From NCBI GenBank assembly GCA_001899235.1, contig MKVR01000052.1, forward strand, positions 98,944 through 162,943: a DNA stretch of 64,000 nt. The letters are read 5' to 3'. The stretch is from Nitrosospira sp. 56-18. GTDB taxonomy: Bacteria > Pseudomonadota > Gammaproteobacteria > Burkholderiales > Nitrosomonadaceae. Within the stretch, counting starts at the first letter, position 1, and the number at the start of each line of letters is the position of its first letter. Below the pieces are notes generated by a model, which was not told the DNA's origin, ran no database searches, and worked only from the letters and a program-made list of their open reading frames with translations. Both the position numbers and the translations under genes were made by a program. Positions 1 to 64,000 of the stretch are shown piece by piece.

Positions 1-579
1 TTTGCCGTCGATATATTCGATAATCGCGCTGTCGCCGCCGGCATCCGAAAGCGACAGATGCAAGGTGGCGTGTCTGTTTTCCCCAGGCACGTAGTCGGTA
101 ACGATCGTGAAGGGTTCCTTTGCCAGCACGTCGACTGCTTCCTGCACCGTGGCAAAATTGTCGAGTACATATTGGGCCCAAGCTGCAAGCGTCAGCCCGG
201 GTGTCTTACCATCGTATTTCGGGTAGGAGGACTCGACCAACCAGAGCACGTTGGCGACCAGACCGACCTCGTTCATACCATCCGTGGTCGAGACATCATA
301 GCCTGAGGCGACGACGCTGCCGTACTTCGACGTCCAGTGTACGGAGTTCGGACCCGCCTCTCCGGATCGCTTCATACCACGGGGGAACACCCATAAGTTG
401 GTTCCGACATCCAGCTTCCAATCCATGGAACGCGCCGTGATCACCTCATCGTTGATACCGAGGTAGACGAAGCGCGTGCACGCTTCAGCCGCAGAGGAAC
501 CCAGCATGCTCGTGGTCATGAGCAGGACAGCGCAGCTAGCCGCGAACCAACGCTTCTCCGAGATCATGGGCTCAGCCAT
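1..579 (-). CDS. Linear amide C-N hydrolase (choloylglycine hydrolase/penicillin V acylase family, Ntn hydrolase), 3' part outside window
   Basis: Manual translation of the minus strand from ATG at 579: signal peptide ending AEA, then CTRFVYLG..ITARSMDW..DGMNEVGL..WAQYVLDNFATV. N-terminal nucleophile Cys and family motifs present. Absent from the ORF track because its stop lies outside the window. Confidence 0.9.
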   Translation of the reverse strand, partial: MAEPMISEKRWFAASCAVLLMTTSMLGSSAAEACTRFVYLGINDEVITARSMDWKLDVGTNLWVFPRGMKRSGEAGPNSVHWTSKYGSVVASGYDVSTTDGMNEVGLVANVLWLVESSYPKYDGKTPGLTLAAWAQYVLDNFATVQEAVDVLAKEPFTIVTDYVPGENRHATLHLSLSDAGGDSAIIEYIDGK

Positions 580-653
580 TTTCAAATCTCGTTTCGAGTT
601 ATTGGGCGCAACCCTGCAATTGGGGAGAATGCAAACCCGCTATTTGCGGCACG

Positions 654-1337
654 TTATTTCTGTGGTTCATCCTTATCCAGCGAGAATCCATAAAACTGGG
701 TGCCGAACTCGATCAGGGGACGGCCGCGGCTCCTGCGGTGGCGGTTGGTATCGCGCAGTGAATAGACGCAGCCGCAATATTCCTGCTGGTAGAACTCCTC
801 CCTCTTGCTGATTTCGATCATGCGCGCCGAACCGCCGCCCTTTCTCCAGTTGTAATCCCAGTAAGCCAGCCCCTCATAGCGGGATGCGGCGCGGTGGCCG
901 CAATCATTGATCTGCTCCATGTTTTTCCAGCGCGAAATACCCAGGGAACTGGTCATGACGGGAAAGCCGTTCTCGTGCGCGTAGAGCGCCGTGCGCTCGA
1001 AACGCATATCGAAGCACATCGTGCAGCGCATGCCGCGCTCAGGCTCCCATTCCATGCCTTTGGCGCGCGCGAACCAGTTTTCCGTGTCGTAATCGGCATC
1101 GATGAACTCGATGCCATGCTTTTGCGCGAACCGGACATTCTCATCCTTGCGCAGCAGGTATTCCCGCTGGGGATGGATATTCGGGTTGTAGAAAAAGATA
1201 GTGTAGTCGATGCCGGAGGCCAGCATCGCCTCCATGACTTCCCCGGAGCATGGCGCGCAGCAGGAATGCAGCAGGACTTTCCTGTGGCCGCCGGGGGGAA
1301 CGAGGTCAGGCCGTGTGGTCTGGTTCATGGTATTCAT
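654..1337 (-). CDS. queH: Epoxyqueuosine reductase QueH (DUF208 family)
   Basis: [24 protein letters not shown] and YQQEYCGC motifs; start may be 1328. Confidence 0.9.
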
Positions 1338-1494
1338 AATATCAGGCTATCAGACTTGCACGGAATTTTCCACACGGTCCGCTCCAGGATTCCAGGATAG
1401 TTGAAAAGACTCATAACGATGACATCACCCTGTAATGAAAAACCACAACAATGAAAACAATCTCTTCCACTTATTGCCCGGAGTTCATACCAAC

Positions 1495-2934
1495 ATGAAA
1501 AAAAAGAAACTCATTGCCGCCATCTGCGCTTCCTTGCTCACCGCGCCGGCCGCGCACGCCAGCATCGATCTCATCGCCATTGGTTCCCTGAGCGGGACCT
1601 TCTCCGACCTTGCCAGCCAGACGTCGGGACCGCTGGAAAACGGCTTAGCTGGAAACCCGCTTGGAGGCCTGGGCTCGGGGATCGCCTGGGCGGGAGGAAA
1701 CACCTTTATCGCGACCCCCGACCGCGGACCCAACGCGACTCCTTACAACTCGCTGGTGGAAGATACCACTTCCTACATCACCCGTTTCCAGACGCTACAG
1801 ATGAACCTGACAGCCGCCCCATCGGGGTCGCTGCCCTACACGCTGACTCCTGTGCTGACGGCAACCACCCTCATGTCCAGCGCCACGCCGCTGACCTACG
1901 GCACCGGCGCCCTGGGAACCGATGCCACCCATACTCTGGGTAGCGGCGTACCCGCGCTGAACGCCATCAATGGCACCAACTACTTTACTGGTCGCTCGGA
2001 TGGCTTCGGCGCCGGATCTTCCACCAACCCGAACAATGCGCGCCTCGACCCGGAAGGCGTGCGCGTTTCCAACGACGGCAAGAGTGTATTCGTTTCCGAC
2101 GAATACGGCCCCTACGTCTATCAGTTCGACCGCGCCACCGGCGAGCGGATCAAGGCCTTCACGCTGCCCGCCAACCTCGCGGTGGCCACGCTGGGTCCCA
2201 CCACTAATTCGGAAGGCAGCCCCTTCAATACCACCGGACGCGTCGCGAACAAGGGCATGGAAGGATTGGCCATCACCCCGGATGGCACCACGCTGGTCGG
2301 CGTGATGCAGGCCCCCCTGCTGCAGGATACCAACAAGAATGTCAGGATCGTCACCATCGATATCGCCACCGGCGCGACGCATGAGTACGCCTACAAGCTG
2401 ACCACGGGTTCCGGCGTCAGCGAAATCGTCGCCCTGAACAATCACCAGTTCCTGGTCGACGAGCGCGACGGCAAGGGCCTCGGAGATGGGTCCTCGGCCG
2501 CGGTCAAGCAGTTGTTCAAGATCGACCTCGATGGCGCGCAGGATGTCACCGGCCTGAGCGGAGACTTGTCATCCAAGGCGGTGAGCAAGACGCTGTTTCT
2601 CGACGTCGTGGACAAGCTACATGCCAGCGGCATCGCATTCGATCAGATTCCCGCCAAGATCGAAGGCCTGGCCTTTGGCCAGGATGTAGTCATCGACGGC
2701 GTCACCATGCACACGCTGTTCGTGGCCAACGATAACGATTTCGTTCCCGGCGTGGCCGGCGACAACAAGTTCTTTGTCTTTGCCGTCAGTGACGCGGATC
2801 TGGCGAATGTCGGTGCCGTTTATACGGCACAATCGATTTCCCCCATTCCCGAGCCTGAGACCTACGCCCTGATGCTGGCCGGACTGGCCCTGGTGGGTGG
2901 CATTGCCCGCCGCAGGAAATTCGCCGGGAAATAG
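1495..2934 (+). CDS. Esterase-like activity of phytase family protein with PEP-CTERM sorting signal
   Basis: Signal peptide MKKKKLIAAICASLL..AHA; DPEG, SDEYGP, NKGMEGLA, KIEGLA, NDNDF motifs; C-terminal IPEPETYALMLAGLALVGGIARRRK. Confidence 0.88.
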   Translation: MKKKKLIAAICASLLTAPAAHASIDLIAIGSLSGTFSDLASQTSGPLENGLAGNPLGGLGSGIAWAGGNTFIATPDRGPNATPYNSLVEDTTSYITRFQTLQMNLTAAPSGSLPYTLTPVLTATTLMSSATPLTYGTGALGTDATHTLGSGVPALNAINGTNYFTGRSDGFGAGSSTNPNNARLDPEGVRVSNDGKSVFVSDEYGPYVYQFDRATGERIKAFTLPANLAVATLGPTTNSEGSPFNTTGRVANKGMEGLAITPDGTTLVGVMQAPLLQDTNKNVRIVTIDIATGATHEYAYKLTTGSGVSEIVALNNHQFLVDERDGKGLGDGSSAAVKQLFKIDLDGAQDVTGLSGDLSSKAVSKTLFLDVVDKLHASGIAFDQIPAKIEGLAFGQDVVIDGVTMHTLFVANDNDFVPGVAGDNKFFVFAVSDADLANVGAVYTAQSISPIPEPETYALMLAGLALVGGIARRRKFAGK

Positions 2935-2968
2935 ATTTATCCCCCTACCTTCCTGTCTTCCGCGACCC

Positions 2969-3002
2969 CAAAGCCTCCGCCGAACGCGGAGGCTTTGTTT
3001 TT
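2969..3002 (+). terminator. Rho-independent terminator
   Basis: CAAAGCCTCCGC-cgaac-GCGGAGGCTTTG hairpin followed by T run, just after the stop at 2934. Confidence 0.8.
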
Positions 3003-3446
3003 GCAGAACCGGCAAGCATTCCGGATATGAAGAAACAGGCATCTGTTCCCCCCATTTCCTTCCGAAAGCCTTCGTTTTTTCCGCAAATCCATCCTCGAAG
3101 GACAGTACCGTCTGCCGATAGCTCAAATGGATGCCGGAACGGGACGAAATCTGCAACCGCAACCGTATACAGATCCGTGACATCCATGACATCCATGCTC
3201 TTCCAGTGCGACGCTGGGAGAATGGTGTCATCAGGATAGCCTTTCGCGTACGCATGGAGCGCCGCATGTCCGAAACGCAGGGAGATAAAGGACGAAAATC
3301 ACGCCGCCATCATTCGTAAAATAACACCGGATGATTTATCCTTGTGCCTGTACTTCCTGTCCAACCCCTGCCCAGTCTCTACCTTTACCTGTTGCCCCCG
3401 GCCGGAAACCCAAGGCCATCACCTGAAGCGAAATGAGGACCCCATC

Positions 3447-4034
3447 ATGTCCGATGTGATAGACATTGTTTCTCATCATGAGCCGAAACCGGATGACAAT
3501 TCCTGGGTAGGGGGAAAGCCGCCTGAGGAAGAAATCGAGGTCGTCGTTTACGACCCCGGCTGGTCGGGCATATTCGTCGAGCTCTCCGGGGCAATCGAAA
3601 CAGCGCTGGGAGCTGTTGCGCTGCGCATCGACCACATCGGCTCCACCGCTGTGCCCGGGCTCGCGGCAAAACCGGTGATCGATATGGATCTCACCGTCGA
3701 GGATCCGGCAGATGAAGAAACCTACGTGAACGCCCTCGAAAAGCTAGGATACCAACTGATCATTCGGGAACCCGATTGGCACCAGCATCGCTGCCTGCGT
3801 CTCGATGCTCCGCGCGCGAATCTCCATGTCTTCGGACCGGACTGCCCGGAAAACATACGCCACCTGCTGTTCCGGGACTGGCTTCGAGCGCATCCCGAAG
3901 AGTGCGCGTTGTACGAACGGGCCAAGAGAGCGGCACTCGAGGGCGCGCGTTATGTCATGAACTATAATCTCAACAAGCAACCCGTAATTCGCGACATCTA
4001 CGCCCGGGCGTTCAGGGCCGCCGGGCTAATATAG
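3447..4034 (+). CDS. GrpB family protein
   Basis: IEVVVYDPGW, RIDHIGSTAVPGLAAKPVIDMDL, NLHVF, HLLFRDWLRAHP, Y..K motifs; start placed at MSDVID (ORF track begins 3342). Confidence 0.88.
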   Translation: MSDVIDIVSHHEPKPDDNSWVGGKPPEEEIEVVVYDPGWSGIFVELSGAIETALGAVALRIDHIGSTAVPGLAAKPVIDMDLTVEDPADEETYVNALEKLGYQLIIREPDWHQHRCLRLDAPRANLHVFGPDCPENIRHLLFRDWLRAHPEECALYERAKRAALEGARYVMNYNLNKQPVIRDIYARAFRAAGLI

Positions 4035-4151
4035 GCCTTCGCCGTAGTTTGGCTGGCATCCCGTATCACGTTTTGAAGCGCCTCTCACAAACCTGATTGG
4101 CCCGATTTGTTGGAAAGTAACTCTGCACATTCATGACCGACCTGTCGGCTG

Positions 4152-4589
4152 TCACTCCTCCACGGTTATCCCCGATCCGCCCATTTCCTTCGGCAGATCC
4201 TTCATCTTCGGCAGGCCATCCTTGATGGGCAGCACCGTCTCCTGGTAATGCACGTGGATGCCGGGGCGGTACGGAAAACCGGGAATCGCCGCCGCATATA
4301 CATCCATTAATCCCCAACCCGGATGCTCGCTGAAAACGTGGCCTCCGCATGTCTTGCACCACTTGCGGTAACTGTTCGGCGTCTTGCTGTAGGTGCCGAT
4401 GTTTTCCGCCCCCTGCGTGATTCGCATCGCCTCCGGTTTCCACAAGGTAAAAGCATTGACCGGCCCCGCCGACCAGTGCCGGCACGATTCGCAGTGGCAA
4501 TAACCCATCGCCTCCGGCTCGCCGCTCACAGTGAACCGGACCGCGCCGCAAAAACAGCTGCCATCGTACGATTTTTTTTCATCCGCCAT
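4152..4589 (-). CDS. GFA family (glutathione-dependent formaldehyde-activating/CENP-V) protein
   Basis: GSCFCGAVRF, CHCESCR, RKWCKTCGG Zn motifs; start MADEKK. Confidence 0.9.
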   Translation of the reverse strand: MADEKKSYDGSCFCGAVRFTVSGEPEAMGYCHCESCRHWSAGPVNAFTLWKPEAMRITQGAENIGTYSKTPNSYRKWCKTCGGHVFSEHPGWGLMDVYAAAIPGFPYRPGIHVHYQETVLPIKDGLPKMKDLPKEMGGSGITVEE

Positions 4590-4647
4590 GATTTTCCTCC
4601 TTGATATCCGCACAGCACGCGTAGTAGCTGGAAAACAATCTTCTAGC

Positions 4648-4912
4648 GTTTATTTTCCATTCAAAGGTTTAAAACCACCGGCTTTAGCCGGCCAGCTTTA
4701 TCTTGGGTAGGATGGGTGGAGCAAGGCGTAACCCATCATTTTCCTGCTGCTGGGTATATGTTTTTTGATGGGTTACGTTTCACTCCACCTATCCTACCGT
4801 TGCTACCGATGATTTCAAAATGGAGCCAGATTGGGACGCGTCGTTCAACCGACGCGTATCCGGACTTTCAGTCCGTAACACTAGCCCACCAGCTTTAGCT
4901 GAGGTTGTTGAG
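4648..4912 (+). mobile_element. Non-autonomous IS200-like composite element (IS200/IS605-type ends enclosing a GTAG REP doublet), copy 1
   Basis: Left hairpin AAAACCACCGGCTTTAGCCGG; inverted REP pair 4707-4737/4767-4797; right part reads DDFKMEPD, then CGGACTTTCAGTCCG and CCCACCAGCTTTAGCTGAGGTTGTTGAG; near-identical inverted copy at 30864-31125. Confidence 0.7.
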
Positions 4913-5134
4913 TTTTCCCCGCCCATCTCCCGTCTCGCAAAGCGGCCGCGTCAAGAATAATTGACCTTACTATAACGGACTCCCAGCAGCATGCAATCGC
5001 TTTTCAAGCGGCAAATCTCCTGGGTGCGAGAATTGATGGAAAAAACGGTGGCGCTGTGGCGGCATGAAGGCCAGCTGAACATGCCGGAGCAACAGCACGG
5101 TGACAAAAGGCACACAACGGCGTAACATGCCCGA

Positions 5135-5428
5135 GTGAAACCCTTTCGGTGGAGTTCGGAGAAGAACGGGATTCTCGTGGCTGATCGCGGGATTTCCTTC
5201 GAAAATATCGTAGTAGCGATCGAATCGGGTGGCCTGCTCGATATCCTGAGCCATCCGAACCAGGCGAAGCACCCACGGCAACGGATTCTGGTCGTGGGTC
5301 TGGACAATTATGCCTACCTGATTCCATTCGCCGAGGAAGAAGACTGCCTCTTCCTTAAAACCATCATACCGAGCCGCAAGGCGACAAGGGATTATTTGAG
5401 CAAAGGTGAATCGGATGCCGAAGATTGA
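5135..5428 (+). CDS. BrnT-like type II toxin
   Basis: FRWSSEKN..RGISFE..HPNQ..LIPF..FLKTIIPSRKAT pattern; overlaps downstream antitoxin. Confidence 0.8.
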   Translation: MKPFRWSSEKNGILVADRGISFENIVVAIESGGLLDILSHPNQAKHPRQRILVVGLDNYAYLIPFAEEEDCLFLKTIIPSRKATRDYLSKGESDAED

Positions 5429-5744
5429 TGCGTACGAACAGGAAATGCTCGATGCGTTCGAGAAAGGAAAGCTCGAATCGGTTGCAACCAAAGCAGAGCT
5501 TGCACGGCTCAAGGCAGCGGCGCGCGCCACTGGCCTGAAGGATCGGCGGGTGAATATTCGCCTTTCGTCTGGCGATCTCAGCGATATTCAGGTCAAGGCA
5601 CTCGAAGAAGGTATTCCGTATCAGACGCTTATTGCCAGCGTGCTGCACAAGTATGTCACCGGCCGCCTTGCAGAGCAACCGGCGCAAGAGGTTGGCCGAA
5701 CACTCCGTCGAGCAGCGAAGCGGAACACTTCCTCTTCTGGCTAA
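5415..5744 (+). CDS. BrnA/CopG-like (ribbon-helix-helix) antitoxin
   Basis: KDRRVNIRLSSGDL..K.ALEEGIPYQTLIASVLHKY motif; coupled to the upstream toxin. Confidence 0.8.
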   Translation: MPKIDAYEQEMLDAFEKGKLESVATKAELARLKAAARATGLKDRRVNIRLSSGDLSDIQVKALEEGIPYQTLIASVLHKYVTGRLAEQPAQEVGRTLRRAAKRNTSSSG

Positions 5745-5941
5745 TAATAGCCTCTCTGTCACACTAGACCTGCAGGGCATGTCGGGGTCGACCACTATTC
5801 ATGTATACGGCTCTTTAATGACATTCTCATGTAGGGTTAACATGGTGCGACGGAACAGAATTCCTATAATAAAAAGTGGTAGACTCTCGCAGAAAATTGC
5901 GCTACTTCGGCCTTTATATAACGGGACTTTAAAGCTCTACT

Positions 5942-6922
5942 ATGTTTTCCGATGAGGAGATCTATGAGGTTTTTGATCCTTTATGGGCGGATGTTGAAAA
6001 CTCCACTACTTATCCTACCGTACGTCCTCTCCTAGCACATTACACGTCGATTGCTACGCTCGAACGCATTATGGCAAATGATGAGATATGGTTCTCAAAT
6101 CCTCTATATATGAATGATATGGAAGAATTGAGATTTGGGATGAACGAAGGCGCATCTGCATTTCACAGTCATCCGGCAATAAAAGCAGCTTGTAACGGGG
6201 TAAACTATATAAATTACAATAAGCTACTGACAACATTTGATTCTCAGTATCATCAGTTTGACACCTTACATGCCTTTGATACATATGTGTTTTGTACCGC
6301 AGAGCATAGTAATAAGACTACGGATGGTCTTTTGTCTATGTGGCGAGGATATGGTGGCAACGGCAATGGCGCAGCTATCATTTTTGATACAGCCAAATTT
6401 GTGGTTCGAGATACGGAAGAAGCACCATTTATTCTATCCAATGTAACCTACGCTTCTCATGATCAGCGGCGCGAATGGATTGATAAGAAACTTGTCGAAT
6501 TTGCGGGCTTGCTCGGTAAACTTTCTATACCCGAGGATAAGTTATATTTACCAATACACGCGCTTTTTGAACGCCTAAAAATATTTTCGTTATTTACGAA
6601 ACACCATGGCTTTTCTGAAGAAAGAGAATGGCGGGTAGTTTATTTAAGAGATCGCGATCGAAACCATTTGCTGCATCATATGCTTGATTACGCGATAGGA
6701 CGATATGGATTGGAACCCAAACTTAAATTTAAAGTTAAACCTATCCCAAAAATAACTGAGGAAAATTTATCACTCGAAACACTGATTAGCCAAATTGTGC
6801 TTGGGCCGTCCGTCTCTAGCCCCCTAGCGGTAATGGCAGTTAAACGTATGCTTGAAAAAGTAGGAAAAAGCGGACTCGTCGAAAAATTGATCGCATCTAC
6901 AACCCCATTTCGAGCGATTTAA
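5942..6922 (+). CDS. DUF2971-like domain protein, AT-rich
   Basis: LAHYTS..IWFSNPLYMNDMEE, YVFCT, LLSMWRGYG, FTKHHGFSEEREWRVV, IVLGP pattern; visibly AT-rich relative to flanks. Confidence 0.75.
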   Translation: MFSDEEIYEVFDPLWADVENSTTYPTVRPLLAHYTSIATLERIMANDEIWFSNPLYMNDMEELRFGMNEGASAFHSHPAIKAACNGVNYINYNKLLTTFDSQYHQFDTLHAFDTYVFCTAEHSNKTTDGLLSMWRGYGGNGNGAAIIFDTAKFVVRDTEEAPFILSNVTYASHDQRREWIDKKLVEFAGLLGKLSIPEDKLYLPIHALFERLKIFSLFTKHHGFSEEREWRVVYLRDRDRNHLLHHMLDYAIGRYGLEPKLKFKVKPIPKITEENLSLETLISQIVLGPSVSSPLAVMAVKRMLEKVGKSGLVEKLIASTTPFRAI

Positions 6923-6968
6923 CGCTCCCAGCACGCAAGCAATATATTTTTCATCTCGACAAAACGTA

Positions 6969-9383
6969 TCAACCCCTCAACTTCGCAAAAGCCGCTGCCA
7001 TGGCGGTGTCCGGCCGGGGCTCTTCCTTCCGTTTCTGCTGCTGCTTTTGCTGCAGTTGTCGATCCTGTGTTGGCGGCAAGGCCTTTTTCCCATTCCCTTG
7101 CGCTGATAAATTCTCGCGCTGCCTCGGCTGTCCCTGTTGCTGTTCCCGTCCCATCTGATGCCCCTGTTCCCCTGCCGCCTCCGCCAGCCGCATGGTGAGG
7201 GCGATGCGCTTGCGCTTCTCGTCCACCTCCACCACCTTGACCTTGACCACCTGCCCTACCTTGACCACCGTGTGCGGGTCTTTCACGAACTTGTCCGCCA
7301 GCGCGGAAATATGCACCAGCCCGTCCTGGTGAACGCCAACGTCCACGAAGGCGCCGAAAGCGGCGACGTTGGTGACGACTCCTTCGAGGATCATGTCGGG
7401 TCGCAGGTCCTTCATCTCGTTCACCCCCTCCTTGAAGGCAGCGGTGGTGAATTCGGGGCGCGGGTCGCGGCCCGGCTTTTCCAGTTCGGCCAAAACATCG
7501 GTGACGGTGGGCAGGCCATATTTATCGCTCGCATATTTCGAGGGATCCAGCGATTTCAATATCCCGCCGTTGCCGATGACCGACTTGATGTCCTGCTTGA
7601 GGTCGGCGATGATTTTTTCGACGAGCGGATACGACTCGGGGTGCACAGCCGAGGCGTCCAGCGGGTTATCACCATTCATGATGCGCAGGAAGCCGGCTGC
7701 CTGCTCGAAGGTCTTGTCACCCAGGCGCGGCACCCCGCGCAGGTGTGCCCGGGAGGCGAACATGCCCTTTTTGTCGCGGTAGGCGATGATGCTTTGCGCC
7801 ACGCTGGCGTTCAGCCCCGAAACCCGCTCCAACAGCGGCAACGACGCGGTATTCACGTCTACCCCCACCGCGTTGACGCAATCCTCCACCACTGCATCCA
7901 GTGCCCGTGCTAGCTGGGTCTGCGCCACGTCATGCTGGTATTGGCCAACGCCTATCGATTTGGGATCGACCTTCACCAGTTCCGCCAGCGGATCCTGCAG
8001 GCGCCGCGCGATGGAAACCGCGCCGCGCAGCGAAACATCCATGTCCGGCAATTCCTGTGAAGCGAATTTCGAGGCGGAATAGACCGAGGCGCCCGCTTCC
8101 GATACCACGATCGAAGTCAGCCGCAGGTCCGGCCGCCGCTTGACGAGATCCCGCGCCAGTTTGTCCGTTTCGCGCGACGCCGTGCCGTTGCCGATGGAAA
8201 TCAGCGATACGCCATGCTGCTCCGCCAGCTTTTCCAGGATATGCAGCGAGCCGTCCCAATCGTTCCGCGGCTGGTGGGGATAAATCACTGCAGTGTCGAG
8301 GACCTTGCCGGTAGGATCGACCACCGCCACCTTCACCCCGGTGCGCATGCCAGGATCAAGCCCCATGGTGGCGCGCGGCCCGGCAGGCGCCGCCAGCAGC
8401 AGCGCTTTCAGGTTGCGTGCGAAAACGGCGATGGCTTCGGTTTCGGCGCGCTTGCGCAGGGCGCTCATCAGCTCGTTTTCAAGATGCGTGAAGCTCTTCA
8501 CCCGCCAGGTCCAGCGCACCGTCTCCGCCAGCCAGGCATCGGCGGGACGGCCCTGATCCTTTATATGGAAATATGCCGCGATATGCGCTTCGCATGGATT
8601 GGGCGGCGCATCCCATTTGGTTTTTTCCGCCTCGGATTCGAGCCGCAGGTCGATGCGCAGGATTTCCTCGCGGCGGCCGCGCAGCATCGCCAGGGCGCGA
8701 TGCGAGGGAATGGTGCCTATCTTTTCCGCATAGGTGAAATAATCGCTGAACTTGGCTCCCGTCTCTTCCTTCCCCTTGATCACGCCCGATTCCACCACGC
8801 CATGCGCCAGCAGGTACTCGCGCAGCCATTGCAGCAGAGTGGCATCCTCCGCGAAGCGCTCCATCAGGATCTGGCGCGCGCCCTCCAGCGCGGCCTGGGC
8901 ATTCTCCACGCCCGGATTCTCCCCTTGTTCCGTGGTAAAAGCGGGCTTCAGGTATTTGCCTGCCTCTTCCTCGGGGTGCAGCAGCGGGTTGCCCAGCAAG
9001 GCCTCCGCCAGCGGCCCCAACCCCGCTTCCAGCGCGATTTGCGCCTTGGTGCGGCGTTTTTTCCTGTAGGGCAGATAGAGGTCTTCCAGCCGCGTCTTGT
9101 CTTCCGCCTGCTGGAGCGAAGCCAGCAGTGCGGGCGTCATCTTCCCCTGTTCCTCGATGGAAGCGATAACCGTGGCGCGCCTGTCTTCCAGCTCGCGCAG
9201 ATAGGTCAGCCGTTCTTCGAGCAGGCGGAGCTGGCTGTCATCCAGGCCGCCAGTGGCTTCCTTGCGGTAGCGCGCAATGAACGGCACCGTAGCGCCTTCG
9301 TCCAGCAGGGCAATGGCGGCGGCAACCTGTTCCATCCGGGCGGCGAGTTCAAGGGAAAGGCGTTGTTCGATGGAAGGCAGCAT
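6969..9383 (-). CDS. tex: Tex family RNA-binding transcriptional accessory protein
   Basis: [38 protein letters not shown], HhH region and C-terminal S1 domain. Confidence 0.96.
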
Positions 9384-9654
9384 GGATCAACCTCTTGCAA
9401 AGGGTGGAAAGGGCGGAAAGGGTAAAGGGATATCGAACAGCAGGCCCAGGCCTTTCGAAGGAGAGCGGCAGGGGGCGATAAGCGTGAAGCAGCGGGTGCG
9501 AAGCGGGGATGATAGCACCTGGAGAGGCCGCAAGCCACCGCTGCCCAACTCGCTCATTCCACTCCTTCCCTCGCCCCACCGCATGTTATAGCCGGGAAAT
9601 CCCGAATACCCGGAAATCGATCTGTATCTTCGTCGCGTACCGGCCGCAATGCCT

Positions 9655-9719
9655 GGGATGGCACAGGATGGGATAGGGATGGGATAGGAATGGCGCAGGG
9701 ACGGCACAGGGATGGCCCA
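9655..9719. repeat. Degenerate ~11-bp tandem repeat (GGGATGGCACA-like, about 6 units)
   Basis: gggatggcaca/ggatgggata/gggatgggata/ggaatggcgca/gggacggcaca/gggatggccca in the divergent intergenic region. Confidence 0.7.
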
Positions 9720-9873
9720 TCCCCCCGCTGCGGTCCGCGCTGGTATTATTCGAAGAATCGCATATCATTAAACTTGCAGGAGCAGAAGAGGAAGTGCCTG
9801 TAACGGGAACGAACTGAATGTGCTCGCAATGCAACCGGACTAAAAACAAAGAACGCAGCTCAGGGAGCGGAGC

Positions 9874-11586
9874 ATGGCGGCGCAATTTCTGACTGAACCC
9901 AAGGTAAATACCGGACCGCAGGCCGCCTCACGCGGCTTGCCGCCGGTGCGGCTGCGCCGCAACGGACCCTATTCCGCTGTTCTCCAGTTACAGCGCGTTT
10001 TCGGCAACCAGCGCGTGGCGCGCATGATACGGGGAGGAAATATCACCGCGGGAGGCAGGATTTCCAGCACCCAGCGCAAACCGCTTCCCGGCGCGGCGAA
10101 AGAGCGGCACGGGCAGGAAACCGGTTCCGCCGGCGATATTCTGACTGGCGATATTCTGAATCATGCCGATGCGCCAGGCATCCCCGCCCACCCGCAGGCT
10201 TCGCCGCCATCGCCTATGGAAAACCACCCCGCCAAAACCCCTGCTCTGCGGGGTCCACTCCCTCAACCCACCCCCCGGATTGCCCGCATCCCCTCCGCTC
10301 AAGCAAGTCAGGCAGCCGCGGGGCACAGATCAACCCTCGCGGGCGGGCAAGCCGCCAGGAAAATCCAGCGGAAGGATACCTGTCTGGATAGCAGTTCGGA
10401 CGAAGCCAGGTGGGCCGGGCAGAACGAGGGAAAGATATTCAAGTCCGGGGATAACCCGAAGGAACCCACAGAAGCCATCCTGTGGAATTTCTGCGTGGGC
10501 GAAAACCAGTTGCGGGAGCAGCACCGGCTGAGCCTGAAGCAGGACACGGCCCGCTGGAAAGGGATGCTGGCAGGCAGCGGAAAAACACCGGCGACGCGGC
10601 CCGACCTGCGTATTAAAATCCAGGGAACGGCCAGCGCCAGCGGCAGCAAGGCAGGTAACGAAAAAATAGCGCTGGATCGGGCCCAGGCTGTGAAAACCTT
10701 CCTGGAATCCGAGGGCATTCCCGCGTCGTTCATCACCATAACAGGCCTCGGGGCGAAATTTCCGCTGGCCGACGAAACCTCGCCGGAAAACATGGCGCGA
10801 AACCGCCGGGTGGAACTGTTCTTTTTCGTTCCCACTGTCACCGCCGATATCACCGGGGCGCTGGTGGCCGCCAATGTGAACAGAATCAAGATCGGCAAGC
10901 CATCGGGGGGCGTGCCTCCGCCTTCCTTCAGGAAAAGCGCCAACATGTTCTCGCGCGTCCATTTCGCCATGGCCGCCGAGGCGGATGTCGATCTTACCGG
11001 GTTCGGCGGCGATTCCATCGGGTTCTACCAGCTACTTACCGGCGACCAGCGGATCGGGCTGTACACATCGGAAAAGGATGGCAGCGAATTGCTCCTCGAT
11101 TACGGCAGATGCAACACGGTGCTGCCCTGCCGCGATGTGCTGGATGCCACCAGCTCCTTCAGCATCGACAACAGGAGCCTCGTGCTCGCCAGCACCGGCT
11201 CCGCCAGCGGCACGGTGCGCATCTCCGACCGGCCGGGCACCGGCTTTCCGATGCGCTATCCCGATCCCGTGCGGGGGCCGTTCGTGCTTTCCCGCTACTT
11301 CTGGAAGATGGATTTCGACCTGATCCTCGGGGTGCGGTCAGCCAGCCTGTTCATGCCCTTGCAGGCAGCGGCATGGAGCCTTGCCGCCGCGGAGAACGTG
11401 GACGTGGCAAAGCAGACGACCACCGGCATGGCGCCCATTTCCGTTCACCAGTCTTTTGTGCCTGTCAGCGCCGCCGGCAAGAAGGATGAGATGGACAAGG
11501 CCTTCGTCAGCCAGACATGCCGGTTGATGGCCCGCTCGCGCGAAGTCGCGCCCGAAGAACTGCCCTGCAGACCGGTGGAAACATGA
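9874..11586 (+). CDS. OmpA C-terminal-like domain protein with low-complexity N-terminus (eCIS-cargo-like motifs)
   Basis: IQGTAS..GNEKIALDRAQAVKTFL..GLG..P..NRRVEL OmpA-like motif; N-terminal LQLQRVFGNQRVARMI and KIQRK; no signal peptide. Confidence 0.75.
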   Translation: MAAQFLTEPKVNTGPQAASRGLPPVRLRRNGPYSAVLQLQRVFGNQRVARMIRGGNITAGGRISSTQRKPLPGAAKERHGQETGSAGDILTGDILNHADAPGIPAHPQASPPSPMENHPAKTPALRGPLPQPTPRIARIPSAQASQAAAGHRSTLAGGQAARKIQRKDTCLDSSSDEARWAGQNEGKIFKSGDNPKEPTEAILWNFCVGENQLREQHRLSLKQDTARWKGMLAGSGKTPATRPDLRIKIQGTASASGSKAGNEKIALDRAQAVKTFLESEGIPASFITITGLGAKFPLADETSPENMARNRRVELFFFVPTVTADITGALVAANVNRIKIGKPSGGVPPPSFRKSANMFSRVHFAMAAEADVDLTGFGGDSIGFYQLLTGDQRIGLYTSEKDGSELLLDYGRCNTVLPCRDVLDATSSFSIDNRSLVLASTGSASGTVRISDRPGTGFPMRYPDPVRGPFVLSRYFWKMDFDLILGVRSASLFMPLQAAAWSLAAAENVDVAKQTTTGMAPISVHQSFVPVSAAGKKDEMDKAFVSQTCRLMARSREVAPEELPCRPVET

Positions 11587-11654
11587 TGCGAACGGAGCAC
11601 GGTCCGATGGATACGCTTCAGGCACGCGCCGTGCGCCGGTTCGGGCAGCAGGAT

Positions 11655-11981
11655 TCATTTCTTCTTGCGATCGGTCCGCCTGCGATATATTCCCGCGCGC
11701 ATCAGAAGCATGGCGGTGATGGGCGAAGTGGCCACCATGAACAGCGCGATCAGTATTTCCTGGAAGATGAAGCGGTGCTCCTGCATGGAAGCCACCAGCA
11801 TCGACGCCAGCAGGATGCAGCCCAGCCCGAGCGTGGCGCCCAGGGTAGGCGCATGTATGCGGGCAAACAGCTCGCGCAGGCGCAGCAGGCCGAACGAACC
11901 GATGAGCGCCAGGAGGCTGCCCGCCACCACCAGCAGTGACGCCAGCAGGTCCGCCCAGGCGGGAAGTTCGGGCGCGGTCAT
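11655..11981 (-). CDS. mrpG: Mrp/Pha antiporter subunit G
   Basis: GSFGLLRLRELFARIHAPTLGATLG motif; last gene of operon; start MTAPELP overlaps the mrpF stop. Confidence 0.9.
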   Translation of the reverse strand: MTAPELPAWADLLASLLVVAGSLLALIGSFGLLRLRELFARIHAPTLGATLGLGCILLASMLVASMQEHRFIFQEILIALFMVATSPITAMLLMRAGIYRRRTDRKKK

Positions 11982-12259
11982 GGCTCGATCACCTCTCCGC
12001 GCAGCAGGAACTTCGCCATGGCGGCCGACCCGACAAACCCGAATAGCGCGATCAGCAGCGCGATATCGAAATAGAACCGAAGGCCGAGCTGCATGCCCAG
12101 CACCAGGGCCATCATCATGCTGTTGACATAAAGCGTGTCCAGCGCCAGCACGCGGTCTTCGGCGGACGGCCCGCGCAGCAGGCGCAGTCCCGCGCATATC
12201 GCGGCAAGCGCGAAGGCAATGAGGGCGAACCAGAGCGCCCAGGGCAGCAAGGCAGTCAT
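11978..12259 (-). CDS. mrpF: Mrp/Pha antiporter subunit F
   Basis: RLLRGPSAEDRVLALDTL..DIALLIALFGFVGS. Confidence 0.92.
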   Translation of the reverse strand: MTALLPWALWFALIAFALAAICAGLRLLRGPSAEDRVLALDTLYVNSMMMALVLGMQLGLRFYFDIALLIALFGFVGSAAMAKFLLRGEVIEP

Positions 12260-12744
12260 TCGAAAATCTCCATCAATGGGCGTTCGTAGCGATGCTTGAT
12301 AGTGCGGATCCAGGCATCCTCATCCTTCAGATCCAGCACGTGTATCTTCAGAAGGCAGCCATCCGGAGACAATCCCGCCCAGACGGTGCCTGGCGTGGCA
12401 GTGATGATGCAAGCCAGCAGCGCCAGCCCGTATGGGTCGCGCAGGTCTATGGGCAGGGTCATGAATCCGGGCGTGGCGGCTCGCCCCGGCGGGCTGAGGA
12501 TAATCCCGGCCACCGCGAAATTGGAGCGGATGATATCCGCCAGCACGATGAAAAACAGTCTGATCGCCACCAGCAGGTGATGAGGGCGCGCGCGCAGCGG
12601 GCGCATGGCGGCGGTTCCCAGGGCGATGGCGATGGTGAGGATGATGCCCAGCGCAAGCTGGCCCGGCGCCACCGTGTCGTTGAGCAGCAGCCATAAGGCA
12701 AACAGCGCGGCGGTAAACAGTGTGAGGGACGGCCAGCGCTTCAT
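12256..12744 (-). CDS. mrpE: Mrp/Pha antiporter subunit E
   Basis: DIIRSN..LACIITATPGT..LKIHVLD..YERPLMEIFE; ATG at 12744 overlaps the mrpD TGA. Confidence 0.9.
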   Translation of the reverse strand: MKRWPSLTLFTAALFALWLLLNDTVAPGQLALGIILTIAIALGTAAMRPLRARPHHLLVAIRLFFIVLADIIRSNFAVAGIILSPPGRAATPGFMTLPIDLRDPYGLALLACIITATPGTVWAGLSPDGCLLKIHVLDLKDEDAWIRTIKHRYERPLMEIFE

Positions 12745-14417
12745 TGTCCGGCGCCTCTCGAAGCGGGAGAGAACAGGGGGTTGGTGCTCAACACCGCATC
12801 GATATAGTCGCGGGGAGAGGAAAGCGATTGTCCCGCGAGCCCCAGGTAATCCATCGCCGGGCCGGCCCCCGCCGTCAGCGCCACGCTCAGCAGCAACAGC
12901 GTGGCGACCGGCGCCGCTTCGATCAGATGCAATTGCGGCGTGACGATTTCGCCTTGGCTCCAGAACAGCCGCATGCCCATCCTGCATAGCGCTATCACGC
13001 CGATCAGGCTCGACCCCAGCACCGCCGCCCATAACACCCACACCAATCCCGGAACGACCGTTCCCTGGACAGAATCGAGCGCCGCCGCCAGCAGCAGGAA
13101 TTTCGCGACAAACCCCGATAACGGCGGGAGCCCGGCCACCAGCAGCGTGCACGCGGAAAAGCTCATGCCGAGAAACGCCATTGCCGCGGGAATGACGATT
13201 CCGACCACCTCGTCCGGCCAGTCGGAATACAGCTCGTCTTCACCTTCGGATTCGCGGGGATCCGCCGCGCTTCCCGCAATGGCTTCACCCGGCTGCTGAG
13301 TCCGCTCGATCATCTCGCTCAGCATGAAAAGCGCTCCCGTGCCCAGGACCGAACTGACCAGGTAAAACAGCGCGGCGCCCTTGATCTCCGCTCCTCCCAG
13401 GCCCAGCGCCGCGAGCAGCGTCCCGGACGAAGCAATGATGCAATAGGCGGCAAGCCGCTGCGGCTGCTGGGCAATCAGGGTGCCTGCAGTGCCCAGAACC
13501 AGCGTCGCGATACCTATTCCGAACAGCCATTCCTCTCCGAAAGGCGCCGGAATCCCCGGAACCCCGGGAAGACCGGGCATGCCAGGGGAAGGAGACAAGA
13601 GCGACCCCAGGCGCAGCATGGCGTAAACGCCCACCTTGGTCATGATGGAAAACATGGCGGCCACCGGCGGCGCGGCCGCGCCATACGTCTGCGGCAGCCA
13701 GAAATTCAACGGCCAGGCACCCGCCTTGAGTAGAAACGCGACTCCCAGGATCGCCGCGCCAGTTTCAAACAGAATGCGATCGCCGTCGGCCAGGAAGGGC
13801 GCCCGCGCCGCGAGATCAGCCATGTTCAGCGTTCCGCTCGCCCCATAGATCAACGAAACGCCGATCAGGAAGACAAACGACCCGGCCAGGTTCATGACGA
13901 TATAGTGCAGGCCAGCCCGGACCCTGGATACGCCCAGGCCATGCAGCGCCAGGCCATAGGACGCGGCCAGCAGCACTTCCACGAACACGAACAGGTTGAA
14001 CAGGTCGCCCGTCAGGAATGCGCCGTTTATCCCCATGACGATGAACTGGAATAGCGACTGGAAGTGCGGCCCTATCCGCTTCCAGCGCGCCTGCGCGTAC
14101 ACCAGCGTTACCAGCGCCAGCACCGCGTTCAACAGCAGCATGACTGCCGACAGCCGGTCGACCACCAGTACGATGCCAAATGGCGCCTGCCAGCCGCCCA
14201 GCAGGTATACGGCGATGCCCTCCGGCCAGATGTCTGCCATTCCGCCGCCGGCCATGTCCGCCAGGGCAATGGCGGACAGCAAGTTGGCCAGCGCCGCCGC
14301 CAGCGCCACGACGGTGCGGGGTGTGCGCTGTGCATCCGCGAACAGCAGCATGCCTGCGCCGGCCAGCAGCGGAATGACGATCGGAAAGAGAGGGAGGTGC
14401 TGCGCCCAGCCGCTCAT
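12741..14417 (-). CDS. mrpD: Mrp/Pha antiporter subunit D
   Basis: FLTGDLFNLFVFVEVLL..SYGL, KAGAWPLNFWLP..Y, GLPPLSGFVAK. Confidence 0.95.
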   Translation of the reverse strand: MSGWAQHLPLFPIVIPLLAGAGMLLFADAQRTPRTVVALAAALANLLSAIALADMAGGGMADIWPEGIAVYLLGGWQAPFGIVLVVDRLSAVMLLLNAVLALVTLVYAQARWKRIGPHFQSLFQFIVMGINGAFLTGDLFNLFVFVEVLLAASYGLALHGLGVSRVRAGLHYIVMNLAGSFVFLIGVSLIYGASGTLNMADLAARAPFLADGDRILFETGAAILGVAFLLKAGAWPLNFWLPQTYGAAAPPVAAMFSIMTKVGVYAMLRLGSLLSPSPGMPGLPGVPGIPAPFGEEWLFGIGIATLVLGTAGTLIAQQPQRLAAYCIIASSGTLLAALGLGGAEIKGAALFYLVSSVLGTGALFMLSEMIERTQQPGEAIAGSAADPRESEGEDELYSDWPDEVVGIVIPAAMAFLGMSFSACTLLVAGLPPLSGFVAKFLLLAAALDSVQGTVVPGLVWVLWAAVLGSSLIGVIALCRMGMRLFWSQGEIVTPQLHLIEAAPVATLLLLSVALTAGAGPAMDYLGLAGQSLSSPRDYIDAVLSTNPLFSPASRGAGQ

Positions 14418-14761
14418 GGCTCCAGCTCTTCCCCCTGCACATGGTCGGTCCCTGTCAGCCCGCGAGAGGCCAGCAGCACCACCAGGAACAAGGCGGTGGT
14501 GGCAAAGCCGATCACGATCGCGGTCAGCACCAGCGCCTGCGGCACCGGATCGTCATAAAGAGACGGATCGGCTTGCTGGAGCGTGTCGATGATCGGGGCA
14601 CGCCCTATGGTCAGGCGCCCCATTCCGAAAATGAACAGGTTGACCGCATACGAAAGCAGGGAAAGGCCCATGATGACCTGGAAGGTACGCGGCCGCAGCA
14701 GCAGCCATACGCCTGATCCGGTGAGAATGCCAATTGCCAGTGCATAAACGATTTCCATCAA
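14414..14761 (-). CDS. mrpC: Mrp/Pha antiporter subunit C
   Basis: LLSYAVNLFIF..DPVPQALVLTAIVIGFA. Confidence 0.95.
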   Translation of the reverse strand: MMEIVYALAIGILTGSGVWLLLRPRTFQVIMGLSLLSYAVNLFIFGMGRLTIGRAPIIDTLQQADPSLYDDPVPQALVLTAIVIGFATTALFLVVLLASRGLTGTDHVQGEELEP

Positions 14762-14833
14762 CCCTCCCTGAAATTCTCCCTGAGTGTGCCCGAGCCGGCA
14801 TGAACCGCACTCGCCTCCGGCACCGCGCCCGCC

Positions 14834-17785
14834 TTATTTTTCCCGCGTTCTCGCCGATGGCGTATCCGCGACCCCCGCGTGTATCCCAAAAGCATGCGCC
14901 GCGTGCTTGCGGTGCCCGCGCCGCGACTGGTGAGCCAGCGCCACCAGGATCAGCACCGCGGCGCCGATCACCAGCAGGAAAACTCCCAGGTCGAAGAGCA
15001 GCACGGTCGAAAAATACAGCTCGCCCGCCACGGGCAGCGCCACATGCCACGCCAGGGCAGAAAGAAAGGGACGCGACGCCAGCAAGGCCGACAAACCCGT
15101 TCCGGCCGCGCATAGCAGGCCCAGCGCGATCCAGTACTGCGGATAGATCCGGGTACGCGACTCCGCCCAGGCGGTCCCGCCCACCAGGTATTGCAGGATG
15201 ACCGCGGTCGCCACGATCAGGCCGGCGACGAAACCGCCGCCCGGATCGTTGTGCCCGCGCAGCAGGAAGAATATCGCCACCATGCCCGAAACCGGCAGCA
15301 GCAGTTGCGCAATCACTCCCGGCAGCATCATCGGACCCTGGGGCAGCAATACATGCGGGTCCGGCAAGGACGTTTCGTCTTCGCCATCCTGCTCCTGCTG
15401 CTGCACCGGCAGGCCGGTGCTCTCCGGCGCGGGGCGGAACCGCCGCAGCAGCGCGAATACCGTCAGCGCCACGATGCCCAGCACGGTGATTTCCCCCAGG
15501 GTATCGAATCCCCTGAAATCCACCAGGATCACGTTGACGACATTGGCGCCGCCGGCAAGCGGAAGAGCGTTTTCGATGAAAAAAGGAGAAATGCCTTCCC
15601 CCGCCTGCCGCGTCAGGACAGCATAGCTCAGGAGAGCCAGGCCGCCGCCGGCAATCGCTGCCAAAACCAGATCCCGCAGGCGCCGGGTCCGGGCACGCAC
15701 CCGCGCCCGCAGCGGAATCAGCTCGTCATCGATCGATTTCTGGCGCAGCGGCAGCCAGCGCAGCCCCAGCAGCAGCAGGACCACGGTCACCACTTCGACA
15801 ACGAGCTGCGTCAGCGCGAGATCCGGCGCGGAGAACCAGACGAACGTCATGCAGGTGGCGAGGCCTGCCGCGCCCGACAGGCTCAGGGCCGCCAGCCGGT
15901 GATATTTGGCCTGGAAAGCGGCGCCAATCGCGCAGGCCGAGCCCACCAGCCACATCAGCGCGAATGCCGGCTCCAGTGGCGTCACCGCCATGTCGCCCGA
16001 CGGCAGCCCTCCGTATGACAAGGGTATCAGCGCGCTGGCAAACGCCGCGCAGATGAGAAGCAGGAGCTGCACCTGCAGGCGCTCCGTGGATAGCATCCGG
16101 ATCGCCACCCGCGTAAGCGAATCGGCCTTCAGCAGCAAGAATTCGAAAATGAGCTTGCCATCCAGGCGCAGAGAGTCCAGCAGCGGCACGCTGCCCGTTC
16201 CCTGCTGGTATCTTCCCAGCGCGCGGTACAGCAAAACCCCGGCGACCATGGCCACGAGACTCATCGCCAGAGGCAGGTTGAAGCCGTGCCACACGGCAAG
16301 GCTATGCTGGGGCATGCCTGCCCCCAGGATGGACAACGCCGCCATGTCCAGGTAGGAGCCGATGGTTTGCGCCGGCAGCATGCCGATCACCAGACAGGCG
16401 ATAACCAGCACCGCGCTGGGAAAAAGCATCCAGCGCGGCGGCTCGTGCGGCTTCCTTGGAAGGTCCGCCGCGGGAGGGCCGAAAAACACCTGCATGATGA
16501 AGCGCAGCGAATACGCGACACTGAATGTTCCCCAGACCACGGCCATCAGGGGCAAGCCAATGCGCGTGACAAGATTGCCGCTGACGAATATCGTTTCCGT
16601 AAAGAACATTTCCTTGGAGATGAAGCCGTTGAGCAAGGGAACGCCAGCCATCGAGGCCGCGGCCACCAGCGCAAGCGTGGCGGTGATAGGCATCGCGTGG
16701 CGCAAGCCGCTCAGGCGCGACAGGTCGCGCGTGCCGGTCTCGTGATCGACCATGCCCGCCGCCATGAACAGCGAAGCCTTGAACGTCGCATGATTGATGA
16801 TATGGAAAATGGCCGCTATCAGGGCGAGCGGACTGTTCAGCCCCAGCAGCAGGGTGATCAATCCCAGGTGGCTAATGGTGGAATAGGCCAGCACGCCTTT
16901 CATGTCCCGCTGGAATATGGCCATGTAGGCGCCTGCCACCAGCGAAAGCAGGCCGGCGGTGCCTATCATCCAGAACCATGCATCGGTGCCGGCGAGCACC
17001 GGCCATAGCCGCACCAGCAGGAACACACCCGCCTTCACCATGGTAGCCGAGTGCAGGTAAACGGATACTGGCGTCGGCGCCGCCATTGCGTGCGGCAGCC
17101 AGAAGTGGAACGGGAATTGAGCGCTCTTGGTCAACGCCCCAAGGCCGATCAGGATCAGCGCTCCCAGGTACCAGGGATGCGCGCGCACCACATCGCCAGA
17201 GGACAGCACGACGTCCAGATCGTAGCTCCCCGTGATGCGGCCCAGTATCAGCACGCCCCCCAGCAGGCACAGCCCCCCGCCTGCCGTTACGGTCAACGCC
17301 ATGCGCGCGCCGCGGCGCGCATCCATGCGCTGGTACCAGTAGGCGATCAGCATGAATGATGTCAGGCTGGTCAGTTCCCAGAACACGATCAGCTGGATCA
17401 GGTTGCCCGATAAGACGACCCCGAGCATGGCGCCCATGAATGCCAGGAAAAAAGAGAAGAAGCGCGGAACCGGGTCCTGCGCCGCCATGTAATAGCGCGC
17501 ATATACCACGACCAGGACCCCCATCACCGTCACCAGCATCGCGAACAGCCACGCGAAGCCATCGATGCGGAATATGAGATCCAGCGCCAGGCTGGGCGCC
17601 CACTGCACCACCTCGCGCGCCACCCCTCCATCCGCCACCCGGCCGTGGAAGGACGCTGTCAGGGCAGCGCAGGCGCCGGCCACCAGGCCCGCCAGCCACA
17701 CCGCCGCATTACGCGCGTGCGACGGCAAAAACGCGGCGCACAGGCTGCCGGCGAAAGGAAGGATGACTATCCAGGTCAGGGACAT
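14834..17785 (-). CDS. mrpA: Mrp/Pha antiporter fused subunit A/B
   Basis: TKSAQFPFHFWLPHAMAAPTPVSVYLHSATMVKAG; C-terminal MrpB part RGHNDPGGGF; start placed at MSLTW. Confidence 0.95.
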   Translation of the reverse strand: MSLTWIVILPFAGSLCAAFLPSHARNAAVWLAGLVAGACAALTASFHGRVADGGVAREVVQWAPSLALDLIFRIDGFAWLFAMLVTVMGVLVVVYARYYMAAQDPVPRFFSFFLAFMGAMLGVVLSGNLIQLIVFWELTSLTSFMLIAYWYQRMDARRGARMALTVTAGGGLCLLGGVLILGRITGSYDLDVVLSSGDVVRAHPWYLGALILIGLGALTKSAQFPFHFWLPHAMAAPTPVSVYLHSATMVKAGVFLLVRLWPVLAGTDAWFWMIGTAGLLSLVAGAYMAIFQRDMKGVLAYSTISHLGLITLLLGLNSPLALIAAIFHIINHATFKASLFMAAGMVDHETGTRDLSRLSGLRHAMPITATLALVAAASMAGVPLLNGFISKEMFFTETIFVSGNLVTRIGLPLMAVVWGTFSVAYSLRFIMQVFFGPPAADLPRKPHEPPRWMLFPSAVLVIACLVIGMLPAQTIGSYLDMAALSILGAGMPQHSLAVWHGFNLPLAMSLVAMVAGVLLYRALGRYQQGTGSVPLLDSLRLDGKLIFEFLLLKADSLTRVAIRMLSTERLQVQLLLLICAAFASALIPLSYGGLPSGDMAVTPLEPAFALMWLVGSACAIGAAFQAKYHRLAALSLSGAAGLATCMTFVWFSAPDLALTQLVVEVVTVVLLLLGLRWLPLRQKSIDDELIPLRARVRARTRRLRDLVLAAIAGGGLALLSYAVLTRQAGEGISPFFIENALPLAGGANVVNVILVDFRGFDTLGEITVLGIVALTVFALLRRFRPAPESTGLPVQQQEQDGEDETSLPDPHVLLPQGPMMLPGVIAQLLLPVSGMVAIFFLLRGHNDPGGGFVAGLIVATAVILQYLVGGTAWAESRTRIYPQYWIALGLLCAAGTGLSALLASRPFLSALAWHVALPVAGELYFSTVLLFDLGVFLLVIGAAVLILVALAHQSRRGHRKHAAHAFGIHAGVADTPSARTREK

Positions 17786-17983
17786 GGCATGAAGCAAAAT
17801 CGTGTTGAAAAATACCGGGGCGCCGGGAATCCGGCTGGAAACCGGATGCCGGCAAGCGAGCGCTGCCTATCGTCATCAATCATATCATCCCGCCACGGCA
17901 TGCGGCTCTGCGATATTGCTCCGCGCCCGTGCAACCAAAGCGCGGCAAAAATGTCTATGCTTCAAGGAAGGAAGCGCAGAAAG

Positions 17984-19321
17984 ATGACGAAAATAATGAA
18001 AATCACGGTTGCGGCCCTCGCGGGCGCCGGCATTATAATGGCCGCCTATGCAATGGAAGGAAAGGAGAAAGCCGTGACCTCGGGCAACCAGAAAACCGAT
18101 TATGTGGTGCTGGGCATGGGCTGCTTCTGGGGAGCCGAAAAGCGCATGGGAGAAATTCCCGGCGTCGTCGACGTGGAAAGCGGCTATGCCGGGGGCGACC
18201 GCGCCGGCGTAGGCTACCAGGATATCCTCGCCCACGAAAGAACGCTGCGCGCCGGCAAGACCACGGCGCGCAACCATGCGGAAGTGGTCAAGATCGTGTT
18301 CGATCCGCAACGGGTGCCGCTGGAAACGGTGCTGGCCAGGTTCTGGGAGAACCATAACCCAACCCAGGGCGATCGCCAGGGGAACGATGTCGGCAGCAAC
18401 TACCGCAGCGCTGTCTACTATCATGACGAAGGTCAGAAAAACGCGGCGCTCGCGACCCGTTCCGCCTACCAGAAAGCCCTGGCGGATGCGGGATACGGCA
18501 AGATCACCACCGAGATCCTGCCGCTAAAAAATTACATCACCGCCGAGGAATACCATCAGAATTACCTGAAAAAGAACCCGGATGGATATTGCGGCCTGGG
18601 TGGAACGGGCGTGAAATATCCTGCCGCTCCGCAGAAAATCGCCCAGGCGCCGGCAGCCTCATCCAATGCCGGCGTTTCGGCCAAACCCCTGAACGGAAGC
18701 GATTTGAGCCAGGTACGGCAACTGGTGGTATTCGAGTCGGAGAATTGCGAGTTCTGCAAACAGTTCGACAAGGATGTGCTGAACCAGTGGAAAGCCGACG
18801 TGCCGGTCATCGCCACCATGAACAGCAGCGCGCCCGCCGGCTGGACGCTGGAAAAACCGCTGTTCGCTGCTCCCACTATCGTCCTGTTCGAAAAAGGCAG
18901 GGAGGTTGCCCGCTATACCGGCTATAACGGGGAGAAAGCCAATTTCTGGAAATGGCTCGGCTTCCACCTGTTGTCGCCGGAGCAGCGCAAGATCGCCTTC
19001 CAGCAAGGCACGGAGCCCCCTTTCACCGCATCCAACCTCGATGAAAAGCGGCCGGGCAAGTTTGTCGACCCCATTACCGGCGCAACGCTCTTTCTCAGCA
19101 AGACGAAATTTGAAAGCGGCACCGGGTGGCCCAGCTTCTTCGATCCGCTGGAAGGCGCCGTTACCCTGCATCCGGATAATTCTCATGGCATGCGGCGGGT
19201 CGAAGTGCGCAGCGCAAGTTCGGGCATCCACCTCGGCCACGTTTTCAATGACGGACCGCCCCCCAGCTACAAGCGCTATTGCATCAATGGCAACGTGCTG
19301 AAATTTGTCCCCGATCCGTGA
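17984..19321 (+). CDS. msrAB: Exported methionine sulfoxide reductase fusion MsrA - thioredoxin-like - MsrB
   Basis: GMGCFWGAE (MsrA), CEFC thioredoxin-like segment, KFESGTGWPSF/GHVF.DGP/RYCING (MsrB); signal-like N-terminus; start placed at MTKIMK. Confidence 0.88.
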   Translation: MTKIMKITVAALAGAGIIMAAYAMEGKEKAVTSGNQKTDYVVLGMGCFWGAEKRMGEIPGVVDVESGYAGGDRAGVGYQDILAHERTLRAGKTTARNHAEVVKIVFDPQRVPLETVLARFWENHNPTQGDRQGNDVGSNYRSAVYYHDEGQKNAALATRSAYQKALADAGYGKITTEILPLKNYITAEEYHQNYLKKNPDGYCGLGGTGVKYPAAPQKIAQAPAASSNAGVSAKPLNGSDLSQVRQLVVFESENCEFCKQFDKDVLNQWKADVPVIATMNSSAPAGWTLEKPLFAAPTIVLFEKGREVARYTGYNGEKANFWKWLGFHLLSPEQRKIAFQQGTEPPFTASNLDEKRPGKFVDPITGATLFLSKTKFESGTGWPSFFDPLEGAVTLHPDNSHGMRRVEVRSASSGIHLGHVFNDGPPPSYKRYCINGNVLKFVPDP

Positions 19322-19409
19322 AATTTGCATCCAACCCGTGAACATCCGGCCTGACATCCGCATCGGAATATCGGCATATTCCGGCGGCGCCTTTGAATGG
19401 ACCTGACTA

Positions 19410-19889
19410 ATGAACTCGCTTATCCACAAAATCATTCTCACCACCGATTTTTCCGAGGCATCCGAAGACGCCGTGCGCTATGGCGTATGGATGGCCCGCT
19501 CCCTGAAGGCCGAACTGAAGCTCCTGCATGTGTTCGAGCCGAGCGGGTGGATGGTGCCCTCCCCCTACTACTTCACTCCCGGGTTCGAGCAGTGGGTGGA
19601 CGCAAGCGTCGAAAAGACCCGGGTGGAAGGGAGAAAAATGCTGGAGCATCTGGCGGAATCCCTCGATATGCAGGTCGAAACCATCTTCGCGGAAGGGCAG
19701 GCCGGCAGGGAAATCGTTCGCGTTGCCGAAGAGCACCATGCAAGCATGCTCATCCTCGGCACCCACGGCTACACCGGATGGAATCGTTTGACCCTGGGCA
19801 GCATTGCGGAATATGTGGTCCGCCATGCCCCCTGCCCGGTACTGACGGTGAAGCCTCGCGAGGACCACAGGGGAAAAAGCTCGCAGTAG
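19410..19889 (+). CDS. Universal stress protein (UspA family)
   Basis: KIILTTDFSEAS, ILGTHG, LGSIAEYVVRHAPCPVLTV. Confidence 0.93.
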   Translation: MNSLIHKIILTTDFSEASEDAVRYGVWMARSLKAELKLLHVFEPSGWMVPSPYYFTPGFEQWVDASVEKTRVEGRKMLEHLAESLDMQVETIFAEGQAGREIVRVAEEHHASMLILGTHGYTGWNRLTLGSIAEYVVRHAPCPVLTVKPREDHRGKSSQ

Positions 19890-19898
19890 GCTGCCTGC

Positions 19899-20327
19899 CT
19901 ATTCCCGCAGAAGATTCCCCTCCCTGTTCCTTGCGTCTTTCGCATTGCCCCTGAGGACCAGGGCAGTTGCCTCGGTCCTGGCGTTTTCCACAATGGTATC
20001 CATGTAGGAACGGGCGAAAGCGGGGCCGGTCTTATCGGCCGCCAACGCAAGCTGAAGCCGCTGGGCGCGTTTTTTGCAGGTACTCTCCGCCGTGTCCACG
20101 ACCAGCCGGACATCGGTCGAGCCCAGTCTCATCTTTTCCGCGTTCGACCAGACGCAGACCGAGTAATCCTTCGCGGCCTTCCTTGCGGATTCTCCCACCT
20201 CGGCTTTCGCCGGCGCCGCGCTCGCCTGCGCCGTGCGCGGCATGGGCATGAGCGGGGGCGTATTCCTGCATCCCCCCAGGATGACGAAACCGAGCCCCAT
20301 CACTGCCATGATCACTTGCTTGCGCAT
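19899..20327 (-). CDS. Hypothetical lipoprotein
   Basis: MRKQVIMAVMGLGFVILGG-C lipobox; two internal Cys. Confidence 0.65.
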   Translation of the reverse strand: MRKQVIMAVMGLGFVILGGCRNTPPLMPMPRTAQASAAPAKAEVGESARKAAKDYSVCVWSNAEKMRLGSTDVRLVVDTAESTCKKRAQRLQLALAADKTGPAFARSYMDTIVENARTEATALVLRGNAKDARNREGNLLRE

Positions 20328-20454
20328 GATTATGAACGCTCCTTGCGACATACTTTCCATGCTGTTTTCCATGCAATTGCCGATCTGCGAGCAGGAATCG
20401 CGAGCCATCCCGCAAAGTCGCCATCGCGCCAGCAAGGATTTGTTCAGCGCTTCC

Positions 20455-20964
20455 TTAACTATCCAGCCGCTTCGCCTTCCAGTAAGCGGACTTCCAGTAA
20501 TCCTCGGTCAGGCCCGATATGGTAACGCCATACTTGGTAGAGGCATGGAGAAATTTGCCGTGTTCCAGGTAAATACCCACATGCCTGACTGACCAGCCCG
20601 TGCGGAAAAAAACCAGGTCGCCCGCTCTCAGTTTGCTTTTATCGATCTTTTCGCCCAGTTCCGCCTGAAATTCCGTCGAGCGCGGCAATATTATCCCCAG
20701 CCTGGACTTGAACGTAACGTAAATGAAACCCGAGCAATCGATTCCATCCCGGCTCAAGCCGCCGAGCTGGTAGCGCGTGTTTTTCCACTGCTCGTATTGC
20801 GCATACAGATTCTTCTTTACCTGATGCACATTATCCAGGTCCACTTTCGCGCCAGTGGGTATGGCTACCGCCTTTACCTTTGCCTTGTGTGGAACGCTGC
20901 TGCAGCCCACGAAAGCGGTCAACGTAACCAGGCCGAGAATACATAAGGATAGGGATGTTTTCAT
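20455..20964 (-). CDS. NlpC/P60 family lipoprotein (MepS/Spr-like endopeptidase)
   Basis: Lipobox FVG-C; GIDCSGF, GDLVFF, HVGIY, FLHAS catalytic motifs. Confidence 0.93.
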   Translation of the reverse strand: MKTSLSLCILGLVTLTAFVGCSSVPHKAKVKAVAIPTGAKVDLDNVHQVKKNLYAQYEQWKNTRYQLGGLSRDGIDCSGFIYVTFKSRLGIILPRSTEFQAELGEKIDKSKLRAGDLVFFRTGWSVRHVGIYLEHGKFLHASTKYGVTISGLTEDYWKSAYWKAKRLDS

Positions 20965-21560
20965 GAGCGCTCCGACTGGAAGTCCCCCTCGCGTACTGCG
21001 TGCTGCCGGAGTGGCGGGACCATTCGTTATGTTTCAGCCGCCTGCATCCCCTGCCAGGACCCTCGGCACATCGGCAGCAAATTGTGCCGATGTTGCGGCC
21101 ATACTCATGTCAAATCATGCCAGGGGAACCCGGAACGGATTTCTGCACGCGAAGAATTATTCAGGACATTCCCTGGAATGCATTGATTTTAATAAACATG
21201 AAGAAGCGGGGCAACCGGAAACTGCCGCGTATCGCCACTAGGTTTCTGATCCGTCCCGAGCCATTAAGTTCCTGAAATGGCTGGCGTTGCGGCAACCCGG
21301 ATGGCAGAACACCGGCAATGATGATCGGATAAAAAAGCTGAAGCGGCGAATGGGGTTATTTGAATACAGGATTATGGAAATGTAAAATACCGGAAATAAG
21401 AAACGCCCGCTTGCCGGTCAAAGCCGGGGCGGGCGTCCCCGAGTAGCCAGTTACCATCCTATCTTTGCGGCTGGCAACGCAGGGTAATTGCGTTGCCTCC
21501 TTACCTGCGCTGCGCCATCTCACAATCACAACGTTATAGAGCGTTACTCAAGAACCCGGG

Positions 21561-21728
21561 CTAGCACTCGCGTTGCGGTGCTCCTACTGAAGCATCGTCG
21601 CTGGGGGCATGCGTTTTGGGCTGCCCGCTTCCAAGCGCATCGGGATTGGGTTCCCCGGCCCAGGACAAGGGAGCGGCCGAGCCAATGGCCAGCAGCAATG
21701 CCAGACTGAATGAATTGAGCGTTTTCAT
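21561..21728 (-). CDS. Small secreted protein (55 aa)
   Basis: GAGG RBS, then MKTLNSFSLALLLAIGSAAPLSWA signal peptide; ~31-aa mature part ending in Cys. Confidence 0.55.
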   Translation of the reverse strand: MKTLNSFSLALLLAIGSAAPLSWAGEPNPDALGSGQPKTHAPSDDASVGAPQREC

Positions 21729-22062
21729 TTGAACCTCCTCGATCAGGCGTATCACAACATGAATAACCAGCGTGATCCGTTACTGACAAACCCCATAGGC
21801 CCAAAGCATTTGCCGCCAGACCTGACCAACTGCCTCGGCTATGAGTGACGCTGGCCCATGATTCTTTATATCACACAAAACCATATTTGTAAAGTGGTTA
21901 AAAACTCATGCAAACGTTATGGGTATTCCATAAAATGGATTTAACCAATGACTTACATTGATACTTATGGCTTCGCTGCGATGATTACCGAAATCCCTGC
22001 TGGAGGATAGCAGGCCTGGCGGTGCGCTGGATGGCTCTTCGCTCCGGCCTTTGGCGCTTTAC

Positions 22063-22440
22063 TCAGGGCATGGCATAGTCGACTGTCAGGATTTCCAGAA
22101 GATGCCCGCCCGGGTCGCGGAAATAGAGACCACGACCGCCATCATTATGGTTGATGCTCATGTTCTCGGAATTGAAAGGGCCGCAGCCATATTTGATGCT
22201 CTCCTCTTTCAGGCGCCCGAATATCTCGTCGAATTCCGTCTCGGATACCTTGAATGCATAATGGTGCGACTCGAAATCTGCACGCTCATCGAAATCCAGC
22301 GATAGCGTATCGTTCACCCTGACCACGATGAAATGCGAAAATTCGCCGATATAATCGAAGCCGAAGATTCTTGCATAGAATTTTGCCGATTGAACCTTGT
22401 CCCTTGCCGGCACGATGGTATGGTTCAGGGTGATCGCCAT
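22063..22440 (-). CDS. VOC/glyoxalase family protein
   Basis: LNHTIV..DK..SAKFY, HYAF.V, GGRGLYFRDPGGHLLE. Confidence 0.9.
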   Translation of the reverse strand: MAITLNHTIVPARDKVQSAKFYARIFGFDYIGEFSHFIVVRVNDTLSLDFDERADFESHHYAFKVSETEFDEIFGRLKEESIKYGCGPFNSENMSINHNDGGRGLYFRDPGGHLLEILTVDYAMP

Positions 22441-22529
22441 GAAATTTCCCGTATATAGGACCTTCGAAGAGTCATCGCCCACGGGAACCGATCGTCCGAT
22501 CGGCCCCCCGGCGCATCAGCGGCACGCCA

Positions 22530-22847
22530 TCATGTTATCCGCCGTGCAGTCCGCGCTTTCCTGCTTTCCCGCCTGGGGCCCGCAATCAGTCCGGCTAGCG
22601 CCACGCCGATGAGGAGAAGGCTGCCCAGGTCGGCTATCGCCTGTATGTCCTTCAAATGCGTCACGCTCTGGCCCGCGCCATGGCTTGTTCCAGTTTCAAG
22701 CGCGATATCCTCATCGATGGAAACCGCGGACTCGAACATCGGAATGGATAGCGCTGCCACGTTCCCCGCCGGTTCCGCTTCATACACCCTGTCCAGCACG
22801 AAACTTGATAAACCTACGATAGCCAGTATTACGATAGTAGCGCGCAT
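22530..22847 (-). CDS. Hypothetical exported protein with C-terminal TM + basic tail (degenerate PEP-CTERM-like)
   Basis: N-terminal hydrophobic leader; ADLGSLLLIGVALAGLIAGPRR..RK tail without PEP. Confidence 0.55.
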   Translation of the reverse strand: MRATIVILAIVGLSSFVLDRVYEAEPAGNVAALSIPMFESAVSIDEDIALETGTSHGAGQSVTHLKDIQAIADLGSLLLIGVALAGLIAGPRRESRKARTARRIT

Positions 22848-23108
22848 CGATTCTCCTCTTGTTGTCACTCTAACCAGTTGAATATCTGTGAAATAGCGAA
22901 TCCCGCATTACTTCATGCCGAAGCGATATGCCGGAAACGCTTACCGCTTCCACCTGCTATTACCATTTCCAATTTGCAGCCCATTTCCCTTATGGGACCA
23001 TGGTTTAACCGCGGAGTTCCGGAAAAAAATAGGTTTAACGCAATCTTTAACTGGAATCCAAGACTGGTGAGGGAGAGGAATATTGAACCCGAATCCGGTG
23101 GACTGCTC

Positions 23109-23792
23109 TTATCCCCGCATCAACCTCGCAACAGTGTCGTATAGCCACGCAACCAGCGCCTGGGCATTGGCGCCGTGATGTATTTCGCGGTGGCAGTTAG
23201 GGCACAGCGCGACCGCGTTGGTTACGGTATCGCCGCCCCCTTCCGCCAGTGGCTGCAGATAATGAAGTTCCAGGTAGGGCAGGCCGTCAGTGCCCCGGAA
23301 GGGCGCCGGTTTTTCGCAGCCTTCGCAAACTCCCTTCGCCTGCTGTAGAACCCAGGCCTGGACCAGGGGATTGCGTTGAAATTGTGTCACGCTGATCCGC
23401 CTCGATTCCAGGACCGGCATGCCATCCGGCTGGGCAAGATTTTTTTGACCGGCTCCTTCCCGCGCCGCGATCTCGAAAGCCACGATGGGCAGATCGTTAT
23501 ATCCGCCGATTTCTTCCAGCAATGCCTCGATCCTCGCCGCAATATCGGTGCCGACATTTTTGGCGGGCTTGACGCCCATCAGCCAGCTTCGCCCGACCAG
23601 CGAAAGCACGTATGAAATATTCTGCATCCTGTTTTCGTATGCTTTTTCGCTCCGGCCAAACGTTCGCGCGAGTTTTTTGCAGTACTGCTTCTTTACGAAA
23701 ATGTTTCCTGCCCGCTCGTGCTCCAGCATTTCGACGTAGGCTTCCACCGTCGCTCTCAGCTCTTCGCTATCCCAGTCTTTGTCCGTCGCCAT
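23109..23792 (-). CDS. HNH endonuclease, McrA-like C-terminus
   Basis: CEGC..APF..DGLPYLELHY..PLAEGG.DTVTNAVALCPNCHREIH; start MATDKDW. Confidence 0.85.
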   Translation of the reverse strand: MATDKDWDSEELRATVEAYVEMLEHERAGNIFVKKQYCKKLARTFGRSEKAYENRMQNISYVLSLVGRSWLMGVKPAKNVGTDIAARIEALLEEIGGYNDLPIVAFEIAAREGAGQKNLAQPDGMPVLESRRISVTQFQRNPLVQAWVLQQAKGVCEGCEKPAPFRGTDGLPYLELHYLQPLAEGGGDTVTNAVALCPNCHREIHHGANAQALVAWLYDTVARLMRG

Positions 23793-23956
23793 ATACGCCC
23801 ATACCGTGCCCCGGCCCCGCTCCACTCGAAAAAAAACTCTCATCCCAATAATCCCTGGACATACACTAATGCCTTGCCGCATTTTCTGCAACGCCGCGTT
23901 TTGTGAAGCGGCAAGCAGGCTCCTGTATTCCTGGCCGCGAAATCGAGGAAAATCCG

Positions 23957-24385
23957 ATGAAAATTGATGTGAAAACCGGAAACTGCCTTATCACCCTCGC
24001 CGCATTCATCCTTGTCCTGGCAAGCGGAATGACTGCTGTTGCGCAGGACAGCGAAAATTCCTCCGGACGACAGAAAAGCGCGGCAACACCAAAATCCTCC
24101 AGAATCTCCCATCCACCTTGCGGAGGGCCGGGCGCTATTCCCTGCCCTGGCGGGATGAGATGCATCGACGACCCCACAGACAGCTGCGATCCGGAAAAAG
24201 ATGGAATCAACTGTCCCGGCCTTTGCGCGGCGGGGGTCTCCGTCAGCAAAGCAAAACAGTCCTGCGGCGGAACCACCAGCATTACCTGTCCCGCGGGCAT
24301 GGCCTGCGTGGATGACACGGCAGATAACTGCGATCCCACGAAGGGTGGCATCGATTGCGCAGGGATGTGCGCAGGCAAGCCCTGA
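23957..24385 (+). CDS. Secreted Cys-rich protein with two 6-Cys repeats
   Basis: Signal peptide; two units CGG-x5-CP-xGM-xC-xDD-xxD-xCDP-xK-xGI-xC-xG-xC. Confidence 0.8.
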   Translation: MKIDVKTGNCLITLAAFILVLASGMTAVAQDSENSSGRQKSAATPKSSRISHPPCGGPGAIPCPGGMRCIDDPTDSCDPEKDGINCPGLCAAGVSVSKAKQSCGGTTSITCPAGMACVDDTADNCDPTKGGIDCAGMCAGKP

Positions 24386-24514
24386 TCCATTCGCTCTTTC
24401 CGGTTGTAATACGAAAAAACCATAAGCTTATCGAATTATCGTATAAATCCTGCAACAAACCCTCGCTACAATTCAAGCTCCTACTTTTGTTTTGTTCACC
24501 AGCAGGAGCATGCA

Positions 24515-24745
24515 ATGTCGCGATATATTGTTTATGTGCGAACCGAAGAGGGCCATATCATGCGGATGAAGAATGTAGTCTACGGGTTTCAGCATGCGAT
24601 AGAAGACTCCTACGGCGCCATGGCTCCCTACACCCACGAAGAGCCACTCGAAGGATTTCCCGAGTCAGTAGTGTTGTGGGCTTCCAGTACGGGGCCTGCC
24701 GTGGGCATCGCCCCGCTTGCCTCTCATTTCGCTAGGGCCTGTTAA
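24515..24745 (+). CDS. Small hypothetical protein, paralog 1 of 4
   Basis: CAGGAG RBS; YxxYxR..G..R / HEEPLEGFPES.V.WA..GP..GIAP shared with the other three copies. Confidence 0.8.
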   Translation: MSRYIVYVRTEEGHIMRMKNVVYGFQHAIEDSYGAMAPYTHEEPLEGFPESVVLWASSTGPAVGIAPLASHFARAC

Positions 24746-25009
24746 TACTTGTTTCGCGCCCACGCTGCTGCGCGAAAAAGCGTGAGGGCAAGGCGCGAAG
24801 CGCAGGGCATAGCAGACCTATGGCCAAGCTTTGCAACGCCGCACCCGCGTTTTTTTCGTGCGCAACCCGGAGGGACGGGACGGAATTTCATCCAACCCAT
24901 CGTTACTCGCCGCTTGCAGGGCTCACTCTGCTGCGCGGCTCGTGCTCCGTTCCGGCTGAAATTCGCTACCACTCTGGGTCGTGCGCGCGAAACAAGTATT
25001 AACAGGCCC
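24735..25009. mobile_element. MITE-like element with 25-bp terminal inverted repeats
   Basis: GGGCCTGTTAATACTTGTTTCGCGC (24735-24759) and its exact reverse complement (24985-25009); no credible ORF inside. Confidence 0.75.
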
Positions 25010-25202
25010 CAGGTAACAACGCCTCGATTGACGGGCTGCGGGTTGCCCGCAATTATCCCGATCTTCCCACACCCGCTTTTGCGCCCGAAAAACCCGATGG
25101 TATCCAGGAAGGGAATTTCGCCTGCATCCCCTCTTCCCTTCCTTACGCCTGTCCGAGGGAGAGATGAATACAAACTCTGCTTCACCCGATGTTTTAAACG
25201 AA

Positions 25203-25412
25203 ATGACCGGATACGTGCTCTATATCCGCACCGGGGAAGGAACTGTCCGGCGCAGGAGCAGTCATCCTGTTTTCTGGTGTTATGAATCGCTCATTCCTTA
25301 CCGGCACGAGGAACTGCTGAGCGGATGGCCTGAAGCGAGAGTATTCTGGGCAAGGCCAACCGGCCCCAGCATAGGTATTGCTCCCCTTCGCGGCCTTTCC
25401 AGACTGGATTAG
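25203..25412 (+). CDS. Small hypothetical protein, paralog 2 of 4
   Basis: MTGYVLYIRTGEG..HEELLSGWPEARVFWARPTGPSIGIAP. Confidence 0.8.
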   Translation: MTGYVLYIRTGEGTVRRRSSHPVFWCYESLIPYRHEELLSGWPEARVFWARPTGPSIGIAPLRGLSRLD

Positions 25413-25737
25413 CCGAGCGTCCATACCTCCTCCACACGCGAGCCGTCTGTATCGCACTTGCTTCTGTTCCTGCTTCCTGCTGGTGGACAGGGCCGACGGA
25501 CCGACGGTTGGCCCACGCCAATCCGGCCTGCTTCGCCATGTCCACGCACCAGGCGTCTTTCCCCATATCCTGGCGCCCATCGCGATGCCGCCTCCGCTCC
25601 AAAGCAGCACGATGGAACTAAAACCCTGGCACGATAGGGCTATTCCCCCTACTCAGTGCGAAAGATTTGTTCTACTGTTTGTTCAGACTCTTTTTACGTA
25701 GAACCTTTTTTTCGCAATGCTGATTCGAGGAGGACAT

Positions 25738-25947
25738 ATGGCGCACATATATATCCCCTATCTCCGAACTGCCGATGGCACGATCAAGCGCGTTGCCGAT
25801 GCTTTTTTCGATTCTCCTGACGACCGTCTTGGGCCTTTCCTGCATGAGGAACCGTTGACCGGGTGGCCGGAATCGAAGGTGGTATGGGCAAAGAAGTCAG
25901 GCCCGACCGTAGGTTTTGCCCTCTCAGGCAACTCATCCCCGGACTGA
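25738..25947 (+). CDS. Small hypothetical protein, paralog 3 of 4
   Basis: GAGGAGG RBS; MAHIYIPYLRTADG..HEEPLTGWPESKVVWAKKSGPTVGFA. Confidence 0.8.
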   Translation: MAHIYIPYLRTADGTIKRVADAFFDSPDDRLGPFLHEEPLTGWPESKVVWAKKSGPTVGFALSGNSSPD

Positions 25948-25975
25948 TCGCCCAGGCTCCTGCGCGCTTCACTTC

Positions 25976-27124
25976 TTATCGGGCATTGCCCGGCTGGTCG
26001 CTGACGGAACCCGTACCCTCTCCCGCGCCTTCACCGCTGGCGGGAACCCGTTTTTTCAAGGATTCCTCAGGCATTTCACTGCGTGGAATCGTGCCGCCTG
26101 TCCCCGGTCTCACGCCCCGCTGGACCCGATCCCTTCCCAGTCCGCTGTCCGTAGCGGGCGAGCGCTCAAGCCCGCGCTCTCCCCCCTTCACATCAGTTTG
26201 CCTGCCAAAGCCCGGCTGCGAACCCGATTCCTGCTCCGACTCCGCCGCCCGTCCTTTTACATCGGTTTTCCTGGCAGCGGCATTTTCCGCACCGCCTGGA
26301 TAAGGCATGGCAGTGGTAGTTGCCTCTTTTCCTTTCGCCCCAGGCTGCCTGATAGCCGCCCTTTCGGTGCCGGGCGCAAGATCATCCGAAGTCCTGGCGC
26401 CACCGTAGATGCGCTTCGGCTCCCCGGGCATGTGCTTTGTCCCCGACACGGTCCGTCTCTCTTCCCTTCCCGTTCCCGTTGCACCGCCATAAGGACGGTA
26501 GGGTTGCTGCAAGTCCTGCGAGCCGGTTGCCGGATTCCGCGAGTCGGATGAATACTGGCCTGCTGCCGGGCCACCGTATGTGTGCAACGGATCGACAGGC
26601 GCATTTCGCGAATCCATTATCGACTGGTTCGTATTGGTGCCTGTTGCACCATATGCACCATAACCGCCGGCCGTCCCGTAAGCGCCATAGCCGGACCCGC
26701 CATAGGTGCCGGAGGCACCCTGGCTTCCATAGGCGCCGCTTTGTCCGAGGGGAGTGTTTCTCGGATCGGCGGGATATTGCCCGCCCGCGCCGCCGTACGC
26801 GCGCTGGGGATTAACGGATCTGTTTCGCCGCTCGTACGAATCGTAGGGGTATTGGCCACCTCCAGTCAGCCCCCTGTCCGCATCCCGTTGCCCAACCGGA
26901 CTATTCCGGGTATCCGTCCCATATCCTGCCCCCACGGAACCTCTCTGGGTCATGGGAACGTTTCTCACATCTTCAAACTGTCCCGCAGGCGCCCCTCCCT
27001 GCCCCTGGCTGCCAAATTGCCCGGCCCCCGGTATTTGCGCGCACACCACGCCTGCCATTCCACCGCACAGGCCGGCAAGCAGGGCCATGCGTGCTCCACG
27101 GATGATAATGGAAGAACTCTTCAT
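25976..27124 (-). CDS. Secreted Gly/Tyr-rich low-complexity repeat protein
   Basis: Signal peptide ending VCA; repeated GQY..D.RN.P and YGG motifs. Confidence 0.7.
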   Translation of the reverse strand: MKSSSIIIRGARMALLAGLCGGMAGVVCAQIPGAGQFGSQGQGGAPAGQFEDVRNVPMTQRGSVGAGYGTDTRNSPVGQRDADRGLTGGGQYPYDSYERRNRSVNPQRAYGGAGGQYPADPRNTPLGQSGAYGSQGASGTYGGSGYGAYGTAGGYGAYGATGTNTNQSIMDSRNAPVDPLHTYGGPAAGQYSSDSRNPATGSQDLQQPYRPYGGATGTGREERRTVSGTKHMPGEPKRIYGGARTSDDLAPGTERAAIRQPGAKGKEATTTAMPYPGGAENAAARKTDVKGRAAESEQESGSQPGFGRQTDVKGGERGLERSPATDSGLGRDRVQRGVRPGTGGTIPRSEMPEESLKKRVPASGEGAGEGTGSVSDQPGNAR

Positions 27125-27578
27125 AATGCACCTCGCCTAGATAGCATTGACCTCAACATAATATACGTCTGCCCGATGTTCCGTTCGGATGCGCACGATA
27201 TTGGATATCGGAAAGCGCGAATGCTCCCCATGGTGGTTTTCATCAATGAGTATATGCCTGAACGGCTGATTCTGATACCCATTCTATTCGAGCGGGGGTG
27301 AAAACCGCCTTCCGAAAAACCATGTCAGCGCCGCTGGAAGAAAAATCCCACTTTGATAATACGAAAGTGCCAGAAGAAACTTGCAATCCCGATCATTGGC
27401 ACTATGCTGGCAGACAACAGTGATGCCGGTATCGGTCTGCAAGTCTGGCGCCGCGATAAATTTCCGTAAAAACAGTGGCTAGCCTATGGCGCAAGGCCAC
27501 GGGCGATCTTTCCAGCAACCGGCTCACCCCCTCAAGTATCCGAGCCTATAGCACCTAATAATGCGGAGAGACCATAAA

Positions 27579-27845
27579 ATGGCGGAATATGTCGTATATA
27601 TGAGGCAGCAGGACGGCAGGATCGAGCGGGTGGACTACGCCTTTGCGAATTACCCGGATGGCCCGGTACAGTTTTATGTGTATGAGGAACAGCTAATGGG
27701 TTTTCCAGAATCGAAGGTTTTCTGGGCAGCGCACTCCGGACCCAGCCTGGGAATTGCGCCTCTCGTCCCTTGCACGAACAGCGCCAATACTGCCGACCAC
27801 CCCGGATCATCCTCCAGTGGCACGCCGCCAGCACCAGGGAGCTAA
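27579..27845 (+). CDS. Small hypothetical protein, paralog 4 of 4
   Basis: GGAGAG RBS; MAEYVVYMRQQDG..YEEQLMGFPESKVFWAAHSGPSLGIAP. Confidence 0.8.
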   Translation: MAEYVVYMRQQDGRIERVDYAFANYPDGPVQFYVYEEQLMGFPESKVFWAAHSGPSLGIAPLVPCTNSANTADHPGSSSSGTPPAPGS

Positions 27846-28030
27846 AACCCGGGCCTTGCATTTCCACCGCAAGCCGGATAGCACTTTGTACTGGTTTTGT
27901 GGCCGGGAGAACCAGTGTGTGATACCGCACAGCATGAACCGCCCACAAGCATTAAGCTGGTTTCCAATGCCGTATCGAAAGCTACCTGATGCGGCAAACC
28001 ACTTTAAACTTTTTTGACAGGAGATGAACA

Positions 28031-28216
28031 ATGAATAAAGATCAAGTGAAAGGAACGGCCAAAGACATCGCAGGAAAAATCCAGGAAGAAGCTGGAAGGG
28101 TGGTAGGAAGCAAAGAGCAGGAAGCCAAGGGACTTGGCAAACAGATCTCCGGCAAGGCCCAAAAGAAATATGGGGACGCCAAGGAAGCCGTCAAGGACGC
28201 GGCAGACAAGCTTTAA
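28031..28216 (+). CDS. csbD: CsbD family stress protein
   Basis: MNKDQVKG..K...GKIQE.AG...G...EAKG...Q..GK.QK.YGD.KE pattern. Confidence 0.92.
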   Translation: MNKDQVKGTAKDIAGKIQEEAGRVVGSKEQEAKGLGKQISGKAQKKYGDAKEAVKDAADKL

Positions 28217-28239
28217 GCCGTCTTCCTCATCTGCCTCCC

Positions 28240-28265
28240 AACCCGCTTCGGCGGGTTTTTTGTTT
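28240..28265 (+). terminator. Rho-independent terminator
   Basis: AACCCGC-ttcg-GCGGGTT + T run. Confidence 0.85.
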
Positions 28266-28316
28266 GCCGTTCCTAGAGAAGCGCTGAGTCGTAAATTCAT
28301 TGCATAAAAAATCCCC

Positions 28317-28391
28317 GTCATTCCGGACGCCGCGCCAGCGGCGAGGCGGAATCCAGAGTTTTTTCAAGCTACTGGATTCTCGCCCTTCCAC
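28317..28391 (+). repeat. GTCATTCC-type REP-like element, copy A
   Basis: GTCATTCCGGACGCCGCG..GGAATCCAG..TTCAAGCTACTGGATT; shared with 29135-29213 and 32969-33047. Confidence 0.75.
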
Positions 28392-28422
28392 ACCGTTTCA
28401 CCAGAGCGATGGATCGACCGAA

Positions 28423-28848
28423 TCATTGCACAGGCACAGGCGGGTCACGGGTTTCGCCCGCGACGAACTTGATGGCATCGCCAGTGCATATCACCACTTT
28501 CGAACAATCATATTTGGCGCTGGGGTTCCGGGGAACCTCGCATTGCAGATTGATGATTCCGTCCGCGCCCGCCTGTTGCGCCACATATTGGGCCTGGAGG
28601 ATCGCATCCCTTTTTGTCGCAGCGCGGCCCCAGAATGAATTCTTGCAGGAAACACCTTCGATCCCTTTCAGGATAGCAAATTTCTGCCGGGTGATTTTCG
28701 CCTGGTTGTAGAGTTTTACCGCGCGGACAGCGTTGAGCTGCTCAGGCGGCAAATCGTCCATTTTGATACTCGGCGCCCGCGGCACCGAGTTGCAAGCGGA
28801 AATTCCCGTCACCAGAATGAAGATGATAGTGTGATTTCTGATAGTCAC
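28423..28848 (-). CDS. RcsF/YbjQ-like fold lipoprotein
   Basis: Lipobox ISA-C; IEGVSC..AI.QAQ.VA...GADGIINLQC..C...ICTGDAIK; start (GTG) uncertain. Confidence 0.55.
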   Translation of the reverse strand: MTIRNHTIIFILVTGISACNSVPRAPSIKMDDLPPEQLNAVRAVKLYNQAKITRQKFAILKGIEGVSCKNSFWGRAATKRDAILQAQYVAQQAGADGIINLQCEVPRNPSAKYDCSKVVICTGDAIKFVAGETRDPPVPVQ

Positions 28849-29134
28849 GAGCAGTTTCCGGGAACAGGCTGGTAGTCTAGAACAAACATCCGGTTCCGGA
28901 TCAATATCTGGCAAGGGGCGCATCTGGCAACTCATGGAATTTACCCCGATTCTGGATTGCTTCGTAAATCCCACAAACGATCCCATATTGATCGACAGTG
29001 ACCGGATAAATCCGGAATTCACCCGCTTTTCAGACAATCGAGCCAGGAGCAAAGTATAGGAGAGGTTCAGTGGAATGGGAATAAGCGGTGAACGGATGCG
29101 TGCACACCGGAGGCGGGATCCTCAGCTATTCCAT

Positions 29135-29213
29135 ATTGCCGCGAAAAGGGGAATTCAGTAGCTTGAAACAGCCCTGGATTCCGGATCATCGCTGGCGCGG
29201 CGTCCGGAATGAC
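29135..29213 (-). repeat. GTCATTCC-type REP-like element, copy B
   Basis: CAGTAGCTTGAAA..CTGGATTCCGG..GCGCGGCGTCCGGAATGAC; inverted relative to copy A. Confidence 0.75.
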
Positions 29214-29321
29214 GAAGGTTTCCTGGGCGCAAAACAAGTGTTGACAGGCCCTCCAAGACTGAATTCCCACACCTCGAGCGCGAAATTCCAGACCTTGTCG
29301 CCTTATTGTTAAAACCGGAAG

Positions 29322-30095
29322 CTATGCGGTCGCAAGAGCGGATTTTTCCGCGCCCTCTCCCGGATAACGAACCTGGTCGTTATCATCCTGGTCCGCATTC
29401 TCGCGCGCGATGGTTCTTTCAGCCTGCAAATCCGCTTCGCGCCTGCGGGTCATGACAATACCCCAGATTCCCAGGACGACAAGAGCGATACTCGCGGGCT
29501 CCGGAACGGCGTTTACGGGCAACTGTGACGGAGCCGGATCAAAATACGTCTGATGCATCAACCCCTGGTTCCCCACGATCACCGATCCCGATGCGACAAG
29601 ATCCATGGTGGAATTGCTTTTTAGCCAATTCAAAGTCCAGTTTGAGCCCTGCATATTGAGCTCGTATGTCTTATCGTTGACCACAAAGTCTTCCACGAAG
29701 GAAAACCCGTTGAATACGCCATTCTGGAATTGTATCGATGGACCGCTCAATACGTTCGAGTCCCCGAAGGCAAATCCCAATGGCTGACTGCCAAATACCA
29801 TGTCAAAAATGGTGTTGTTGGAAACACCATTGACAGGGGTAAGCGCAATGTTGACCGTACCGGTACCACTTCCCGGTATGAGGCTTTTATCAAATAGCAC
29901 ATGCCCGCTCACGGTGCCCGCGGCGCAGCTATTGCATGTGTTGGTCCCCTGCAGGCCCAGGCTGTTGGCCAGGCCGCCGGTAGTCAGGATCGTGCCGGAG
30001 AAATCGGCTCCCACATAGATTTGCGCGGCTTGGGCAGGCAATATGGCAGCGCCAAGAATCCCGGATACAATTGTCGTACGAAAAAATTTACTCAC
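29322..30095 (-). CDS. PEP-CTERM protein with extended C-terminal tail
   Basis: Signal peptide ending AQA; VPEPASIALVVLGIWGIVMTRRR followed by ~38 extra residues. Confidence 0.85.
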   Translation of the reverse strand: MSKFFRTTIVSGILGAAILPAQAAQIYVGADFSGTILTTGGLANSLGLQGTNTCNSCAAGTVSGHVLFDKSLIPGSGTGTVNIALTPVNGVSNNTIFDMVFGSQPLGFAFGDSNVLSGPSIQFQNGVFNGFSFVEDFVVNDKTYELNMQGSNWTLNWLKSNSTMDLVASGSVIVGNQGLMHQTYFDPAPSQLPVNAVPEPASIALVVLGIWGIVMTRRREADLQAERTIARENADQDDNDQVRYPGEGAEKSALATA

Positions 30096-30390
30096 ATCCC
30101 CTCCACGAATGATGATATGAAATCAACAGAACCTGGAGTCATCTTACGCGCGCCATGCCATATAGCTATTGGACTCAAGTACATCCTGTACCATGGTACA
30201 GGTGGCGATACAGGTAGCGAAGGGCACCCCGATGGGTTCATGGCCCGGCAATGAGGTACCCCGCCGCAAGCAGCGGGGTATTGACTGCACTTTTACAAAT
30301 CGCCGGCTTTCAGCCAGCCTTCGCCCCAGGAAGCGGGGATTAAACCCGAAAAGATTAACGGCAGCCGGAAGGAATCCCTGAACGGGAACA

Positions 30391-30501
30391 CGTCATATTT
30401 CCTACACACAATGCCTGTATAGTGAAGATGCCCTTTCGACGAACTTAATGTCGTCATCCACCGGACAGAGATCATTCCCATGAGCCTGTCCGGTTTTTTT
30501 T
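30391..30501 (+). ncRNA. Putative sRNA gene with promoter, copy 1
   Basis: CGTCATATTTCCTACACACAA, TATAGT -10, GACG hairpin, CCGGACAG..CTGTCCGG terminator + T8; paralog at 32113-32225. Confidence 0.5.
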
Positions 30502-30863
30502 CTTGCTGTTTCGCCCGCCTGTACATTTTCTTCACCAGTCAATTCAGCCCGGCCATGGATCCTTCCAGCGGCAATCTGCCCTGATAGCGTCCTTTCAGTT
30601 TCGCCTCGAGCTCGTTGCGTTTCAGATCCGAGTGGAAATCATGCTCCTGGCCAGACTGGTTCTCTGCATTTCCACGGAAGCATCCGGCAGCGGCCCCCGC
30701 GAAGTCGTGGAGACGCTTATCGGCAAATTTTCAATCCAGGGGCTATGAAATCGCCCTTGCCGGCCGTAATAGGTGTTACCAGGACATGATAATCGCGGTG
30801 CGGGCTGCGTGATCCTTGCAGCATTTCGTAAAAAGCTGGCAGGCCCGGCATCCCGAGCCTTGA

Positions 30864-31125
30864 CTCAACAACCACCAGCTAAAGCTGGTGGGTTGGGGTT
30901 GCGGACTGAAAGTCCGGACACGCGTTGCCTGAACGACGCGTCCCAAAATCGGATTTCATTTTGAAATCATCGGCAGCAACTGTAGCAACTGTGGCAACGG
31001 TAGGATGGGTGGAGTGAAACGCAACCCATCAAAAACATCTATCCAGTACCAGGAAAATGATGGGTTACGCTTTGCTCTACCCATCCTACGCAAGCTGGTT
31101 TTATACCTTGGAATGAAAAATAACC
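30864..31125 (-). mobile_element. Non-autonomous IS200-like composite element with GTAG REP doublet, copy 2
   Basis: Reverse complement of the 4648-4912 architecture; left hairpin deleted; 9-bp GCAACTGTR unit expanded. Confidence 0.7.
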
Positions 31126-31164
31126 AGCAATGCCAATGGAAACGAGGGTCGGCCGGGTTCTGGA

Positions 31165-31716
31165 ATGTGCGCCGGCAGCGGAAATGAATACACCAGTTGG
31201 GATGGAGTCGTGAAGGCAAGGTTCGGCCCCTATATTGTTCGCACCGGCAAATCGCTGGCACCCTCGCAATGGCTGATAAGCGCTGCCTACTGGAAGCAGG
31301 GATACACATCGAACCACATACTCACCGGAAATGACGTCGTTATAGATGCGGAACTCTACGGTTCCGTGGTGGGCACGGTGCTGGTAAAACTGGATGGGGC
31401 ACGGGGATTATCGGCAGATGAATCCTATTCGGCCGAGCTTGATTTACTGCGGAACCAGGGCAGGAAGCTGGCCGAGTTATCCCGCTTTGCCGTCCTCCCG
31501 GGACAACGTACCCGGTCCGTGATGGGCGCCATGTTTCACTGTGTTTATTACACCACTCGCCTCCTTAATGGCACCACTGATCTGGTATGCGAGGTTGTGC
31601 CACGGCATGTAGCCGCTCAGCAACGATTGTTAGGTTTCCGGCGGATCGCGGGACCAAAACCCTGTACACGTGTTGGGGTATCGGAAGCGGTATTACTACA
31701 TAGAGAATTGTCATGA
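31165..31716 (+). CDS. FeeM-like N-acyl amino acid synthase / GNAT-fold acyltransferase
   Basis: VGTVLVKLDGARGLSADE.Y..ELD.LR..G.KLAELSRFA..F......DLVCEV.PRH...LGF pattern. Confidence 0.7.
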   Translation: MCAGSGNEYTSWDGVVKARFGPYIVRTGKSLAPSQWLISAAYWKQGYTSNHILTGNDVVIDAELYGSVVGTVLVKLDGARGLSADESYSAELDLLRNQGRKLAELSRFAVLPGQRTRSVMGAMFHCVYYTTRLLNGTTDLVCEVVPRHVAAQQRLLGFRRIAGPKPCTRVGVSEAVLLHRELS

Positions 31717-31895
31717 GCGAATGGATCGAGTTTACAGGCAACGAAATGCCGGTACCGGAAGAAACGCTGGTAGACGTCAAATACAGGGATGGCCGCAAGC
31801 TCTATCGTACGAAAGCCATGCTCTTCTGCTGGACCTTCAATAATCTGAGCAAATTCGACATCATCGAATACCGGATTGCAGAGGATGAGCAATGA
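31713..31895 (+). CDS. Small phage-like hypothetical protein
   Basis: MSEWIEFTG.EMPV...LVDVKYRDG...W......DIIEYR; ATGA overlap with the upstream stop. Confidence 0.6.
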   Translation: MSEWIEFTGNEMPVPEETLVDVKYRDGRKLYRTKAMLFCWTFNNLSKFDIIEYRIAEDEQ

Positions 31896-32089
31896 CCTTC
31901 CACAATAAAAGCGCCTTTGCATGGCTTGTGCGAAAAATCATGAAGTCCGGGCAGAGATGCGAAAAATTTGCTGGCTTGGCTATGGAACCCGGAGTGCCTC
32001 ATCCGAAGTCGGCCTACCGGCTCCATTCCATCTCATTCGCTGAACCGTGCTCGATGCCCAGGCTCGTCCGGCGTCATTATTGGCGGTGA
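31892..32089 (+). CDS. Small hypothetical protein
   Basis: ATGA overlap with the preceding gene; no recognised motif. Confidence 0.35.
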   Translation: MTFHNKSAFAWLVRKIMKSGQRCEKFAGLAMEPGVPHPKSAYRLHSISFAEPCSMPRLVRRHYWR

Positions 32090-32112
32090 AAAGGAACCGC
32101 TGTGTGCGAATG

Positions 32113-32225
32113 CGTCATATTTCCTACACACAACTCCGATATAGTGAATATGCCCCTTGACGGGCTTCATCGCCCCGTCGCATGTCCGGGCAGCCGCTTT
32201 CCCTCAGGCTGCCCGGCATTTTTTT
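32113..32225 (+). ncRNA. Putative sRNA gene with promoter, copy 2
   Basis: Same 21-nt box and same spacing to TATAGT as copy 1; GACGGG..CCCGTC hairpin; CCGGGCAGCC..GGCTGCCCGG terminator + T run. Confidence 0.5.
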
Positions 32226-32968
32226 CTCCATTCAGACCTCCCGTTGCACCTCTTTCACCACCTGATTCGTCCATCTAGCTTGTGATCCGGCCGTTCCACG
32301 GCCTTGCCCGGTTCTCCGGCGCGTCCTTCTCTCTGGCTTGATCTTGCGCTATTCCGGCATCAAAGTTCGGCAAGACCTGCTCTTGTTCCATATTTCTTAT
32401 GGAAACTTGTATGACATCCATCCAAACTTGTCGAGACTCTCTTTTTTTAACAATTCTGCAACATAAAACAAGAAATACTTGACGAATACCGGCGAAAGGA
32501 TGCAAACAGCACGAATTGATGCATTAAAACGCCTTCAAACAGGATAATTCGCATGCATATACCCTGTTTTTAGGCATTTACGGCAATATATGACAAAATA
32601 ATATCTGCAGGACAGGCTTACCGGAATCGCCATCCTTCATGCACGATCCGGCCGCGTCGCGTTTCCTTCTCTCCGGGCGATCGGTTGCCCCCTTCGATTG
32701 CCGCCTGAAACCCGGTCTCATGCATGCTCTTCGATTTCCGGGCGGAATGCATAGTTGATGGGACCATCTATAATGAATACATTCATGACGGTTTTCCGGA
32801 AAATCGGGCAATTTTTAGAAGGAATCACAGTTAATGTTGAGTCACAATTTTGTAACAAATATCCTATATTGTGTATCGGTAGTTAACACTTGTTTTGCGC
32901 GCGCGTCGCTGCTTATCGTTATTCGTTGCCTGCAGAACATGCTCTGCTGCGCGGCTTGCACCTCGTTC

Positions 32969-33047
32969 CATTCCCGCGAAGGTGGAAATCCAGTAGCTTG
33001 AAAAATCCTGAATTCCGGCTCACCGCTCGCGCGGCGTCCGGAATGAC
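32969..33047 (-). repeat. GTCATTCC-type REP-like element, copy C
   Basis: CATTCCCGCGAAGGTGGAAATCCAGTAGCTTGAAAAATCCTGAATTCCGG..GCGGCGTCCGGAATGAC. Confidence 0.75.
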
Positions 33048-33142
33048 CGATATCTCTTATGCAATGGATTTACGCTCATCGCACTAATGGCTTACTCGCG
33101 TAAGCTCATCATCAATGACGTACATAGTGGAGCTGCCAAACT

Positions 33143-33391
33143 ATGAATGCTCAACGACTTTTTCTGACTTGCCCTGATTGCAAGGCCAGTATTCCAGCAG
33201 TTTATTCGACAAGAATCGAATATCCCAAGGCCAGTGACATGCCAGGCCTGATCCACTACAAGCGGATAATCATCGGGGATTGTCCCTGGTGCAAATTAAC
33301 CGTGGTGGGCAACAAGGAAGACCTGGAGTTGCGCAGATCTCCTGAAAAGAGGTCCCTTCATGATCAGTCATCAGTTCAATCTCCCACCTGA
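33143..33391 (+). CDS. Small zinc-ribbon-like protein
   Basis: CPDC ... CPWC pairs. Confidence 0.55.
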   Translation: MNAQRLFLTCPDCKASIPAVYSTRIEYPKASDMPGLIHYKRIIIGDCPWCKLTVVGNKEDLELRRSPEKRSLHDQSSVQSPT

Positions 33392-33599
33392 TTTCTTCTG
33401 ATTGCTTTGCAATACGCCGGAAAAATCGTGAAATAACGCTGAACGTCGAGGAACTCCAGGATTTTAACCCATCTTGGTTCGCACTGATTCAGACCGTGCT
33501 TTTCCAGGATGGTCCGTCGCCTCCAGTTGTTCGCGCAATGCACGACATGATGGCGGCCTGTCGAACAAGTTGAACAAACTGGAAAACAAGGTAACGACA

Positions 33600-34073
33600 A
33601 TGGCCCTTCCTCAAGACGCACCGCCTGCCCGCTATCTGGACGACATGAAAACAGGGTTGCGCTTCGCTGGAAAAGCGCGCGTGGTGCGGGAACGGGAAAT
33701 CATTGCGTTCGCCAGGCAGTTCGATCCCCAGCCCTTCCATATTGACACCAGCCTGGCGGATCAGACTCTGTTTGGCGGCCTGATCGCCAGCGGATGGCAC
33801 ACGGCAGCCATGACGATGCGGTTGCTGCTCGAAGCCTTCCCCATAGGGGAAGGCACGATTGGTCTTGGCAGCGAAGTGACGTGGCCCAATCCGGTGCGCG
33901 CCAATGACTCCATTCACATCGAAGGCGAAGTCAGCGCGGTCAAGCCTTCACGGTCGCATGATGACCGCGGCATTGTCACGGTTCGCGCTGAAACCAAAAA
34001 CCAGAATGGCGAAGTCGTGCAGGCCATGACAGCCAATCTTCTTGTTTTTCGCCGCAAAAGTAAATCGGTATAA
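33600..34073 (+). CDS. MaoC family dehydratase
   Basis: IIAFARQFDPQPFHID, GLIASGWHT, WPNPVR.ND. Confidence 0.9.
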   Translation: MALPQDAPPARYLDDMKTGLRFAGKARVVREREIIAFARQFDPQPFHIDTSLADQTLFGGLIASGWHTAAMTMRLLLEAFPIGEGTIGLGSEVTWPNPVRANDSIHIEGEVSAVKPSRSHDDRGIVTVRAETKNQNGEVVQAMTANLLVFRRKSKSV

Positions 34074-34857
34074 AATCAACCGCGGCCCGTTCCATTATGT
34101 GCGGCCCGATTGCGATTCGTCCGGGCTGTGCATCCCAGAGGCAGTCTTGTTCTTGGAAGAAGCCCTCCGGCTGCAAAAATTGTCCATTTCGCCTTACAGT
34201 GACAAATATAGTTGAATCACTTTGGCTGCGAGCGTTGGGGCCGTCCTGACTGGAATTATTTTCAGGATTGGCAGCATATGCGGGCTGTTGCCCAGTGACA
34301 ACGGATGCGGGTTCGCTCCCATCACAAAACCGGGTGTCCCCCCTGGCCAGTTGCGCTTCAGCAAACCCTTTCCACCCGGCAGACCTGGATCTTGTCCACA
34401 TCGTGGATTCCAGCTTATCGAGTTGCCCGTCATTGAACTCCACCTGGCTGGGGCACCTCATCATCGTCAAACCCGGTGTACGTGATGCGCTTCCCCTAAA
34501 TCCGCTCCATCACTCTTCCGGATTCTGATGTTCAGCGGGTCACCAAGCTAACGCCCCCCTTAACCCTTCGGCGGATTTTTCCTTCCCTCCCCTTCCCTGT
34601 CCTCGCCAGAGGGCTTTTTTGCAGCTTGAATTCCTTATTGAAAATCGTCCAGCGAGAAGATGTCATCAACTCTTGCATTTGCTGCCTGTTTTTACAAAAA
34701 CCACATTGCAACACATTGTTTTTAAATATTAATAGTAGTTGGAACAATATTTGCTTGAATTAATGTGGCAACATCCCCCGGCTGAGTAATTACGGCCTTG
34801 AGCCAGACTACTTAGCTGAATTTACGACTCATCCTAAAAATAATCAAAGGTAATGAT

Positions 34858-35415
34858 ATGGTTAGTTCTTTTTATAAGAATATCGCTTTTGTCCTGATGT
34901 TGGCCGGCGCTGCTGGTGCCAACGCTACCGTAACCAATTTAGGTAATGTGAACCCGGCAGTACCAACAACCTTCACCGGCCGCGTTTTATCCCCCGGTCC
35001 TTTTAATGACGTTTTCAGCTTCATCCTGCCACCCAATAGCGGCTCAGGTTATAGTGTTCTCAATTTCCCGCTCAGTATTCCGGGAGCAGGAAACTTCAAC
35101 ACCGTAATCTCTTCCATATCGCTATACTCGAACGCCGATGGGATTCTTTTCAACGGCGACGATGCAAATGTTTCATCATTCCTGATCCCCGGAGGCAACA
35201 CCTTCAGCTTTTCATGGGCCCCGAGCCTGGGAGGGAGCATGTATATAAGCATCTCCGGGATTGCGAACGGTTCATTTGGTGGTTTATATAGCGGCTCAAT
35301 CAGCGTTTCACCCTCGATCGGTATTTCACCAATTCCAGAGCCGGAAACCTACGCCATGCTGCTGGCAGGGCTGGGTATGATAGGCGCGATAATTCGTCGC
35401 AAGCCACGCGCTTAA
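34858..35415 (+). CDS. FxDxF family PEP-CTERM protein
   Basis: Signal peptide; FNDVFSF motif; IPEPETYAMLLAGLGMIGAIIRRK. Confidence 0.88.
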   Translation: MVSSFYKNIAFVLMLAGAAGANATVTNLGNVNPAVPTTFTGRVLSPGPFNDVFSFILPPNSGSGYSVLNFPLSIPGAGNFNTVISSISLYSNADGILFNGDDANVSSFLIPGGNTFSFSWAPSLGGSMYISISGIANGSFGGLYSGSISVSPSIGISPIPEPETYAMLLAGLGMIGAIIRRKPRA

Positions 35416-35436
35416 TCAACAAGTGTGAGTCAACAA

Positions 35437-35460
35437 AAACGGGAGCTGAAGCTCCCGTTT
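35437..35460. terminator. Bidirectional-type terminator hairpin
   Basis: AAACGGGAGC-tgaa-GCTCCCGTTT between convergent genes. Confidence 0.75.
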
Positions 35461-35572
35461 GCGTTCTGGATACTCGCAAAAATCCTCCATCTCCCACTCG
35501 ATGGATTCACGGGAGAGTTGGGAAAGGGTATTAGTCGCAAGGAATGCTTAGTGATTGATCTGTGGGATTTTC

Positions 35573-36124
35573 CTACTTATCCCATCCGCCCCAGAACAAT
35601 GAGGGAGGAGATCGATCGAGCCAGGCAATGGGATAATGTGAGAGGCCTGGATAAAGACGGCTCCATATAGCCGCCACCAAGGCGAGGCTCAGCACGCCGA
35701 CGAGAACAGGCTCCCAAAGCGCCAGGACACTGCAATGTCCATGAATCATGATGATGGGATTGGCTCCTGCCGGAGGATGCACAGTTCCGGTGAAAAGCAT
35801 GTACCACAAGACCAAAACCTGCGCCAATATGTAAACCCACAATGAATCACCGAAGAGCTGATAACAAGCAATACCAATGAGAGCGCCACCGAGATGACCT
35901 CCGAGCAGCGCCCGGGGCTGTGCTGCGGGAGCGCGCGTAAGACCGAACAGGAAGACCGCGGAACCACCGAGCGAGGCAAAGAAAAACGGTGAAGCCGGTG
36001 GGGAGGAGAGAAGCAGCGCTAGACCAATACCTGCTGCGGCACCCAGCGCGCACCATAGTAAGCGAATTATAGGAGAACGATGCATGAGGTCTATGGTATC
36101 GGAACCAAGCAACCTGGCAAGCAA
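35573..36124 (-). CDS. HPP family membrane protein
   Basis: SLGGSAVFLF..P.AQPR..GGH, TVHPPAGANP; start may be 36085. Confidence 0.88.
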   Translation of the reverse strand: MLARLLGSDTIDLMHRSPIIRLLWCALGAAAGIGLALLLSSPPASPFFFASLGGSAVFLFGLTRAPAAQPRALLGGHLGGALIGIACYQLFGDSLWVYILAQVLVLWYMLFTGTVHPPAGANPIIMIHGHCSVLALWEPVLVGVLSLALVAAIWSRLYPGLSHYPIAWLDRSPPSLFWGGWDK

Positions 36125-36477
36125 AAAAAGCCCTCGATTGAGTACGGGGAGGGGAGTAAACCCGCTCGGGACGGGCCTTGGGGTGATATGAGTGGTTTAA
36201 CTTATGTGGGGAATTAGAATTTTTTGTCGAACCCGGCCTGCTGTCTGAAGACCTATTCCCCCCCCCCCCCGATTCCCGCCTCGGCTTTAACATGAACAAC
36301 CCGGTGAGAAACTACATTTAGAGATACGCCTACGGAAATAATAGGTTCCGTTGCGGTTGAATACATGAATTTGTAGAGGCAAGTCCATACCCCAAGTGTA
36401 ACGGTTTAGCAATACACTTGGAATTGAACCTATTGATTTACTTGATTTAAATTTGCAATCAAGCTATTAGAGAGAAC

Positions 36478-36553
36478 TGGCGTCCCCAAGGGGATTCGAA
36501 CCCCTGTACTCACCGTGAAAGGGTGATGTCCTAGGCCACTAGACGATGGGGAC
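36478..36553 (-). tRNA. tRNA-Glu (TTC)
   Basis: Reverse complement GTCCCCATCGTCTAGTGGCCTAGGACATCACCCTTTCACGGTG..GGTTCGAATCCCC..GGGGACGCCA. Confidence 0.97.
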
Positions 36554-36873
36554 TGCGGAATTTCTTCAAACCGGGCCATCTGGCATGCAAGCAGGATCGG
36601 ACAGACTCCTGGAACGGCTCGAAATCTTCATTTACAAGCCGCCATTATTTTTATACTCCCCCAGCTTGAAACAGCTCATATTCTACCAAAAAAGGCTACC
36701 TGAGCAACGGAATTTGCAAACGGCCTGCACTGACATAAAAAGGAATATAAAAACGAGTCGGCTGTGTAACTGGAAGGATGCATCCAGCCAGGGGCAGTGA
36801 AATACCGCTCCAGCGATATGCTGTTTGTGACAGCGCCAGAAGCGGATCGGGCTTGCCGGGACATAAGGCCAAT

Positions 36874-36900
36874 AAAAAAACCTGCATGATGCAGGCTTTC
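36874..36900 (-). terminator. Terminator downstream of tRNA-Ala
   Basis: Minus strand GAAAGCCTGCA-tca-TGCAGGTTTTTTT. Confidence 0.7.
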
Positions 36901-36942
36901 GGAATTTCTTCGGACTTGCCAGGACTTCTTAAGACAGTGAAA

Positions 36943-37018
<76 letters not shown>

Positions 37019-37145
37019 TTTAAACCACTAGATTACCACCGGATGCCATCAGATAAATGGCAAAAAAGAAGCAGAATTATACGGAGTCGCGCATTTTCCG
37101 TCAATGTGAAGCGGCGATGGCTGCGCATCGGCTGTATGGGGAAGA

Positions 37146-38537
37146 TCAAGCCGGGAAGTCCGCGAGACGGCAATCCATCCGCTTCAGGGTCTCTTCCCTG
37201 CCGAGCAGTTCCAGCACTGCGTTTATGGCAGGCGTTTGCGATTCGCCGGTCACCATCACCCGCAGCGGCATGGCTACCTTGGGCAGCTTCAGCCCATGGG
37301 TAACCGCTGCAGCCTTGATTGCATCGTGAATGGCATGGCTATCCCAATCCACCTGAGCAAGCTTCTCTCTGAGAGCCAGGATCGCCGGCTTGATTTCCGC
37401 GGTGAAATGCTGCGTCTTCAGCTCCTCCGAAGGGTCCAGCGGACGAAAGAAATAAACTGCGGCATCAGCCAGTTCCGCAATCGTTATCACCCGTTCCTTG
37501 AGCAGGCTGATTACTCTGGGAAGATCCGGCCCAGCCTGGACATCGCATCCATCAGCTTCAAGAAAAGGCCGAGCCAGCCCAGCCAGGCGTTTGTCATCGG
37601 CGCCCTTGAGATATTGCTGGTTGAGCCATTGCAGTTTTTCCGGATTGAACCTGGCCGGCGAACGGTTGATGGCGGATAGATCGAACCATTCGACCAGTTG
37701 TTCGCGGCTGAATACCTCTTCGTCCCCATGGGACCAGCCAAGCCGCGCCAGGTAATTGACGAGCGCCTCCGGCAGATAGCCGTCTTCCTGGTATTGCATG
37801 ACCGAAACCGCTCCATGGCGCTTCGACAAGCGTTCCCCATCCGCCCCCAGGATCATCGGCACGTGCCCATAGTGCGGCAGTGGAGCGCCCAGCGCCTTCA
37901 GGATATTGATCTGCCGCGGAGTATTGTTGACGTGGTCGTCGCCCCGGATCACGTGGGTGATATTCATGTCCAGGTCATCAATGACCACGCCGAAATTATA
38001 GGTCGGCACGCCATCCGCCCGCAGCAGCACCAAGTCGTCCAGTTCGCTGTTGGCCACGATGATTTCGCCCTTGACCAGGTCGTTGAATGCTGCCACGCCA
38101 TCGAGGGGGTTCTTCAGCCGCACCACCGGCTTCACGCCTGATGGCGGCTTCTCCTTCGAATCGCGCCAGCGTCCGTCATAGCGGGGCTTCAGACCCGCGG
38201 CACGCTGCTGCTCGCGCATGGCGTCCAGCTCTTCCTTGCTGCAATAGCAATAATAGGCCTTGCCCGTGCGCAGCAACTGGTCCGCCACCTCGTGATAGCG
38301 CGCCAGCCGCTGCATCTGATAAAAGGGCCCCTCATCGTAATCCAACCCCAGCCATGCCATGCCATCGAGTATCGCCTGGGTGGATTGCGCGGTGGAACGT
38401 TCGAGATCGGTATCCTCGATCCGCAAAATGAACTTGCCGCCATGCCTGCGGGCATAAGCCCACGAAAACAGCGCGGTGCGCGCGCCGCCGATATGAAGAT
38501 AGCCGGTAGGGCTGGGAGCAAAACGGGTTCGTACCAT
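37146..38537 (-). CDS. gltX: Glutamate--tRNA ligase
   Basis: [26 protein letters not shown]; adjacent tRNA-Ala/tRNA-Glu. Confidence 0.98.
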
Positions 38538-38826
38538 GGACAGGGAGCGCTAGCGCGGGACCAGCGGGCAAAGTGAGTTATTTTACGCGAGCCCGGCCGT
38601 TGCTGCGGCTTCATTTGACGTGCTGCAGTGAAGCAATGGAATGCTGTCTCGGAATGTTTTATAGAAAATGCTGACTCGCCACCCGGCAGCAGAATAGGCA
38701 GGCCTCTGTTCTCATCTGCATGAATTGATAGATACTGCGAGATAATTGGCCGGGATTCGACCCTGGGCGCCCACCGGCCAATCAAGAAGAGCTATGCAAA
38801 AATCTGAATTCGACTGCGACAGCTTT

Positions 38827-39354
38827 TTATTTATAGTTCATTTGATGAACGATGGACAGTAATTTGTCCGCGTGATCGCGATGCGCTATCAGCGCTGGGC
38901 GCACTTTTGCCAGAAGCGACTTCAGGTCGATATTTTCCGCGCTTGGCATAAGCTTGCTGTCAACGGCATCGATTACCTCATTATGAAAGGAAAATTCGTC
39001 ATTAAGATACAGTTTGTCAAAATCCTCGCTGTTGAGTTTTTCCATCTCGTCCATGTGTCTTTTGGCATCGGATTTCATGGCTCTGCTAAGCGTCGATTCC
39101 TCGGGGGTTATTTTAAGCCTGGTCGCCAGATCCGTTGCCTGCTTGTTGACGTTGGTATGGTCGGCGATCATTCGATGGGCAAAAGCCTTGACTTCCGGGT
39201 TGGTGGATTTCGATTCGGCAAGCCTGCCGGCATCGATATCGATCTGGTTGGCGGTCACCACGATGGCGGCAATCTGGGCATCGGTAAGCTTATCAGCAGC
39301 GCTTGCCAGGGCAGGCGCCACTAAAGCTATAGTCAGAATCATTAAATTGTTCAT
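38827..39354 (-). CDS. DUF4142 family secreted protein
   Basis: Signal peptide; AN.IDI.AG.LA..KS..PEVK.FA.RMI.DH, FDK.YL..E...H pattern. Confidence 0.85.
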   Translation of the reverse strand: MNNLMILTIALVAPALASAADKLTDAQIAAIVVTANQIDIDAGRLAESKSTNPEVKAFAHRMIADHTNVNKQATDLATRLKITPEESTLSRAMKSDAKRHMDEMEKLNSEDFDKLYLNDEFSFHNEVIDAVDSKLMPSAENIDLKSLLAKVRPALIAHRDHADKLLSIVHQMNYK

Positions 39355-39990
39355 TCTGAGCTCCTTGATTTAAAAATTCGCTGCACCTCTTCATTCCGGG
39401 GTGTAGGCCATACTTGCACTCTTTTTTGAAAATCTTCTGTGCGATAACCTACACATCAGGTAGAAATATGAAGACGATCGTGGACTGCATAACACAACGG
39501 CATCAAACAGGTTGAATGTATTCCGCGGCTCCGGGCATCCGGCCCCTCCGCAATGCCGGTATATCAGCCGTTGTCAACACGCCTCAGCGATTTATAGGGA
39601 TCGAGCTATCTGCTGGTAGCGAGATTCTTTCGTTCTGCTCCCTCATCAATAATCTGAAGCAGCTGTAGCAAGCATTCATGCGGAAAAAATGCCAGGAGGT
39701 GCACGGATGCACGCTTTCGGCACTTATGCCCAAGACCTTATTGCCTATATCCACACCCTGGAAGTGCGCCTAAAAGCTCATCTTTAGGAAGCCTGGCACA
39801 GCATTTCCTGTCATTTTCCATGGGTAGATTCCGAACCGTGCCGTAAAGCCACACCCGCTGCGAGCCGGGGCCGGAAAATCCAGGATCTGCCGAAACTGCA
39901 GGACGAATTGAGCCAACTATTTCAGGCAGATAGCCGGAATACCAGCACATCATTGACACCCAACAACAAATCAGCTACTGGAGACCTGTT

Positions 39991-40665
39991 ATGAATCACA
40001 CCGTGCCAGTGCGGGGCTTGCTGCTTGCCCTTGCAGTGACTCTCTACCCGTCGATAGCAGGAGCAGCCCCTACTGTAACATCTTATTTATTCGAAGATAT
40101 TACGCATAGTAATGCTGGAGCCGAAGCCGATGGCGAAACAAATCTGAAGGTTGATGTAATAGATCTTGGCGGCAACCAAGTACGCTTCACCTTTACCAAC
40201 AATTCCAGTTCTTCCCTGGCGGACGTCTATTTTGATGACGGCGCGCTTCTTGGAATCGCATCCATCACCTCTTCAGCGGGAGTGAGCTTTTCACAAGGGG
40301 CTAGCCCCCCCAATCTTCCCGGGGGCAATTTGGTTAGCCCCGCTTTTGTCACAACCGCTGGCTTTCTCGCGGATTCCGATGCGCCTGTCCCCCATAATGG
40401 CGTTAGCATGGGTGAGTGGCTCGCCATCGATTTCACCCTGAAGCCAGGCCAGTCGTACAATAGCGTTATCAACGCGCTTGCATTGCCAAATCATGGCGGG
40501 GATGGAGATTTGCGCATTGGCCTGCACGTCCAGGCATACCCGGGGAATGCCAGCGAGAGCTATATCAACATAGCATCTCCTGTTCCCGAACCGGAAACCT
40601 ATGCGCTATTCATGGCGGGCCTGGGCCTGCTGGGTTTCATGAGGCGTCGCCGCAACGCTTCTTAA
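39991..40665 (+). CDS. PEP-CTERM protein
   Basis: Signal peptide; VPEPETYALFMAGLGLLGFMRRRR. Confidence 0.9.
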   Translation: MNHTVPVRGLLLALAVTLYPSIAGAAPTVTSYLFEDITHSNAGAEADGETNLKVDVIDLGGNQVRFTFTNNSSSSLADVYFDDGALLGIASITSSAGVSFSQGASPPNLPGGNLVSPAFVTTAGFLADSDAPVPHNGVSMGEWLAIDFTLKPGQSYNSVINALALPNHGGDGDLRIGLHVQAYPGNASESYINIASPVPEPETYALFMAGLGLLGFMRRRRNAS

Positions 40666-40909
40666 TAAGGCTGTCCTAACGGAGCGGAGGGGGAAAGGCA
40701 AAACCCCTCCGTACCTCGGTTTTCAGCGCCCTGGCATTTGCCGCCAGGCGAATCTCTAATATGGACTCACTCAACAGGCGGTTATAAGTCCTTAGCAGAT
40801 CACGCAGGCCACAGCCATTGCTTCCCACCGCGTTGACCGAAAGCGCGAATTCATGCTCTAATTGCGCCTCCCCAGCGGTTATTCCCGTTATTCACCGGGC
40901 TTGCCCAGC

Positions 40910-40984
40910 GGGCGGTTAACTCAGCGGTAGAGTGCCACCTTCACACGGTGGAAGCCACTGGTTCGATCCCAGTACCGCCCACCA
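40910..40984 (+). tRNA. tRNA-Val (CAC)
   Basis: GGGCGGTTAACTCAGCGGTAGAGTGCCACC-TTCACAC-GGTGG..GGTTCGATCCCAGTACCGCCCACCA. Confidence 0.96.
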
Positions 40985-41174
40985 AAAGATCATCCACAGA
41001 AGTCCAACGAAGGCCAGGAAACGTAATAAATACAACGTCCCTGGGCTTTTTATGCCCGAAGAAGATCAAGAAGATTCATTACAGACTCGTACGAGATGGG
41101 GGTAGAGTTGGAGTGTTCTCGCTTCTGGAAGATGGCCGGGTGAGTGAACAGCCAAAGCTATGGGAAGCGATTAC

Positions 41175-41210
41175 CCCCTCTCCCCTCCGGGGAGAGGGTT
41201 GGAGTGAGGG
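41175..41210. repeat. CCCTCTCCC..GGGAGAGGG REP-like palindrome
   Basis: CCCCTCTCCCCTCCGGGGAGAGGGTTGGAGTGAGGG. Confidence 0.65.
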
Positions 41211-41265
41211 AGCGGCCTCCGCCCTGTTTGATGTCACATCAAATAAATACTGCTGGCAAAAACTG

Positions 41266-43872
41266 CTACTCTCCGAATAATGTCACTTCCCCGTTCCTGC
41301 CATCGACTTCCACCAGATCCCCATCCTTGAGTCTGGCAAGGATGCCCGGCAGGTTGACCACCGCCGGAATGGCGAATTCGCGTGCAACGATGGCGCCATG
41401 CGACAGATAGCCGCCGGTTTCGACCACCAGTCCGCCCGCACTGAGAAAAAGCGGTGTCCATCCGGGGTCGGTAGAGCGGGCGACGAGAATATCGCCCGGC
41501 TGCAGCTTGTGGCCATCGGAGGGATGTTTCAGGATGCACGCCCGGCCCCTGGCGCAGCCTGTGCCGGTGGGTATACCCTTGTAACGTCGTGTGCGGCTTG
41601 CGCCCGCACAGGCTGCATCGCCGGCATCGCAAGCATTGGCGGCATTATCGACCGGTTGCCCTGCTGGCGCCTCGACCAGGATATCCGGCGGCGTTTCGCA
41701 CGACCATTGCGCAAACAGCCCGTTCCTCGCCGCCACGCGGGCTTTCAGTCCAGTTGCCGGGATACCTCCGTCAAGCGCGCGCAGGGTTTCTGAAAGCATG
41801 AGCTGGAAAATATCCCCCTCTTGCGCCAGCGCCCCCTGCCGGACCAGATAGCGCCCGGCAGCCAGCAAGGCTTGCCGTTCCGGTTCCATATAGGCAACCA
41901 GGGCACTGCGGGCGGCCTCGCGCTGGTTGCATTCTTCGCGTGCCGTTCTCGCCAGATGCAGGATAAATGCGCGCTTCCAGAACGGAACTCCTTTCCGGAT
42001 CCGCGCTATCGCCTCTTCCGAAGCGGACCGCTGGCGAGTCTGCATTGCGGCCTCATCGACCTCGGCCAGTTGCGCCAGCAACGAATCCAGATGTTCCGGT
42101 GCTTCCCGCCAGCGTGGATTGCGAAAATAGGTTTCGTATATTCCGCGATGGCCGTAGCGCTCCAGGAATTCATCGCAAGCACGCCGGAATTCCTGATTTT
42201 TCCCATGGTCAGTATTTACTTCGGAATCAAGGTGCCTGTCGCTGCACCCATGCCCATGCGTGGCGTGCCGCCGTAAATGTGCCAAAGCCATCAGTTCATA
42301 GCCCTGGCGCGCGGTAACGCTCGGCTCGCCGCCGGCCAGCAGGGCGGCTGCCAGCGCATGGCCTTCGCCGGAAAAGCATTTATCCAGATGTTCCACCAGC
42401 ATGGACAAGGCCGCGCCGCTCGATCCCTGCAGGAAAAACAGATCCACCGCCCCCCTGCCCGCATGAAACCGGCGCATGATCTCGGCCTTCAAGCCCGCTG
42501 CGTCCTCAGGAAGCGGCTGCATTCGCCACTGCGCTGCCTGGGACATTGCCCGCTGGACGGCTTGCATCCCCTTGCGGCGGCGCGCTGGCGAACGCAGCAT
42601 ATAACGCATCAATCTCAGCAAGCGCGCCAGCCGGCCGCTAACCGTTTGCGGCGGTATTGCAATCTCCGGCTGCTGGCCTCCGACCAGCGCATTCACCGCT
42701 TTGGGAGGCACGCCTAGTGCATCGAAACATTCCCACTGCAGCAGGGAAAGCTCCAGGTAAAGCCGCCCCCCGAAAAGACCGGCCCGCTGCGCGCCTGGCA
42801 GCACCGGGTATTCCGCCATCGTGTATCCCTGTGTAAGCAGCCCATTGACCAGCTTGCGCGAATTGCTCCAGTCGATCGCCGACAATGGGTCCGGCACCAC
42901 CTCGCAAGTGTTTCCACGCGTCCAGTAAGCGGGCTGGTCCCGCAGCGCGGCATAGGTGTAGCGGGGCCTTGCCGTGACCGGCCGCGCCTGGGTCAGCCAG
43001 AACCGGGTTCCATCCCAGACCCACTCCACATCATGGAAAGGCTGGCTGAAATCCAGCGCCACCGCGGCGTCATGCGCCAGTTCGGCCAATTGCGCGGCCT
43101 GGAGAGGGGAAAGCACAAAACTCTCTGCTTCAGCCGCCGAGGTGGCGACCATTTCCGTTCCACCCTCCGGCCTGGCGATGGCCTTGATCAGCTTGCCACC
43201 CTTGTTCTGCTTCAGCAGCGCCCAGCGGTCGTCGAGTGCATCTTGCGCAAATATATATTCATCTCCGGCCGCCTGTCCGCCGACCAGCGACTCGCCCAAA
43301 CCCCATTGGGCATGGATGACGATCCTGTCGTCACGGCCGCTAGCCGGATCGCAGGTGAAGGCAATACCGGAAGCTATTGCCGGCAGCAGCGGCATGACGA
43401 TCACCGCCATTGCCGGCGCCGCGCCGGGCTGGTCCGGATTCAGCTTGCGACGATACGCCACCGCGGCGGGAGAATGCAGCGAGGCATATACTTCGGAAAT
43501 CGCCTTCCGAAGCTGGTCGAACCCGTGCACATTCAGGCAGGAACGGTAAATCCCGGCAAATGAAGCCCTGGTGGAGTCCTCGCCCAAGGCGGAAGAACGC
43601 ACAGCCAACGGCTGGTCCAGCCAGCCGCGGGAAGCCAGCGCCTGGCGCAACGCTTCCATCCTTTCCACTGGAATCTCGCCCGCCATGCTTTCGCCTTTCG
43701 CGCCACCCTGAGATGCACCTTGAGAAAGAGCCATCGCCTTGATCACCAGCCCGTCGGGCACGGGCAGGCCCAGTTGCCATAGCCGAGCCAGTTGCCGGGC
43801 CTTGCCGCCAACTGCTGCAGCGTCGACCTTCAACACGCCAGCCCAGTCGAGCATCTCGCTGGAAATAATCAT
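41266..43872 (-). CDS. PEP-utilizer/PPDK_N phosphotransferase (rifampin phosphotransferase-like architecture)
   Basis: N-terminal GGKA..L, AVRSSALGED..SFAG ATP-grasp; long helical middle; C-terminal TDPGWTPLF..GGYLSHGAIVAREF.IPAV phospho-His domain. Confidence 0.85.
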   Translation of the reverse strand: MIISSEMLDWAGVLKVDAAAVGGKARQLARLWQLGLPVPDGLVIKAMALSQGASQGGAKGESMAGEIPVERMEALRQALASRGWLDQPLAVRSSALGEDSTRASFAGIYRSCLNVHGFDQLRKAISEVYASLHSPAAVAYRRKLNPDQPGAAPAMAVIVMPLLPAIASGIAFTCDPASGRDDRIVIHAQWGLGESLVGGQAAGDEYIFAQDALDDRWALLKQNKGGKLIKAIARPEGGTEMVATSAAEAESFVLSPLQAAQLAELAHDAAVALDFSQPFHDVEWVWDGTRFWLTQARPVTARPRYTYAALRDQPAYWTRGNTCEVVPDPLSAIDWSNSRKLVNGLLTQGYTMAEYPVLPGAQRAGLFGGRLYLELSLLQWECFDALGVPPKAVNALVGGQQPEIAIPPQTVSGRLARLLRLMRYMLRSPARRRKGMQAVQRAMSQAAQWRMQPLPEDAAGLKAEIMRRFHAGRGAVDLFFLQGSSGAALSMLVEHLDKCFSGEGHALAAALLAGGEPSVTARQGYELMALAHLRRHATHGHGCSDRHLDSEVNTDHGKNQEFRRACDEFLERYGHRGIYETYFRNPRWREAPEHLDSLLAQLAEVDEAAMQTRQRSASEEAIARIRKGVPFWKRAFILHLARTAREECNQREAARSALVAYMEPERQALLAAGRYLVRQGALAQEGDIFQLMLSETLRALDGGIPATGLKARVAARNGLFAQWSCETPPDILVEAPAGQPVDNAANACDAGDAACAGASRTRRYKGIPTGTGCARGRACILKHPSDGHKLQPGDILVARSTDPGWTPLFLSAGGLVVETGGYLSHGAIVAREFAIPAVVNLPGILARLKDGDLVEVDGRNGEVTLFGE

Positions 43873-43876
43873 TCTC

Positions 43877-44500
43877 CTACCTTGGCTTCAGCCCGAGCAG
43901 GAACAGATCGAGCATTTGCGAAAATTCCTCCCTCAGCGAGAGATTCTCATGCAGCAGCCAGCGCAGCAGTGCCGCGAGGTAGAGAAATTCCAGGTAACTG
44001 GCCAATATGGCGGGCTCTTGTATGGCGCGGAATTCTCCCGCTGTCTGCCCTTTAACGATGAAACGGCCAAAGATGTTTTCCAGGCCGCTGCGCGCGCTGA
44101 TATCCAGCTTGCGCGGTTCACTCAACCGGAACTGTATATAAGGCAACAGATATTTGCGATGCGCTTGCGCCCAGTCGGCGCTGCGTTCCAGGAAAACCCG
44201 CAGCTGATCTGCGTAAGCCGGCAGAGGGCCAATCTCAGCCAGGATTGCAGGGGAATTCTTTTCCAGTTCACGATGGAAGCGGTGCCGCAATAACGCCTCC
44301 TTTGCGGGGAAGTACTTGTAGAGCGTACCTTTCGCCACATCGGCAGCCTCGGCAATGCATTCCATGGTCACCGCCGCATAACCCTCGCGTTCGAATAGCT
44401 CCCATGCCGTATCAGCCAGGGTGTCGAGCAGTTTGAGGCGCTTGCGCTCGCGGCGGCCGGCCTCGCCCGTTTCAAGGCTCCGTAAAGCAGTTTCATCCAT
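43877..44500 (-). CDS. TetR family transcriptional regulator
   Basis: LF.REGY.AVTME.IAEAADVAKGTLYKYFP.KE HTH. Confidence 0.93.
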   Translation of the reverse strand: MDETALRSLETGEAGRRERKRLKLLDTLADTAWELFEREGYAAVTMECIAEAADVAKGTLYKYFPAKEALLRHRFHRELEKNSPAILAEIGPLPAYADQLRVFLERSADWAQAHRKYLLPYIQFRLSEPRKLDISARSGLENIFGRFIVKGQTAGEFRAIQEPAILASYLEFLYLAALLRWLLHENLSLREEFSQMLDLFLLGLKPR

Positions 44501-44544
44501 GTTTCTTCCCCCGACCGCTCAGATCGCCACTAATTAGAATTAAT

Positions 44545-44574
44545 TATACATCGTTAATTATTATACGTTGTATA
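44545..44574. promoter_or_regulatory. Candidate TetR operator
   Basis: TATACATCG-N12-CGTTGTATA imperfect inverted repeat in an AT-rich region upstream of tetR. Confidence 0.45.
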
Positions 44575-44719
44575 TTATTATGGCGCAGGGGATTTTGCTA
44601 TCTGCAAGAAGCTGGTGATAAATTACGGGGATTTGAAAGAGAAGGCTACGCTAACTCATGGATCTGCCCGAACGTAGAACAAGCTTCGGAAATCTCCATA
44701 ACCAAAAATGCTATTCGTA

Positions 44720-45058
44720 TCACGCACCGATAATTTCATTCAGCCCCTCGATTATTGGAGCAAGCTGTTCGGGAGAGACTTTCCCCGTTTTCTTTCCGAT
44801 ACGTTCGACGGCCAGTGTCCTGATCTGGCTGATCTTGACCCATGACCTCTTCGTCCCTTCAGCACTTTCCAATTCAAATGTTAGCGGAAACCCTGCTCGC
44901 TGAGCTTGGGTGGTTAGCGCCACGGCAATAACAATGCCCGAACGCTCATTGAAGATATCCTGGCTAAGAATAAGCACAGGCCTTAGCCCTGCCTGTTCCC
45001 GGCCACGCACGGGATTCAGGTCGGCCCAGCGAATCTCGCCTCTCAATATTCGGGCCAT
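44720..45058 (-). CDS. mazF: MazF/PemK family toxin
   Basis: [37 protein letters not shown]. Confidence 0.9.
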
Positions 45059-45285
45059 GCCGCCAGGTCCTCGGAAAGACCCTCCTCGGCGAGCTTCCGT
45101 TCGAAAACCGGGTCCAGCTTGGCGCATTCCGTCGCGAGACGATTTTTCTCAAGGCGTTCAAGCTTCTCTTCCATCGCTTCCTGAATAGCTCGGCTGCGGT
45201 TTGGAAAAACATGCAGGCCGATCAGGCGGTCCACTTTCTCCAGGGTTTCTTCTTCAAGGGTAATAGCTATCTTGGCCTTGCTCAT
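45043..45285 (-). CDS. Ribbon-helix-helix (CopG-like) antitoxin
   Basis: KIAITL.E..L.KVD.L....NRS.AIQEA; overlaps toxin start. Confidence 0.88.
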
Positions 45286-45302
45286 GGCACCACTCCAAAA
45301 AA

Positions 45303-45321
45303 GTATGATGATATATCATAC
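45303..45321. promoter_or_regulatory. Candidate TA autoregulatory operator
   Basis: Perfect GTATGAT-N5-ATCATAC palindrome just upstream of the antitoxin ATG. Confidence 0.6.
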
Positions 45322-45411
45322 CTAATGTTGATTGGGAATGAAACTGGAGCACCCCTCTCTGTCGTCGGGTTACACTATGCCGGTCGCCCTATTCGGACGA
45401 TTCAAATCAGA

Positions 45412-45488
45412 GTAGGTCAGATTAGCGCAGCGTAATCTGACAATGACACCATGGCTGTGTCGGGTTACGCTGCGCTAACCCGACCTAC
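45412..45488. repeat. GTAG-family REP doublet (second REP type)
   Basis: GTAGGTCAGATTAGCGCAGCGTAATCTGAC and inverted GTCGGGTTACGCTGCGCTAACCCGACCTAC. Confidence 0.8.
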
Positions 45489-45502
45489 CCGGCCTCCCCG
45501 GC

Positions 45503-45874
45503 TTATTTATCGCCAAGGATCAAGTCTCTCAATGCCACCGCATTGTTGTGCTCTTCGTCGTGTGCCGAATACACCAGGGTGATCGTGCCTTCGCGCGCCA
45601 GGGCGCGAAGCTGCTCCAGTTGATCCGCATGCTCATCCACCTCTTTGGCATAGCGCTCGCGAAACTCCTTCCAGCGATCGGGGTCGTGGCCGAACCAATG
45701 GCGCAATTCGGTGCTGGGGGAAAGATCCTTCATCCACTGGTCGATGGCAGCATCCTCCTTCTTCACCCCGCGCGGCCATAGCCGATCCACCAATATGCGG
45801 ACGCCATCCCCGGCTTCCGGTTGCTCATAAGCGCGTTTCAGCTTCACGTTTCCTGCTTTTATCGCAGTACTCAT
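45503..45874 (-). CDS. DUF488 (YeaO-like) protein
   Basis: KRAYE....DG.RILVDRLWPRGV.KE, PSTELR.WFGHDP. Confidence 0.92.
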   Translation of the reverse strand: MSTAIKAGNVKLKRAYEQPEAGDGVRILVDRLWPRGVKKEDAAIDQWMKDLSPSTELRHWFGHDPDRWKEFRERYAKEVDEHADQLEQLRALAREGTITLVYSAHDEEHNNAVALRDLILGDK

Positions 45875-45951
45875 GGTCTGGCTCCAGGTTGTTGAATAAT
45901 CGGATGCTGTGCTCGAGGTAACTTCCTTGCGAAAATGCTATCTTAACTCTT

Positions 45952-48900
45952 ATGAACCCCCCTTTTCATCCCGCTTTTGCGCTGGATCACCTCCGGGATG
46001 AGACAGCGTGCGTGGATGCATTGCTCGCCGCTATTGAATGGGATGGCGGCCGCGCCGGGCGGATTCGCCTTCAGGCGGAAGAATTCATCCGCTATATGCG
46101 CAACCATAAGCATGGGCTGGGCGATATCGAAACAGTGCTCGCGCAATATCCGCTGGATAGTCCGGAAGGTCTGGCACTCATGACCCTGGCTGAGGCCCTG
46201 CTGCGGATACCCGATGCCGCCACCGCGGATGTGCTGATCGCGGAAAAAGTTGCCGCGGCGAAGTGGAAAACGAGAGGCAAGGCGGGCGGCATGTTGAGGT
46301 TGGCGGGGATCGGCATGCGTCTGGCACGGCGGGTGTTGAAGGATACGCCCGGCGATTTCGAGCGCGCCCTGATCCGCAAGGGCATGGAAGAAGCAATCGG
46401 TCGCATCGGGCAGCAATTCGTGCTGGGCGAAGATGTCGCCGGCGCGCTTTGTTCCGGAAAAAAATGGGAACGCCGGGAATACCGCCTGTCTTACGACATG
46501 CTGGGCGAAGGGGCGCGCACCGCTGCGGATAGCGACAGGTATTTCGAAAGGTACCTGGAGGCGGCGGAAAGCATCGGCGCGGCAAAGGATACCAAGGCAA
46601 ACCCAGGCATATCGGTCAAGCTGTCTGCGCTTCACCCGCGTTACATGTGGACTCAACGGGACCGGTGCGTGCCGGAGATCGTGGAGCGGCTGGGCCAACT
46701 CTGCCGCAAGGCTGCGGCATATGATATTTCGCTGACGGTCGATGCCGAAGAGGCGGACCGGCTGGAAATATCCTGGGAGATCATTTCCGCCGTCGCCATG
46801 CTGCCGGACCTGAGGGAGTGGAATGGCTTCGGGCTTGCCATACAGGCCTATGACAAGCGCTGTTTCCGGCTGATCGACGCCATAGGCAATCTGGCCGCCG
46901 AGGCCGGGCGGAAGATGCGGGTGCGCCTGGTGAAAGGCGCCTACTGGGATACGGAAATCAAGCGTGCCCAGGTTGCGGGGCTGCCCGACTACTCCGTCTT
47001 TACACGCAAGGCCAACACGGATCTCTCCTATCTGGCGGCGGCGCAGAAGCTCCTGGCGCTGCGCGACCGCATCCACCCGATGTTCGGCACGCATAACGCC
47101 CTCACCGTCGCTGCCGTGCTGGATATGGCGAGTGTTGGGGGAAATCGGGCGGGAAATGACGAAAAGGCATGGGACTTCGAATTCCAGCGTCTGCACGGCA
47201 TGGGTGAAGCGCTGCATGAAAAGGTGCTGGCCGACTGCGGCGTTCCTGTCACCATTTATGCACCGGTGGGCCGATATGAGGACCTGCTGCCCTACCTGAT
47301 CCGCCGCATGCTGGAAAATGGCGCAAACACCTCTTTCGTGCATCAGATCGGCGAAAGCAGGGATACAGCCGGACAGGCCATGGCGTTTACAGCACTGGAA
47401 GATCCGGTAAAAAAAGCGGCCACAGCTTACCCGCGCCGCAACTCCCGGATTCCCTTGCCCAGGGATCTGTATGGGACGATGCGCAGGAATTCGGCGGGAA
47501 TCGATTTTTCTGTGGAAACGGCAAGAACCGGTTTTCTGGCTCGGATCCCACCCTCCCCTTCATGGCGCAATCTCGCGGTGGCGCCTCTCATCAACGGAAA
47601 AACCCGGCATCGGGAACATCCCGGCGAGACCGGGCACGAGCACCTTAGCCCCTGCGATACGCGGGAAACAATCGCACAGGTATGGAATTCCGAACCGGAC
47701 GATATCGAGGCGGCGTTTGCGGCAGTGCGCGAAGGATGCGGAATCTGGCGGGCAACGCCTGCCGTGGAACGCGCTGCGGCATTGCGCCGCGCGGCAGACC
47801 TGATCGAACGCGATGGGCCGCACCTCGCGGGGTTGCTGCAATATGAAGGCGGGAAAACGCTGCTCGATGCCTTCAGTGAAGTGCGCGAAGCCGCCGACTT
47901 CTGCCGGTACTATGCCGCCGAAGGCGAGCGCCTGTTCGAAGAAGCGGGGCTGGCCCTGCCAGGTCCCGCGGGCGAAAAGAATCGCCTGGTGATGGAGGCG
48001 CGCGGTACGTTCGCATGCATCAGCCCGTGGAATTTTCCCCTGGCGATTTTTCTAGGCCAGATCGCCGCCGCCCTGATGGCGGGGAACAGCGTCATTGCAA
48101 AACCTGCCGAGCAGACCCCGGTGATCGCCTTCGTGGCGGTGCGCCTGCTGCTGGAAGCCGGCATTCCGCCCGCCGCCATTGCGCTGCTGCCGGGAAACGG
48201 GCATGTCGGCGCGGCACTCATCGCCCACGCCGGAGTGGATGGCGTGGCGTTCACCGGCTCGGTGGAAGTGGCGCGCCTCATCAATCGGGCGCTGGCGGCA
48301 AAAGACGGCCCCATCGTTCCCTTTATCGCTGAGACTGGCGGCCAGAATGCCATGCTGGTGGATTCGAGCGCCCTGCCGGAACAGGTCGCGGATGACGTGA
48401 TGCTCAGTGCTTTCGGCTCGGCCGGGCAGCGCTGTTCCGCCCTGCGCGTGCTTTATGTCCAGGAAGAAATCGCCGGCCGGGTGATGGAGCTGTTGCGCGG
48501 CGCATTGCAGGAACTGCGCATCGGAGACCCGCGCCGGATCTCGACCGACATCGGCCCGGTTATCGATGCCGCCGCCCTCGAATCGCTCGCCCGCCATGTG
48601 GAGCGGCTCAAAGGCTTCGGCAGGCTGATCGGGCAGGCGCCCCTGCCCGCGGGACCAGGGCTGGCGGGATGGTATATCGCACCGGCAGCGTATGAAATAG
48701 ACAGCATTTCCCGCCTCCCCGGAGAAGTGTTCGGCCCCATCCTGCACGTCATCCGCTATGCGGCCAAAGACCGTGTCCGCATCATCCGGGAGGTCAATGG
48801 AACCGGATACGGCCTCACCTGCGGAATCCACAGCCGCCTGCAGCAGGAAGCCGCAAAAATGGCGCAGCAGGTGGAAACAGGCAACGTCTATATCAATCGC

Positions 48901-49074
48901 AGCATGATTGGCGCCGTGGTCGGCGTTCAGCCGTTCGGAGGCCGGGGTCTTTCGGGAACCGGACCCAAAGCGGGCGGACCCCATTACCTGCAACGCTTTG
49001 CCAATGAAAAAACCATAACGGTCAATACCGCCGCCGTGGGGGGGGATGTCACGCTGCTGAATACATCTGCATGA
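45952..49074 (+). CDS. putA: Bifunctional proline dehydrogenase / P5C dehydrogenase PutA (no N-terminal RHH)
   Basis: SYDMLGEGART, RLVKGAYWD, RRMLENGANTSF, ISPWNFPLAIF, ETGGQN, SAGQRCSALR. Confidence 0.96.
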   Translation: MNPPFHPAFALDHLRDETACVDALLAAIEWDGGRAGRIRLQAEEFIRYMRNHKHGLGDIETVLAQYPLDSPEGLALMTLAEALLRIPDAATADVLIAEKVAAAKWKTRGKAGGMLRLAGIGMRLARRVLKDTPGDFERALIRKGMEEAIGRIGQQFVLGEDVAGALCSGKKWERREYRLSYDMLGEGARTAADSDRYFERYLEAAESIGAAKDTKANPGISVKLSALHPRYMWTQRDRCVPEIVERLGQLCRKAAAYDISLTVDAEEADRLEISWEIISAVAMLPDLREWNGFGLAIQAYDKRCFRLIDAIGNLAAEAGRKMRVRLVKGAYWDTEIKRAQVAGLPDYSVFTRKANTDLSYLAAAQKLLALRDRIHPMFGTHNALTVAAVLDMASVGGNRAGNDEKAWDFEFQRLHGMGEALHEKVLADCGVPVTIYAPVGRYEDLLPYLIRRMLENGANTSFVHQIGESRDTAGQAMAFTALEDPVKKAATAYPRRNSRIPLPRDLYGTMRRNSAGIDFSVETARTGFLARIPPSPSWRNLAVAPLINGKTRHREHPGETGHEHLSPCDTRETIAQVWNSEPDDIEAAFAAVREGCGIWRATPAVERAAALRRAADLIERDGPHLAGLLQYEGGKTLLDAFSEVREAADFCRYYAAEGERLFEEAGLALPGPAGEKNRLVMEARGTFACISPWNFPLAIFLGQIAAALMAGNSVIAKPAEQTPVIAFVAVRLLLEAGIPPAAIALLPGNGHVGAALIAHAGVDGVAFTGSVEVARLINRALAAKDGPIVPFIAETGGQNAMLVDSSALPEQVADDVMLSAFGSAGQRCSALRVLYVQEEIAGRVMELLRGALQELRIGDPRRISTDIGPVIDAAALESLARHVERLKGFGRLIGQAPLPAGPGLAGWYIAPAAYEIDSISRLPGEVFGPILHVIRYAAKDRVRIIREVNGTGYGLTCGIHSRLQQEAAKMAQQVETGNVYINRSMIGAVVGVQPFGGRGLSGTGPKAGGPHYLQRFANEKTITVNTAAVGGDVTLLNTSA

Positions 49075-49107
49075 TAAAAAGTGAAAAGAGTACGAAAAAT
49101 GTGTCTG

Positions 49108-50460
49108 CTACATCTGCAACTGGAAGGAAAATTTGAAAACATCCGCTTTTCCACCAGCCGCATCGGGCGAATAGTCCGCGCCCTTGGTGCGAAGATCGCC
49201 ATGCTGATAATAGGCCGCTATTCGCGCATTGAAGCCATCGATGACATAATTCACGCCCCCCTCGATTTCCTCCCGTTTGCTGCTATGGTCGGGTTGAATA
49301 CTGGTGTATCTTCCATAGGGCTGGAGTTTGCCGATACCTATCATGACAGGAACCAGATAAAGACCGGTAACTGTCCATGATTTTCCATCGAATATGCAAA
49401 AGCAATCCGGGTCGGCGAAAGCCAGGGGAGAATAATTGGCATAAAATTGCTTATACTCCGCGTTGATCGTTGCCACGCCCATGTTTTTGGGCAGGATTTT
49501 TTCAAGCACCGCATCCCCTACGAGGCCCAGGAAATCGCTGCGGTGCGCGAATGAACCCGCGCCCTCTTTCTGGTACGAAGCGCCGACCGCCAGTGCAAGG
49601 ATATCGCCGGCGTTGCCAAAATAAGTGCCGCGAGTGTAATAGCCCGGATTTTTTTCCGGGTTCCAGAAATTATAAGTGAGGCGCCCTGCCCACGATATGC
49701 TGTTTCCCTGGTTTGGCCCCTTCTGCATGGGAGTGGATGACTGCAATCCCCTGTATATGCCTCCTGCATAACCGAGCGTGCCCCTCACGAAACCAGGCTC
49801 GATACTGCCCCAAAAAGTGACGCCATCGTCATGTCCGTAGCGGCCGGCGCCGCCACTGCCAAATTTGGTGCTGAAATCCTGCGGAAAAAATGGCGTCTTG
49901 AAGGCATCGTGGGTGGACTGGTGGAATGGACCGCTCAGTTCACCGCGTTCCGTGGGTATCTGCATGCGCCCGCCCCAGATATTGATGAAACGGTTGATCT
50001 CGACCTTGCCTATCGCGGCCAGGATGTTATAGGACATCCTGGGATTGTCGTTCGGATGAGTGTTATTGCAAAAAATACAGTCGGTATAGCTTTCGAATTT
50101 GATGTATCTATGGATCTGTCCATTGAGAAAGACGCGGGCATTGTCGATCCGGAAGGTATCATGAAAATTGCCGGTTTCCGGGTTTTCCGCCCATACGCCC
50201 GAGCCGCGGAAACCGGCGCCGAGCGTAAACCACCTGGTCTCATCGATAGCCCACCGGGGTTTGGTATTCGCATGCCCCAGGCCGTTCAGCGCATGGACTT
50301 CGGAAGCAGTAGCCAATATCCCCGTGACCAGGCTAGCCAGTATCAAAGCGCGGACGGGGGACCAGTTTTTTTCCTTGCCCATGCCAGGCCGCCGTATTGA
50401 CGAATCTGCTGATCTCCTGTGCTCTTTCATCGGTTTTCGCAACGATCTTCTGTCAGTCAT
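49108..50460 (-). CDS. Outer-membrane porin, FmdC (short-chain amide/urea porin)-like
   Basis: Amphipathic beta-strands, AGRLTYNFW.PE.NPGYY, C-terminal FSFQLQM; resemblance to FmdC-type porins from memory; start uncertain. Confidence 0.6.
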   Translation of the reverse strand: MTDRRSLRKPMKEHRRSADSSIRRPGMGKEKNWSPVRALILASLVTGILATASEVHALNGLGHANTKPRWAIDETRWFTLGAGFRGSGVWAENPETGNFHDTFRIDNARVFLNGQIHRYIKFESYTDCIFCNNTHPNDNPRMSYNILAAIGKVEINRFINIWGGRMQIPTERGELSGPFHQSTHDAFKTPFFPQDFSTKFGSGGAGRYGHDDGVTFWGSIEPGFVRGTLGYAGGIYRGLQSSTPMQKGPNQGNSISWAGRLTYNFWNPEKNPGYYTRGTYFGNAGDILALAVGASYQKEGAGSFAHRSDFLGLVGDAVLEKILPKNMGVATINAEYKQFYANYSPLAFADPDCFCIFDGKSWTVTGLYLVPVMIGIGKLQPYGRYTSIQPDHSSKREEIEGGVNYVIDGFNARIAAYYQHGDLRTKGADYSPDAAGGKADVFKFSFQLQM

Positions 50461-50612
50461 GATGATTTCTCTCCCAAAGAATCGGTGGTGAAGGGAATTT
50501 GGCTATTAATGCTGTTAGCATATTATGCGTCGAGTTGAATCCGGCATTGACCGCTCTTGGCCGCCTTGGCCGCCCACCCCAGGCTGCACGGGCCTCAGGG
50601 AGCAGGCGACGC

Positions 50613-51284
50613 TTATTTCGCGATCGGATTCTGTTGCAGGGAAAATGAACCGAAATAGGGAGCGCCAGCGGAAGGAAATCGCCCAGCCCGCCCCGGCGCG
50701 CAGAGCTTATTGAGTAGCGCGATGGCGGAAATCCGTTTTTCCTCACGGCCTTTTCTCGCCTGATCATGTATTTCGCCGACTATCAGGATATCTCCCCGAA
50801 TATCCGCCTTGACGGTATACGCATCGAAACTGAAATCGCTGCCGAAATCCATCCATTCGACAGGGATGCTGAATTCTCCCCCGTGCAATATATGTTTGGC
50901 GCTGAAACCTGGATGCAGTCCTTCTTCGCCGGCTTTGTTGAATGTTTGCGGCAATCTCTGGCCCTCTGGCTGGAGCAGCCCCTCATAGATCAGGCCATTT
51001 CCCTTCGACCGGTTTATCGGGATAAGGAGAATATGCGCGCGTTCTCCGGATATCTGCAGAAGCAGATAATCGCCGTCGTCCCTGCCTATCCGTTCTCCCC
51101 TGGTCTTGACCTGGAATACCACCTGACCATCCCCGGAAATGGCGGTGGTCACGCGCAGAATATCGAGTTCCGGAAGCAGGGCTTTATCCATGGACGATAT
51201 GATGGTCCGCGGATCGGCATCGATCTGCATGGCCCATGAACTCCCGGCAGCAATCAGGAACAGCAGTGCCGGCGCCCATCTCAT
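50613..51284 (-). CDS. Hypothetical secreted protein
   Basis: Signal peptide ending SWA; ATGA overlap with the SCO gene. Confidence 0.7.
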   Translation of the reverse strand: MRWAPALLFLIAAGSSWAMQIDADPRTIISSMDKALLPELDILRVTTAISGDGQVVFQVKTRGERIGRDDGDYLLLQISGERAHILLIPINRSKGNGLIYEGLLQPEGQRLPQTFNKAGEEGLHPGFSAKHILHGGEFSIPVEWMDFGSDFSFDAYTVKADIRGDILIVGEIHDQARKGREEKRISAIALLNKLCAPGRAGRFPSAGAPYFGSFSLQQNPIAK

Positions 51285-51871
51285 GATTTGAACAAGCTCC
51301 TGTTTTCCTTCATCATCCTGGTGATGCTCTGCGCATCCTGCAATACATCGAATATCACCCGCATTTTCCCTTCCGGGTCGATCAGGAATGCCGAAGTGCT
51401 GTGGTCAACCTGGTAATGAAGGTGGTTGCCGGCATTCTTCGTATAGAAAATAGCCTCCACGCCGAACGCGGCCTTGAAGCGCTCCAGCGCCTCGCCTTCG
51501 AAGCGAAGATAGCCAATGTCGGGGCCGAAGCTTTTCGTGTATCTGGACAAGATGGCATCGGTATCCCTGTCCGGATCCACGGTGACGAATATCCCATTCA
51601 GATTGATTCGCTCAGCCGCGGCGGCGTTGACCAGCATCGCCGTATTGGCAAGTGACATGGGGCATACATCCTTGCAGTGCGTGAATCCAAAAACCAGCAG
51701 TTGCCATTGATTGCCATCGCCCGCGCGCACCTGCTTCAAATGCGCCATCGTTTCAGCCCGCAAGGCCACCGGACGCTGCAAGACAACCGGTGCCGCCATG
51801 ATTTCGGCGAAGAAAAAGACAGATAGCATGACAGCGGCGTGAAAAAGGCAACGCATCGTTCCATGTTTCAT
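51281..51871 (-). CDS. SCO1/SenC family copper chaperone
   Basis: FGFTHCKDVCP (CxxxC), FVTVDPDRDT, VDHST. Confidence 0.92.
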   Translation of the reverse strand: MKHGTMRCLFHAAVMLSVFFFAEIMAAPVVLQRPVALRAETMAHLKQVRAGDGNQWQLLVFGFTHCKDVCPMSLANTAMLVNAAAAERINLNGIFVTVDPDRDTDAILSRYTKSFGPDIGYLRFEGEALERFKAAFGVEAIFYTKNAGNHLHYQVDHSTSAFLIDPEGKMRVIFDVLQDAQSITRMMKENRSLFKS

Positions 51872-52005
51872 TTTTGAAGTCCTTTGTGACCCTTTCTATT
51901 GAATGGAATGTCCGGATTGGTGCCGTCCGAGCCGGCCCATCCCCGCCGCGGCGGGATTTAACCGCGGAGGAAAAACGGATGAGCCGGATGAAGATAAGGC
52001 GAGAA

Positions 52006-53337
52006 TCAGCGAAGGCTGCCCGCGCTGAATATGCCATGCGGCTTCACAAGGCCGTCGCTCGGTCCCCACACCTTGGTGACGGTATCGGTCGCGGTATCGA
52101 TTTTCAGCACATATCCGGAAACCCAGCTTGCCACCATCAGGTAGCGGTTATCCGGAGTCGGGCTGATCGTGTGCGCGACGGTATAGCCGTTCGGCAATCC
52201 GGACCCCGGCTTGAGCCTCTTTATGAATCTGGGGTTGGCGCGATCGGTCAGATCAAATATCGATATGTAACCGTCATTTGCGAACGTGTAGTCCAGCGTA
52301 TCCTCTTCTGCGATATAGAGCTTGCCGTTCACCACGGCAATATCCGATGCCGAGCGGAATACTCCGTTGTCGTTTGCGCTATAGGCGGTCTCGACGATTT
52401 TCTTCGCGGTTCCTTCCAGCGTATCGAGCAGCCAGACGCTGGGCGGAATGATGGAACTGGTGCTCGATGGCGTAAGGGAAGTCTTGTCGAATTGCATCGA
52501 GGCGGTTACCGCATAGCGCTCGTCCAGCCAGTACACGAAATGGGTGAATGCCGCATGCTTCTTCTCATCTCCCAGCATGATCCGGCCGACGGCGTGCAGC
52601 TCTCCGGTTTCCCTGTTGGACCGGTAGACGTCGATCACGCTGTTGTCAAAAAAATAACCCGTGCCCAGACCAACGGTGCCGGACTTGTTGAAATTGACGC
52701 CGTGCGTCTGCTCCGTATATCCCGGTATGACGATAGGATCCACGCTCGCGAGCTGATTCGTTTTATGATTGATCACGCGCACCCTGTCCGATGTGAACTC
52801 GGTGAAATAGAGAAAATCCGAGTATGGCAACAACGTGGGGCCATGTATCTGGGTGCCTCGCCCAATCAGCCAGTTGGGAACCGCCTGGTTACGGTTGGTA
52901 GGCTGGACGAAAGGCAATTCGCCGGGTTTGTTGGGGGTGTCCGCCGCTATCAACGAATCCAGCGACAGTGAAGCCGTTCCCGCATCCCAGTTGATATTGT
53001 CGACATTCAGGGCGATGATGTACGATGGATGATCCTGGGTATTGTCCGACGTGATGTATATCCTGTTTCCCTCTGGCATGACCACCGTATGCTGCAGCGG
53101 AACGTCCCCCGGCCAGCCGTGGATGCTGGCTGGATCCACGATGATCAATTTGTCCCGCTCGTAGTTGAACAGATAGATCATGGCGGTGTGGTAATCGATG
53201 GCGGTGGCTATGGGTTGAATATAGTTGTTGTAAACAGTCGGATAATCATAAAGCGGCAGTGGCGGCTGGGCATTTGCGCCGCCCGCGCCGGTGGATAGCG
53301 CCAGGATGCATGCTGCAACCAGTTGAAGCATTCGCAA
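52006..53337 (-). CDS. Secreted beta-propeller protein with His-bearing blades
   Basis: Signal peptide ending ANA; repeated blade motifs QHT/IHG/THG/THF/AHT/PHG followed by xP(D/E)G-type turns and YVTN-like strands. Confidence 0.8.
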   Translation of the reverse strand: MRMLQLVAACILALSTGAGGANAQPPLPLYDYPTVYNNYIQPIATAIDYHTAMIYLFNYERDKLIIVDPASIHGWPGDVPLQHTVVMPEGNRIYITSDNTQDHPSYIIALNVDNINWDAGTASLSLDSLIAADTPNKPGELPFVQPTNRNQAVPNWLIGRGTQIHGPTLLPYSDFLYFTEFTSDRVRVINHKTNQLASVDPIVIPGYTEQTHGVNFNKSGTVGLGTGYFFDNSVIDVYRSNRETGELHAVGRIMLGDEKKHAAFTHFVYWLDERYAVTASMQFDKTSLTPSSTSSIIPPSVWLLDTLEGTAKKIVETAYSANDNGVFRSASDIAVVNGKLYIAEEDTLDYTFANDGYISIFDLTDRANPRFIKRLKPGSGLPNGYTVAHTISPTPDNRYLMVASWVSGYVLKIDTATDTVTKVWGPSDGLVKPHGIFSAGSLR

Positions 53338-53591
53338 TATTCTTTAAATCGAAAACATATGAATCCCCTGAAAAATTGAAAATAAAAAGTATTGATGGTG
53401 TTATGGATGCATTAATGACAACTGCTTGAAAGAACCCGCCATGGGCGGCTTCCTGACGGGAACCGCGCCATGCTGGCTTCTGTTCGCTAACGAACCCTTT
53501 TCAACCCGGATCATGTTCCTGCCGCAGCCGATTTGCGTTTTCGATGCCTCGCTTTCGGCCTGACGCGGACAGGACCTGGTGGATGCAATGA

Positions 53592-54023
53592 TCAAAGGCC
53601 CTTTGATGATTTGTGCTCCCGGATCTCTGCCCTGTGCGGGGTCACATCGCCGGCATAGGAGTACTCGCCCGTATCGGGAGGGGTTATCTGATTCTTCTGG
53701 GCAGGACTCCCTGATATTCTGCGTGTTTCCTCCGGTTTCACGCTTTCATGGCCGGTATCCCCATTGCTTTTGGCCATCCGTTGCGCTTCTGGCGTGTACA
53801 CTGTGTTGTCCGCGACGGCTGCCCAAACTTCATGCGCCTCATGCGTGGAATTGCGCGCTATCCTGCGTGTTTCCTCCAGCCCTGAAGACTTCCATCCGCC
53901 ATTCGCATGCTCTTCTCTCAACCTTTTTTCCCGTTCAAAATAGGATTCCTGCGCGCTCGCTCCGGTTGCGCCCAGAAGGCCAGCGATGGCGGCGATCAAA
54001 AATGTGCGATATCTGATATTCAT
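53592..54023 (-). CDS. Hypothetical secreted hydrophilic protein
   Basis: Signal peptide ending ASA; EETRRI occurs twice. Confidence 0.65.
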   Translation of the reverse strand: MNIRYRTFLIAAIAGLLGATGASAQESYFEREKRLREEHANGGWKSSGLEETRRIARNSTHEAHEVWAAVADNTVYTPEAQRMAKSNGDTGHESVKPEETRRISGSPAQKNQITPPDTGEYSYAGDVTPHRAEIREHKSSKGL

Positions 54024-54585
54024 GGGATTTTCCTCTCTATAAAAAAACAGCATGCATCGAATTACCAGGCGCACCCGGCAAATAAATCTATTTGTCATAT
54101 AATAGACCTAACAGGCACCGAATACGGTTTTTTCAGGCGTCGTCATGAAGGTTCCGGCAATACGGATCCCTATGCCAGGACCGAGCCTGGCGGAGACGGA
54201 AAGCTTCGCCTTATCCGTTTTTTAAGCTATTGTTTTTATTTCGAAACGTGGCGTTTCGTCGAGGTCGACAGATTTCAGGATAAAACCTGCCTGGTGGGGG
54301 TTCTCTATGCAAAAGAGATTTTTGTGCGGATTTGGCGTCGAACTCCGGTTCATGCCATCCAAATCATCAGAACACATGACAAGCATCGCATACTCATGTT
54401 ACATGCATATGAAATCACGCTCTTCCAATTAAAACATGTTTTAACGCCAGCCGGATTATTCCATGGCGCGATGTGAATGCAATTCGATTGCTCCTGCATG
54501 TTCAAAGGTATTCTCTGAATCATTGAACCGGGCATGGAACGCTGTCGAGCCGGGACTATGACAAAAATATATCGATGGCGCTGGT

Positions 54586-54615
54586 GGTGATGGTGATGGT
54601 GATGGTGATGGTGAT
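54586..54615. repeat. (GGTGAT)5 microsatellite
   Basis: Five perfect hexamer units. Confidence 0.9.
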
Positions 54616-54781
54616 TGCGGGGAATGCCTGAATCCGCATGCCCTGCCGGAACAATGCCAGGCGGCCCGCGCTTGATCATCCGTGCGATAACGGGCAATGT
54701 TGCGTTTCTGGATGCGCTTTCCGCTTACGGAAAGCGGGACATGCAGGGGCACGGATAAATGAACGGAAAAAGGGAAATGCC

Positions 54782-55693
54782 ATGAATACAGGAATATCGC
54801 GAATTCCACTTATTCTCATTCTCCTGCTGCTCGGCGGCTTACCCGCCCAGGCCTCCCAGCCCGCGCCTATTCCCGCTTCCGCGCCGGCGCCTGCGCCGGC
54901 ACCCCTGCAGGATGGCGGGAATATCGAATTCATGGACAACAGCCAGATCGTGAAGGTACTGTCGCTCGGCTACCTGGAGGCTATCGCGCCACCCCTCTCG
55001 TTGCAGGTCTTCGAACCGCACGAAGGCAGGAAACGTGTTTACCGGGTGCTTCCGGCCCGATCTGTATTCGATGCGGTTTTCGGGAACAAGTGGAAAGAAG
55101 CGAAGGAAATCGTATTCCTGTCCAGCGACGGATACCGGGCTACCGTCCCCGTGGCAAAGTTTGCCGGGCACGAAGCCTTCCTGGCTTTCGCGCATGACGA
55201 TGGCAGGCCCTTCATGATGGTCAATACGCTGCAAAACAACGAGCTGGTACAACTGGGGCCGCTTTACCTGGTATGGGACAACGTGAATTCGGAAGCGCTG
55301 CTCGAATCCGGCGCGTCGGACATGCCCTACCAGATCAGGGCTGTCGAGCTCAAATCCGGTGATTCCTTCCCGAAAATGACCCCGCCTCAGGATGCATCCT
55401 CACAGGCGCGACGCGGGTTCGTCCATTTCCGGAAATACTGTGCGTCATGCCACGCCATCAATGGCGAGGGCGGAACCAAAGGGCCGGAACTCAATTTTCC
55501 GGTCAGCGTGACAGAGTATATCCAGTCTGGCTACCTGAAGCGCTGGATCGAGAATCCGCAGAGCATCCGGTACAATACGACGATGCCGGGTCTGGGCAAG
55601 GAAATACCCCGGCGCGAACAGGTCATCGAGGAGCTCATCGCTTATCTCGAGGCCATGAGTATTGCCAAACACGACCCTGCAGGCGTACCCTGA
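54782..55693 (+). CDS. Periplasmic class I cytochrome c fused to an N-terminal molybdopterin-oxidoreductase-like domain
   Basis: Signal peptide, PA linker, FLSSDGYRATVP..GPLYLVW, then CASCH and a distal TTMP. Confidence 0.75.
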   Translation: MNTGISRIPLILILLLLGGLPAQASQPAPIPASAPAPAPAPLQDGGNIEFMDNSQIVKVLSLGYLEAIAPPLSLQVFEPHEGRKRVYRVLPARSVFDAVFGNKWKEAKEIVFLSSDGYRATVPVAKFAGHEAFLAFAHDDGRPFMMVNTLQNNELVQLGPLYLVWDNVNSEALLESGASDMPYQIRAVELKSGDSFPKMTPPQDASSQARRGFVHFRKYCASCHAINGEGGTKGPELNFPVSVTEYIQSGYLKRWIENPQSIRYNTTMPGLGKEIPRREQVIEELIAYLEAMSIAKHDPAGVP

Positions 55694-55823
55694 TCCATCG
55701 CGGGATATCCGCATGCCGGAGTCCGTTATTCTTTATTCCAAGAAAGGAGCCGCGCTCCGCCAAAACAGGAAATTGCTCATGCGCGACAGGAAGCACGAAG
55801 ACAACCAGGGCCGGGGGACAAGC

Positions 55824-56213
55824 ATGCAGCTTTTGTTGATACTGGGCATCGCCGTCGCCATCGCCGCGGTGGCCTTTGCCCTGCAGAACAACATGACCGT
55901 GACCGTCACCCTGGGCCTGTGGAGCTTCGACAGCTCGCTCGCCATGGTATTGCTGCTCGCGATGGCGGTCGGGGCAGCTATCGCGTTGCTGGTTTCCTGG
56001 CCGGGAATGATCAAAAGGCTGTGGTCAAGTTCTCAATTGCGGCGCAAGGTGAACAAGCTGGAAGCGGACAAGGCCGAACTGGAACAGCGCGTGACCCGGC
56101 TCAGGGAAGAGCTTGCACGAGTCAGCCCCGAGCCGCTGCCGGAAGAACCTCCGCCTCATCTTGACCTGAAATCGCTGTTTCTCGGCAACGACGGCGAAAA
56201 GCCAAAGGAATGA
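55824..56213 (+). CDS. LapA (DUF1049) family membrane protein
   Basis: AFALQNN..VTV, two TM helices, then coiled coil. Confidence 0.8.
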   Translation: MQLLLILGIAVAIAAVAFALQNNMTVTVTLGLWSFDSSLAMVLLLAMAVGAAIALLVSWPGMIKRLWSSSQLRRKVNKLEADKAELEQRVTRLREELARVSPEPLPEEPPPHLDLKSLFLGNDGEKPKE

Positions 56214-56392
56214 GATCGCCGGACCAGGATTGCGGCACATGATCCCAAATCCGGTAGTTGCCCGCTTTTTTTAGTTTGGAACCATGATCCACAAAGATTT
56301 TCCGCGGCACTCGATGTTCAGTATCCGAAATTTACGGCCAACCTCACCTGTCCGACTGCCGAATTCGGGATAACGCGCAGTGGAGCATGGAG

Positions 56393-56884
56393 CTATTGCC
56401 CGCCGGCGCCGCTCCTCGTCAATTCCATGAGCTGATCGAACAGGGCTCGCCGCTGCTCGCCCAGTTCCGTATAACGCGAATACAGGCGATTCAAGTCCTG
56501 CCCATATTGCTGAATGCGCTCCTGGCGCTCCCTCAGCAGCCGCACCTGATCATCGTAGCTGACCGGTGGATTGCCGCTCAGGCCGCCGCTGGCGTAGGGC
56601 ATGATCGAGGTCATGTTTGCCCCCTGGATGACCTGTGGATTGTTATCCTGTATCTCGTTGCGCCGCAACTCCTGCGTCATCTGGAACTGCTGGTACACTG
56701 CCTGCCGCTCGTGGTCCACCTGCTTCAGCGCCATCTCCAGTTCCGCGATCCTTGGATCGGCGGGCGGGCGCTCCATCGGAGCATGCGCTGGACGGACATC
56801 TTTCGGATAGGAGGTGTTTTGCGCGCTTGCCTGGCCGGCCAGGCAAGCACTCAATAACAGGACGGCAAAAGTTGTCAGCTTCAT
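56393..56884 (-). CDS. Hypothetical secreted coiled-coil protein
   Basis: Signal peptide ending ASA; Q/E/R-rich helices. Confidence 0.7.
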   Translation of the reverse strand: MKLTTFAVLLLSACLAGQASAQNTSYPKDVRPAHAPMERPPADPRIAELEMALKQVDHERQAVYQQFQMTQELRRNEIQDNNPQVIQGANMTSIMPYASGGLSGNPPVSYDDQVRLLRERQERIQQYGQDLNRLYSRYTELGEQRRALFDQLMELTRSGAGGQ

Positions 56885-57167
56885 GATGATTTCCCCCATC
56901 AACCGTAACATATCGCGAGCCCATCATGCGCGTCGCCGCCTTTCGCGCATCCCATTCCGCAAAGCCGCCGCCAGCCAGGATTGGCTCAGCGCTTCCTTGA
57001 TCATCCTGCTGTGAACCCGCCGCAATGTCAAGCATCGGCCAGAGAGCCAGCCATTGCGCCACATTCCCCGGAAAATGGCTGAAGACAGCTGTGCTCCCGG
57101 TCCCGGTTTCCTTCGCTTGCCTGCCATGGTAACGTCACGGATGCAGATATATGGCAACGAACCCGAC

Positions 57168-58436
57168 ATGTCTGACGACGATCCCGCTATCGAATCCCCA
57201 GCCTTCATCCCGCAGCCCCTGAAAGCCCGCAAGGGCCGTGGTGCCGTTTCCAACCTGCAAGGGCGGTATGAGGCGCTGGCGCGTGAAGCGGTGGATGACG
57301 GCTGGCCCGCACTGGAGGCAGAGCATCCGCCCGGTGATCCCGGCCATGACCGAGGCGACGAAGATGCAGCGGCAAGCGGAACAAGCGGAAGAAGACGGGA
57401 AGATACGCAGCCCGCGGCTCTGAAGACAGAAGTCATCGAGGAACGCGCGAAAACCATATTGACTCGCAACCGGTCTCCCGACGTGCCTTTCAGCATTTCG
57501 CTCAACCCTTATCGCGGCTGCGAGCATGGCTGCATCTACTGCCTTGCCCGGCCCACGCACAGCTACCTCGGCCTGTCGCCGGGACTGGATTTCGAGAGCA
57601 AAATTTACGCAAAAATCAATGCCCCGGAGCTCCTGCGGCAGGAACTGGCCAAAAAGTCCTATATTCCCGAACCGATCGCACTTGGCGTGAATACCGATGC
57701 CTACCAGCCCTGCGAGCGCGAGCTGCGGCTGACGCGCCGCGTGCTCGGAGTGCTGCACGAGTGCGGGCATCCGGCCGCGCTGATCACCAAATCGTCGCTG
57801 ATCGAACGCGACATCGACCTGCTGCGCGACATGGCGGCAAAGCGGCTGGTCGCCGCGGCAGTCACGATCACCACGCTGGACCATTCCATTTCCCGGACGC
57901 TGGAACCGCGTGCCGCAGCGCCGGCGCGCCGCCTGCGCGTGATCCGCACGCTGACCGATGCAGGGATTCCCGTGGGGGTCAGCGTCGCCCCGGTAATTCC
58001 CTTTATCACCGAACCCGAATTGGAAAAAGTGCTGGCGGCGGCGGCAGAAGCCGGGGCGGTCAGCGCTGGCTATGTCGTATTGCGGCTGCCATGGGAAGTC
58101 AGCCCGCTATTCCGGCAGTGGTTGGAGGCGCACTTTCCGGAGCGGGCACAACGTGTCATGAACCGGGTGCGCGAAATGCGTGGCGGCAAGGATTACGATG
58201 CCTCGTTTGGGAGGCGCATGCACGGCGAGGGTGTCTGGGCGGACATGATACGCCAGCGCTTCGAAAAATGTGTGACGCGGATCGGCCTCGATGTGCGCCA
58301 AGACCGCTTCGCCGCACTCGATATCTCGCATTTTAGCCCTCCGCTGCTCCGGTCGGTACCGGCCGGAGCAGCTTTTCCCGCCGGGCGTGGAGGCCGCAAG
58401 GCCGCGAAGACGGATGGGCAAATCGAATTGTTCTGA
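57168..58436 (+). CDS. PA0069/SplB-like radical SAM protein
   Basis: SLNPYRGCEHGCIYC.ARPTH, GVNTDAYQP.ER, ITKS.LIERD; start uncertain. Confidence 0.92.
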   Translation: MSDDDPAIESPAFIPQPLKARKGRGAVSNLQGRYEALAREAVDDGWPALEAEHPPGDPGHDRGDEDAAASGTSGRRREDTQPAALKTEVIEERAKTILTRNRSPDVPFSISLNPYRGCEHGCIYCLARPTHSYLGLSPGLDFESKIYAKINAPELLRQELAKKSYIPEPIALGVNTDAYQPCERELRLTRRVLGVLHECGHPAALITKSSLIERDIDLLRDMAAKRLVAAAVTITTLDHSISRTLEPRAAAPARRLRVIRTLTDAGIPVGVSVAPVIPFITEPELEKVLAAAAEAGAVSAGYVVLRLPWEVSPLFRQWLEAHFPERAQRVMNRVREMRGGKDYDASFGRRMHGEGVWADMIRQRFEKCVTRIGLDVRQDRFAALDISHFSPPLLRSVPAGAAFPAGRGGRKAAKTDGQIELF

Positions 58437-58607
58437 ATGGTTCTGATCTGGCATGGCCGCAGCTCGGCGGGTGGAAAGAACAGGCATGCGGAAAACGATC
58501 CGGTTGTCATGCAATTGACTTCATCCGGGACTCCTGGAGAATTTGAAAGGATTTGTGAACCCTCATTCTCTCCTATCTCGGGTGAACAACCTACTGAGAA
58601 ATGACAC

Positions 58608-58934
58608 CTAGGTACACTCCTCCCCTCGTTCGCCGGTGCTGATACGCGCGCTTTCGACCACATCGAGAACATATATCTTGCCCGCGCCGTGCTGATGCGT
58701 ATTGGCTACGACCATGATTTCATTGACAATGCGCTCCACCAGATCATCGGAGGCAAAAATCTCTATGCGCTTTTTTGGCACATAGGGCGAAAAATCCCGG
58801 CCAACGATGAACTTGACTCGCCCGAAGCCTTCGCAGTCGGTCACGCTCATGCCGGGGAAATCAGGTATCTCGAGCAGTGTCTGCGTAACCTTCAGCAGCA
58901 TGAAAGGCTCGATATAAGCGCGGATCTCTTTCAT
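58608..58934 (-). CDS. P-II-like protein associated with heavy-metal RND
   Basis: MKEIRAYI.P, GMSV..CEGFG, K.RIEI, GAGKIYV..V....RISTGERG. Confidence 0.85.
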   Translation of the reverse strand: MKEIRAYIEPFMLLKVTQTLLEIPDFPGMSVTDCEGFGRVKFIVGRDFSPYVPKKRIEIFASDDLVERIVNEIMVVANTHQHGAGKIYVLDVVESARISTGERGEECT

Positions 58935-58943
58935 CGAGAGGCC

Positions 58944-61900
58944 TCAGGAGGGTGGATTCTCAAATTTACGGTAGAGGGCGGGAAGCATGGTCAGGACCAG
59001 CAACGTCGCAGTGACCAGCCCGCCGATGATCACCACGGCAAAGGGTTTGACCGTTTCCGATCCCACGCTGGTGGATAGCGCCGCGGGCAGCAATCCCAGC
59101 ATTGCCATCAGGGCCGTCATCACCACGGGACGCAGCCGGCTGACGGAACCTTGCATGATGGCGTCTTCGAGCGGAACGCCTTCGCGCCTGAGCAAATTGA
59201 TCTGGGATAGCAGGATTACGCCATTTTGCACCGCGATGCCGAACAGCGCAATGAATCCCACCGCCGCTGAAACGCTCAGGTGGATGCCGGTCAGCAGCAG
59301 CGCTACCAACCCCCCTATCAGCGAAAATGGAACATTCATGACGATCAGGGAGGCATTCCTGATCGAGCGGAATGCCCAGAACAGTAGCACGAAAATCAAG
59401 ATGAAACTAACGGGGACAATAAAGTAAAGCCGCTTCATCGCGCGTTCCTGATTTTCGAACTGGCCGCTCCAGACCATCCTGTAGCCCGGCTGCAGATGCA
59501 CCTGCCGGCCGATCTTTTTCTGCGCCTCGGCCACGAAACTCCCCTGGTCGCGTCCTATCAGATTGCATTTGATCGCGATGCGCCGCATGTTGTTTTCGCG
59601 GCTGATGCGCGAAGCCCCCTGGGTCAGGCTGATGTCCGCCAGGTCGGCCAGCGGAATGCGGCTCCCGTTGGCGGACAGCACGGTGATATCCTCGATGGCC
59701 GCAACCGAATCGCGCGCCGAGCTGATGAGCCGTACCGAAACGTCGAAACGGCGTTCACCTTCCAGCATTTGCGTCGCAGCCTTGCCTCCGACCGCCATGG
59801 CGATCACATCTTCCACATCCGCCACATTGATCCCGTGGCGCGCAACCTTTTCCCGATTGATGGAAATCACCAGTTGCGCCAGTCCGGCCTGCTGTTCGGC
59901 AGCCACATCGGTGGCCCCCTTCATGGAGCGCAGGATACCCGTGATCTGGTCGGCTTTCTCCTGAAGAATATCCAGGTCTTCGCCAAATATCTTGATGGCA
60001 ATTTCACCCTTCACCCCGGAAATGGCTTCTTCCACATTATCCTGGATCACCTGGGAAAAATTGAACTGCAGCCCGGGAAATGCCTCCAGGCGCCTCTGCA
60101 TGGCCTCGACAAGCTCGTCCTTGCTGCGATAACGCCAGGTGTTCTTCGGCTTGAGATCGATGAGCACTTCCAGATTGTTGAAACCCTTGGGGTCAGTACC
60201 ATCCTCGGGACGTCCCAGTTGCGTCAGTATCGACTTCGCCTCGCGGAATTCGAGCAGGCGGGCACGCACTTCCTTTTCCAGATCCTTGGCCTTGCTCAGG
60301 GAAATCGGGGTGGGCAGGGTAATGGTCAGCCAGACGTTGCCCTCGTCCAGCTTGGGCATGAATTCCGTGCCTATCAAGGGAAAGGAAGCCAGGGACAAAG
60401 CCAGCATCAGGCCCGCACCCAGGAACAGCCTGCGGGGGTGGCGCAGCACGGCTTCCAGCAGCGCGTGGTAACGCTGTTCCATGGCCTGCACGAGGGGATT
60501 GTGCGATTCGGTCAGCCGCGGCCCCACCAGATAGCTCAGCAGCACGGGAATCAGGGTCAGGCTGATGAGCAGTGAACCGAGCAAGGCAAACGTGAGTGTA
60601 AAGGCCATTGGAGAAAAAATTTTTTCTTCGACGCGCTGAAAGGTAAAAATAGGCAGGAAAGCAATAATCAGAATGGCCTTGGAAAACAGTATGGGCCGCG
60701 CCATCTCCACGGTGGTCATGAGCATGGATTGGCGCATGTGGGCCACGGGCGCCTGCTGCCGCATTGCCAGCGTGATCTTCACCATAATCGCCTCCACCAG
60801 CACCACGGCGCTATCCACGATGATGCCGAAGTCGATCGCTCCAAGGGAAATCAGGTTGGCGGAGACATGCATCGCATCGATCATGATGAATGCAAACAAC
60901 AGCGACAGCGGAATGACGATGATGACTATCGCCGAGGCCCATACGCGGCGGAGAAAAACAAGCAACACCACCAGAATGAGCACGGCGCCTTCCACCATGT
61001 TCTTCTCGACCGTCTGCACGGTGTGCTGTATCAATTCCGTGCGGTCGTATATCGGCACGATGCTGACCCCGCGGGGCAAGCCATGGCTATTGAGGTAGTC
61101 GATTTTTTCCTTTACGCCATTCAGCACTTCCATGGCATTCCTGCCCTTGATGAGCAGGACGATGCCCTGGACCACGTCATCGGCCCCGTTGTAGCCGACA
61201 ATGCCGATACGTGGCTGTGGGCCTATCGTCACCTCGGCAATATTCCTGACGAAGATCGGAACATCGTCCCGGCTGGCAACGACAATATTTCCGATTTCGT
61301 CTTCGGATTTCAGCAAGCCTGTCCCGCGCACCATCAGCGCCTCATGGCCATAATCCAGGTATCCACCGCCGATATTGGCATTATTCATGGCAATGGCCCG
61401 GTAAACGTCCGGAAGGGTCAGCTTGTAATTCCTCAGCCTGACTGGATCGACCTGCACCTGGTATTGCTTGACGCCACCACCAAAGGCAACCACGTCGGCC
61501 ACTCCCTGGACGGACCGCAGGGTCCGTTCGATCTCCCAGTCCTGCAGGGCCCGCTGTTCCACCAGGGGGACGCCAGGAGCCTCGATGCGGTATCGGAAAA
61601 TTTCGCCGATACCGGTCGTCAGGGGTCCCAGCATGGGCTTGACGTCTCCCGGCAGGCTGACGCTCTTCAAGCGTTCCAGCACCTGCTGCCGCGAGAAATA
61701 ATCCTCGGCATCGTCATCGAATATCAGGGTGACCACGGACAGTCCGAAAATGGACACCGAACGCATATTGATCATATGCGGGAGACCGTTCATTTCTTTC
61801 TCGATCGGCAGGCTGATCAGTTTCTCCACTTCTTCCGGAGCCTGGCCTGGGTATTGGGTCACCACCTGTACGAATACATTCTGAACATCGGGAAAAGCCT

Positions 61901-62009
61901 GGACAGGGAGGCGTTCGAAAGAAACGATGCCGAAGGCGGCCAGCAATACCGACGTGCTGATGATCAACAGGCGCTGCTGCAGGCAGAAAGCAATGATTCT
62001 ATGGATCAT
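58944..62009 (-). CDS. czcA: CzcA/CusA family heavy-metal efflux RND permease
   Basis: AFPDV.NV.VQV, SLGAIDFGIIVDSAVV.VE, GFIALFGIAVQNG, RLRPVVMTA. Confidence 0.9.
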   Translation of the reverse strand: MIHRIIAFCLQQRLLIISTSVLLAAFGIVSFERLPVQAFPDVQNVFVQVVTQYPGQAPEEVEKLISLPIEKEMNGLPHMINMRSVSIFGLSVVTLIFDDDAEDYFSRQQVLERLKSVSLPGDVKPMLGPLTTGIGEIFRYRIEAPGVPLVEQRALQDWEIERTLRSVQGVADVVAFGGGVKQYQVQVDPVRLRNYKLTLPDVYRAIAMNNANIGGGYLDYGHEALMVRGTGLLKSEDEIGNIVVASRDDVPIFVRNIAEVTIGPQPRIGIVGYNGADDVVQGIVLLIKGRNAMEVLNGVKEKIDYLNSHGLPRGVSIVPIYDRTELIQHTVQTVEKNMVEGAVLILVVLLVFLRRVWASAIVIIVIPLSLLFAFIMIDAMHVSANLISLGAIDFGIIVDSAVVLVEAIMVKITLAMRQQAPVAHMRQSMLMTTVEMARPILFSKAILIIAFLPIFTFQRVEEKIFSPMAFTLTFALLGSLLISLTLIPVLLSYLVGPRLTESHNPLVQAMEQRYHALLEAVLRHPRRLFLGAGLMLALSLASFPLIGTEFMPKLDEGNVWLTITLPTPISLSKAKDLEKEVRARLLEFREAKSILTQLGRPEDGTDPKGFNNLEVLIDLKPKNTWRYRSKDELVEAMQRRLEAFPGLQFNFSQVIQDNVEEAISGVKGEIAIKIFGEDLDILQEKADQITGILRSMKGATDVAAEQQAGLAQLVISINREKVARHGINVADVEDVIAMAVGGKAATQMLEGERRFDVSVRLISSARDSVAAIEDITVLSANGSRIPLADLADISLTQGASRISRENNMRRIAIKCNLIGRDQGSFVAEAQKKIGRQVHLQPGYRMVWSGQFENQERAMKRLYFIVPVSFILIFVLLFWAFRSIRNASLIVMNVPFSLIGGLVALLLTGIHLSVSAAVGFIALFGIAVQNGVILLSQINLLRREGVPLEDAIMQGSVSRLRPVVMTALMAMLGLLPAALSTSVGSETVKPFAVVIIGGLVTATLLVLTMLPALYRKFENPPS

Positions 62010-63187
62010 CGTGCGCTTTCGCCACTTTGCTGCTCCGTGTCCTGCTCGGTACGCAACAGCAACGCACCTCCCACCACCAACCGCTCACCCGGCTTCAACC
62101 CATCCAGAACCACCGCCCGGTCCCTGAAACGCAGGCCCAGAGTGACCTGCCGCTTCTGGTAATGGTAATCGCCGATATTCACATAGACCCAATCGGATTC
62201 ATGTTCGGGAAATATCGCGGTAAGCGGCACGACAATGGCCAGATCGTTCGCTTCGCTTTGTACCATGACGCTGGCGAACATGGCGGGCAACAGCTTGTTC
62301 TCCACATTGGGCAACACACACCGGACTTTTACGGTGCGCGTGGCTTCATCCACCACCTGGCTGATGTAATTGACGGTGGCGGAAAAATTTTCTCCCTTGT
62401 ACGCGGCAACCCGCAGCGTGACCGTTGCGCCAGTGCGAATCTGCCCGATATCCTTCTCGAAAATATCCATTTGCAGCCATAGCTGATCCAGGTTCGAAAT
62501 GACGAACAGCGGCTCCGCCAGATCGGGGCGTATTTCCATGCCAGGATTGATATTGCGCTCGGTGACGATCCCCGAAAGCGGCGCATGCAGGATGAAGCGG
62601 TTGTCGGTACGCCGGGCGCGAGCTCCCAGGTTGGCCAGCTTCAGGCGCGCCCGTTCCGCCTCGCTGCGCGCGCGCACCAGCACATCTTCCGCCTGTTCCC
62701 GCTCCTTGCGCGAGGAAATACCATTATCATACAACTCCTGCACGCGGTCGAAAGCGCGGCTGGCGAGATTCAGGTCTGATGCGGCATTCGCATAGTCCGA
62801 CTGCGCCTGGCCCAGCTCCGGGCTATCCAGCTCGACCAGCGCATCGCCCTTCCGGACGGATTGGCCCAGTGCGGCAATGCCGCCGATGACACGCCCCGCG
62901 ATCGGCGAGGACACGCGCGCGGTCCGGGTCTCGTCATAAGTGATCTTGCCCGTCACGGCGTCCAGAATCGGGCGCTGCACCAGTTCGATGACGACATCTT
63001 TTATGAAGTCGCGCTTGGGGGAATCCGAGGGAAGAACGACCTCGTCCCTGGGGTGGATGGGAGCGGCGGGCGCCTGTTCGTTATCCTGGCGCTGGCATCC
63101 CAGCAGCGACAGGCCCAATAATCCCGTGGCAATATACCGGACGATGGGCCGGGTCTTGCCTGTTCTTTTTGCCGGGATCGGACTCAT
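62006..63187 (-). CDS. czcB: RND periplasmic adaptor (CzcB-like)
   Basis: Lipobox LLG-C; VSSPIAGRV, LHAPLSG.V, TRTVKVR, GL..GE..V..GA. Confidence 0.88.
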   Translation of the reverse strand: MSPIPAKRTGKTRPIVRYIATGLLGLSLLGCQRQDNEQAPAAPIHPRDEVVLPSDSPKRDFIKDVVIELVQRPILDAVTGKITYDETRTARVSSPIAGRVIGGIAALGQSVRKGDALVELDSPELGQAQSDYANAASDLNLASRAFDRVQELYDNGISSRKEREQAEDVLVRARSEAERARLKLANLGARARRTDNRFILHAPLSGIVTERNINPGMEIRPDLAEPLFVISNLDQLWLQMDIFEKDIGQIRTGATVTLRVAAYKGENFSATVNYISQVVDEATRTVKVRCVLPNVENKLLPAMFASVMVQSEANDLAIVVPLTAIFPEHESDWVYVNIGDYHYQKRQVTLGLRFRDRAVVLDGLKPGERLVVGGALLLRTEQDTEQQSGESAR

Positions 63188-63241
63188 CGGTTCAAATGGG
63201 AACGGCGACGGATATCACGGCGTGGGGAGTCGAACCAGGCC

Positions 63242-64000
63242 CTAGCCATCGCGGCGTCTCGCGCCCCGCGGCAAATTCCCGGTTTCCTCTCCATATGCCA
63301 TCAGCAGGTCCGCCCACGCCTTGCTCCGATTGGCCAGGGCATTGTAATAATCAAGCATTATCGCCCTGTAGCTGCGCTGCGCGTCGATCAGATCGAGAAC
63401 GCCGATCGCGCCTTTCTGATAGGCGAGTTCCTGTGCCGAGCGCAATTTTTCGATCCGCTTGATTACCGATGTTTCAAAACGCCGCGCTATGGCATCCGCG
63501 CTTTGCCAGGCAGCCAGAGCCTTCAATACCTCTGTTTTCACTCCCTGTTCGGCCTGCGCCAGCGCCAATTCGGTCGAGGTCACGCCCACGCGAGCCTTGG
63601 AAATCTCTCCTTTCTGCTGATAAAACAGCGGAATGGGCAAGCTGATTCCCACACCTGCGGAGTCCGCGAAGAAATTGCCGGCATCGCGATCGTAGAAAGC
63701 GCTGACAGTCACGTCGGGAATGACCTGCCGCTGCGCCAGGGTCAACATCTTCTTGGCCTGGGCGATGCGCACCCTTGCGGCTTTCATATCCGGCCGGCTT
63801 TCCAGCGCCCGCTCGACCAGCCGCTCCTGCCCGGCCGTCGCAATCTCCGGAGCGGCTTCGGGCCAGGCTTCGACCGCGGCGACATCCATGCTGTTTGCCG
63901 GCCAGCCCAGCAACAGCAGCAGATCCGCCCGCGCCTGGTCCAGGGCTGCGCGGGCCTGATCCTGGTCACCCTGAATTTTCAGGCTTTCCACCTCGATGCG
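63242..64000 (-). CDS. czcC: TolC/CzcC family outer-membrane efflux protein, 5' part outside window
   Basis: ALESRPD, GISLPIPLF.Q.KGEI, YQKGAIGVLDLIDAQR; frame open to the window edge. Confidence 0.85.
   Translation of the reverse strand, partial: RIEVESLKIQGDQDQARAALDQARADLLLLLGWPANSMDVAAVEAWPEAAPEIATAGQERLVERALESRPDMKAARVRIAQAKKMLTLAQRQVIPDVTVSAFYDRDAGNFFADSAGVGISLPIPLFYQQKGEISKARVGVTSTELALAQAEQGVKTEVLKALAAWQSADAIARRFETSVIKRIEKLRSAQELAYQKGAIGVLDLIDAQRSYRAIMLDYYNALANRSKAWADLLMAYGEETGNLPRGARRRDG

What the first reader, a model, noticed from the sequence alone, without database searches (positions are those of the whole stretch)
24515..27845. Four dispersed paralogs of an unrecognised ~70-aa protein family
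Seen: ORFs at 24515, 25203, 25738 and 27579 are all on + and three have a clear SD. They share Y-x2-Y-x-R-x3-G-x-(I/V)-x-R, a variable-length middle, then (H/Y)EE-x-L-x-G-(F/W)-PE-(S/A)-x-V-x-WA-x3-GP-x2-G-(I/F)-A. None has a signal peptide. Divergent middles with conserved ends indicate old duplications kept under selection. They are separated by a MITE, spacers and a secreted Gly-rich gene, and lie next to an HNH nuclease and a Cys-rich secreted protein. Inference: a diversified specificity array (immunity/antitoxin-like, phage-sensing or ligand-binding variants) or a lineage-specific regulator family. I recognise no known domain.
Basis: partly seen in the sequence, partly recalled or inferred. 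Interest (0 to 1): 0.72.

Follow-up and report, generated by a model that had tools for sequence, protein, structure and literature searches.

The report
New phage-related small protein family in Nitrosospira
The four small genes are real, selected paralogs of an uncatalogued ~62-residue protein family that among cellular genomes is found only in the soil ammonia-oxidiser Nitrosospira and otherwise only in uncultivated phages; its function is still unknown.

Summary
Four + strand genes (24515-24745, 25164/25203-25412, 25738-25947, 27579-27845) share a ~62-aa domain at 42-44% identity.

**They are coding.** dN/dS against syntenic orthologs is 0.05-0.20. Most family starts carry Shine-Dalgarno sites. 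AlphaFold models are confident (pLDDT 84 and 94).

**The family is uncatalogued.** No Pfam, NCBIfam, PHROGs or PADLOC hit, and no Foldseek hit in PDB or BFVD.

**Distribution.**
- Present in 36 of 43 Nitrosospira genomes, at 1-13 copies each.
- Absent from 108 other Nitrosomonadaceae, about 400 Burkholderiales and 400 other Pseudomonadota genomes.
- Distant relatives lie in the early/recombination regions of uncultivated tailed phages. One is fused to a NikA-like ribbon-helix-helix domain.

**History and layout.**
- The four copies belong to four old subclades.
- The "variable middle" is conserved within each orthologous lineage (dN/dS 0.23).
- The C-terminal tail is nearly neutral (0.64).
- Copy 1 carries a family-specific promoter box and normally leads a two-gene pair. 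Here a MITE split copies 1 and 2.

**Function.** No toxin or defence partner recurs, so the immunity-array reading is not supported. My best inference is a set of domesticated phage-derived small binding proteins, possibly dimeric. The target is unknown.

The parts
24440..24476 (+). Family-specific promoter-like box (CGTATAAATCCTGCAACAAACCCTCGCTACAATTCAA; putative -10 TACAAT at 24467-24472), 38 nt upstream of copy 1
   Evidence: The position weight matrix built from 25 distinct instances carries 36 bits. This is the only hit of at least 14 bits in the whole own genome. In 434 kb of Nitrosospira loci, 43 of 43 hits of at least 18 bits lie just upstream of family genes or their pseudogenes. Transcription from it has not been tested.
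24515..24745 (+). Copy 1 (76 aa, GFPE type). The core domain is intact. The last ~5 codons and the stop come from the MITE.
   Evidence: ORF and AGGAG SD. dN/dS 0.048 against the L024 ortholog. Tail LASHFARAC* here versus LASHPAGYQHLG* in L024. Falls in the c1 subclade.
24732..25012 (.). MITE inserted between copies 1 and 2, into the tail codons of copy 1
   Evidence: 33-nt inverted ends. Absent from the syntenic L024 locus. At least 3 near-full and about 15 partial copies in the genome. CTAG-like flanks.
25164..25412 (+). Copy 2 (82 aa from 25164; the domain starts at M14, i.e. 25203; GWPE type; basic, pI 8-9.6)
   Evidence: ORF. GAGG SD before 25164 and none before 25203. The extension is kept in orthologs and dN/dS is 0.20. 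In relatives this type is the second gene of a c1-led pair.
25738..25947 (+). Copy 3 (69 aa, GWPE type)
   Evidence: AGGAGGA SD. dN/dS 0.125. AlphaFold2 model pLDDT 84.3, pTM 0.72, six strands.
27579..27845 (+). Copy 4 (88 aa, GFPE type, with a 25-aa Ser/Pro/Thr-rich tail)
   Evidence: GGAGAG SD. dN/dS 0.124. Tails are nearly neutral family-wide (dN/dS 0.64).

Best explanation
The four genes are anciently diverged paralogs of a previously uncatalogued ~62-residue, mostly beta domain family.

What is shown:
- Among cellular genomes the family is confined to Nitrosospira, at 1-13 chromosomal copies per genome.
- Its only other relatives are single genes in the early (recombination/replication) regions of uncultivated tailed phages.
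- Each window copy is a stand-alone cytoplasmic protein with its own ribosome-binding site.
- Copy 1 carries a promoter box found only in front of family members.
- In relatives, the copy-1 type leads a two-gene pair. In this genome a MITE landed in copy 1's dispensable tail and separated it from copy 2.

What is inferred:
- An ancestor of Nitrosospira took the gene from a phage, and the host domesticated and multiplied it.
- The proteins act as small binding or adaptor modules, probably as homo- or heterodimers.
- The invariant face (Tyr8, Arg10, Arg18, the GWPE loop, Trp50, the G-x-A-P strand; copy 3 numbering) is the common scaffold or contact.
- The paralog-specific middle sets which cellular or phage macromolecule each copy engages.

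The target, and therefore the physiological role, is unknown.
For: Coding and selected:
- dN/dS is 0.05-0.20 at dS 0.33-0.66 against the syntenic array in L024.
- Over 23 independent close pairs, dN/dS is 0.10 in the core, 0.19 in the N-terminal part, 0.23 in the middle and 0.64 in the tail.
- SD sites precede most family starts.
- GC is host-like: 0.53-0.57 against a genome value of 0.559.

Folded:
- AlphaFold2 gives pLDDT 84.3 and pTM 0.72 for copy 3.
- It gives pLDDT 93.9 and pTM 0.77 for a phage member. The strand order is the same, with a helix in the middle.

Uncatalogued:
- No Pfam, NCBIfam, PHROGs or PADLOC hit for the four copies, and no Pfam or PHROGs hit for 74 diverse members.
- No PDB sequence match of note. 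No Foldseek hit at E<=0.001 in PDB or BFVD.
- Every source names the proteins 'hypothetical protein'.

Distribution:
- 36 of 43 Nitrosospira genomes against 0 of 108 from three sister genera.
- 0 of 400 Burkholderiales genomes in 168 genera.
- 0 of 400 Pseudomonadota genomes in 212 genera.
- A motif scan of one genome per 185,579 species returned only Nitrosospira-lineage loci.

Phage relatives:
- Ten IMG/VR contigs plus assemblies carry a member.
- Those contigs also encode portal, terminase, helicase, primase, Sak4 and tail fibre proteins.
- Same-strand neighbours include Sak4, RecE-like exonucleases, NinB/Orf, SSB and integrase.

Old paralogs: the four copies fall in four subclades, each nearest to genes of other genomes.

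Hints of dimerisation:
- Natural tandem-domain fusions exist in both clades (P0001, P0038).
- One member is fused to a NikA-like ribbon-helix-helix domain.
- Adjacent gene pairs recur.
- The window's copy 1 is acidic and copy 2 is basic.

Promoter box.
Against: - No expression data.
- No partner, ligand or phenotype is known. The function is inferred only from context.
- The direction of transfer (phage to host) rests on a weakly supported midpoint-rooted tree of 74 columns.
- The one 'viral' contig carrying a Nitrosospira-type member (L065) is a Nitrosospira chromosomal region beside a conserved phage-like cluster. It does not show that phages carry the host-type genes.
- Dimerisation has not been modelled.
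- Small beta folds are hard for Foldseek, so 'no structural match' is weak evidence that the fold is new.
Confidence: 0.45

Rival explanations
1. They are small nucleic-acid-binding proteins that work like cold-shock-type chaperones or as accessory factors of recombination. They would bind single-stranded DNA or RNA through the conserved aromatic and arginine residues on the beta strands.
For: - Tyr8, Arg10, Arg18 and Trp50 are invariant or nearly so and lie on or beside predicted strands.
- Phage members sit among SSB, Sak4, RecE-like and NinB/Orf genes.
- One member is fused to a DNA-binding NikA-like ribbon-helix-helix domain.
- The family forms a multi-paralog set of ~65-aa beta proteins with their own promoter, a layout I recall for csp genes (from memory, not tested here).
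Against: - Most members are acidic: median net charge -2.8 for the Nitrosospira type and -1.3 for the phage type.
- No Pfam match to CSD, OB or Sm families at E<=1.
- No Foldseek match to any nucleic-acid-binding fold.
Confidence: 0.2
2. They are host physiological or stress-response small proteins or regulators with no remaining link to phage biology, for example nutrient- or stress-induced modulators.
For: - c1-clade orthologs sit 35 nt upstream of a sulfate-binding-protein gene, near phosphate-uptake genes, in at least 11 Nitrosospira loci.
- The window array lies beside a CsbD stress-protein gene.
- A dedicated conserved promoter box exists.
- Neighbourhoods consist of ordinary chromosomal genes.
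Against: - The promoter box occurs upstream of no other gene, so it defines no shared regulon.
- Synteny with sbp may simply be inherited.
- No expression data.
Confidence: 0.2
3. One reading: a diversified array of immunity, antitoxin or phage-sensing specificity variants tied to a neighbouring nuclease or toxin.
For: - Several diverged paralogs are clustered in one 3.3-kb stretch next to an HNH nuclease gene.
- The ends are conserved and the middle differs between paralogs.
- The family is related to phage genes.
Against: - HNH adjoins the family in only 3 locus types.
- No recurrent partner in 434 kb of Nitrosospira loci or in phage loci.
- No PADLOC hit.
- The middle is under purifying selection within lineages (0.23).
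- Many genomes hold only lone copies.
Confidence: 0.06
4. The ORFs are not translated. The similarity would reflect a repeated DNA or RNA element.
For: None beyond the lack of expression data. The original N. multiformis annotation appears to have missed these genes (inferred from the accessions).
Against: - dN/dS is 0.05-0.20 with dS up to 0.66.
- The frame is open in about 120 of about 135 genus-wide matches.
- SD sites are present.
- Structure models built from the alignments are confident.
- No Rfam hit.
Confidence: 0.01

Closest known systems
Small accessory proteins of phage early/recombination regions (lambda Gam, Kil, Ral; T7 Gp5.9 and Ocr; anti-defence proteins); comparison from general knowledge
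   Same: The phage members are 60-75-aa, often acidic, stand-alone genes. They lie in blocks of small ORFs next to SSB, Sak4, RecE-like, NinB/Orf and replication genes.
   Different: No sequence or fold similarity to any of them: no PHROGs, PADLOC, PDB or BFVD match. Unlike those proteins, this family also has a vertically inherited, multi-copy chromosomal radiation in one bacterial genus.
CspA-type cold-shock proteins (Pfam PF00313)
   Same: Both are beta-rich cytoplasmic proteins of about 65-70 aa, acidic to neutral. Both have several stand-alone paralogs per genome, each with its own promoter and SD.
   Different: No PF00313 hit at E<=1. No Foldseek match to CSD or OB folds. No RNP1/RNP2 motifs. 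The family is genus-restricted, whereas CspA proteins are widespread in bacteria.
Orphan immunity-gene arrays of polymorphic toxin systems (CDI, Rhs, and colicin/HNH nuclease immunity)
   Same: A cluster of diverged small paralogs lacking signal peptides. An HNH nuclease gene lies nearby in this window.
   Different: There is no toxin gene or toxin C-terminal fragment in register with the copies. HNH is not a recurrent neighbour. Copies are dispersed genome-wide. The variable part is not fast-evolving.
MbtH-like proteins (Pfam PF03621)
   Same: Small proteins of about 70 aa defined by a few invariant Trp, Pro and Gly residues, which act as binding partners of larger enzymes.
   Different: No PF03621 hit, a different motif order, no NRPS genes nearby, and a mostly beta predicted fold.
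Lineage-restricted 'ORFan' gene families imported from phages
   Same: A taxonomically restricted family with no annotated homologs whose only outside relatives are viral. This matches the 'imported, not invented' view of ORFans (PMC13012023, abstract as listed).
   Different: This is not a strain-specific singleton. It is an old, genus-wide, multi-paralog radiation with conserved synteny, its own promoter box and strong purifying selection.

Membership tests
Any curated protein family (Pfam-A, NCBIfam, PHROGs v4, PADLOC-DB) | Significant match to the family's profile HMM | tested here: not met
   The four copies gave 0 families at E<=1 in all four libraries. The 74 diverse members gave no meaningful Pfam hit at E<=0.1 and no PHROG at E<=0.01.
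Cold-shock domain proteins (PF00313) | CSD profile match and a five-stranded OB-type barrel | tested here: not met
   No Pfam hit. Foldseek against PDB found nothing at E<=0.001 with either model, and the top hits had TM<=0.45.
Toxin-immunity or toxin-antitoxin pair | A conserved adjacent partner (toxin) gene that co-occurs across loci | tested here: not met
   Clustering of ORFs in 29 flanked loci found no partner shared across non-syntenic loci. HNH appeared in 3 loci only. Pfam content of five copy-rich regions is ordinary housekeeping. Phage loci share no partner.
Toxin-immunity or toxin-antitoxin pair | Neutralisation of a cognate toxin | not testable with these tools
   Needs co-expression assays.
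Known anti-phage defence systems | Match to a PADLOC model, or a location in a defence island | tested here: not met
   No PADLOC hit. Neighbours are glyoxalase, HNH, CsbD, RcsF-like, PEP-CTERM, NlpC/P60 and FeeM.
MbtH-like (PF03621) | PF03621 profile match and an NRPS neighbourhood | tested here: not met
   No Pfam hit. No NRPS domains were found among the neighbours scanned.
The new family itself (Y-x-Y-x-R...G-x-I-x-R...L-x-G-[WF]-P-E-x-x-V-x-W...G-x-x-x-G-x-A) | All four window ORFs match a profile built without them | tested here: met
   The phage-only profile A3 hits the four loci at E 2e-16 to 2.5e-14.
The new family itself | Protein-level purifying selection | tested here: met
   dN/dS is 0.05-0.20 for the four ortholog pairs and 0.10-0.23 over the domain in 23 independent pairs.
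MITE (the element at 24732-25012) | Terminal inverted repeats, no coding capacity, multiple copies, and absence from an orthologous empty site | tested here: met
   33-nt inverted ends, 94% complementary. 21 BLAST matches, including 2 other near-full copies. An empty site in L024.

The most novel reading that the evidence does not exclude
A phage early protein with a previously unseen small fold was captured by the Nitrosospira ancestor. It then radiated into a self-promoted set of paralogs that now act against phages, or control the same host target the phage protein attacks. Possible forms are decoys or inhibitors of a phage takeover factor or of a recombination/nuclease complex. That would be a new, single-gene, genus-specific conflict system built from a domesticated viral protein.
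Probability: 0.15. Interest if true: 0.75.

Novelty: new variant of a known kind. Interest (0 to 1): 0.5.

Why it matters
- Nitrosospira are major soil ammonia oxidisers, yet much of their genus-specific gene content is unannotated.
- This family is present in most Nitrosospira genomes in up to 13 copies. It is strongly selected and has its own promoter element, so it is likely to matter to the cell.
- It is absent from every domain catalogue and structure library searched here.
- It gives a clean, datable example of a lineage-specific gene family whose only outside relatives are phage genes. It also comes with a confidently predicted small fold that has no detected structural relative.
- It supplies an HMM and a 37-nt promoter box that can be used to annotate these often-missed small genes.
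- Knowing its partner could reveal either a new regulatory layer in nitrifiers or a new phage-host interaction module.

Tried and rejected
- **Catalogue and structure searches.** Pfam, NCBIfam, PHROGs and PADLOC gave nothing for the four copies. Pfam and PHROGs gave nothing for 74 members. A PDB sequence-profile search returned only chance-level hits. Foldseek of two models against PDB, and of one against BFVD, found nothing at E<=0.001.
- **Sigma-54 promoter before copy 4.** The site TGGCACTATGCTGGCA at 27397 is at chance level: 5 hits against 3.0 expected. The sigma-70 and terminator scans were also uninformative.
- **Shared regulon through the promoter box.** Rejected. The box occurs nowhere else in the genome and only before family genes elsewhere. 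By eye it fits neither a LexA box (CTG-N11-CAG rather than N10) nor Pho, ECF or sigma-32 spacing.
- **Prophage or island location in Nitrosospira.** Rejected. Copy-rich regions hold ordinary genes and a single transposase.
- **A Nitrosospira-type copy carried by a phage (L065).** Downgraded. That contig is chromosomal DNA 89% identical to the own genome, beside a phage-like cluster conserved across the genus.
- **A fifth copy hidden at contig ends of the own assembly.** Not found.
- **A second small family (MKKRRYIDLYGYT...) as an obligate partner.** Rejected. It is absent from the own genome.
- **More multidomain relatives.** A search with P0099 residues 1-65 found only P0099 itself.
- **Deposited plasmids and phages.** tblastn of copy 4 against both, and of P0063 against phages, gave no match.
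- **Tandem-fusion model.** A model of P0001 to test dimer packing was abandoned. MAFFT aligned all relatives to domain 1 only.
- **Rfam.** No hit in 23500-28500.
- **Literature.** Two full-text searches found nothing on this family.
Full report
**1.

The + strand carries four ORFs:

| Copy | Coordinates | Length | Note |
|---|---|---|---|
| 1 | 24515-24745 | 76 aa | |
| 3 | 25738-25947 | 69 aa | the listed ORF (76 aa) opens at 25717 |
| 4 | 27579-27845 | 88 aa | the listed ORF (94 aa) opens at 27561 |

- Copies 2-4 are 42-44% identical to copy 1. Twenty alignment columns are invariant: Y4, Y7, R9, G13, R17, E-E-x-L-x-G-x-P-E, V, W-A, G-P, G, A, L.
- A profile of the four finds exactly these four places in the 3.29-Mb, 99.9%-complete genome, at E 1e-33 to 1e-36.
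- Copies 1, 3 and 4 have textbook Shine-Dalgarno (SD) sites. Copy 2 has none at 25203. It has GAGG 5 nt before the upstream ATG at 25164, and that 13-residue extension stays open in orthologs.
  - HNH nuclease (PF01844) at 23109-23891 on the - strand.
  - A Cys-rich exported protein at 23903-24385.
  - A Gly-rich exported protein at 25976-27124 on the - strand.
  - CsbD at 28031-28216.
  - A MITE at 24732-25012.

**2. They are real, selected genes**

A Nitrosospira MAG (L024) has the same four genes in the same order, at 78-91% DNA identity.

Nei-Gojobori estimates for the four ortholog pairs:

| Copy | dN/dS |
|---|---|
| 1 | 0.048 |
| 2 | 0.20 |
| 3 | 0.125 |
| 4 | 0.124 |

dS for these pairs is 0.33-0.66.

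Over 23 phylogenetically independent close pairs from many Nitrosospira genomes:

| Region | dN/dS |
|---|---|
| C-terminal core | 0.10 |
| N-terminal hairpin | 0.19 |
| 'Variable middle' | 0.23 |
| Tail after the domain | 0.64 |

- The middle differs between paralogs but is conserved within each orthologous lineage.
- The tails are close to neutral.
It argues for settled paralog-specific roles rather than an arms race.
- GC and GC3 are host-like.
- Across 69 family starts, most have a GGAG-type SD 5-9 nt before an ATG that opens directly into the domain.

**3. Structure**

- AlphaFold2 with a 74-sequence alignment gives copy 3 pLDDT 84.3 and pTM 0.72, with six strands.
- A phage member, modelled from phage sequences only, gives pLDDT 93.9 and pTM 0.77. 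Strand order is the same and a short helix replaces the middle segment.
- Foldseek found nothing at E<=0.001 in PDB with either model, or in BFVD with the copy 3 model. The best TM-scores were about 0.3-0.5.
- A profile search of PDB sequences gave only chance-level hits.
- The fold may be new. Small beta folds are hard for Foldseek, and no AlphaFold DB library was available here.

**4. Not in any catalogue**

- Pfam, NCBIfam, PHROGs and PADLOC give nothing for the four copies at E<=1.
- None of 74 diverse members hits Pfam or PHROGs.
- Every source name is 'hypothetical protein'.
- The N. multiformis ATCC 25196 members are WP_041352558.1, WP_041352415.1 and WP_167535536.1. No accession from the original annotation is on record, so the genes seem to have been missed at first (inference).

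**5. Distribution**

An exhaustive HMMER search of 1.84 billion representative proteins finds 139 clusters at E<=1e-3 and 63 at E<=1e-10.

| Set searched | Genomes with the family |
|---|---|
| Nitrosospira | 36 of 43, at 1-13 copies each |
| Three other genera of the same family | 0 of 108 |
| Burkholderiales (168 genera) | 0 of 400 |
| Pseudomonadota (212 genera) | 0 of 400 |

- A motif scan of one genome for each of 185,579 species returned only Nitrosospira or Nitrosovibrio records and 'uncultured beta proteobacterium' MAGs.
- Deposited plasmids and phages have no match.

**6. Phage relatives**

- The weaker half of the hits form a separate clade.
- Members whose DNA I could fetch lie in uncultivated phage genomes:
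  - P0074 sits just before DUF1064 and the two terminase subunits.
  - P0099 sits opposite a GpA/Nu1 terminase.
  - Ten IMG/VR contigs carry a member.
- Those contigs also encode portal, large terminase, helicase, primase, Sak4 and tail fibre proteins.
- Same-strand neighbours within 3 kb include Sak4, an exonuclease, two RecE-like exonucleases, NinB/Orf, three SSBs and integrases. This is the early recombination/replication region.
- No neighbour recurs between unrelated phages.
- A profile built only from phage members hits the four window genes at E 2e-16 to 2.5e-14, so the homology is solid.
- Domain architectures:
  - P0074 has a C-terminal NikA-like ribbon-helix-helix domain (PF21983).
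  - P0087 and P0099 share an unknown C-terminal domain.
  - P0080, P0081, P0086 and P0102 have N-terminal extensions.
  - P0001 and P0038 are natural tandem duplications of the domain.

**7. History inside Nitrosospira**

- In the tree, the four window copies fall in four different subclades. Each is nearest to genes of other genomes, so the duplications predate species divergence.
- Copy-rich regions of other genomes contain ordinary chromosomal genes (ABC1 kinase, GGDEF/EAL, PEP-CTERM, Nramp, KaiC, TonB receptor, a tRNA synthetase) and one transposase. They contain no prophage.
- c1-clade orthologs lie 35 nt upstream of a sulfate-binding-protein gene in at least 11 loci.
- One apparent exception is the IMG/VR contig L065, which carries a Nitrosospira-type member. 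It is chromosomal DNA 89% identical to this genome's contigs C38 and C54.
- L065's portal gene is present in 37 of 43 Nitrosospira genomes at 66-95% identity. That phage-like cluster is a genus-wide feature, so L065 is not evidence for phage carriage.

**8. A family-specific promoter box and gene pairs**

- Upstream of many otherwise unalignable copies lies a 33-37-nt box, TAAAAAT-n-CTGYAAYAAA-n4-C-n-G-TAcaAT. Its TACAAT usually begins about 33-48 nt before the ATG.
- Its position weight matrix carries 36 bits.
- In the whole own genome the only hit of at least 14 bits is at 24440-24476, before copy 1.
- In 434 kb of Nitrosospira loci, all 43 hits of at least 18 bits precede family genes or their decayed remnants.
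- The box travels with the gene and is conserved far beyond its flanks. It defines no wider regulon.
- The spacing does not fit a standard -35/-10 pair, and I could not assign a sigma factor or regulator. The comparisons with LexA, Pho, ECF and sigma-54 patterns were made by eye or were at chance level.
- c1-type genes carrying the box are repeatedly followed, within about 60-170 nt on the same strand, by a second paralog with its own SD but no box. This is seen in L005, L023-L027, L036 and L070. The pairs are probably bicistronic.
- In this window, a multi-copy MITE with CTAG-like flanks inserted into the tail codons of copy 1. The tail changed from ...LASHPAGYQHLG* to ...LASHFARAC*, and the gap to copy 2 widened from 57 to 418 nt. 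The core domain is untouched.

**9. What it most likely is**

- Shown: a real, folded, selected, uncatalogued small-protein family. It is Nitrosospira-specific among cells, has phage relatives, consists of old paralogs, stands alone, and has its own promoter element.
- Inferred origin: capture of a phage early gene by the Nitrosospira ancestor, followed by domestication and radiation.
- Inferred action: small binding modules, possibly dimeric. The hints are the tandem fusions, the ribbon-helix-helix fusion, the gene pairs, and an acidic copy 1 beside a basic copy 2.
- The invariant residues would form the common scaffold or contact. The lineage-conserved middle would set partner specificity.
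- I put about 0.45 on this overall picture.
- Rivals:
  - About 0.2 on a nucleic-acid-binding role.
  - About 0.2 on a purely physiological or stress role.
  - About 0.06 on the immunity/antitoxin array.
  - About 0.01 on non-coding.

**10. Limits**

- There is no AlphaFold DB fold library and no multimer modelling.
- The tree has only 74 columns and weak deep support.
- The host taxa of the phage contigs are unknown.
- The genome search scores only a subset of first-look candidates in large genomes, so rare prophage copies elsewhere could have been missed.

Noticed in passing
G000:C38:3432-5504 (own genome, outside the window); L065:1444-5020: A phage-like portal and large-terminase cluster is present in 37 of 43 Nitrosospira genomes at 66-95% protein identity, mostly in a single copy. 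Several copies carry in-frame stop codons. It looks like a genus-wide domesticated or decaying prophage, or a GTA-like element.
   Followed up: partly
L051:5279-5551(-), L050:5682-5879(-), L042:5391-5594(-), L037:1604-1807(+), L029, L031, L033, L039: A second uncharacterised small ORF family (~65 aa, MKKRRYIDLYGYTxDEFDRLLE...) recurs within 0.2-2.5 kb of family copies in 8 Nitrosospira loci, in either orientation. It is absent from this genome.
   Followed up: partly
window 24732-25012; also 29224-29252, and the arms 28309-28379 / 29151-29221: The MITE family has at least 3 near-full and about 15 partial copies in the genome. One of its ends recurs at 29224-29252. A separate 71-nt inverted repeat (85% complementary) brackets the RcsF-like lipoprotein ORF at 28423-29052.
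   Followed up: partly
L028-L036, L046, L048 (e.g. L034:5001-6420): c1-clade family genes sit 35 nt upstream of, and co-oriented with, a sulfate-binding-protein gene in at least 11 Nitrosospira loci. PstS-like and porin genes lie nearby. They may be co-transcribed.
   Followed up: no
window 23903-24385 (+) and 25976-27124 (-): Two exported proteins have no Pfam match. One is Cys-rich with an internal duplication (C..GG..I.CP.GM.C.DD..D.CDP.K.G.DC.G.C). The other is a 382-aa Gly/Tyr/Arg-rich low-complexity protein, whose gene is the only part of the syntenic block that no longer aligns with L024.
   Followed up: no
window 27397-27412 (+): A sigma-54-like site, TGGCACTATGCTGGCA, lies about 170 nt upstream of copy 4. 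The window holds 5 such one-mismatch sites against 3.0 expected by chance, so it carries no weight on its own.
   Followed up: yes
G011 (N. multiformis ATCC 25196): C1:2326874-2327092, C1:1306234-1306449, C1:1873580-1873771: The type strain's family members carry only later RefSeq or re-sequencing accessions (WP_041352558.1, WP_041352415.1, WP_167535536.1). This suggests the original annotation missed them, so studies built on that annotation would not report them. Several genomes also hold decayed copies with in-frame stops.
   Followed up: partly

What the first reader, a model, noticed from the sequence alone, without database searches (positions are those of the whole stretch)
30391..30545. 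Paralogous sRNA-like unit 1: conserved upstream box, promoter, two hairpins, UCCC loop
Seen: CGTCATATTTCCTACACACAA is identical at 30391 and 32113, each exactly 27 nt before TATAGT. Each is followed by ATGCCC, a GACG..CGTC hairpin and a GC-rich terminator whose stems differ in sequence yet pair. Loops contain TCCC / TTCCCTC. Weak similarity continues ~45 nt past the T run. Inference: two ~70-nt co-regulated sRNAs with anti-Shine-Dalgarno-like loops under a shared regulator. A candidate family to test is the Betaproteobacteria toxic sRNA.
Basis: partly seen in the sequence, partly recalled or inferred. Interest (0 to 1): 0.65.

Follow-up and report, generated by a model that had tools for sequence, protein, structure and literature searches.

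The report
Sibling small-RNA genes in Nitrosospira
Two related, strongly conserved promoter-hairpin-terminator units in a soil ammonia oxidiser (Nitrosospira) look like a pair of ~70-75-nt regulatory small-RNA genes of an uncatalogued family, but the family occurs in only one narrow clade and no transcript could be checked.

Summary
The 21-nt box CGTCATATTTCCTACACACAA occurs exactly twice in the 3.29-Mb genome (30391, 32113). Each copy lies 27 nt before TATAGT and is followed by UGCCC, a GACG..CGUC hairpin, and a GC-rich terminator hairpin with UUCCC in its loop and a 7-8 T run.

Both units recur, in the same order around a FeeM/orf60 gene pair, in a second Nitrosospira species, a sister strain and metagenome contigs. 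They are islands of 89-100% identity inside barely alignable spacer DNA (26-41%). The neighbouring FeeM gene is 88.8% identical. Every substitution is unpaired or keeps a pair, and the paralogues differ by 2-3 compensatory pairs.

No Rfam family matches, so the toxic-sRNA suggestion fails. Covariance models find nothing in 188 other Nitrosomonadaceae genomes. Exact-pattern scans of viral contigs and a BLAST of phage records find nothing either.

Best reading (about 0.55): two sibling trans-acting sRNA genes behind one dedicated promoter element, with C/U-rich unpaired segments that could pair with G-rich ribosome-binding sites. Hfq is encoded.

This is a new, very narrow family of a well-known kind, of modest interest.

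The parts
30353..30390 (+). Unit 1 upstream conserved stretch (GATTAACGGCAG..AAGGAA..CTG..GGGAAC), about -77 to -40 from the predicted start
   Evidence: It is 71% identical between species, while DNA further upstream is unalignable at 26%. The same motifs appear upstream of unit 2.
30391..30411 (+). Unit 1 21-nt box CGTCATATTTCCTACACACAA, covering the -35 region (about -39 to -19)
   Evidence: There are only two copies in the genome. The first 16 nt are invariant in all 7 distinct variants, and only positions 17 and 19 show C>T.
30418..30423 (+). Unit 1 -10 hexamer TATAGT (TATAGTGA is invariant)
   Evidence: Invariant in all variants. No TTGACA-like -35 lies at 16-18 nt.
30428..30501 (+). Unit 1 predicted sRNA of about 72-74 nt. 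It has a 5' single strand AUGCCCUUUC, hairpin 1 at 30438-30455, linker AUCCA, terminator hairpin at 30461-30493 with an AUCAUUCCCAUG loop, and U8 at 30494-30501. The start is inferred from the -10 spacing.
   Evidence: Fold z is -4.4 and unpaired probabilities are. It is 95% identical between species, and all 4 substitutions are unpaired.
30502..30560 (+). Moderately conserved tail after the unit 1 terminator (TACATTTTCTTCACCAGTCAATTCAGCCCGGCCATGG)
   Evidence: It is 80% identical between species with frame-breaking indels, and weakly similar to the tail of unit 2.
32075..32112 (+). Unit 2 upstream conserved stretch
   Evidence: 71% identical between species, with motifs shared with unit 1.
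32113..32133 (+). Unit 2 21-nt box, identical to that of unit 1
32140..32145 (+). Unit 2 -10 hexamer TATAGT
32150..32225 (+). Unit 2 predicted sRNA of about 74-76 nt. It has a 5' single strand AUGCCCCUU, hairpin 1 at 32159-32179 (loop UUCAUC), linker GCAUGU, terminator hairpin at 32186-32216 with loop GCUUUCCCUCA, and U7 at 32219-32225.
   Evidence: Fold z is -5.5. It is 89% identical between species. CC>UU in the stem keeps G-U pairs, and C>G improves hairpin 1.
31210..31895 (+). Gene pair bracketed by the two units: a FeeM-type N-acyl amino acid synthase (ORF 31165-31716, likely start GTG 31210) and orf60 (31713-31895). This is context, not shown to be functionally linked.
   Evidence: Pfam PF21926, E 5e-35. 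The same bracket appears in every genome or contig that has the units. FeeM/orf60 without units occurs in other Nitrosospira and in a phage-like contig.

Best explanation
**What it is.** The two units are sibling genes for small regulatory RNAs of about 70-75 nt. Each is a free-standing transcription unit.

**Promoter.** Each has a sigma-70-type -10 (TATAGT) without a usable -35. In place of the -35 sits an almost invariant 21-nt box plus about 38 nt of conserved upstream DNA. I infer that this is the site of a dedicated activator, or of an alternative sigma factor, that switches both genes on together.

**Transcript.** Transcription would start about 5-8 nt after TATAGT, at or next to UGCCC. 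It would end at the intrinsic terminator.

**RNA features.** The RNA exposes three conserved unpaired segments:
- a 5' C/U-rich end (UGCCCYUU);
- the loop of hairpin 1 (CUUMAU);
- UUCCC in the terminator loop.

A U-tail follows, of the kind Hfq binds.

**Mechanism, inferred and not shown.** The C/U-rich segments pair with G-rich ribosome-binding regions of mRNAs in trans and repress their translation, as UCCC-motif sRNAs do.

**Origin.** The pair is a young, clade-specific acquisition that brackets a FeeM/orf60 cassette with phage relatives.
For: **Shown here.**
- The box is unique to these two sites.
- Both units fold far better than shuffles into the same two-hairpin architecture.
- Both units are retained, in the same order, in a second species (G047, MAG Nitrosospira sp. 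SMAG_U6104), a sister strain (GCA_047149865.1) and metagenome or Logan contigs.
- Identity between species is 100%/94% for box to -10 and 95%/89% for the RNA bodies. Surrounding spacers are 26-41% identical and the FeeM gene 88.8%.
- All substitutions and indels among the 7 distinct variants fall in predicted unpaired positions or keep pairing. 100% of 96 pair cells are standard pairs, and 0 of 500 shuffles reach the observed pairing or covariation score. Sliding the partners drops pairing to 22-47%.
- Paralogues differ by A-U to G-C swaps in both helices.
- Unit 1 has no upstream same-strand gene to terminate. The nearest downstream gene is about 640-880 nt away, across insertions that differ between genomes.
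- No conserved reading frame exists on either strand: ATG becomes TTG or GTG, indels break frames, and minus-strand ORFs are unrelated.
- hfq is present.

**From the literature.** Sibling sRNAs with a shared upstream promoter element and UCCC motifs in a loop, a single strand and the terminator loop are established in LhrC1-5 (PMC4132741). Sibling sRNAs also exist in Betaproteobacteria (NgncR_162/163, PMC9973317).
Against:
- Diversity is small. The 7 distinct sequences come from essentially two species and two paralogues, so the compensatory changes amount to 2-3 events.
- The promoter lacks a -35, and the consensus scanner does not call it.
- No regulator gene is linked to the units.
- No other box copy exists that would define a regulon.
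- No target stands out. Exact complementarity of 13-15 nt is at chance level and not at start codons. Seed matches near starts are unremarkable. The best local duplex is the unit 2 loop with the GGAGGGGA ribosome-binding site of the adjacent PEP-CTERM gene. It lies only at the 2.3% tail of the background across 54 tests.
- A 21/21-nt identity is stricter than most protein-binding sites need.
Confidence: 0.55

Rival explanations
1. The units are promoter-plus-leader modules (attenuators) for the genes downstream. Unit 1 would drive FeeM/orf60, and unit 2 the 82-aa zinc-ribbon ORF and later genes. The terminator would be a regulated stop, and the short RNA only a by-product.
For: - The units have the same orientation as the downstream genes.
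- Sequence stays about 80% conserved for about 60 nt past the unit 1 T run.
- The units always accompany FeeM/orf60.
- Unit 2's terminator is the only one after orf60.
Against: - The distance to the next gene is 640-880 nt and varies through insertions. These include an IS200-end/REP composite in G000 and about 170 nt more in the sister strain.
- A separate conserved promoter-like block (ATGAAA-17-TAATAG, 30736-30830) lies nearer FeeM.
- I saw no alternative antiterminator pairing. The minimum-energy and centroid folds agree, and the stems have near-zero unpaired probability.
- FeeM/orf60 orthologues in 8 or more other Nitrosospira genomes and in a phage-like contig lack any such unit.
Confidence: 0.2
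2. The 21-nt box is part of the RNA, as a long single-stranded 5' seed. The promoter then lies further upstream, and TATAGT is not a -10.
For: The box is more strictly conserved (21/21 between paralogues) than typical protein sites, as seeds of sibling sRNAs such as OmrA/B or Qrr are (own knowledge). Conserved DNA exists upstream of the box.
Against: - No -10-like or sigma-54-like element lies at the right distance upstream of the box in any of the 6 aligned copies (read by eye).
- TATAGTGA is invariant and correctly placed for a -10.
- The 6 nt between box and TATAGT vary freely, as a spacer would.
- No genomic complement of the box exists at <=4 mismatches.
Confidence: 0.1
3. The units are leftovers of a mobile or prophage cassette: duplicated promoter-terminator brackets of a moron-like FeeM/orf60 insertion. 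They would have no present RNA function of their own beyond starting and stopping transcription.
For: - A 74%-identical FeeM sits among phage early genes (YqaJ exonuclease, NinX) in a 56-kb contig.
- The units bracket the cassette as direct repeats and are confined to one clade.
Against: - The phage-like contig and all other FeeM loci lack the units.
- No viral contig or phage record matches.
- Loop and 5' sequences (UGCCC, CUUMAU, UUCCC) are conserved between paralogues whose stems have diverged. A mere terminator does not require this.
Confidence: 0.12

Closest known systems
LhrC1-5 of Listeria monocytogenes (multicopy UCCC-motif sRNAs; PMC4132741)
   Same: Both are several sibling copies with a conserved promoter element upstream of -35 and dependence on one regulator (LisR in LhrC). 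Both are short RNAs with a hairpin, a single-stranded stretch and a terminator. The C-rich UCCC motif is exposed in the terminator loop and binds Shine-Dalgarno regions.
   Different: There is no sequence or Rfam match. This case has two copies, not five, in a beta-proteobacterium with Hfq. Only one clear UCCC is present, in the terminator loop, plus a GCCC(C)UU 5' end. The regulator and targets are unknown.
NgncR_162/163 (NmsR/RcoF) sibling sRNAs of Neisseria (PMC9973317)
   Same: Both are pairs of adjacent sibling sRNAs in a beta-proteobacterium acting on many mRNAs (abstract seen; other details from own knowledge).
   Different: No Rfam or covariance-model similarity was found. The Neisseria pair is in tandem without genes between the copies and is conserved across the genus. 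The present pair brackets two genes and is limited to one Nitrosospira clade.
Betaproteobacteria toxic small RNA
   Same: Both are short RNAs of Betaproteobacteria with pyrimidine-rich unpaired segments thought to mimic the anti-Shine-Dalgarno sequence (own knowledge).
   Different: It did not match in the Rfam 15 scan, even at E<=10 with permissive filters. The units are not members.
OmrA/OmrB, PrrF1/F2, Qrr1-5, AbcR1/2 (sibling sRNAs with one dedicated transcription factor; own knowledge)
   Same: The logic is the same: duplicated sRNA genes, a shared promoter site, and conserved unpaired seed segments while stems drift with compensation.
   Different: These are different sequences and organisms. 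In this case the regulator is unidentified, and the promoter site occurs nowhere else in the genome.

Membership tests
Betaproteobacteria toxic small RNA (Rfam) | Match to the Rfam covariance model at or near its gathering score | tested here: not met
   No hit appears in the whole window at gathering score. Nothing appears among 12 listed matches at E<=10 on 30200-32500.
Any Rfam 15 family | Covariance-model match over 30391-30545 or 32113-32270 | tested here: not met
   The only overlap is SorX at 14.6 bits, E 4.2, against a gathering score of 46.6, which is chance.
Free-standing trans-acting sRNA gene (kind) | Own promoter | tested here: inconclusive
   An invariant TATAGTGA follows an invariant box at fixed spacing. 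There is no -35, the scanner does not call it, and there are no start-site data.
Free-standing trans-acting sRNA gene (kind) | Rho-independent terminator with a U tail close behind the promoter | tested here: met
   GC-rich stems of 9-10 bp are followed by T8 or T7, 70-80 nt after the -10. Pairing is kept in all variants.
Free-standing trans-acting sRNA gene (kind) | Discrete transcript of the predicted size | not testable with these tools
Free-standing trans-acting sRNA gene (kind) | Conservation of structure with compensatory change, and no coding potential | tested here: met
   100% of pair cells are standard pairs. Three pairs change on both sides. 0 of 500 shuffles reach the observed pairing or covariation score. 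The start codon and frame are not conserved. Caveat: there are only 7 distinct sequences.
Free-standing trans-acting sRNA gene (kind) | Identifiable mRNA target complementarity | tested here: inconclusive
   Only chance-level matches were found.
Hfq-dependent sRNA | hfq gene in the genome, and a 3' hairpin plus U-tail module | tested here: met
   tblastn finds Hfq at C14:98823-99026, 82% identical to E. coli residues 2-69, E 1.6e-34. Binding itself was not tested.
UCCC-motif sibling sRNAs (LhrC-like mode of action) | Multiple copies with a shared promoter element, and a C-rich motif exposed in loops including the terminator loop | tested here: met
   There are two copies with one box. UUCCC is unpaired in the terminator loop of all variants. 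These features match the description in PMC4132741. The units are not homologous to LhrC.
Transcription attenuator or leader of the downstream gene | Short, fixed distance to the regulated gene, and alternative antiterminator pairing | tested here: not met
   The distance to FeeM is 640-880 nt and variable. No competing fold was seen. Orthologous FeeM loci lack the unit.

The most novel reading that the evidence does not exclude
The two sRNA genes and the FeeM/orf60 pair they bracket form one horizontally acquired, phage-derived module. In this reading a dedicated regulator turns on the two sRNAs through a box found nowhere else in the genome. The sRNAs then tune surface or signalling functions, such as PEP-CTERM proteins with GGAGGGG-type ribosome-binding sites, together with an N-acyl amino acid lipid made by FeeM. 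This would be a self-contained RNA-plus-lipid-signal cassette in an ammonia oxidiser.
Probability: 0.08. Interest if true: 0.55.

Novelty: new member of a known kind. Interest (0 to 1): 0.3.

Why it matters
I found no paper describing regulatory RNAs in Nitrosospira, a major soil nitrifier: one full-text search returned nothing relevant. A conserved, co-regulated sRNA pair would give a first handle on post-transcriptional control in this genus. Its box could also serve as bait for an unknown regulator. The family is confined to one clade and resembles many sibling sRNA pairs already known, so the general lesson is small unless a target or the link to the FeeM cassette proves unusual.

Tried and rejected
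2. **Rfam.** Scans at gathering score and at E<=10 found only chance hits. The miRNA-like hits at 30997-31094 come from a long REP/IS hairpin.
3. **BLAST in relatives.** A search of unit 1 in 40 related genomes found nothing beyond the genome's own paralogue.
4. **Box pattern.** A search at <=3 mismatches in 43 Nitrosospira genomes found only G000 and G047.
5. **Covariance models.**
   - R1 (box plus RNA) in 190 Nitrosomonadaceae genomes gave no true hit besides G000 and G047; all others score <=22 bits.
   - R3 (RNA only, 4 sequences) in 29 Nitrosospira genomes gave the same result, with others <=19.5 bits.
   - R1, R2 and R3 on ten other FeeM loci and a phage-like contig gave nothing.
6. **Exact-pattern scans.**
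   - Genome contigs returned only G047's record.
   - Metagenome contigs returned 3 contigs identical to G000.
   - Three viral contigs patterns returned 0 hits.
   - BLAST against phage records returned 0 hits.
7. **Regulon search.** No other box-like site exists in the genome at <=4 mismatches. The 5-6-mismatch hits are scattered and lack a -10.
8. **Known promoter or operator types, read by eye and rejected.**
   - Sigma-54 -24/-12.
   - ECF GGAAC..CGTC: the GGAA is lost in G047 unit 1 and the spacing is short.
   - FliA.
   - Fur, LexA and NsrR boxes.
   - lux-type palindrome.
   - T7-like promoter.
9. **Coding potential.**
   - The MPFRRT* mini-ORF is not conserved.
   - Minus-strand ORFs overlapping or following the units are unrelated between species.
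10. **Target prediction.**
    - Long exact complementarity gave only chance-level matches.
    - Whole-RNA duplexfold on the neighbourhood was uninformative.
    - Seed motif near start codons gave nothing remarkable.
    - Seeds against local ribosome-binding regions gave nothing remarkable.
11. **orf60.** It has no paralogues in the genome.

Full report
**1. Where the window lies**

The window is contig C52:98944-162943 of a 3.29-Mb, 56% G+C genome in 54 contigs. The only other genome record holding the units is titled Nitrosospira sp.. The relatives of the window's genome form a family of 190 genomes in four genera. I take the organism to be a Nitrosospira (Nitrosomonadaceae).

**2.

The 21-mer CGTCATATTTCCTACACACAA sits at 30391 and 32113.
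- It has no other match in the window at up to 3 mismatches, and none in 100 shuffles.
- It has no other match in the whole genome at up to 4 mismatches on either strand.

In both copies TATAGT begins 27 nt after the box start. Both copies then share the same parts:
- TATAGTGA, then 1-3 variable bases, then UGCCC;
- a first hairpin closed by GACG/CGUC;
- a short linker;
- a GC-rich hairpin followed by T8 (30494-30501) or T7 (32219-32225).

As RNA, both fold far better than shuffled controls into the same two-hairpin shape, with z -4.4 and -5.5 and 0 of 200 shuffles as good. The 5' 9-10 nt, the loop of hairpin 1 and the terminator loop are predicted to be unpaired.

The simple consensus scanner calls neither a promoter nor a terminator here. 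This is informative. There is no TTGACA-like -35 at 16-18 nt, and the terminator loops of 11-16 nt exceed the scanner's limit.

Similarity between the two units also runs about 38 nt upstream of the box (ATTAAC..AAGGA..CTG..GGGAA) and weakly about 45 nt past the T run.

**3. Relatives**

A BLAST of unit 1 in 40 related genomes found only its own paralogue. A pattern search in all 43 Nitrosospira species genomes found the box plus TATAGT in exactly one other genome, G047. There it occurs twice, 1.6 kb apart. G047 is the MAG Nitrosospira sp. SMAG_U6104.

The G047 locus has the same arrangement of unit 1, spacer, FeeM, orf60 and unit 2. It lies in a collinear chromosomal region of about 12 kb.

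Three metagenome contigs carry copies identical to the window's.

To widen the sample I searched for FeeM relatives and fetched the DNA around the close ones. Every contig of the 98%- and 84%-identity FeeM clusters that reaches far enough has the units in the same places.

In total there are 24 copies and 7 distinct sequences.

**4. Evidence of selection**

Between the two species, identity is as follows:

| Region | Unit 1 | Unit 2 |
|---|---|---|
| Box to -10 | 100% | 94% |
| RNA body | 95% (74 of 78 aligned bases) | 89% |
| Upstream stretch | 71% | 71% |

The DNA further upstream and the spacers before and after FeeM/orf60 are 26-41% identical, which is essentially unalignable. The FeeM gene is 88.8% identical. 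The units are therefore at least as conserved as the neighbouring protein genes, inside fast-changing spacer.

The changes that do occur fit the proposed structure.
- All four unit 1 substitutions between species are unpaired: the base before UGCCC, the loop of hairpin 1, the linker and the terminator loop.
- The sister strain adds 2 nt to the loop of hairpin 1.
- In unit 2, CC>UU in the terminator stem keeps G-U pairs, and C>G extends hairpin 1.
- Between paralogues, the fifth pair of each helix has switched A-U to G-C.

On the 7 distinct sequences all 96 pair cells are standard pairs. No shuffle of 500 reaches the observed pairing or covariation score. Sliding the partners by 1-3 columns drops pairing to 22-47%.

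The caveat is real. This amounts to two or three compensatory events in a shallow tree.

Within the box, the first 16 nt never vary. Positions 17 and 19 each show one C>T. The 6 nt between box and TATAGT vary freely.

**5. What the units are not**

*Not in Rfam.* No Rfam 15 family matches, at gathering score or at E<=10.

*Not coding.*
- The ATG before CCC is TTG or GTG in relatives.
- The mini-ORF is not kept.
- Indels break all frames after the T run.
- The minus-strand ORFs that gene callers place over or after unit 2 are unrelated between species.

*Not a dispersed repeat.* There are two copies per genome.

*Not found in phages.* No phage record or viral contig matches.

*Not widespread.*
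- The box-plus-RNA model (R1) finds nothing else in 190 Nitrosomonadaceae genomes.
- The RNA-only model (R3) finds nothing else in 29 good Nitrosospira genomes.
- Neither finds anything beside the roughly 70%-identical FeeM/orf60 orthologues of eight other species, or in a phage-like contig, even with filters off.

**6. Context**

Between the units lie a FeeM-type N-acyl amino acid synthase (Pfam PF21926, E 5e-35) and a 60-aa ORF overlapping its stop codon.

A 74%-identical FeeM sits among phage early genes (YqaJ exonuclease, NinX) in a 56-kb assembly contig. The gene pair therefore has phage relatives.

Upstream of unit 1 is a minus-strand PEP-CTERM protein gene. No same-strand gene therefore ends at unit 1's terminator.

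The distance from unit 1 to FeeM is about 640-880 nt.

A separate conserved block with a plausible sigma-70 promoter (ATGAAA-17-TAATAG, 30736-30830) lies closer to FeeM.

**7. Most likely mechanism**

I commit to two sibling, trans-acting sRNA genes.

*Shown:*
- a conserved and unique promoter-region element;
- an invariant -10;
- a conserved two-hairpin fold with compensatory change;
- a good intrinsic terminator;
- no coding potential;
- no adjacent gene to serve;
- hfq in the genome.

*Inferred:*
- the transcription start, about 30428-30431 and 32150-32153;
- that the box and upstream DNA bind one dedicated activator or alternative sigma factor;
- that the conserved unpaired C/U-rich segments (5' UGCCCYUU and loop UUCCC) pair with G-rich ribosome-binding sites.

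The established model for that mode of action is the UCCC-motif sRNAs. In LhrC1-5 the motif in loop A, the single strand and the terminator loop binds the lapB ribosome-binding site. All five promoters share an upstream LisR-responsive element (PMC4132741).

My target searches gave nothing above chance. The best local candidate is the GGAGGGGA ribosome-binding site of the adjacent PEP-CTERM gene paired with the unit 2 loop. It sits at the 2.3% tail of the background among 54 tests, so it is a lead at most.

**8. Rivals**

| Rival | Odds | Main objection |
|---|---|---|
| Leader or attenuator modules for FeeM and the genes after unit 2 | about 0.2 | Long, variable distances; no antiterminator fold; orthologous FeeM loci lack the unit |
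| The box is an RNA seed transcribed from further upstream | about 0.1 | No promoter upstream; TATAGTGA is invariant; the 6-nt spacer is free to vary |
| Promoter-terminator brackets left by a phage-derived cassette | about 0.12 | No such bracket in the phage-like contig; loop and 5' sequences are conserved beyond what a terminator needs |

One nuance applies to unit 2. Its terminator is also the first one after orf60. Unit 2 RNA could therefore arise both from its own promoter and by processing of the FeeM/orf60 transcript.

**9. Novelty and score**

This is an uncatalogued RNA family of a well-known kind: sibling sRNAs behind a shared promoter element, with C-rich unpaired motifs. Earlier notes of this scan show that such pairs turn up often in other genomes.

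It is confined to one Nitrosospira clade and lacks expression data. Interest is modest at 0.3.

It would rise if the box led to a new regulator, or if the RNAs proved to act together with the FeeM lipid synthase they bracket.

Noticed in passing
window 32441-32490: A 50-nt block (TTTTTTTAACAATTCTGCAACATAAAACAAGAAATACTTGACGAATACC) is 92% identical between the two species, inside spacer that is about 65% identical. It may be another regulatory site or promoter about 220 nt after unit 2.
   Followed up: no
window 32830-32874: A 45-nt stretch is 96% identical to G047. It holds the inverted repeat CACAAT..ATTGTG around TTTGTAACAAATATCCTATATT. It lies about 270 nt upstream of a conserved 82-aa Cys-rich (zinc-ribbon-like) ORF at 33143-33391 and looks like an operator or promoter.
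   Followed up: no
window 30736-30830: A conserved block between unit 1 and FeeM holds a plausible sigma-70 promoter (ATGAAA, 17 nt, TAATAG) and a second conserved motif, CTTGCAGCATTTCG. It is kept in three lineages and is possibly FeeM's own promoter.
   Followed up: partly
L072 (Logan SRR25400116 contig, 56.6 kb), gene at 3001-3507: A FeeM homologue 74% identical to the window's lies in a run of small same-strand genes between a YqaJ-type exonuclease and a NinX homologue, which is a lambdoid-phage early region. An N-acyl amino acid synthase as phage cargo may deserve its own look.
   Followed up: partly
window 30997-31094: A long, near-perfect hairpin is part of the IS200-end/REP composite already noted at 30864-31125. 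It produces spurious microRNA-family hits in Rfam at E 0.05-5. It is absent from the same spacer in G047.
   Followed up: partly
window 31713-31895: orf60 overlaps the FeeM stop codon (ATGA). It is 89% identical in DNA between the species and follows FeeM in G019 (read from the sequence). It has no Pfam or NCBIfam match and no paralogue in the genome.
   Followed up: partly
window 29322-30095 (-), 34858-35415 (+), 39991-40665 (+): Three PEP-CTERM sorting-signal proteins lie within 11 kb of the units. The second matches the FxDxF family above its cutoff. The third was recognised only from its C-terminal motif in the translation. The first starts with a very strong GGAGGGGA ribosome-binding site.
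   Followed up: partly
L025 about 4937-5190 (-), G047 only: G047 carries about 500 extra bases between the PEP-CTERM gene and unit 1. They hold a small minus-strand ORF with an HCPTCW zinc-finger-like motif that is absent from the window's genome.
   Followed up: no

What the first reader, a model, noticed from the sequence alone, without database searches (positions are those of the whole stretch)
50613..53337. Candidate new periplasmic copper-enzyme system: His-lined beta-propeller + SCO chaperone + secreted partner
Seen: a 443-aa Sec-exported protein whose blades start with PLQHTVVMPEG, TQIHGPTLLPYS, EQTHGVNFNKSG, AFTHFVYWLDE, (RSASDIAVVNG), TVAHTISPTPDN and C-terminal VKPHGIFSAG. Six of seven putative blades carry His at the equivalent position. 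Downstream on the same strand are an intact SCO (CxxxC + His) and an ATGA-coupled secreted unknown. Established: NosZ binds CuZ through His residues from its seven-bladed propeller, and the Cu-dependent methanethiol oxidase MtoX is a propeller encoded with SCO1/SenC. This protein has no CuA domain and no MauG gene is present. Inference: a distinct multi-His (probably multi-copper) propeller oxidoreductase with a dedicated Cu loader, possibly acting on N or S compounds. Nearby cytochrome c (54782) and porin (49108) genes could be partners.
Basis: partly seen in the sequence, partly recalled or inferred. Interest (0 to 1): 0.82.

Follow-up and report, generated by a model that had tools for sequence, protein, structure and literature searches.

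The report
Uncharacterised histidine-ring propeller with copper chaperone
This Nitrosospira window carries a three-gene operon for an exported seven-bladed propeller protein with six never-changing histidines, a Sco1 copper chaperone and a dedicated unknown partner; it is probably an undescribed periplasmic copper enzyme, and its relatives in other bacteria sit inside hydroxylamine-producing gene clusters.

Summary
Three co-directional minus-strand genes encode a 443-aa exported propeller (52006-53337), an intact Sco1/SenC (51281-51871) and a 223-aa exported unknown (50613-51284, ATGA overlap).

- **Histidine ring:** The protein's other six histidines are not conserved. In a confident AlphaFold model each lies at the start of the innermost strand of one blade. 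The seventh blade supplies Ser331-Asp332.
- **Family:** small orphan family with no Pfam model, not NosZ and not SBP56/MtoX. The closest analogue is tri-copper thiocyanate dehydrogenase.
- **Partners:** propeller-Sco1-unknown is conserved in Nitrosospira, Nitrosomonas, Nitrosococcus and Myxococcota. The unknown never occurs without the propeller.
- **Distribution:** accessory, not core (16/28 Nitrosospira, 35/91 Nitrosomonas species).
- **Function clue:** in Motilimonas, Shewanella, Aestuariibacter and cyanobacteria the propeller lies within or beside dnfABC hydroxylamine-forming clusters. This points to hydroxylamine or a derived N-oxide as substrate.

Copper binding and activity remain untested. 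The nearby cytochrome c is not a conserved partner. The porin is linked only in Nitrosospira.

The parts
52006..53337 (-). Exported seven-bladed beta-propeller, 443 aa as listed. Ring residues: H83 (53091-53089), H165 (52845-52843), H212 (52704-52702), H266 (52542-52540), S331-D332 (52347-52342), H389 (52173-52171), H434 (52038-52036). Also invariant: the A343-E-E-D346 motif and the C-terminal R443.
   Evidence: ORF. Only hits are a YVTN repeat (NCBIfam) and YncE in PDB (E 3e-4); no Pfam family. AF2 pLDDT 88.7 with 7 blades. His invariance. Foldseek finds generic propellers, with best TMq 0.57-0.58 to Dtox_1751 and thiocyanate dehydrogenase.
53338..53369 (-). Ancestral translation start region: Shine-Dalgarno AGGGGA (53369-53364), ATG (53358-53356), then TAA at codon 5 (53346-53344), where a close relative has AAA (Lys).
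   Evidence: Sequence. DNA alignment with a 98%-identical Nitrosospira MAG locus, L096. Relatives start MFSIKRILRM.
51872..52005 (-). 134-nt spacer between the propeller and Sco1 genes, containing a GC-rich inverted repeat (CCGCGG...CCGCGGCGGGG). It may act as a partial attenuator.
   Evidence: Sequence. The terminator scan did not call it, so this role is inference only.
51281..51871 (-). Sco1/SenC periplasmic copper chaperone, 196 aa, with signal/anchor, C66-K-D-V-C70 and His157 (VDHST).
   Evidence: PF02630, E 1.6e-29, 103 bits. Motifs read from the translation. Adjacent to the propeller in nearly all AOB and Myxococcota loci.
50613..51284 (-). Dedicated 223-aa exported partner, ATGA-coupled to Sco1. 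It is a beta-sandwich plus a C-terminal helix. Invariant residues are Met19 (predicted first residue after signal cleavage), P25, R26, D41, T157, D174, N192 and C195.
   Evidence: No Pfam or NCBIfam hit. Alignment A2. AF2 pLDDT 81. No PDB fold match (best E 0.02, TM <= 0.34). Present in 36 of 121 family genomes, all of them propeller-positive, and in 0 of 82 propeller-negative genomes.
49108..50460 (-). Porin-like outer-membrane protein, 450 aa, immediately downstream. A lineage-specific fourth gene.
   Evidence: Weak ExtI-porin match, 38 bits, below cut-off. Homologue adjacent to the operon only in Nitrosospira loci L008, L012, L015, L022, L023 and L051, in varying positions.

Best explanation
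The three genes form an operon for a periplasmic metallo-enzyme of an undescribed family.

**Shown**
- The propeller is Sec-exported and folds into seven blades.
- Six invariant histidines, plus Ser331 and usually Asp332, lie at the starts of the innermost strands, one per blade.
- The Sco1 gene and the 223-aa partner are conserved alongside it, and the partner never occurs without the propeller.

**Inferred**
- The histidines line one mouth of the central tunnel and hold a multinuclear copper centre of two or three Cu, as in thiocyanate dehydrogenase, NosZ CuZ or MtoX.
- Copper is inserted in the periplasm by the thiol-based Sco1 chaperone.
- The 223-aa beta-sandwich (mature N-terminal Met, single invariant Cys) acts as a second assembly or copper-transfer factor, or as a subunit.
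- Asp332 co-varies with the C-terminal Arg443, so it probably pairs with that residue near the centre rather than binding metal.

**Most likely substrate (inference from gene context)**
Hydroxylamine, or an N-oxide directly derived from it (NO or HNO). Ammonia oxidisers generate it in the periplasm, and dnfABC heterotrophs and cyanobacteria release it. Electrons would pass to soluble periplasmic cytochromes c or to O2. The module is accessory: a detoxifying or electron-salvaging side route, not the core pathway.
For: - **Operon and signal peptides:**
- **Sco1:** PF02630 with intact CxxxC and His.
- **His ring:** invariant across the whole family, down to 22% identity.
- **Fold:** confident 7-blade model with each His at an inner-strand start. 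Fold similarity to tri-copper TcDH (E 1.3e-8, TMq 0.58) and to SBP56. TcDH carries three Cu in the central tunnel of a 7-bladed propeller (PMC9456337).
- **Precedent:** the Cu-dependent MtoX propeller is encoded with SCO1/senC (PMC5739008).
- **Synteny:** propeller-Sco1-partner in about 55 AOB, Myxococcota and other loci with differing flanks.
- **Partner:** strictly nested within propeller-positive genomes.
- **D332/R443 covariation:**
- **N-compound context:**
  - Propeller between dnfB and dnfC, with divergent dnfA, MarR, DUF2024, MOSC and Hmp, in Motilimonas (two species), Shewanella salipaludis and Aestuariibacter.
  - Propeller-AurF-GATase in two cyanobacteria.
  - P460-AurF-GATase-reductase-propeller-Sco1-partner in L007.
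  - A NirBD fusion next door in L074.
  - DnfABC produces hydroxylamine from glutamine (PMC11440038). The Motilimonas and Shewanella clusters are recognised as dnfA*BC group IV (PMC13753816).
Against: - No metal has been measured, and copper rests on Sco1 linkage and analogy.
- The dnf-linked clade lacks Sco1 and the partner nearby.
- Foldseek similarity to TcDH is no better than to metal-free propellers. No sequence homology to TcDH, NosZ or SBP56 is detectable.
- No electron-transfer gene sits in the AOB operon.
- The gene is absent from 43-62% of high-quality Nitrosospira and Nitrosomonas species genomes, and Alcaligenes-type dnf clusters work without it.
- Some contexts (a Planctomycete-like contig, phages) say nothing about nitrogen.
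- In this genome the ancestral start is disrupted by TAA at codon 5.
Confidence: 0.55

Rival explanations
1. A sulfur-compound oxidoreductase of the MtoX or TcDH type. The copper propeller would oxidise methanethiol, thiocyanate, sulfide or a related S compound, and the nitrogen context would be incidental.
For: - Several UniRef entries for family members are auto-named 'Methanethiol oxidase'.
- The arrangement with SCO1 mirrors mtoX-SCO1-mauG (PMC5739008).
- Foldseek hits include TcDH and SBP56.
- Phage copies travel with a di-haem DHOR gene, reminiscent of MauG.
- dnfC is fused to a peroxiredoxin in Motilimonas and Shewanella.
Against: - No PF05694 match for the window protein, for two members that UniRef names methanethiol oxidase, or anywhere in the genome.
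- hhalign to SBP56 gives 38.7% over only 98 columns.
- No sulfur-oxidation genes lie in any neighbourhood examined.
- The recurrent neighbours are N-oxide and hydroxylamine genes.
- Enrichment is in ammonia oxidisers.
Confidence: 0.12
2. A copper-handling protein rather than a substrate-turning enzyme. It would act as a periplasmic copper store, buffer or cuprous oxidase, supplying or protecting the copper-rich machinery of ammonia oxidisers, with Sco1 and the partner as its loading system.
For: - Sco1 linkage.
- A porin gene adjacent in Nitrosospira.
- Ammonia oxidisers have a high copper demand (established knowledge).
- The operon is accessory.
Against: - Invariant non-ligand residues typical of catalysis are kept to 22% identity: E344 and S331, with E345 invariant across the 42-sequence set.
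- The gene sits inside dnfBC operons of heterotrophs without Sco1.
- It is carried by phages as an exported protein with all ring residues retained.
Confidence: 0.1
3. A propeller that binds a metal other than copper, or none. It would be a hydrolase, lactonase or ligand-binding protein of the YncE or lactonase kind that uses Zn, Fe or Ca, or merely binds a periplasmic ligand.
For: - NCBI and JGI name members 'YncE family'.
- The only sequence-level matches are a YVTN repeat, YncE structures and weak Lactonase hits.
- Top Foldseek hits include 6-phosphogluconolactonases.
- Sco1 is absent from the dnf-linked clade.
Against: - The matches cover only one or two blades and are generic.
- A ring of six invariant His, one per blade, fits the multi-copper propeller enzymes better (own knowledge; not checked against those families here).
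- Sco1 is a copper-specific chaperone and is co-inherited in the whole AOB/Myxococcota clade.
Confidence: 0.1
4. A CuA-less nitrous-oxide reductase analogue. The His ring would hold a CuZ-like cluster that reduces N2O to N2, which would explain reports of N2 from dirammox organisms and from Nitrosomonas lacking nosZ.
For: - Same fold class and same ligand logic as the NosZ propeller (own knowledge).
- The genome has no nos_propeller match.
- Association with dnf clusters, whose reported end product is N2 (PMC9478400, PMC13753816).
- Cytochrome P460 (NH2OH to N2O) lies upstream in L007.
Against: - hhalign to NosZ gives 1.6%.
- Six rather than seven His.
- No NosDFY or NosL genes were noted in any neighbourhood examined, although they were not searched for specifically.
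- Sec export rather than Tat export.
- No electron-input domain.
- Alcaligenes dirammox proceeds without this gene.
Confidence: 0.04

Closest known systems
Thiocyanate dehydrogenase (TcDH, PDB 5F75/6SJI)
   Same: Periplasmic seven-bladed beta-propeller with a metal centre built from histidines in the central tunnel (three Cu; PMC9456337). Encoded beside copper-handling genes (PMC6504805). Among the best Foldseek matches (E 1.3e-8, TMq 0.57-0.58). Electrons leave to a soluble cytochrome c.
   Different: No detectable sequence similarity. TcDH is Tat-exported and linked to CopCD or Cus, not Sco1 (PMC6504805). This protein is Sec-exported with Sco1 plus a novel partner. Residue-by-residue equivalence of the ligands could not be tested. 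Gene context points to N compounds, not thiocyanate.
Methanethiol oxidase MtoX (SBP56 family) with SCO1/SenC and MauG
   Same: Copper-dependent periplasmic propeller enzyme encoded in an operon with a SCO1/SenC chaperone, with conserved histidines proposed as Cu ligands (PMC5739008). Phage copies of the present family travel with a di-haem DHOR gene, loosely recalling MauG.
   Different: No PF05694 match. Profile-profile probability is 38.7% over two blades only. There are six ring His instead of four. The AOB operons have no MauG, and the third gene is an unrelated novel beta-sandwich.
Nitrous-oxide reductase NosZ (CuZ propeller)
   Same: Seven-bladed propeller whose blades each donate histidines to a multinuclear copper centre (own knowledge). 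An N-cycle enzyme.
   Different: No CuA domain, no nos_propeller match in the protein or the genome, hhalign 1.6%, Sec rather than Tat export, and no nosDFYL genes noted in the neighbourhoods examined.
dnfABC (dirammox) hydroxylamine-forming clusters
   Same: In Motilimonas, Shewanella, Aestuariibacter, two cyanobacteria and L007, the propeller gene lies within or directly beside dnfA (AurF), dnfB (reductase) and dnfC (GATase). Motilimonas and Shewanella are listed as dnfA*BC group IV (PMC13753816).
   Different: The propeller is not one of the defined Dnf proteins. It is absent from Alcaligenes-type clusters and is not mentioned in the dirammox papers read here. The Nitrosospira window has no dnf genes nearby.

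Membership tests
NosZ (nitrous-oxide reductase) | N-terminal propeller matching Pfam nos_propeller (PF18764) | tested here: not met
   No Pfam hit for the protein. Whole-genome search of G000 with PF18764 gave 0 matches, while 5 other genomes of the class matched. hhalign of A4 against a 4-sequence NosZ alignment gave probability 1.6%.
NosZ (nitrous-oxide reductase) | C-terminal cupredoxin CuA domain and Tat signal | tested here: not met
   The protein ends with the last propeller strand (R443). There is no COX2 or cupredoxin hit. The signal peptide (MFSIKRILRM.../MRMLQLV...) has no twin arginine.
SBP56 / MtoX methanethiol oxidase | Match to Pfam SBP56 (PF05694) | tested here: not met
   No hit even at E <= 10 for the window protein and for two members that UniRef names methanethiol oxidase. 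G000 had 0 matches, while 4 genomes of the class matched. hhalign gave 38.7% over 98 columns.
SBP56 / MtoX methanethiol oxidase | Operon with SCO1/SenC and MauG | tested here: inconclusive
   SCO1 linkage is met. No MauG-like gene is present in the window or in the AOB loci. A di-haem DHOR gene accompanies only the phage copies.
Thiocyanate dehydrogenase (TcDH) | Seven-bladed propeller fold similar to 5F75 | tested here: inconclusive
   Foldseek E 1.3e-8, TMq 0.58, but metal-free propellers score similarly. No sequence match by phmmer or hmmsearch against PDB.
Thiocyanate dehydrogenase (TcDH) | Tri-copper centre ligated by six His and one Asp; thiocyanate oxidation | not testable with these tools
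The PNAS structure paper is not held. D332 co-varies with R443, which argues against a simple Asp-ligand equivalence.
YncE / YVTN beta-propeller proteins | YVTN-type blade repeats | tested here: met
   TIGR02276 repeat at residues 395-422 (31.3 bits against a cut-off of 27.85). YncE structures match residues 307-420 at E 3e-4. This is a fold-level label only and says nothing about function.
Sco1/SenC copper chaperones (second gene) | PF02630 thioredoxin-like domain with CxxxC and a distal His | tested here: met
   103 bits against a cut-off of 22.8. C66-K-D-V-C70 and H157 read from the translation.

The most novel reading that the evidence does not exclude
The propeller is a new class of nitrogen-cycle enzyme. 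It would be a periplasmic multi-copper hydroxylamine (or NO/HNO) oxidoreductase, shared by ammonia-oxidising bacteria, dnfABC-type heterotrophic and cyanobacterial hydroxylamine producers, and even phages. It would catalyse a step downstream of hydroxylamine that is currently attributed to unknown enzymes or to abiotic chemistry, for example NH2OH to N2, N2O or nitrite.
Probability: 0.27. Interest if true: 0.9.

Novelty: new variant of a known kind. Interest (0 to 1): 0.68.

Why it matters
What happens to hydroxylamine and NO is an open question in nitrification. It covers the missing step after HAO in bacteria, the unknown steps in archaea, the route from hydroxylamine to N2 in dirammox, and the sources of N2O.

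This is a compact family with no Pfam model and no characterisation found in the literature searched here. It has the hallmarks of a multinuclear copper site, a dedicated chaperone pair, and two independent genomic links to hydroxylamine-producing metabolism. That gives a concrete and easily cloned candidate to test.

Because the module is accessory, it could also explain strain-to-strain differences in N2O or NO yield and in hydroxylamine tolerance among Nitrosospira and Nitrosomonas. The partner protein has no recognisable fold relative and may be a new kind of periplasmic metallochaperone.

Tried and rejected
- **Core AOB enzyme (the 'missing NO oxidoreductase'): rejected.** Only 16/28 Nitrosospira, 35/91 Nitrosomonas and 4/7 Nitrosococcaceae species genomes have the gene.
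- **Common archaeal enzyme: rejected.** 1 of 101 genomes of the Nitrososphaeraceae MAG's family, and that one is the MAG itself.
- **Cytochrome c at 54638-55693 as partner: rejected.** No homologue in any related locus.
- **Sequence link to NosZ, SBP56 or TcDH: not found**.
- **Distant homologues with known function: none.** A profile search of 1.84 billion representatives gives only 57 clusters at E <= 1e-30 and then generic YVTN repeats. Divergent members have no informative Pfam hit.
- **Fold relatives of the 223-aa partner: none**.
- **IMG/VR scan for viral copies: no hits**, although four phage loci turned up by other routes.
- **TcDH structure paper: not held**.
- **Literature searches:** no paper found that characterises this family in nitrifiers. 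The SenC mentioned in AOB transcriptome papers is the sNOR-linked one.
- **Direct measurement of His-His distances: not possible.** Model coordinates are not exposed.
Full report
**1. What is in the sequence**

Between 50613 and 53337 the minus strand carries three consecutive ORFs.
- A 443-aa protein at 52006-53337.
- A 196-aa protein at 51281-51871.
- A 223-aa protein at 50613-51284, whose ATG overlaps the previous stop (ATGA).

The middle protein is a clear Sco1/SenC (PF02630, 103 bits). It has the copper-binding C66xxxC70 pair and His157. The other two have no Pfam or NCBIfam family. The only exception is a single YVTN blade repeat in the large protein. All three begin with Sec-type signal peptides and none has a twin-arginine motif.

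A porin-like gene follows on the same strand at 49108-50460 (weak ExtI match).

Homologue names place the window in a Nitrosospira genome.

**2. The histidine ring is real**

I aligned 40, then 42, homologues spanning 37-79% identity. H83, H165, H212, H389 and H434 are invariant, and H266 is kept in 41 of 42. In a further set that includes the most divergent full-length members found anywhere (22-29% identity), all six are invariant, together with S331 and E344.

The protein has twelve histidines. The other six are kept in only 1-20 of 42 sequences. The pattern is therefore selective, not compositional.

The AlphaFold2 model is confident (pLDDT 88.7, pTM 0.86) and shows seven four-stranded blades. 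The C-terminal strand (433-438) closes blade 1. Each conserved His lies at or just before the first residue of an innermost strand. The one blade without a His supplies the invariant S331 and D332.

I could not obtain coordinates, so convergence of the side chains at the tunnel mouth is inferred from topology and was not measured.

D332 and the very last residue, R443, change together (W/D, W/D and Y/H in three divergent members). This suggests an Asp-Arg pair near the centre rather than an Asp metal ligand.

**3. What family it is not**

| Comparison | Result |
|---|---|
| HMMER against all PDB sequences | Only YncE-type blades (E 3e-4) |
| Foldseek against PDB | >1000 propellers at E <= 0.001, best ~1e-10; best query-normalised TM 0.57-0.58 to Dtox_1751 and tri-copper TcDH; SBP56 0.54; cd1 NirS, NirN/F and hydrazine synthase also listed |
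| Whole-genome search, PF18764 (NosZ propeller) | Nothing in this genome |
| Whole-genome search, PF05694 (SBP56) | Nothing in this genome |
| Profile-profile against NosZ | 1.6% |
| Profile-profile against SBP56 | 38.7% over two blades |
| Profile search of 1.84 billion cluster representatives | 57 clusters at E <= 1e-30, many of them fragments, then generic YVTN repeats |

The family is therefore small, distinct and unmodelled. I found no paper that characterises it.

**4. The partners**

Propeller-Sco1-partner is conserved, with unrelated flanking genes, in these groups:
- Nitrosospira and Nitrosovibrio
- Many Nitrosomonas, including N. europaea ATCC 25978, N. eutropha, N. halophila, N. marina, N. 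communis and N. mobilis
- Nitrosococcus
- Marine Myxococcota MAGs

Across 121 genomes of the family, the 223-aa partner is present in 36. All 36 lie among the 39 propeller-positive genomes, and none of the 82 propeller-negative genomes has it. It is a dedicated partner.

Its model is a beta-sandwich with a C-terminal helix (pLDDT 81) and has no structural relative in the PDB. Its invariant residues are the Met predicted to become the mature N-terminus, D41, D174, N192 and a single Cys195. That set is compatible with a Cu(I)-handling role but does not prove one.

The porin is linked only in Nitrosospira, in varying positions. The cytochrome c gene at 54638-55693 is never linked.

**5. Distribution**

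The module is accessory.

| Group | Genomes with the propeller |
|---|---|
| Nitrosospira (high-quality species genomes) | 16 of 28, one with an internal stop |
| Nitrosomonas (high-quality species genomes) | 35 of 91 |
| Nitrosococcaceae | 4 of 7 |
| Family of the Nitrososphaeraceae MAG | 1 of 101 |

Some genomes have two copies. This contradicts an earlier scan note that it occurs in almost all ammonia oxidisers. It also rules it out as an indispensable step of ammonia oxidation.

In a midpoint-rooted tree, Nitrosococcus nests inside the Nitrosomonas sequences, which indicates lateral exchange among ammonia oxidisers.

**6. Clues to function from other lineages**

A second clade lacks Sco1 but sits in a strikingly consistent context.
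- **Gammaproteobacteria.** In Motilimonas cestriensis and M. eburnea, Shewanella salipaludis and Aestuariibacter, the order is MarR, dnfA (AurF, divergent), dnfB (FNR/2Fe-2S reductase), propeller, dnfC (glutamine amidotransferase). DUF2024 is nearby in all four, MOSC/YiiM in at least three, and a flavohaemoglobin was confirmed in M. cestriensis.
- **Cyanobacteria.** In Okeania and a Microcoleaceae MAG, a 622-aa version precedes AurF and GATase.
- **Contig L007.** This contig combines both worlds: cytochrome P460, AurF, GATase, rubredoxin-reductase, propeller, Sco1, partner.
- **Oceanospirillaceae MAG.** The neighbour is a NirB-NirD fusion.

DnfABC converts glutamine-derived nitrogen to hydroxylamine (PMC11440038). 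Motilimonas and Shewanella are listed as dnfA*BC 'group IV' in a 2026 survey that does not mention the intervening gene (PMC13753816).

The common chemical denominator with ammonia oxidisers is hydroxylamine and its immediate oxidation products. That is why I favour an N-compound substrate over a sulfur compound.

**7. Mechanism proposed, and its status**

*Shown*
- Export.
- The seven-blade fold.
- A ring of invariant His at inner-strand starts.
- Conserved Sco1 and a dedicated partner.
- Recurrent hydroxylamine and N-oxide context.

*Inferred*
- The ring binds two or three copper ions at the tunnel mouth.
- Sco1, with the partner, loads them after Sec export.
- The enzyme oxidises or otherwise transforms hydroxylamine, NO or HNO, and hands electrons to soluble cytochromes or O2.
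- It acts as an auxiliary detoxifying or electron-salvaging route.

Closest precedents are TcDH (PMC9456337, PMC6504805), MtoX with SCO1 (PMC5739008) and NosZ. The rivals are a sulfur-compound oxidase, a copper store or cuprous oxidase, a non-copper hydrolase or binder, and a CuA-less N2O reductase. None is excluded by computation alone, and they are scored in the rival list.

**8. State of the gene in this genome**

The ancestral start (ATG 53358, preceded by AGGGGA) is followed by TAA at codon 5, where a 98%-identical Nitrosospira MAG has AAA. The rest of the frame is intact and can restart at TTG 53337 or ATG 53331.

I therefore cannot say whether this is a sequencing error, a recent inactivation, or a tolerated change of start.

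**9. Verdict**

The metal and the activity are untested.

It is best filed as a new variant of the copper-propeller-plus-chaperone theme, with a credible and testable link to hydroxylamine metabolism.

Noticed in passing
window 53344-53358 (minus strand): The ancestral ATG start of the propeller gene is followed by an in-frame TAA at codon 5. A 98%-identical relative has AAA there. The ORF resumes 6 nt later at TTG 53337.
   Followed up: partly
L006:8001-9446, L071:5743-7239, L085/L086:7001-8461: Four loci are phage genomes (endolysin, head protein, DNA polymerase, tail assembly chaperone). They carry an exported propeller homologue with all ring residues and an N-terminal 'NHYDP...' extension. 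L006, L085 and L086 also encode a ~525-aa di-haem DHOR protein. No copy was found in IMG/VR.
   Followed up: partly
L072:4808-8479, L073, L080:5960-9643, L081:5972-9153: In Motilimonas, Shewanella salipaludis and Aestuariibacter the propeller gene lies between dnfB and dnfC of the dirammox-type cluster. The 2026 survey of dnfABC diversity does not mention this gene.
   Followed up: yes
L072:9566-10306, L074:9545-10309, L076:8710-9531, L081:9569-10381, L082:11954-12712: A second unknown exported protein of ~250 aa accompanies the propeller in the Sco1-less clade, in both gammaproteobacteria and cyanobacteria. Its invariant motifs are HPDFDDTP and WHSHWVVL, and it has no Pfam family. It may be the counterpart of Sco1 and the partner.
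   Followed up: partly
P0202 (849 aa) and L078:4630-7131: Two long versions carry extra sequence N-terminal to the propeller. P0202, an unnamed library representative, has a CHRD domain by Pfam. The Crocosphaera copy in L078 (833 aa) has a large insertion that looks CHRD-like by eye but was not scanned.
   Followed up: no
window residues D332 (52344-52342) and R443 (52011-52009): Asp332 and the C-terminal Arg443 co-vary in three divergent homologues (W/D, W/D, Y/H). This suggests a buried salt bridge at the propeller centre.
   Followed up: partly
L079:201-1649 (Nitrososphaeraceae MAG contig): A single MAG labelled Nitrososphaeraceae (ammonia-oxidising archaea) carries a 38%-identical homologue on a 4.8-kb contig. 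The neighbouring ORFs look archaeal by eye only and were not searched. None of 100 other genomes of that family has the gene.
   Followed up: partly
window 51950-51985 (minus strand): A GC-rich inverted repeat lies in the 134-nt spacer between the propeller and Sco1 genes.
   Followed up: no
window 54585-54615: A perfect hexanucleotide tandem repeat (TGGTGA x 5.2) lies upstream of the likely start of the cytochrome c gene. It produces His-runs or Ser-Pro runs in spurious antisense ORFs.
   Followed up: no
G002:C31:7019-8227: In one same-genus genome the propeller homologue has an internal TAA and the partner gene is absent. This suggests decay of the module in some Nitrosospira.
   Followed up: no
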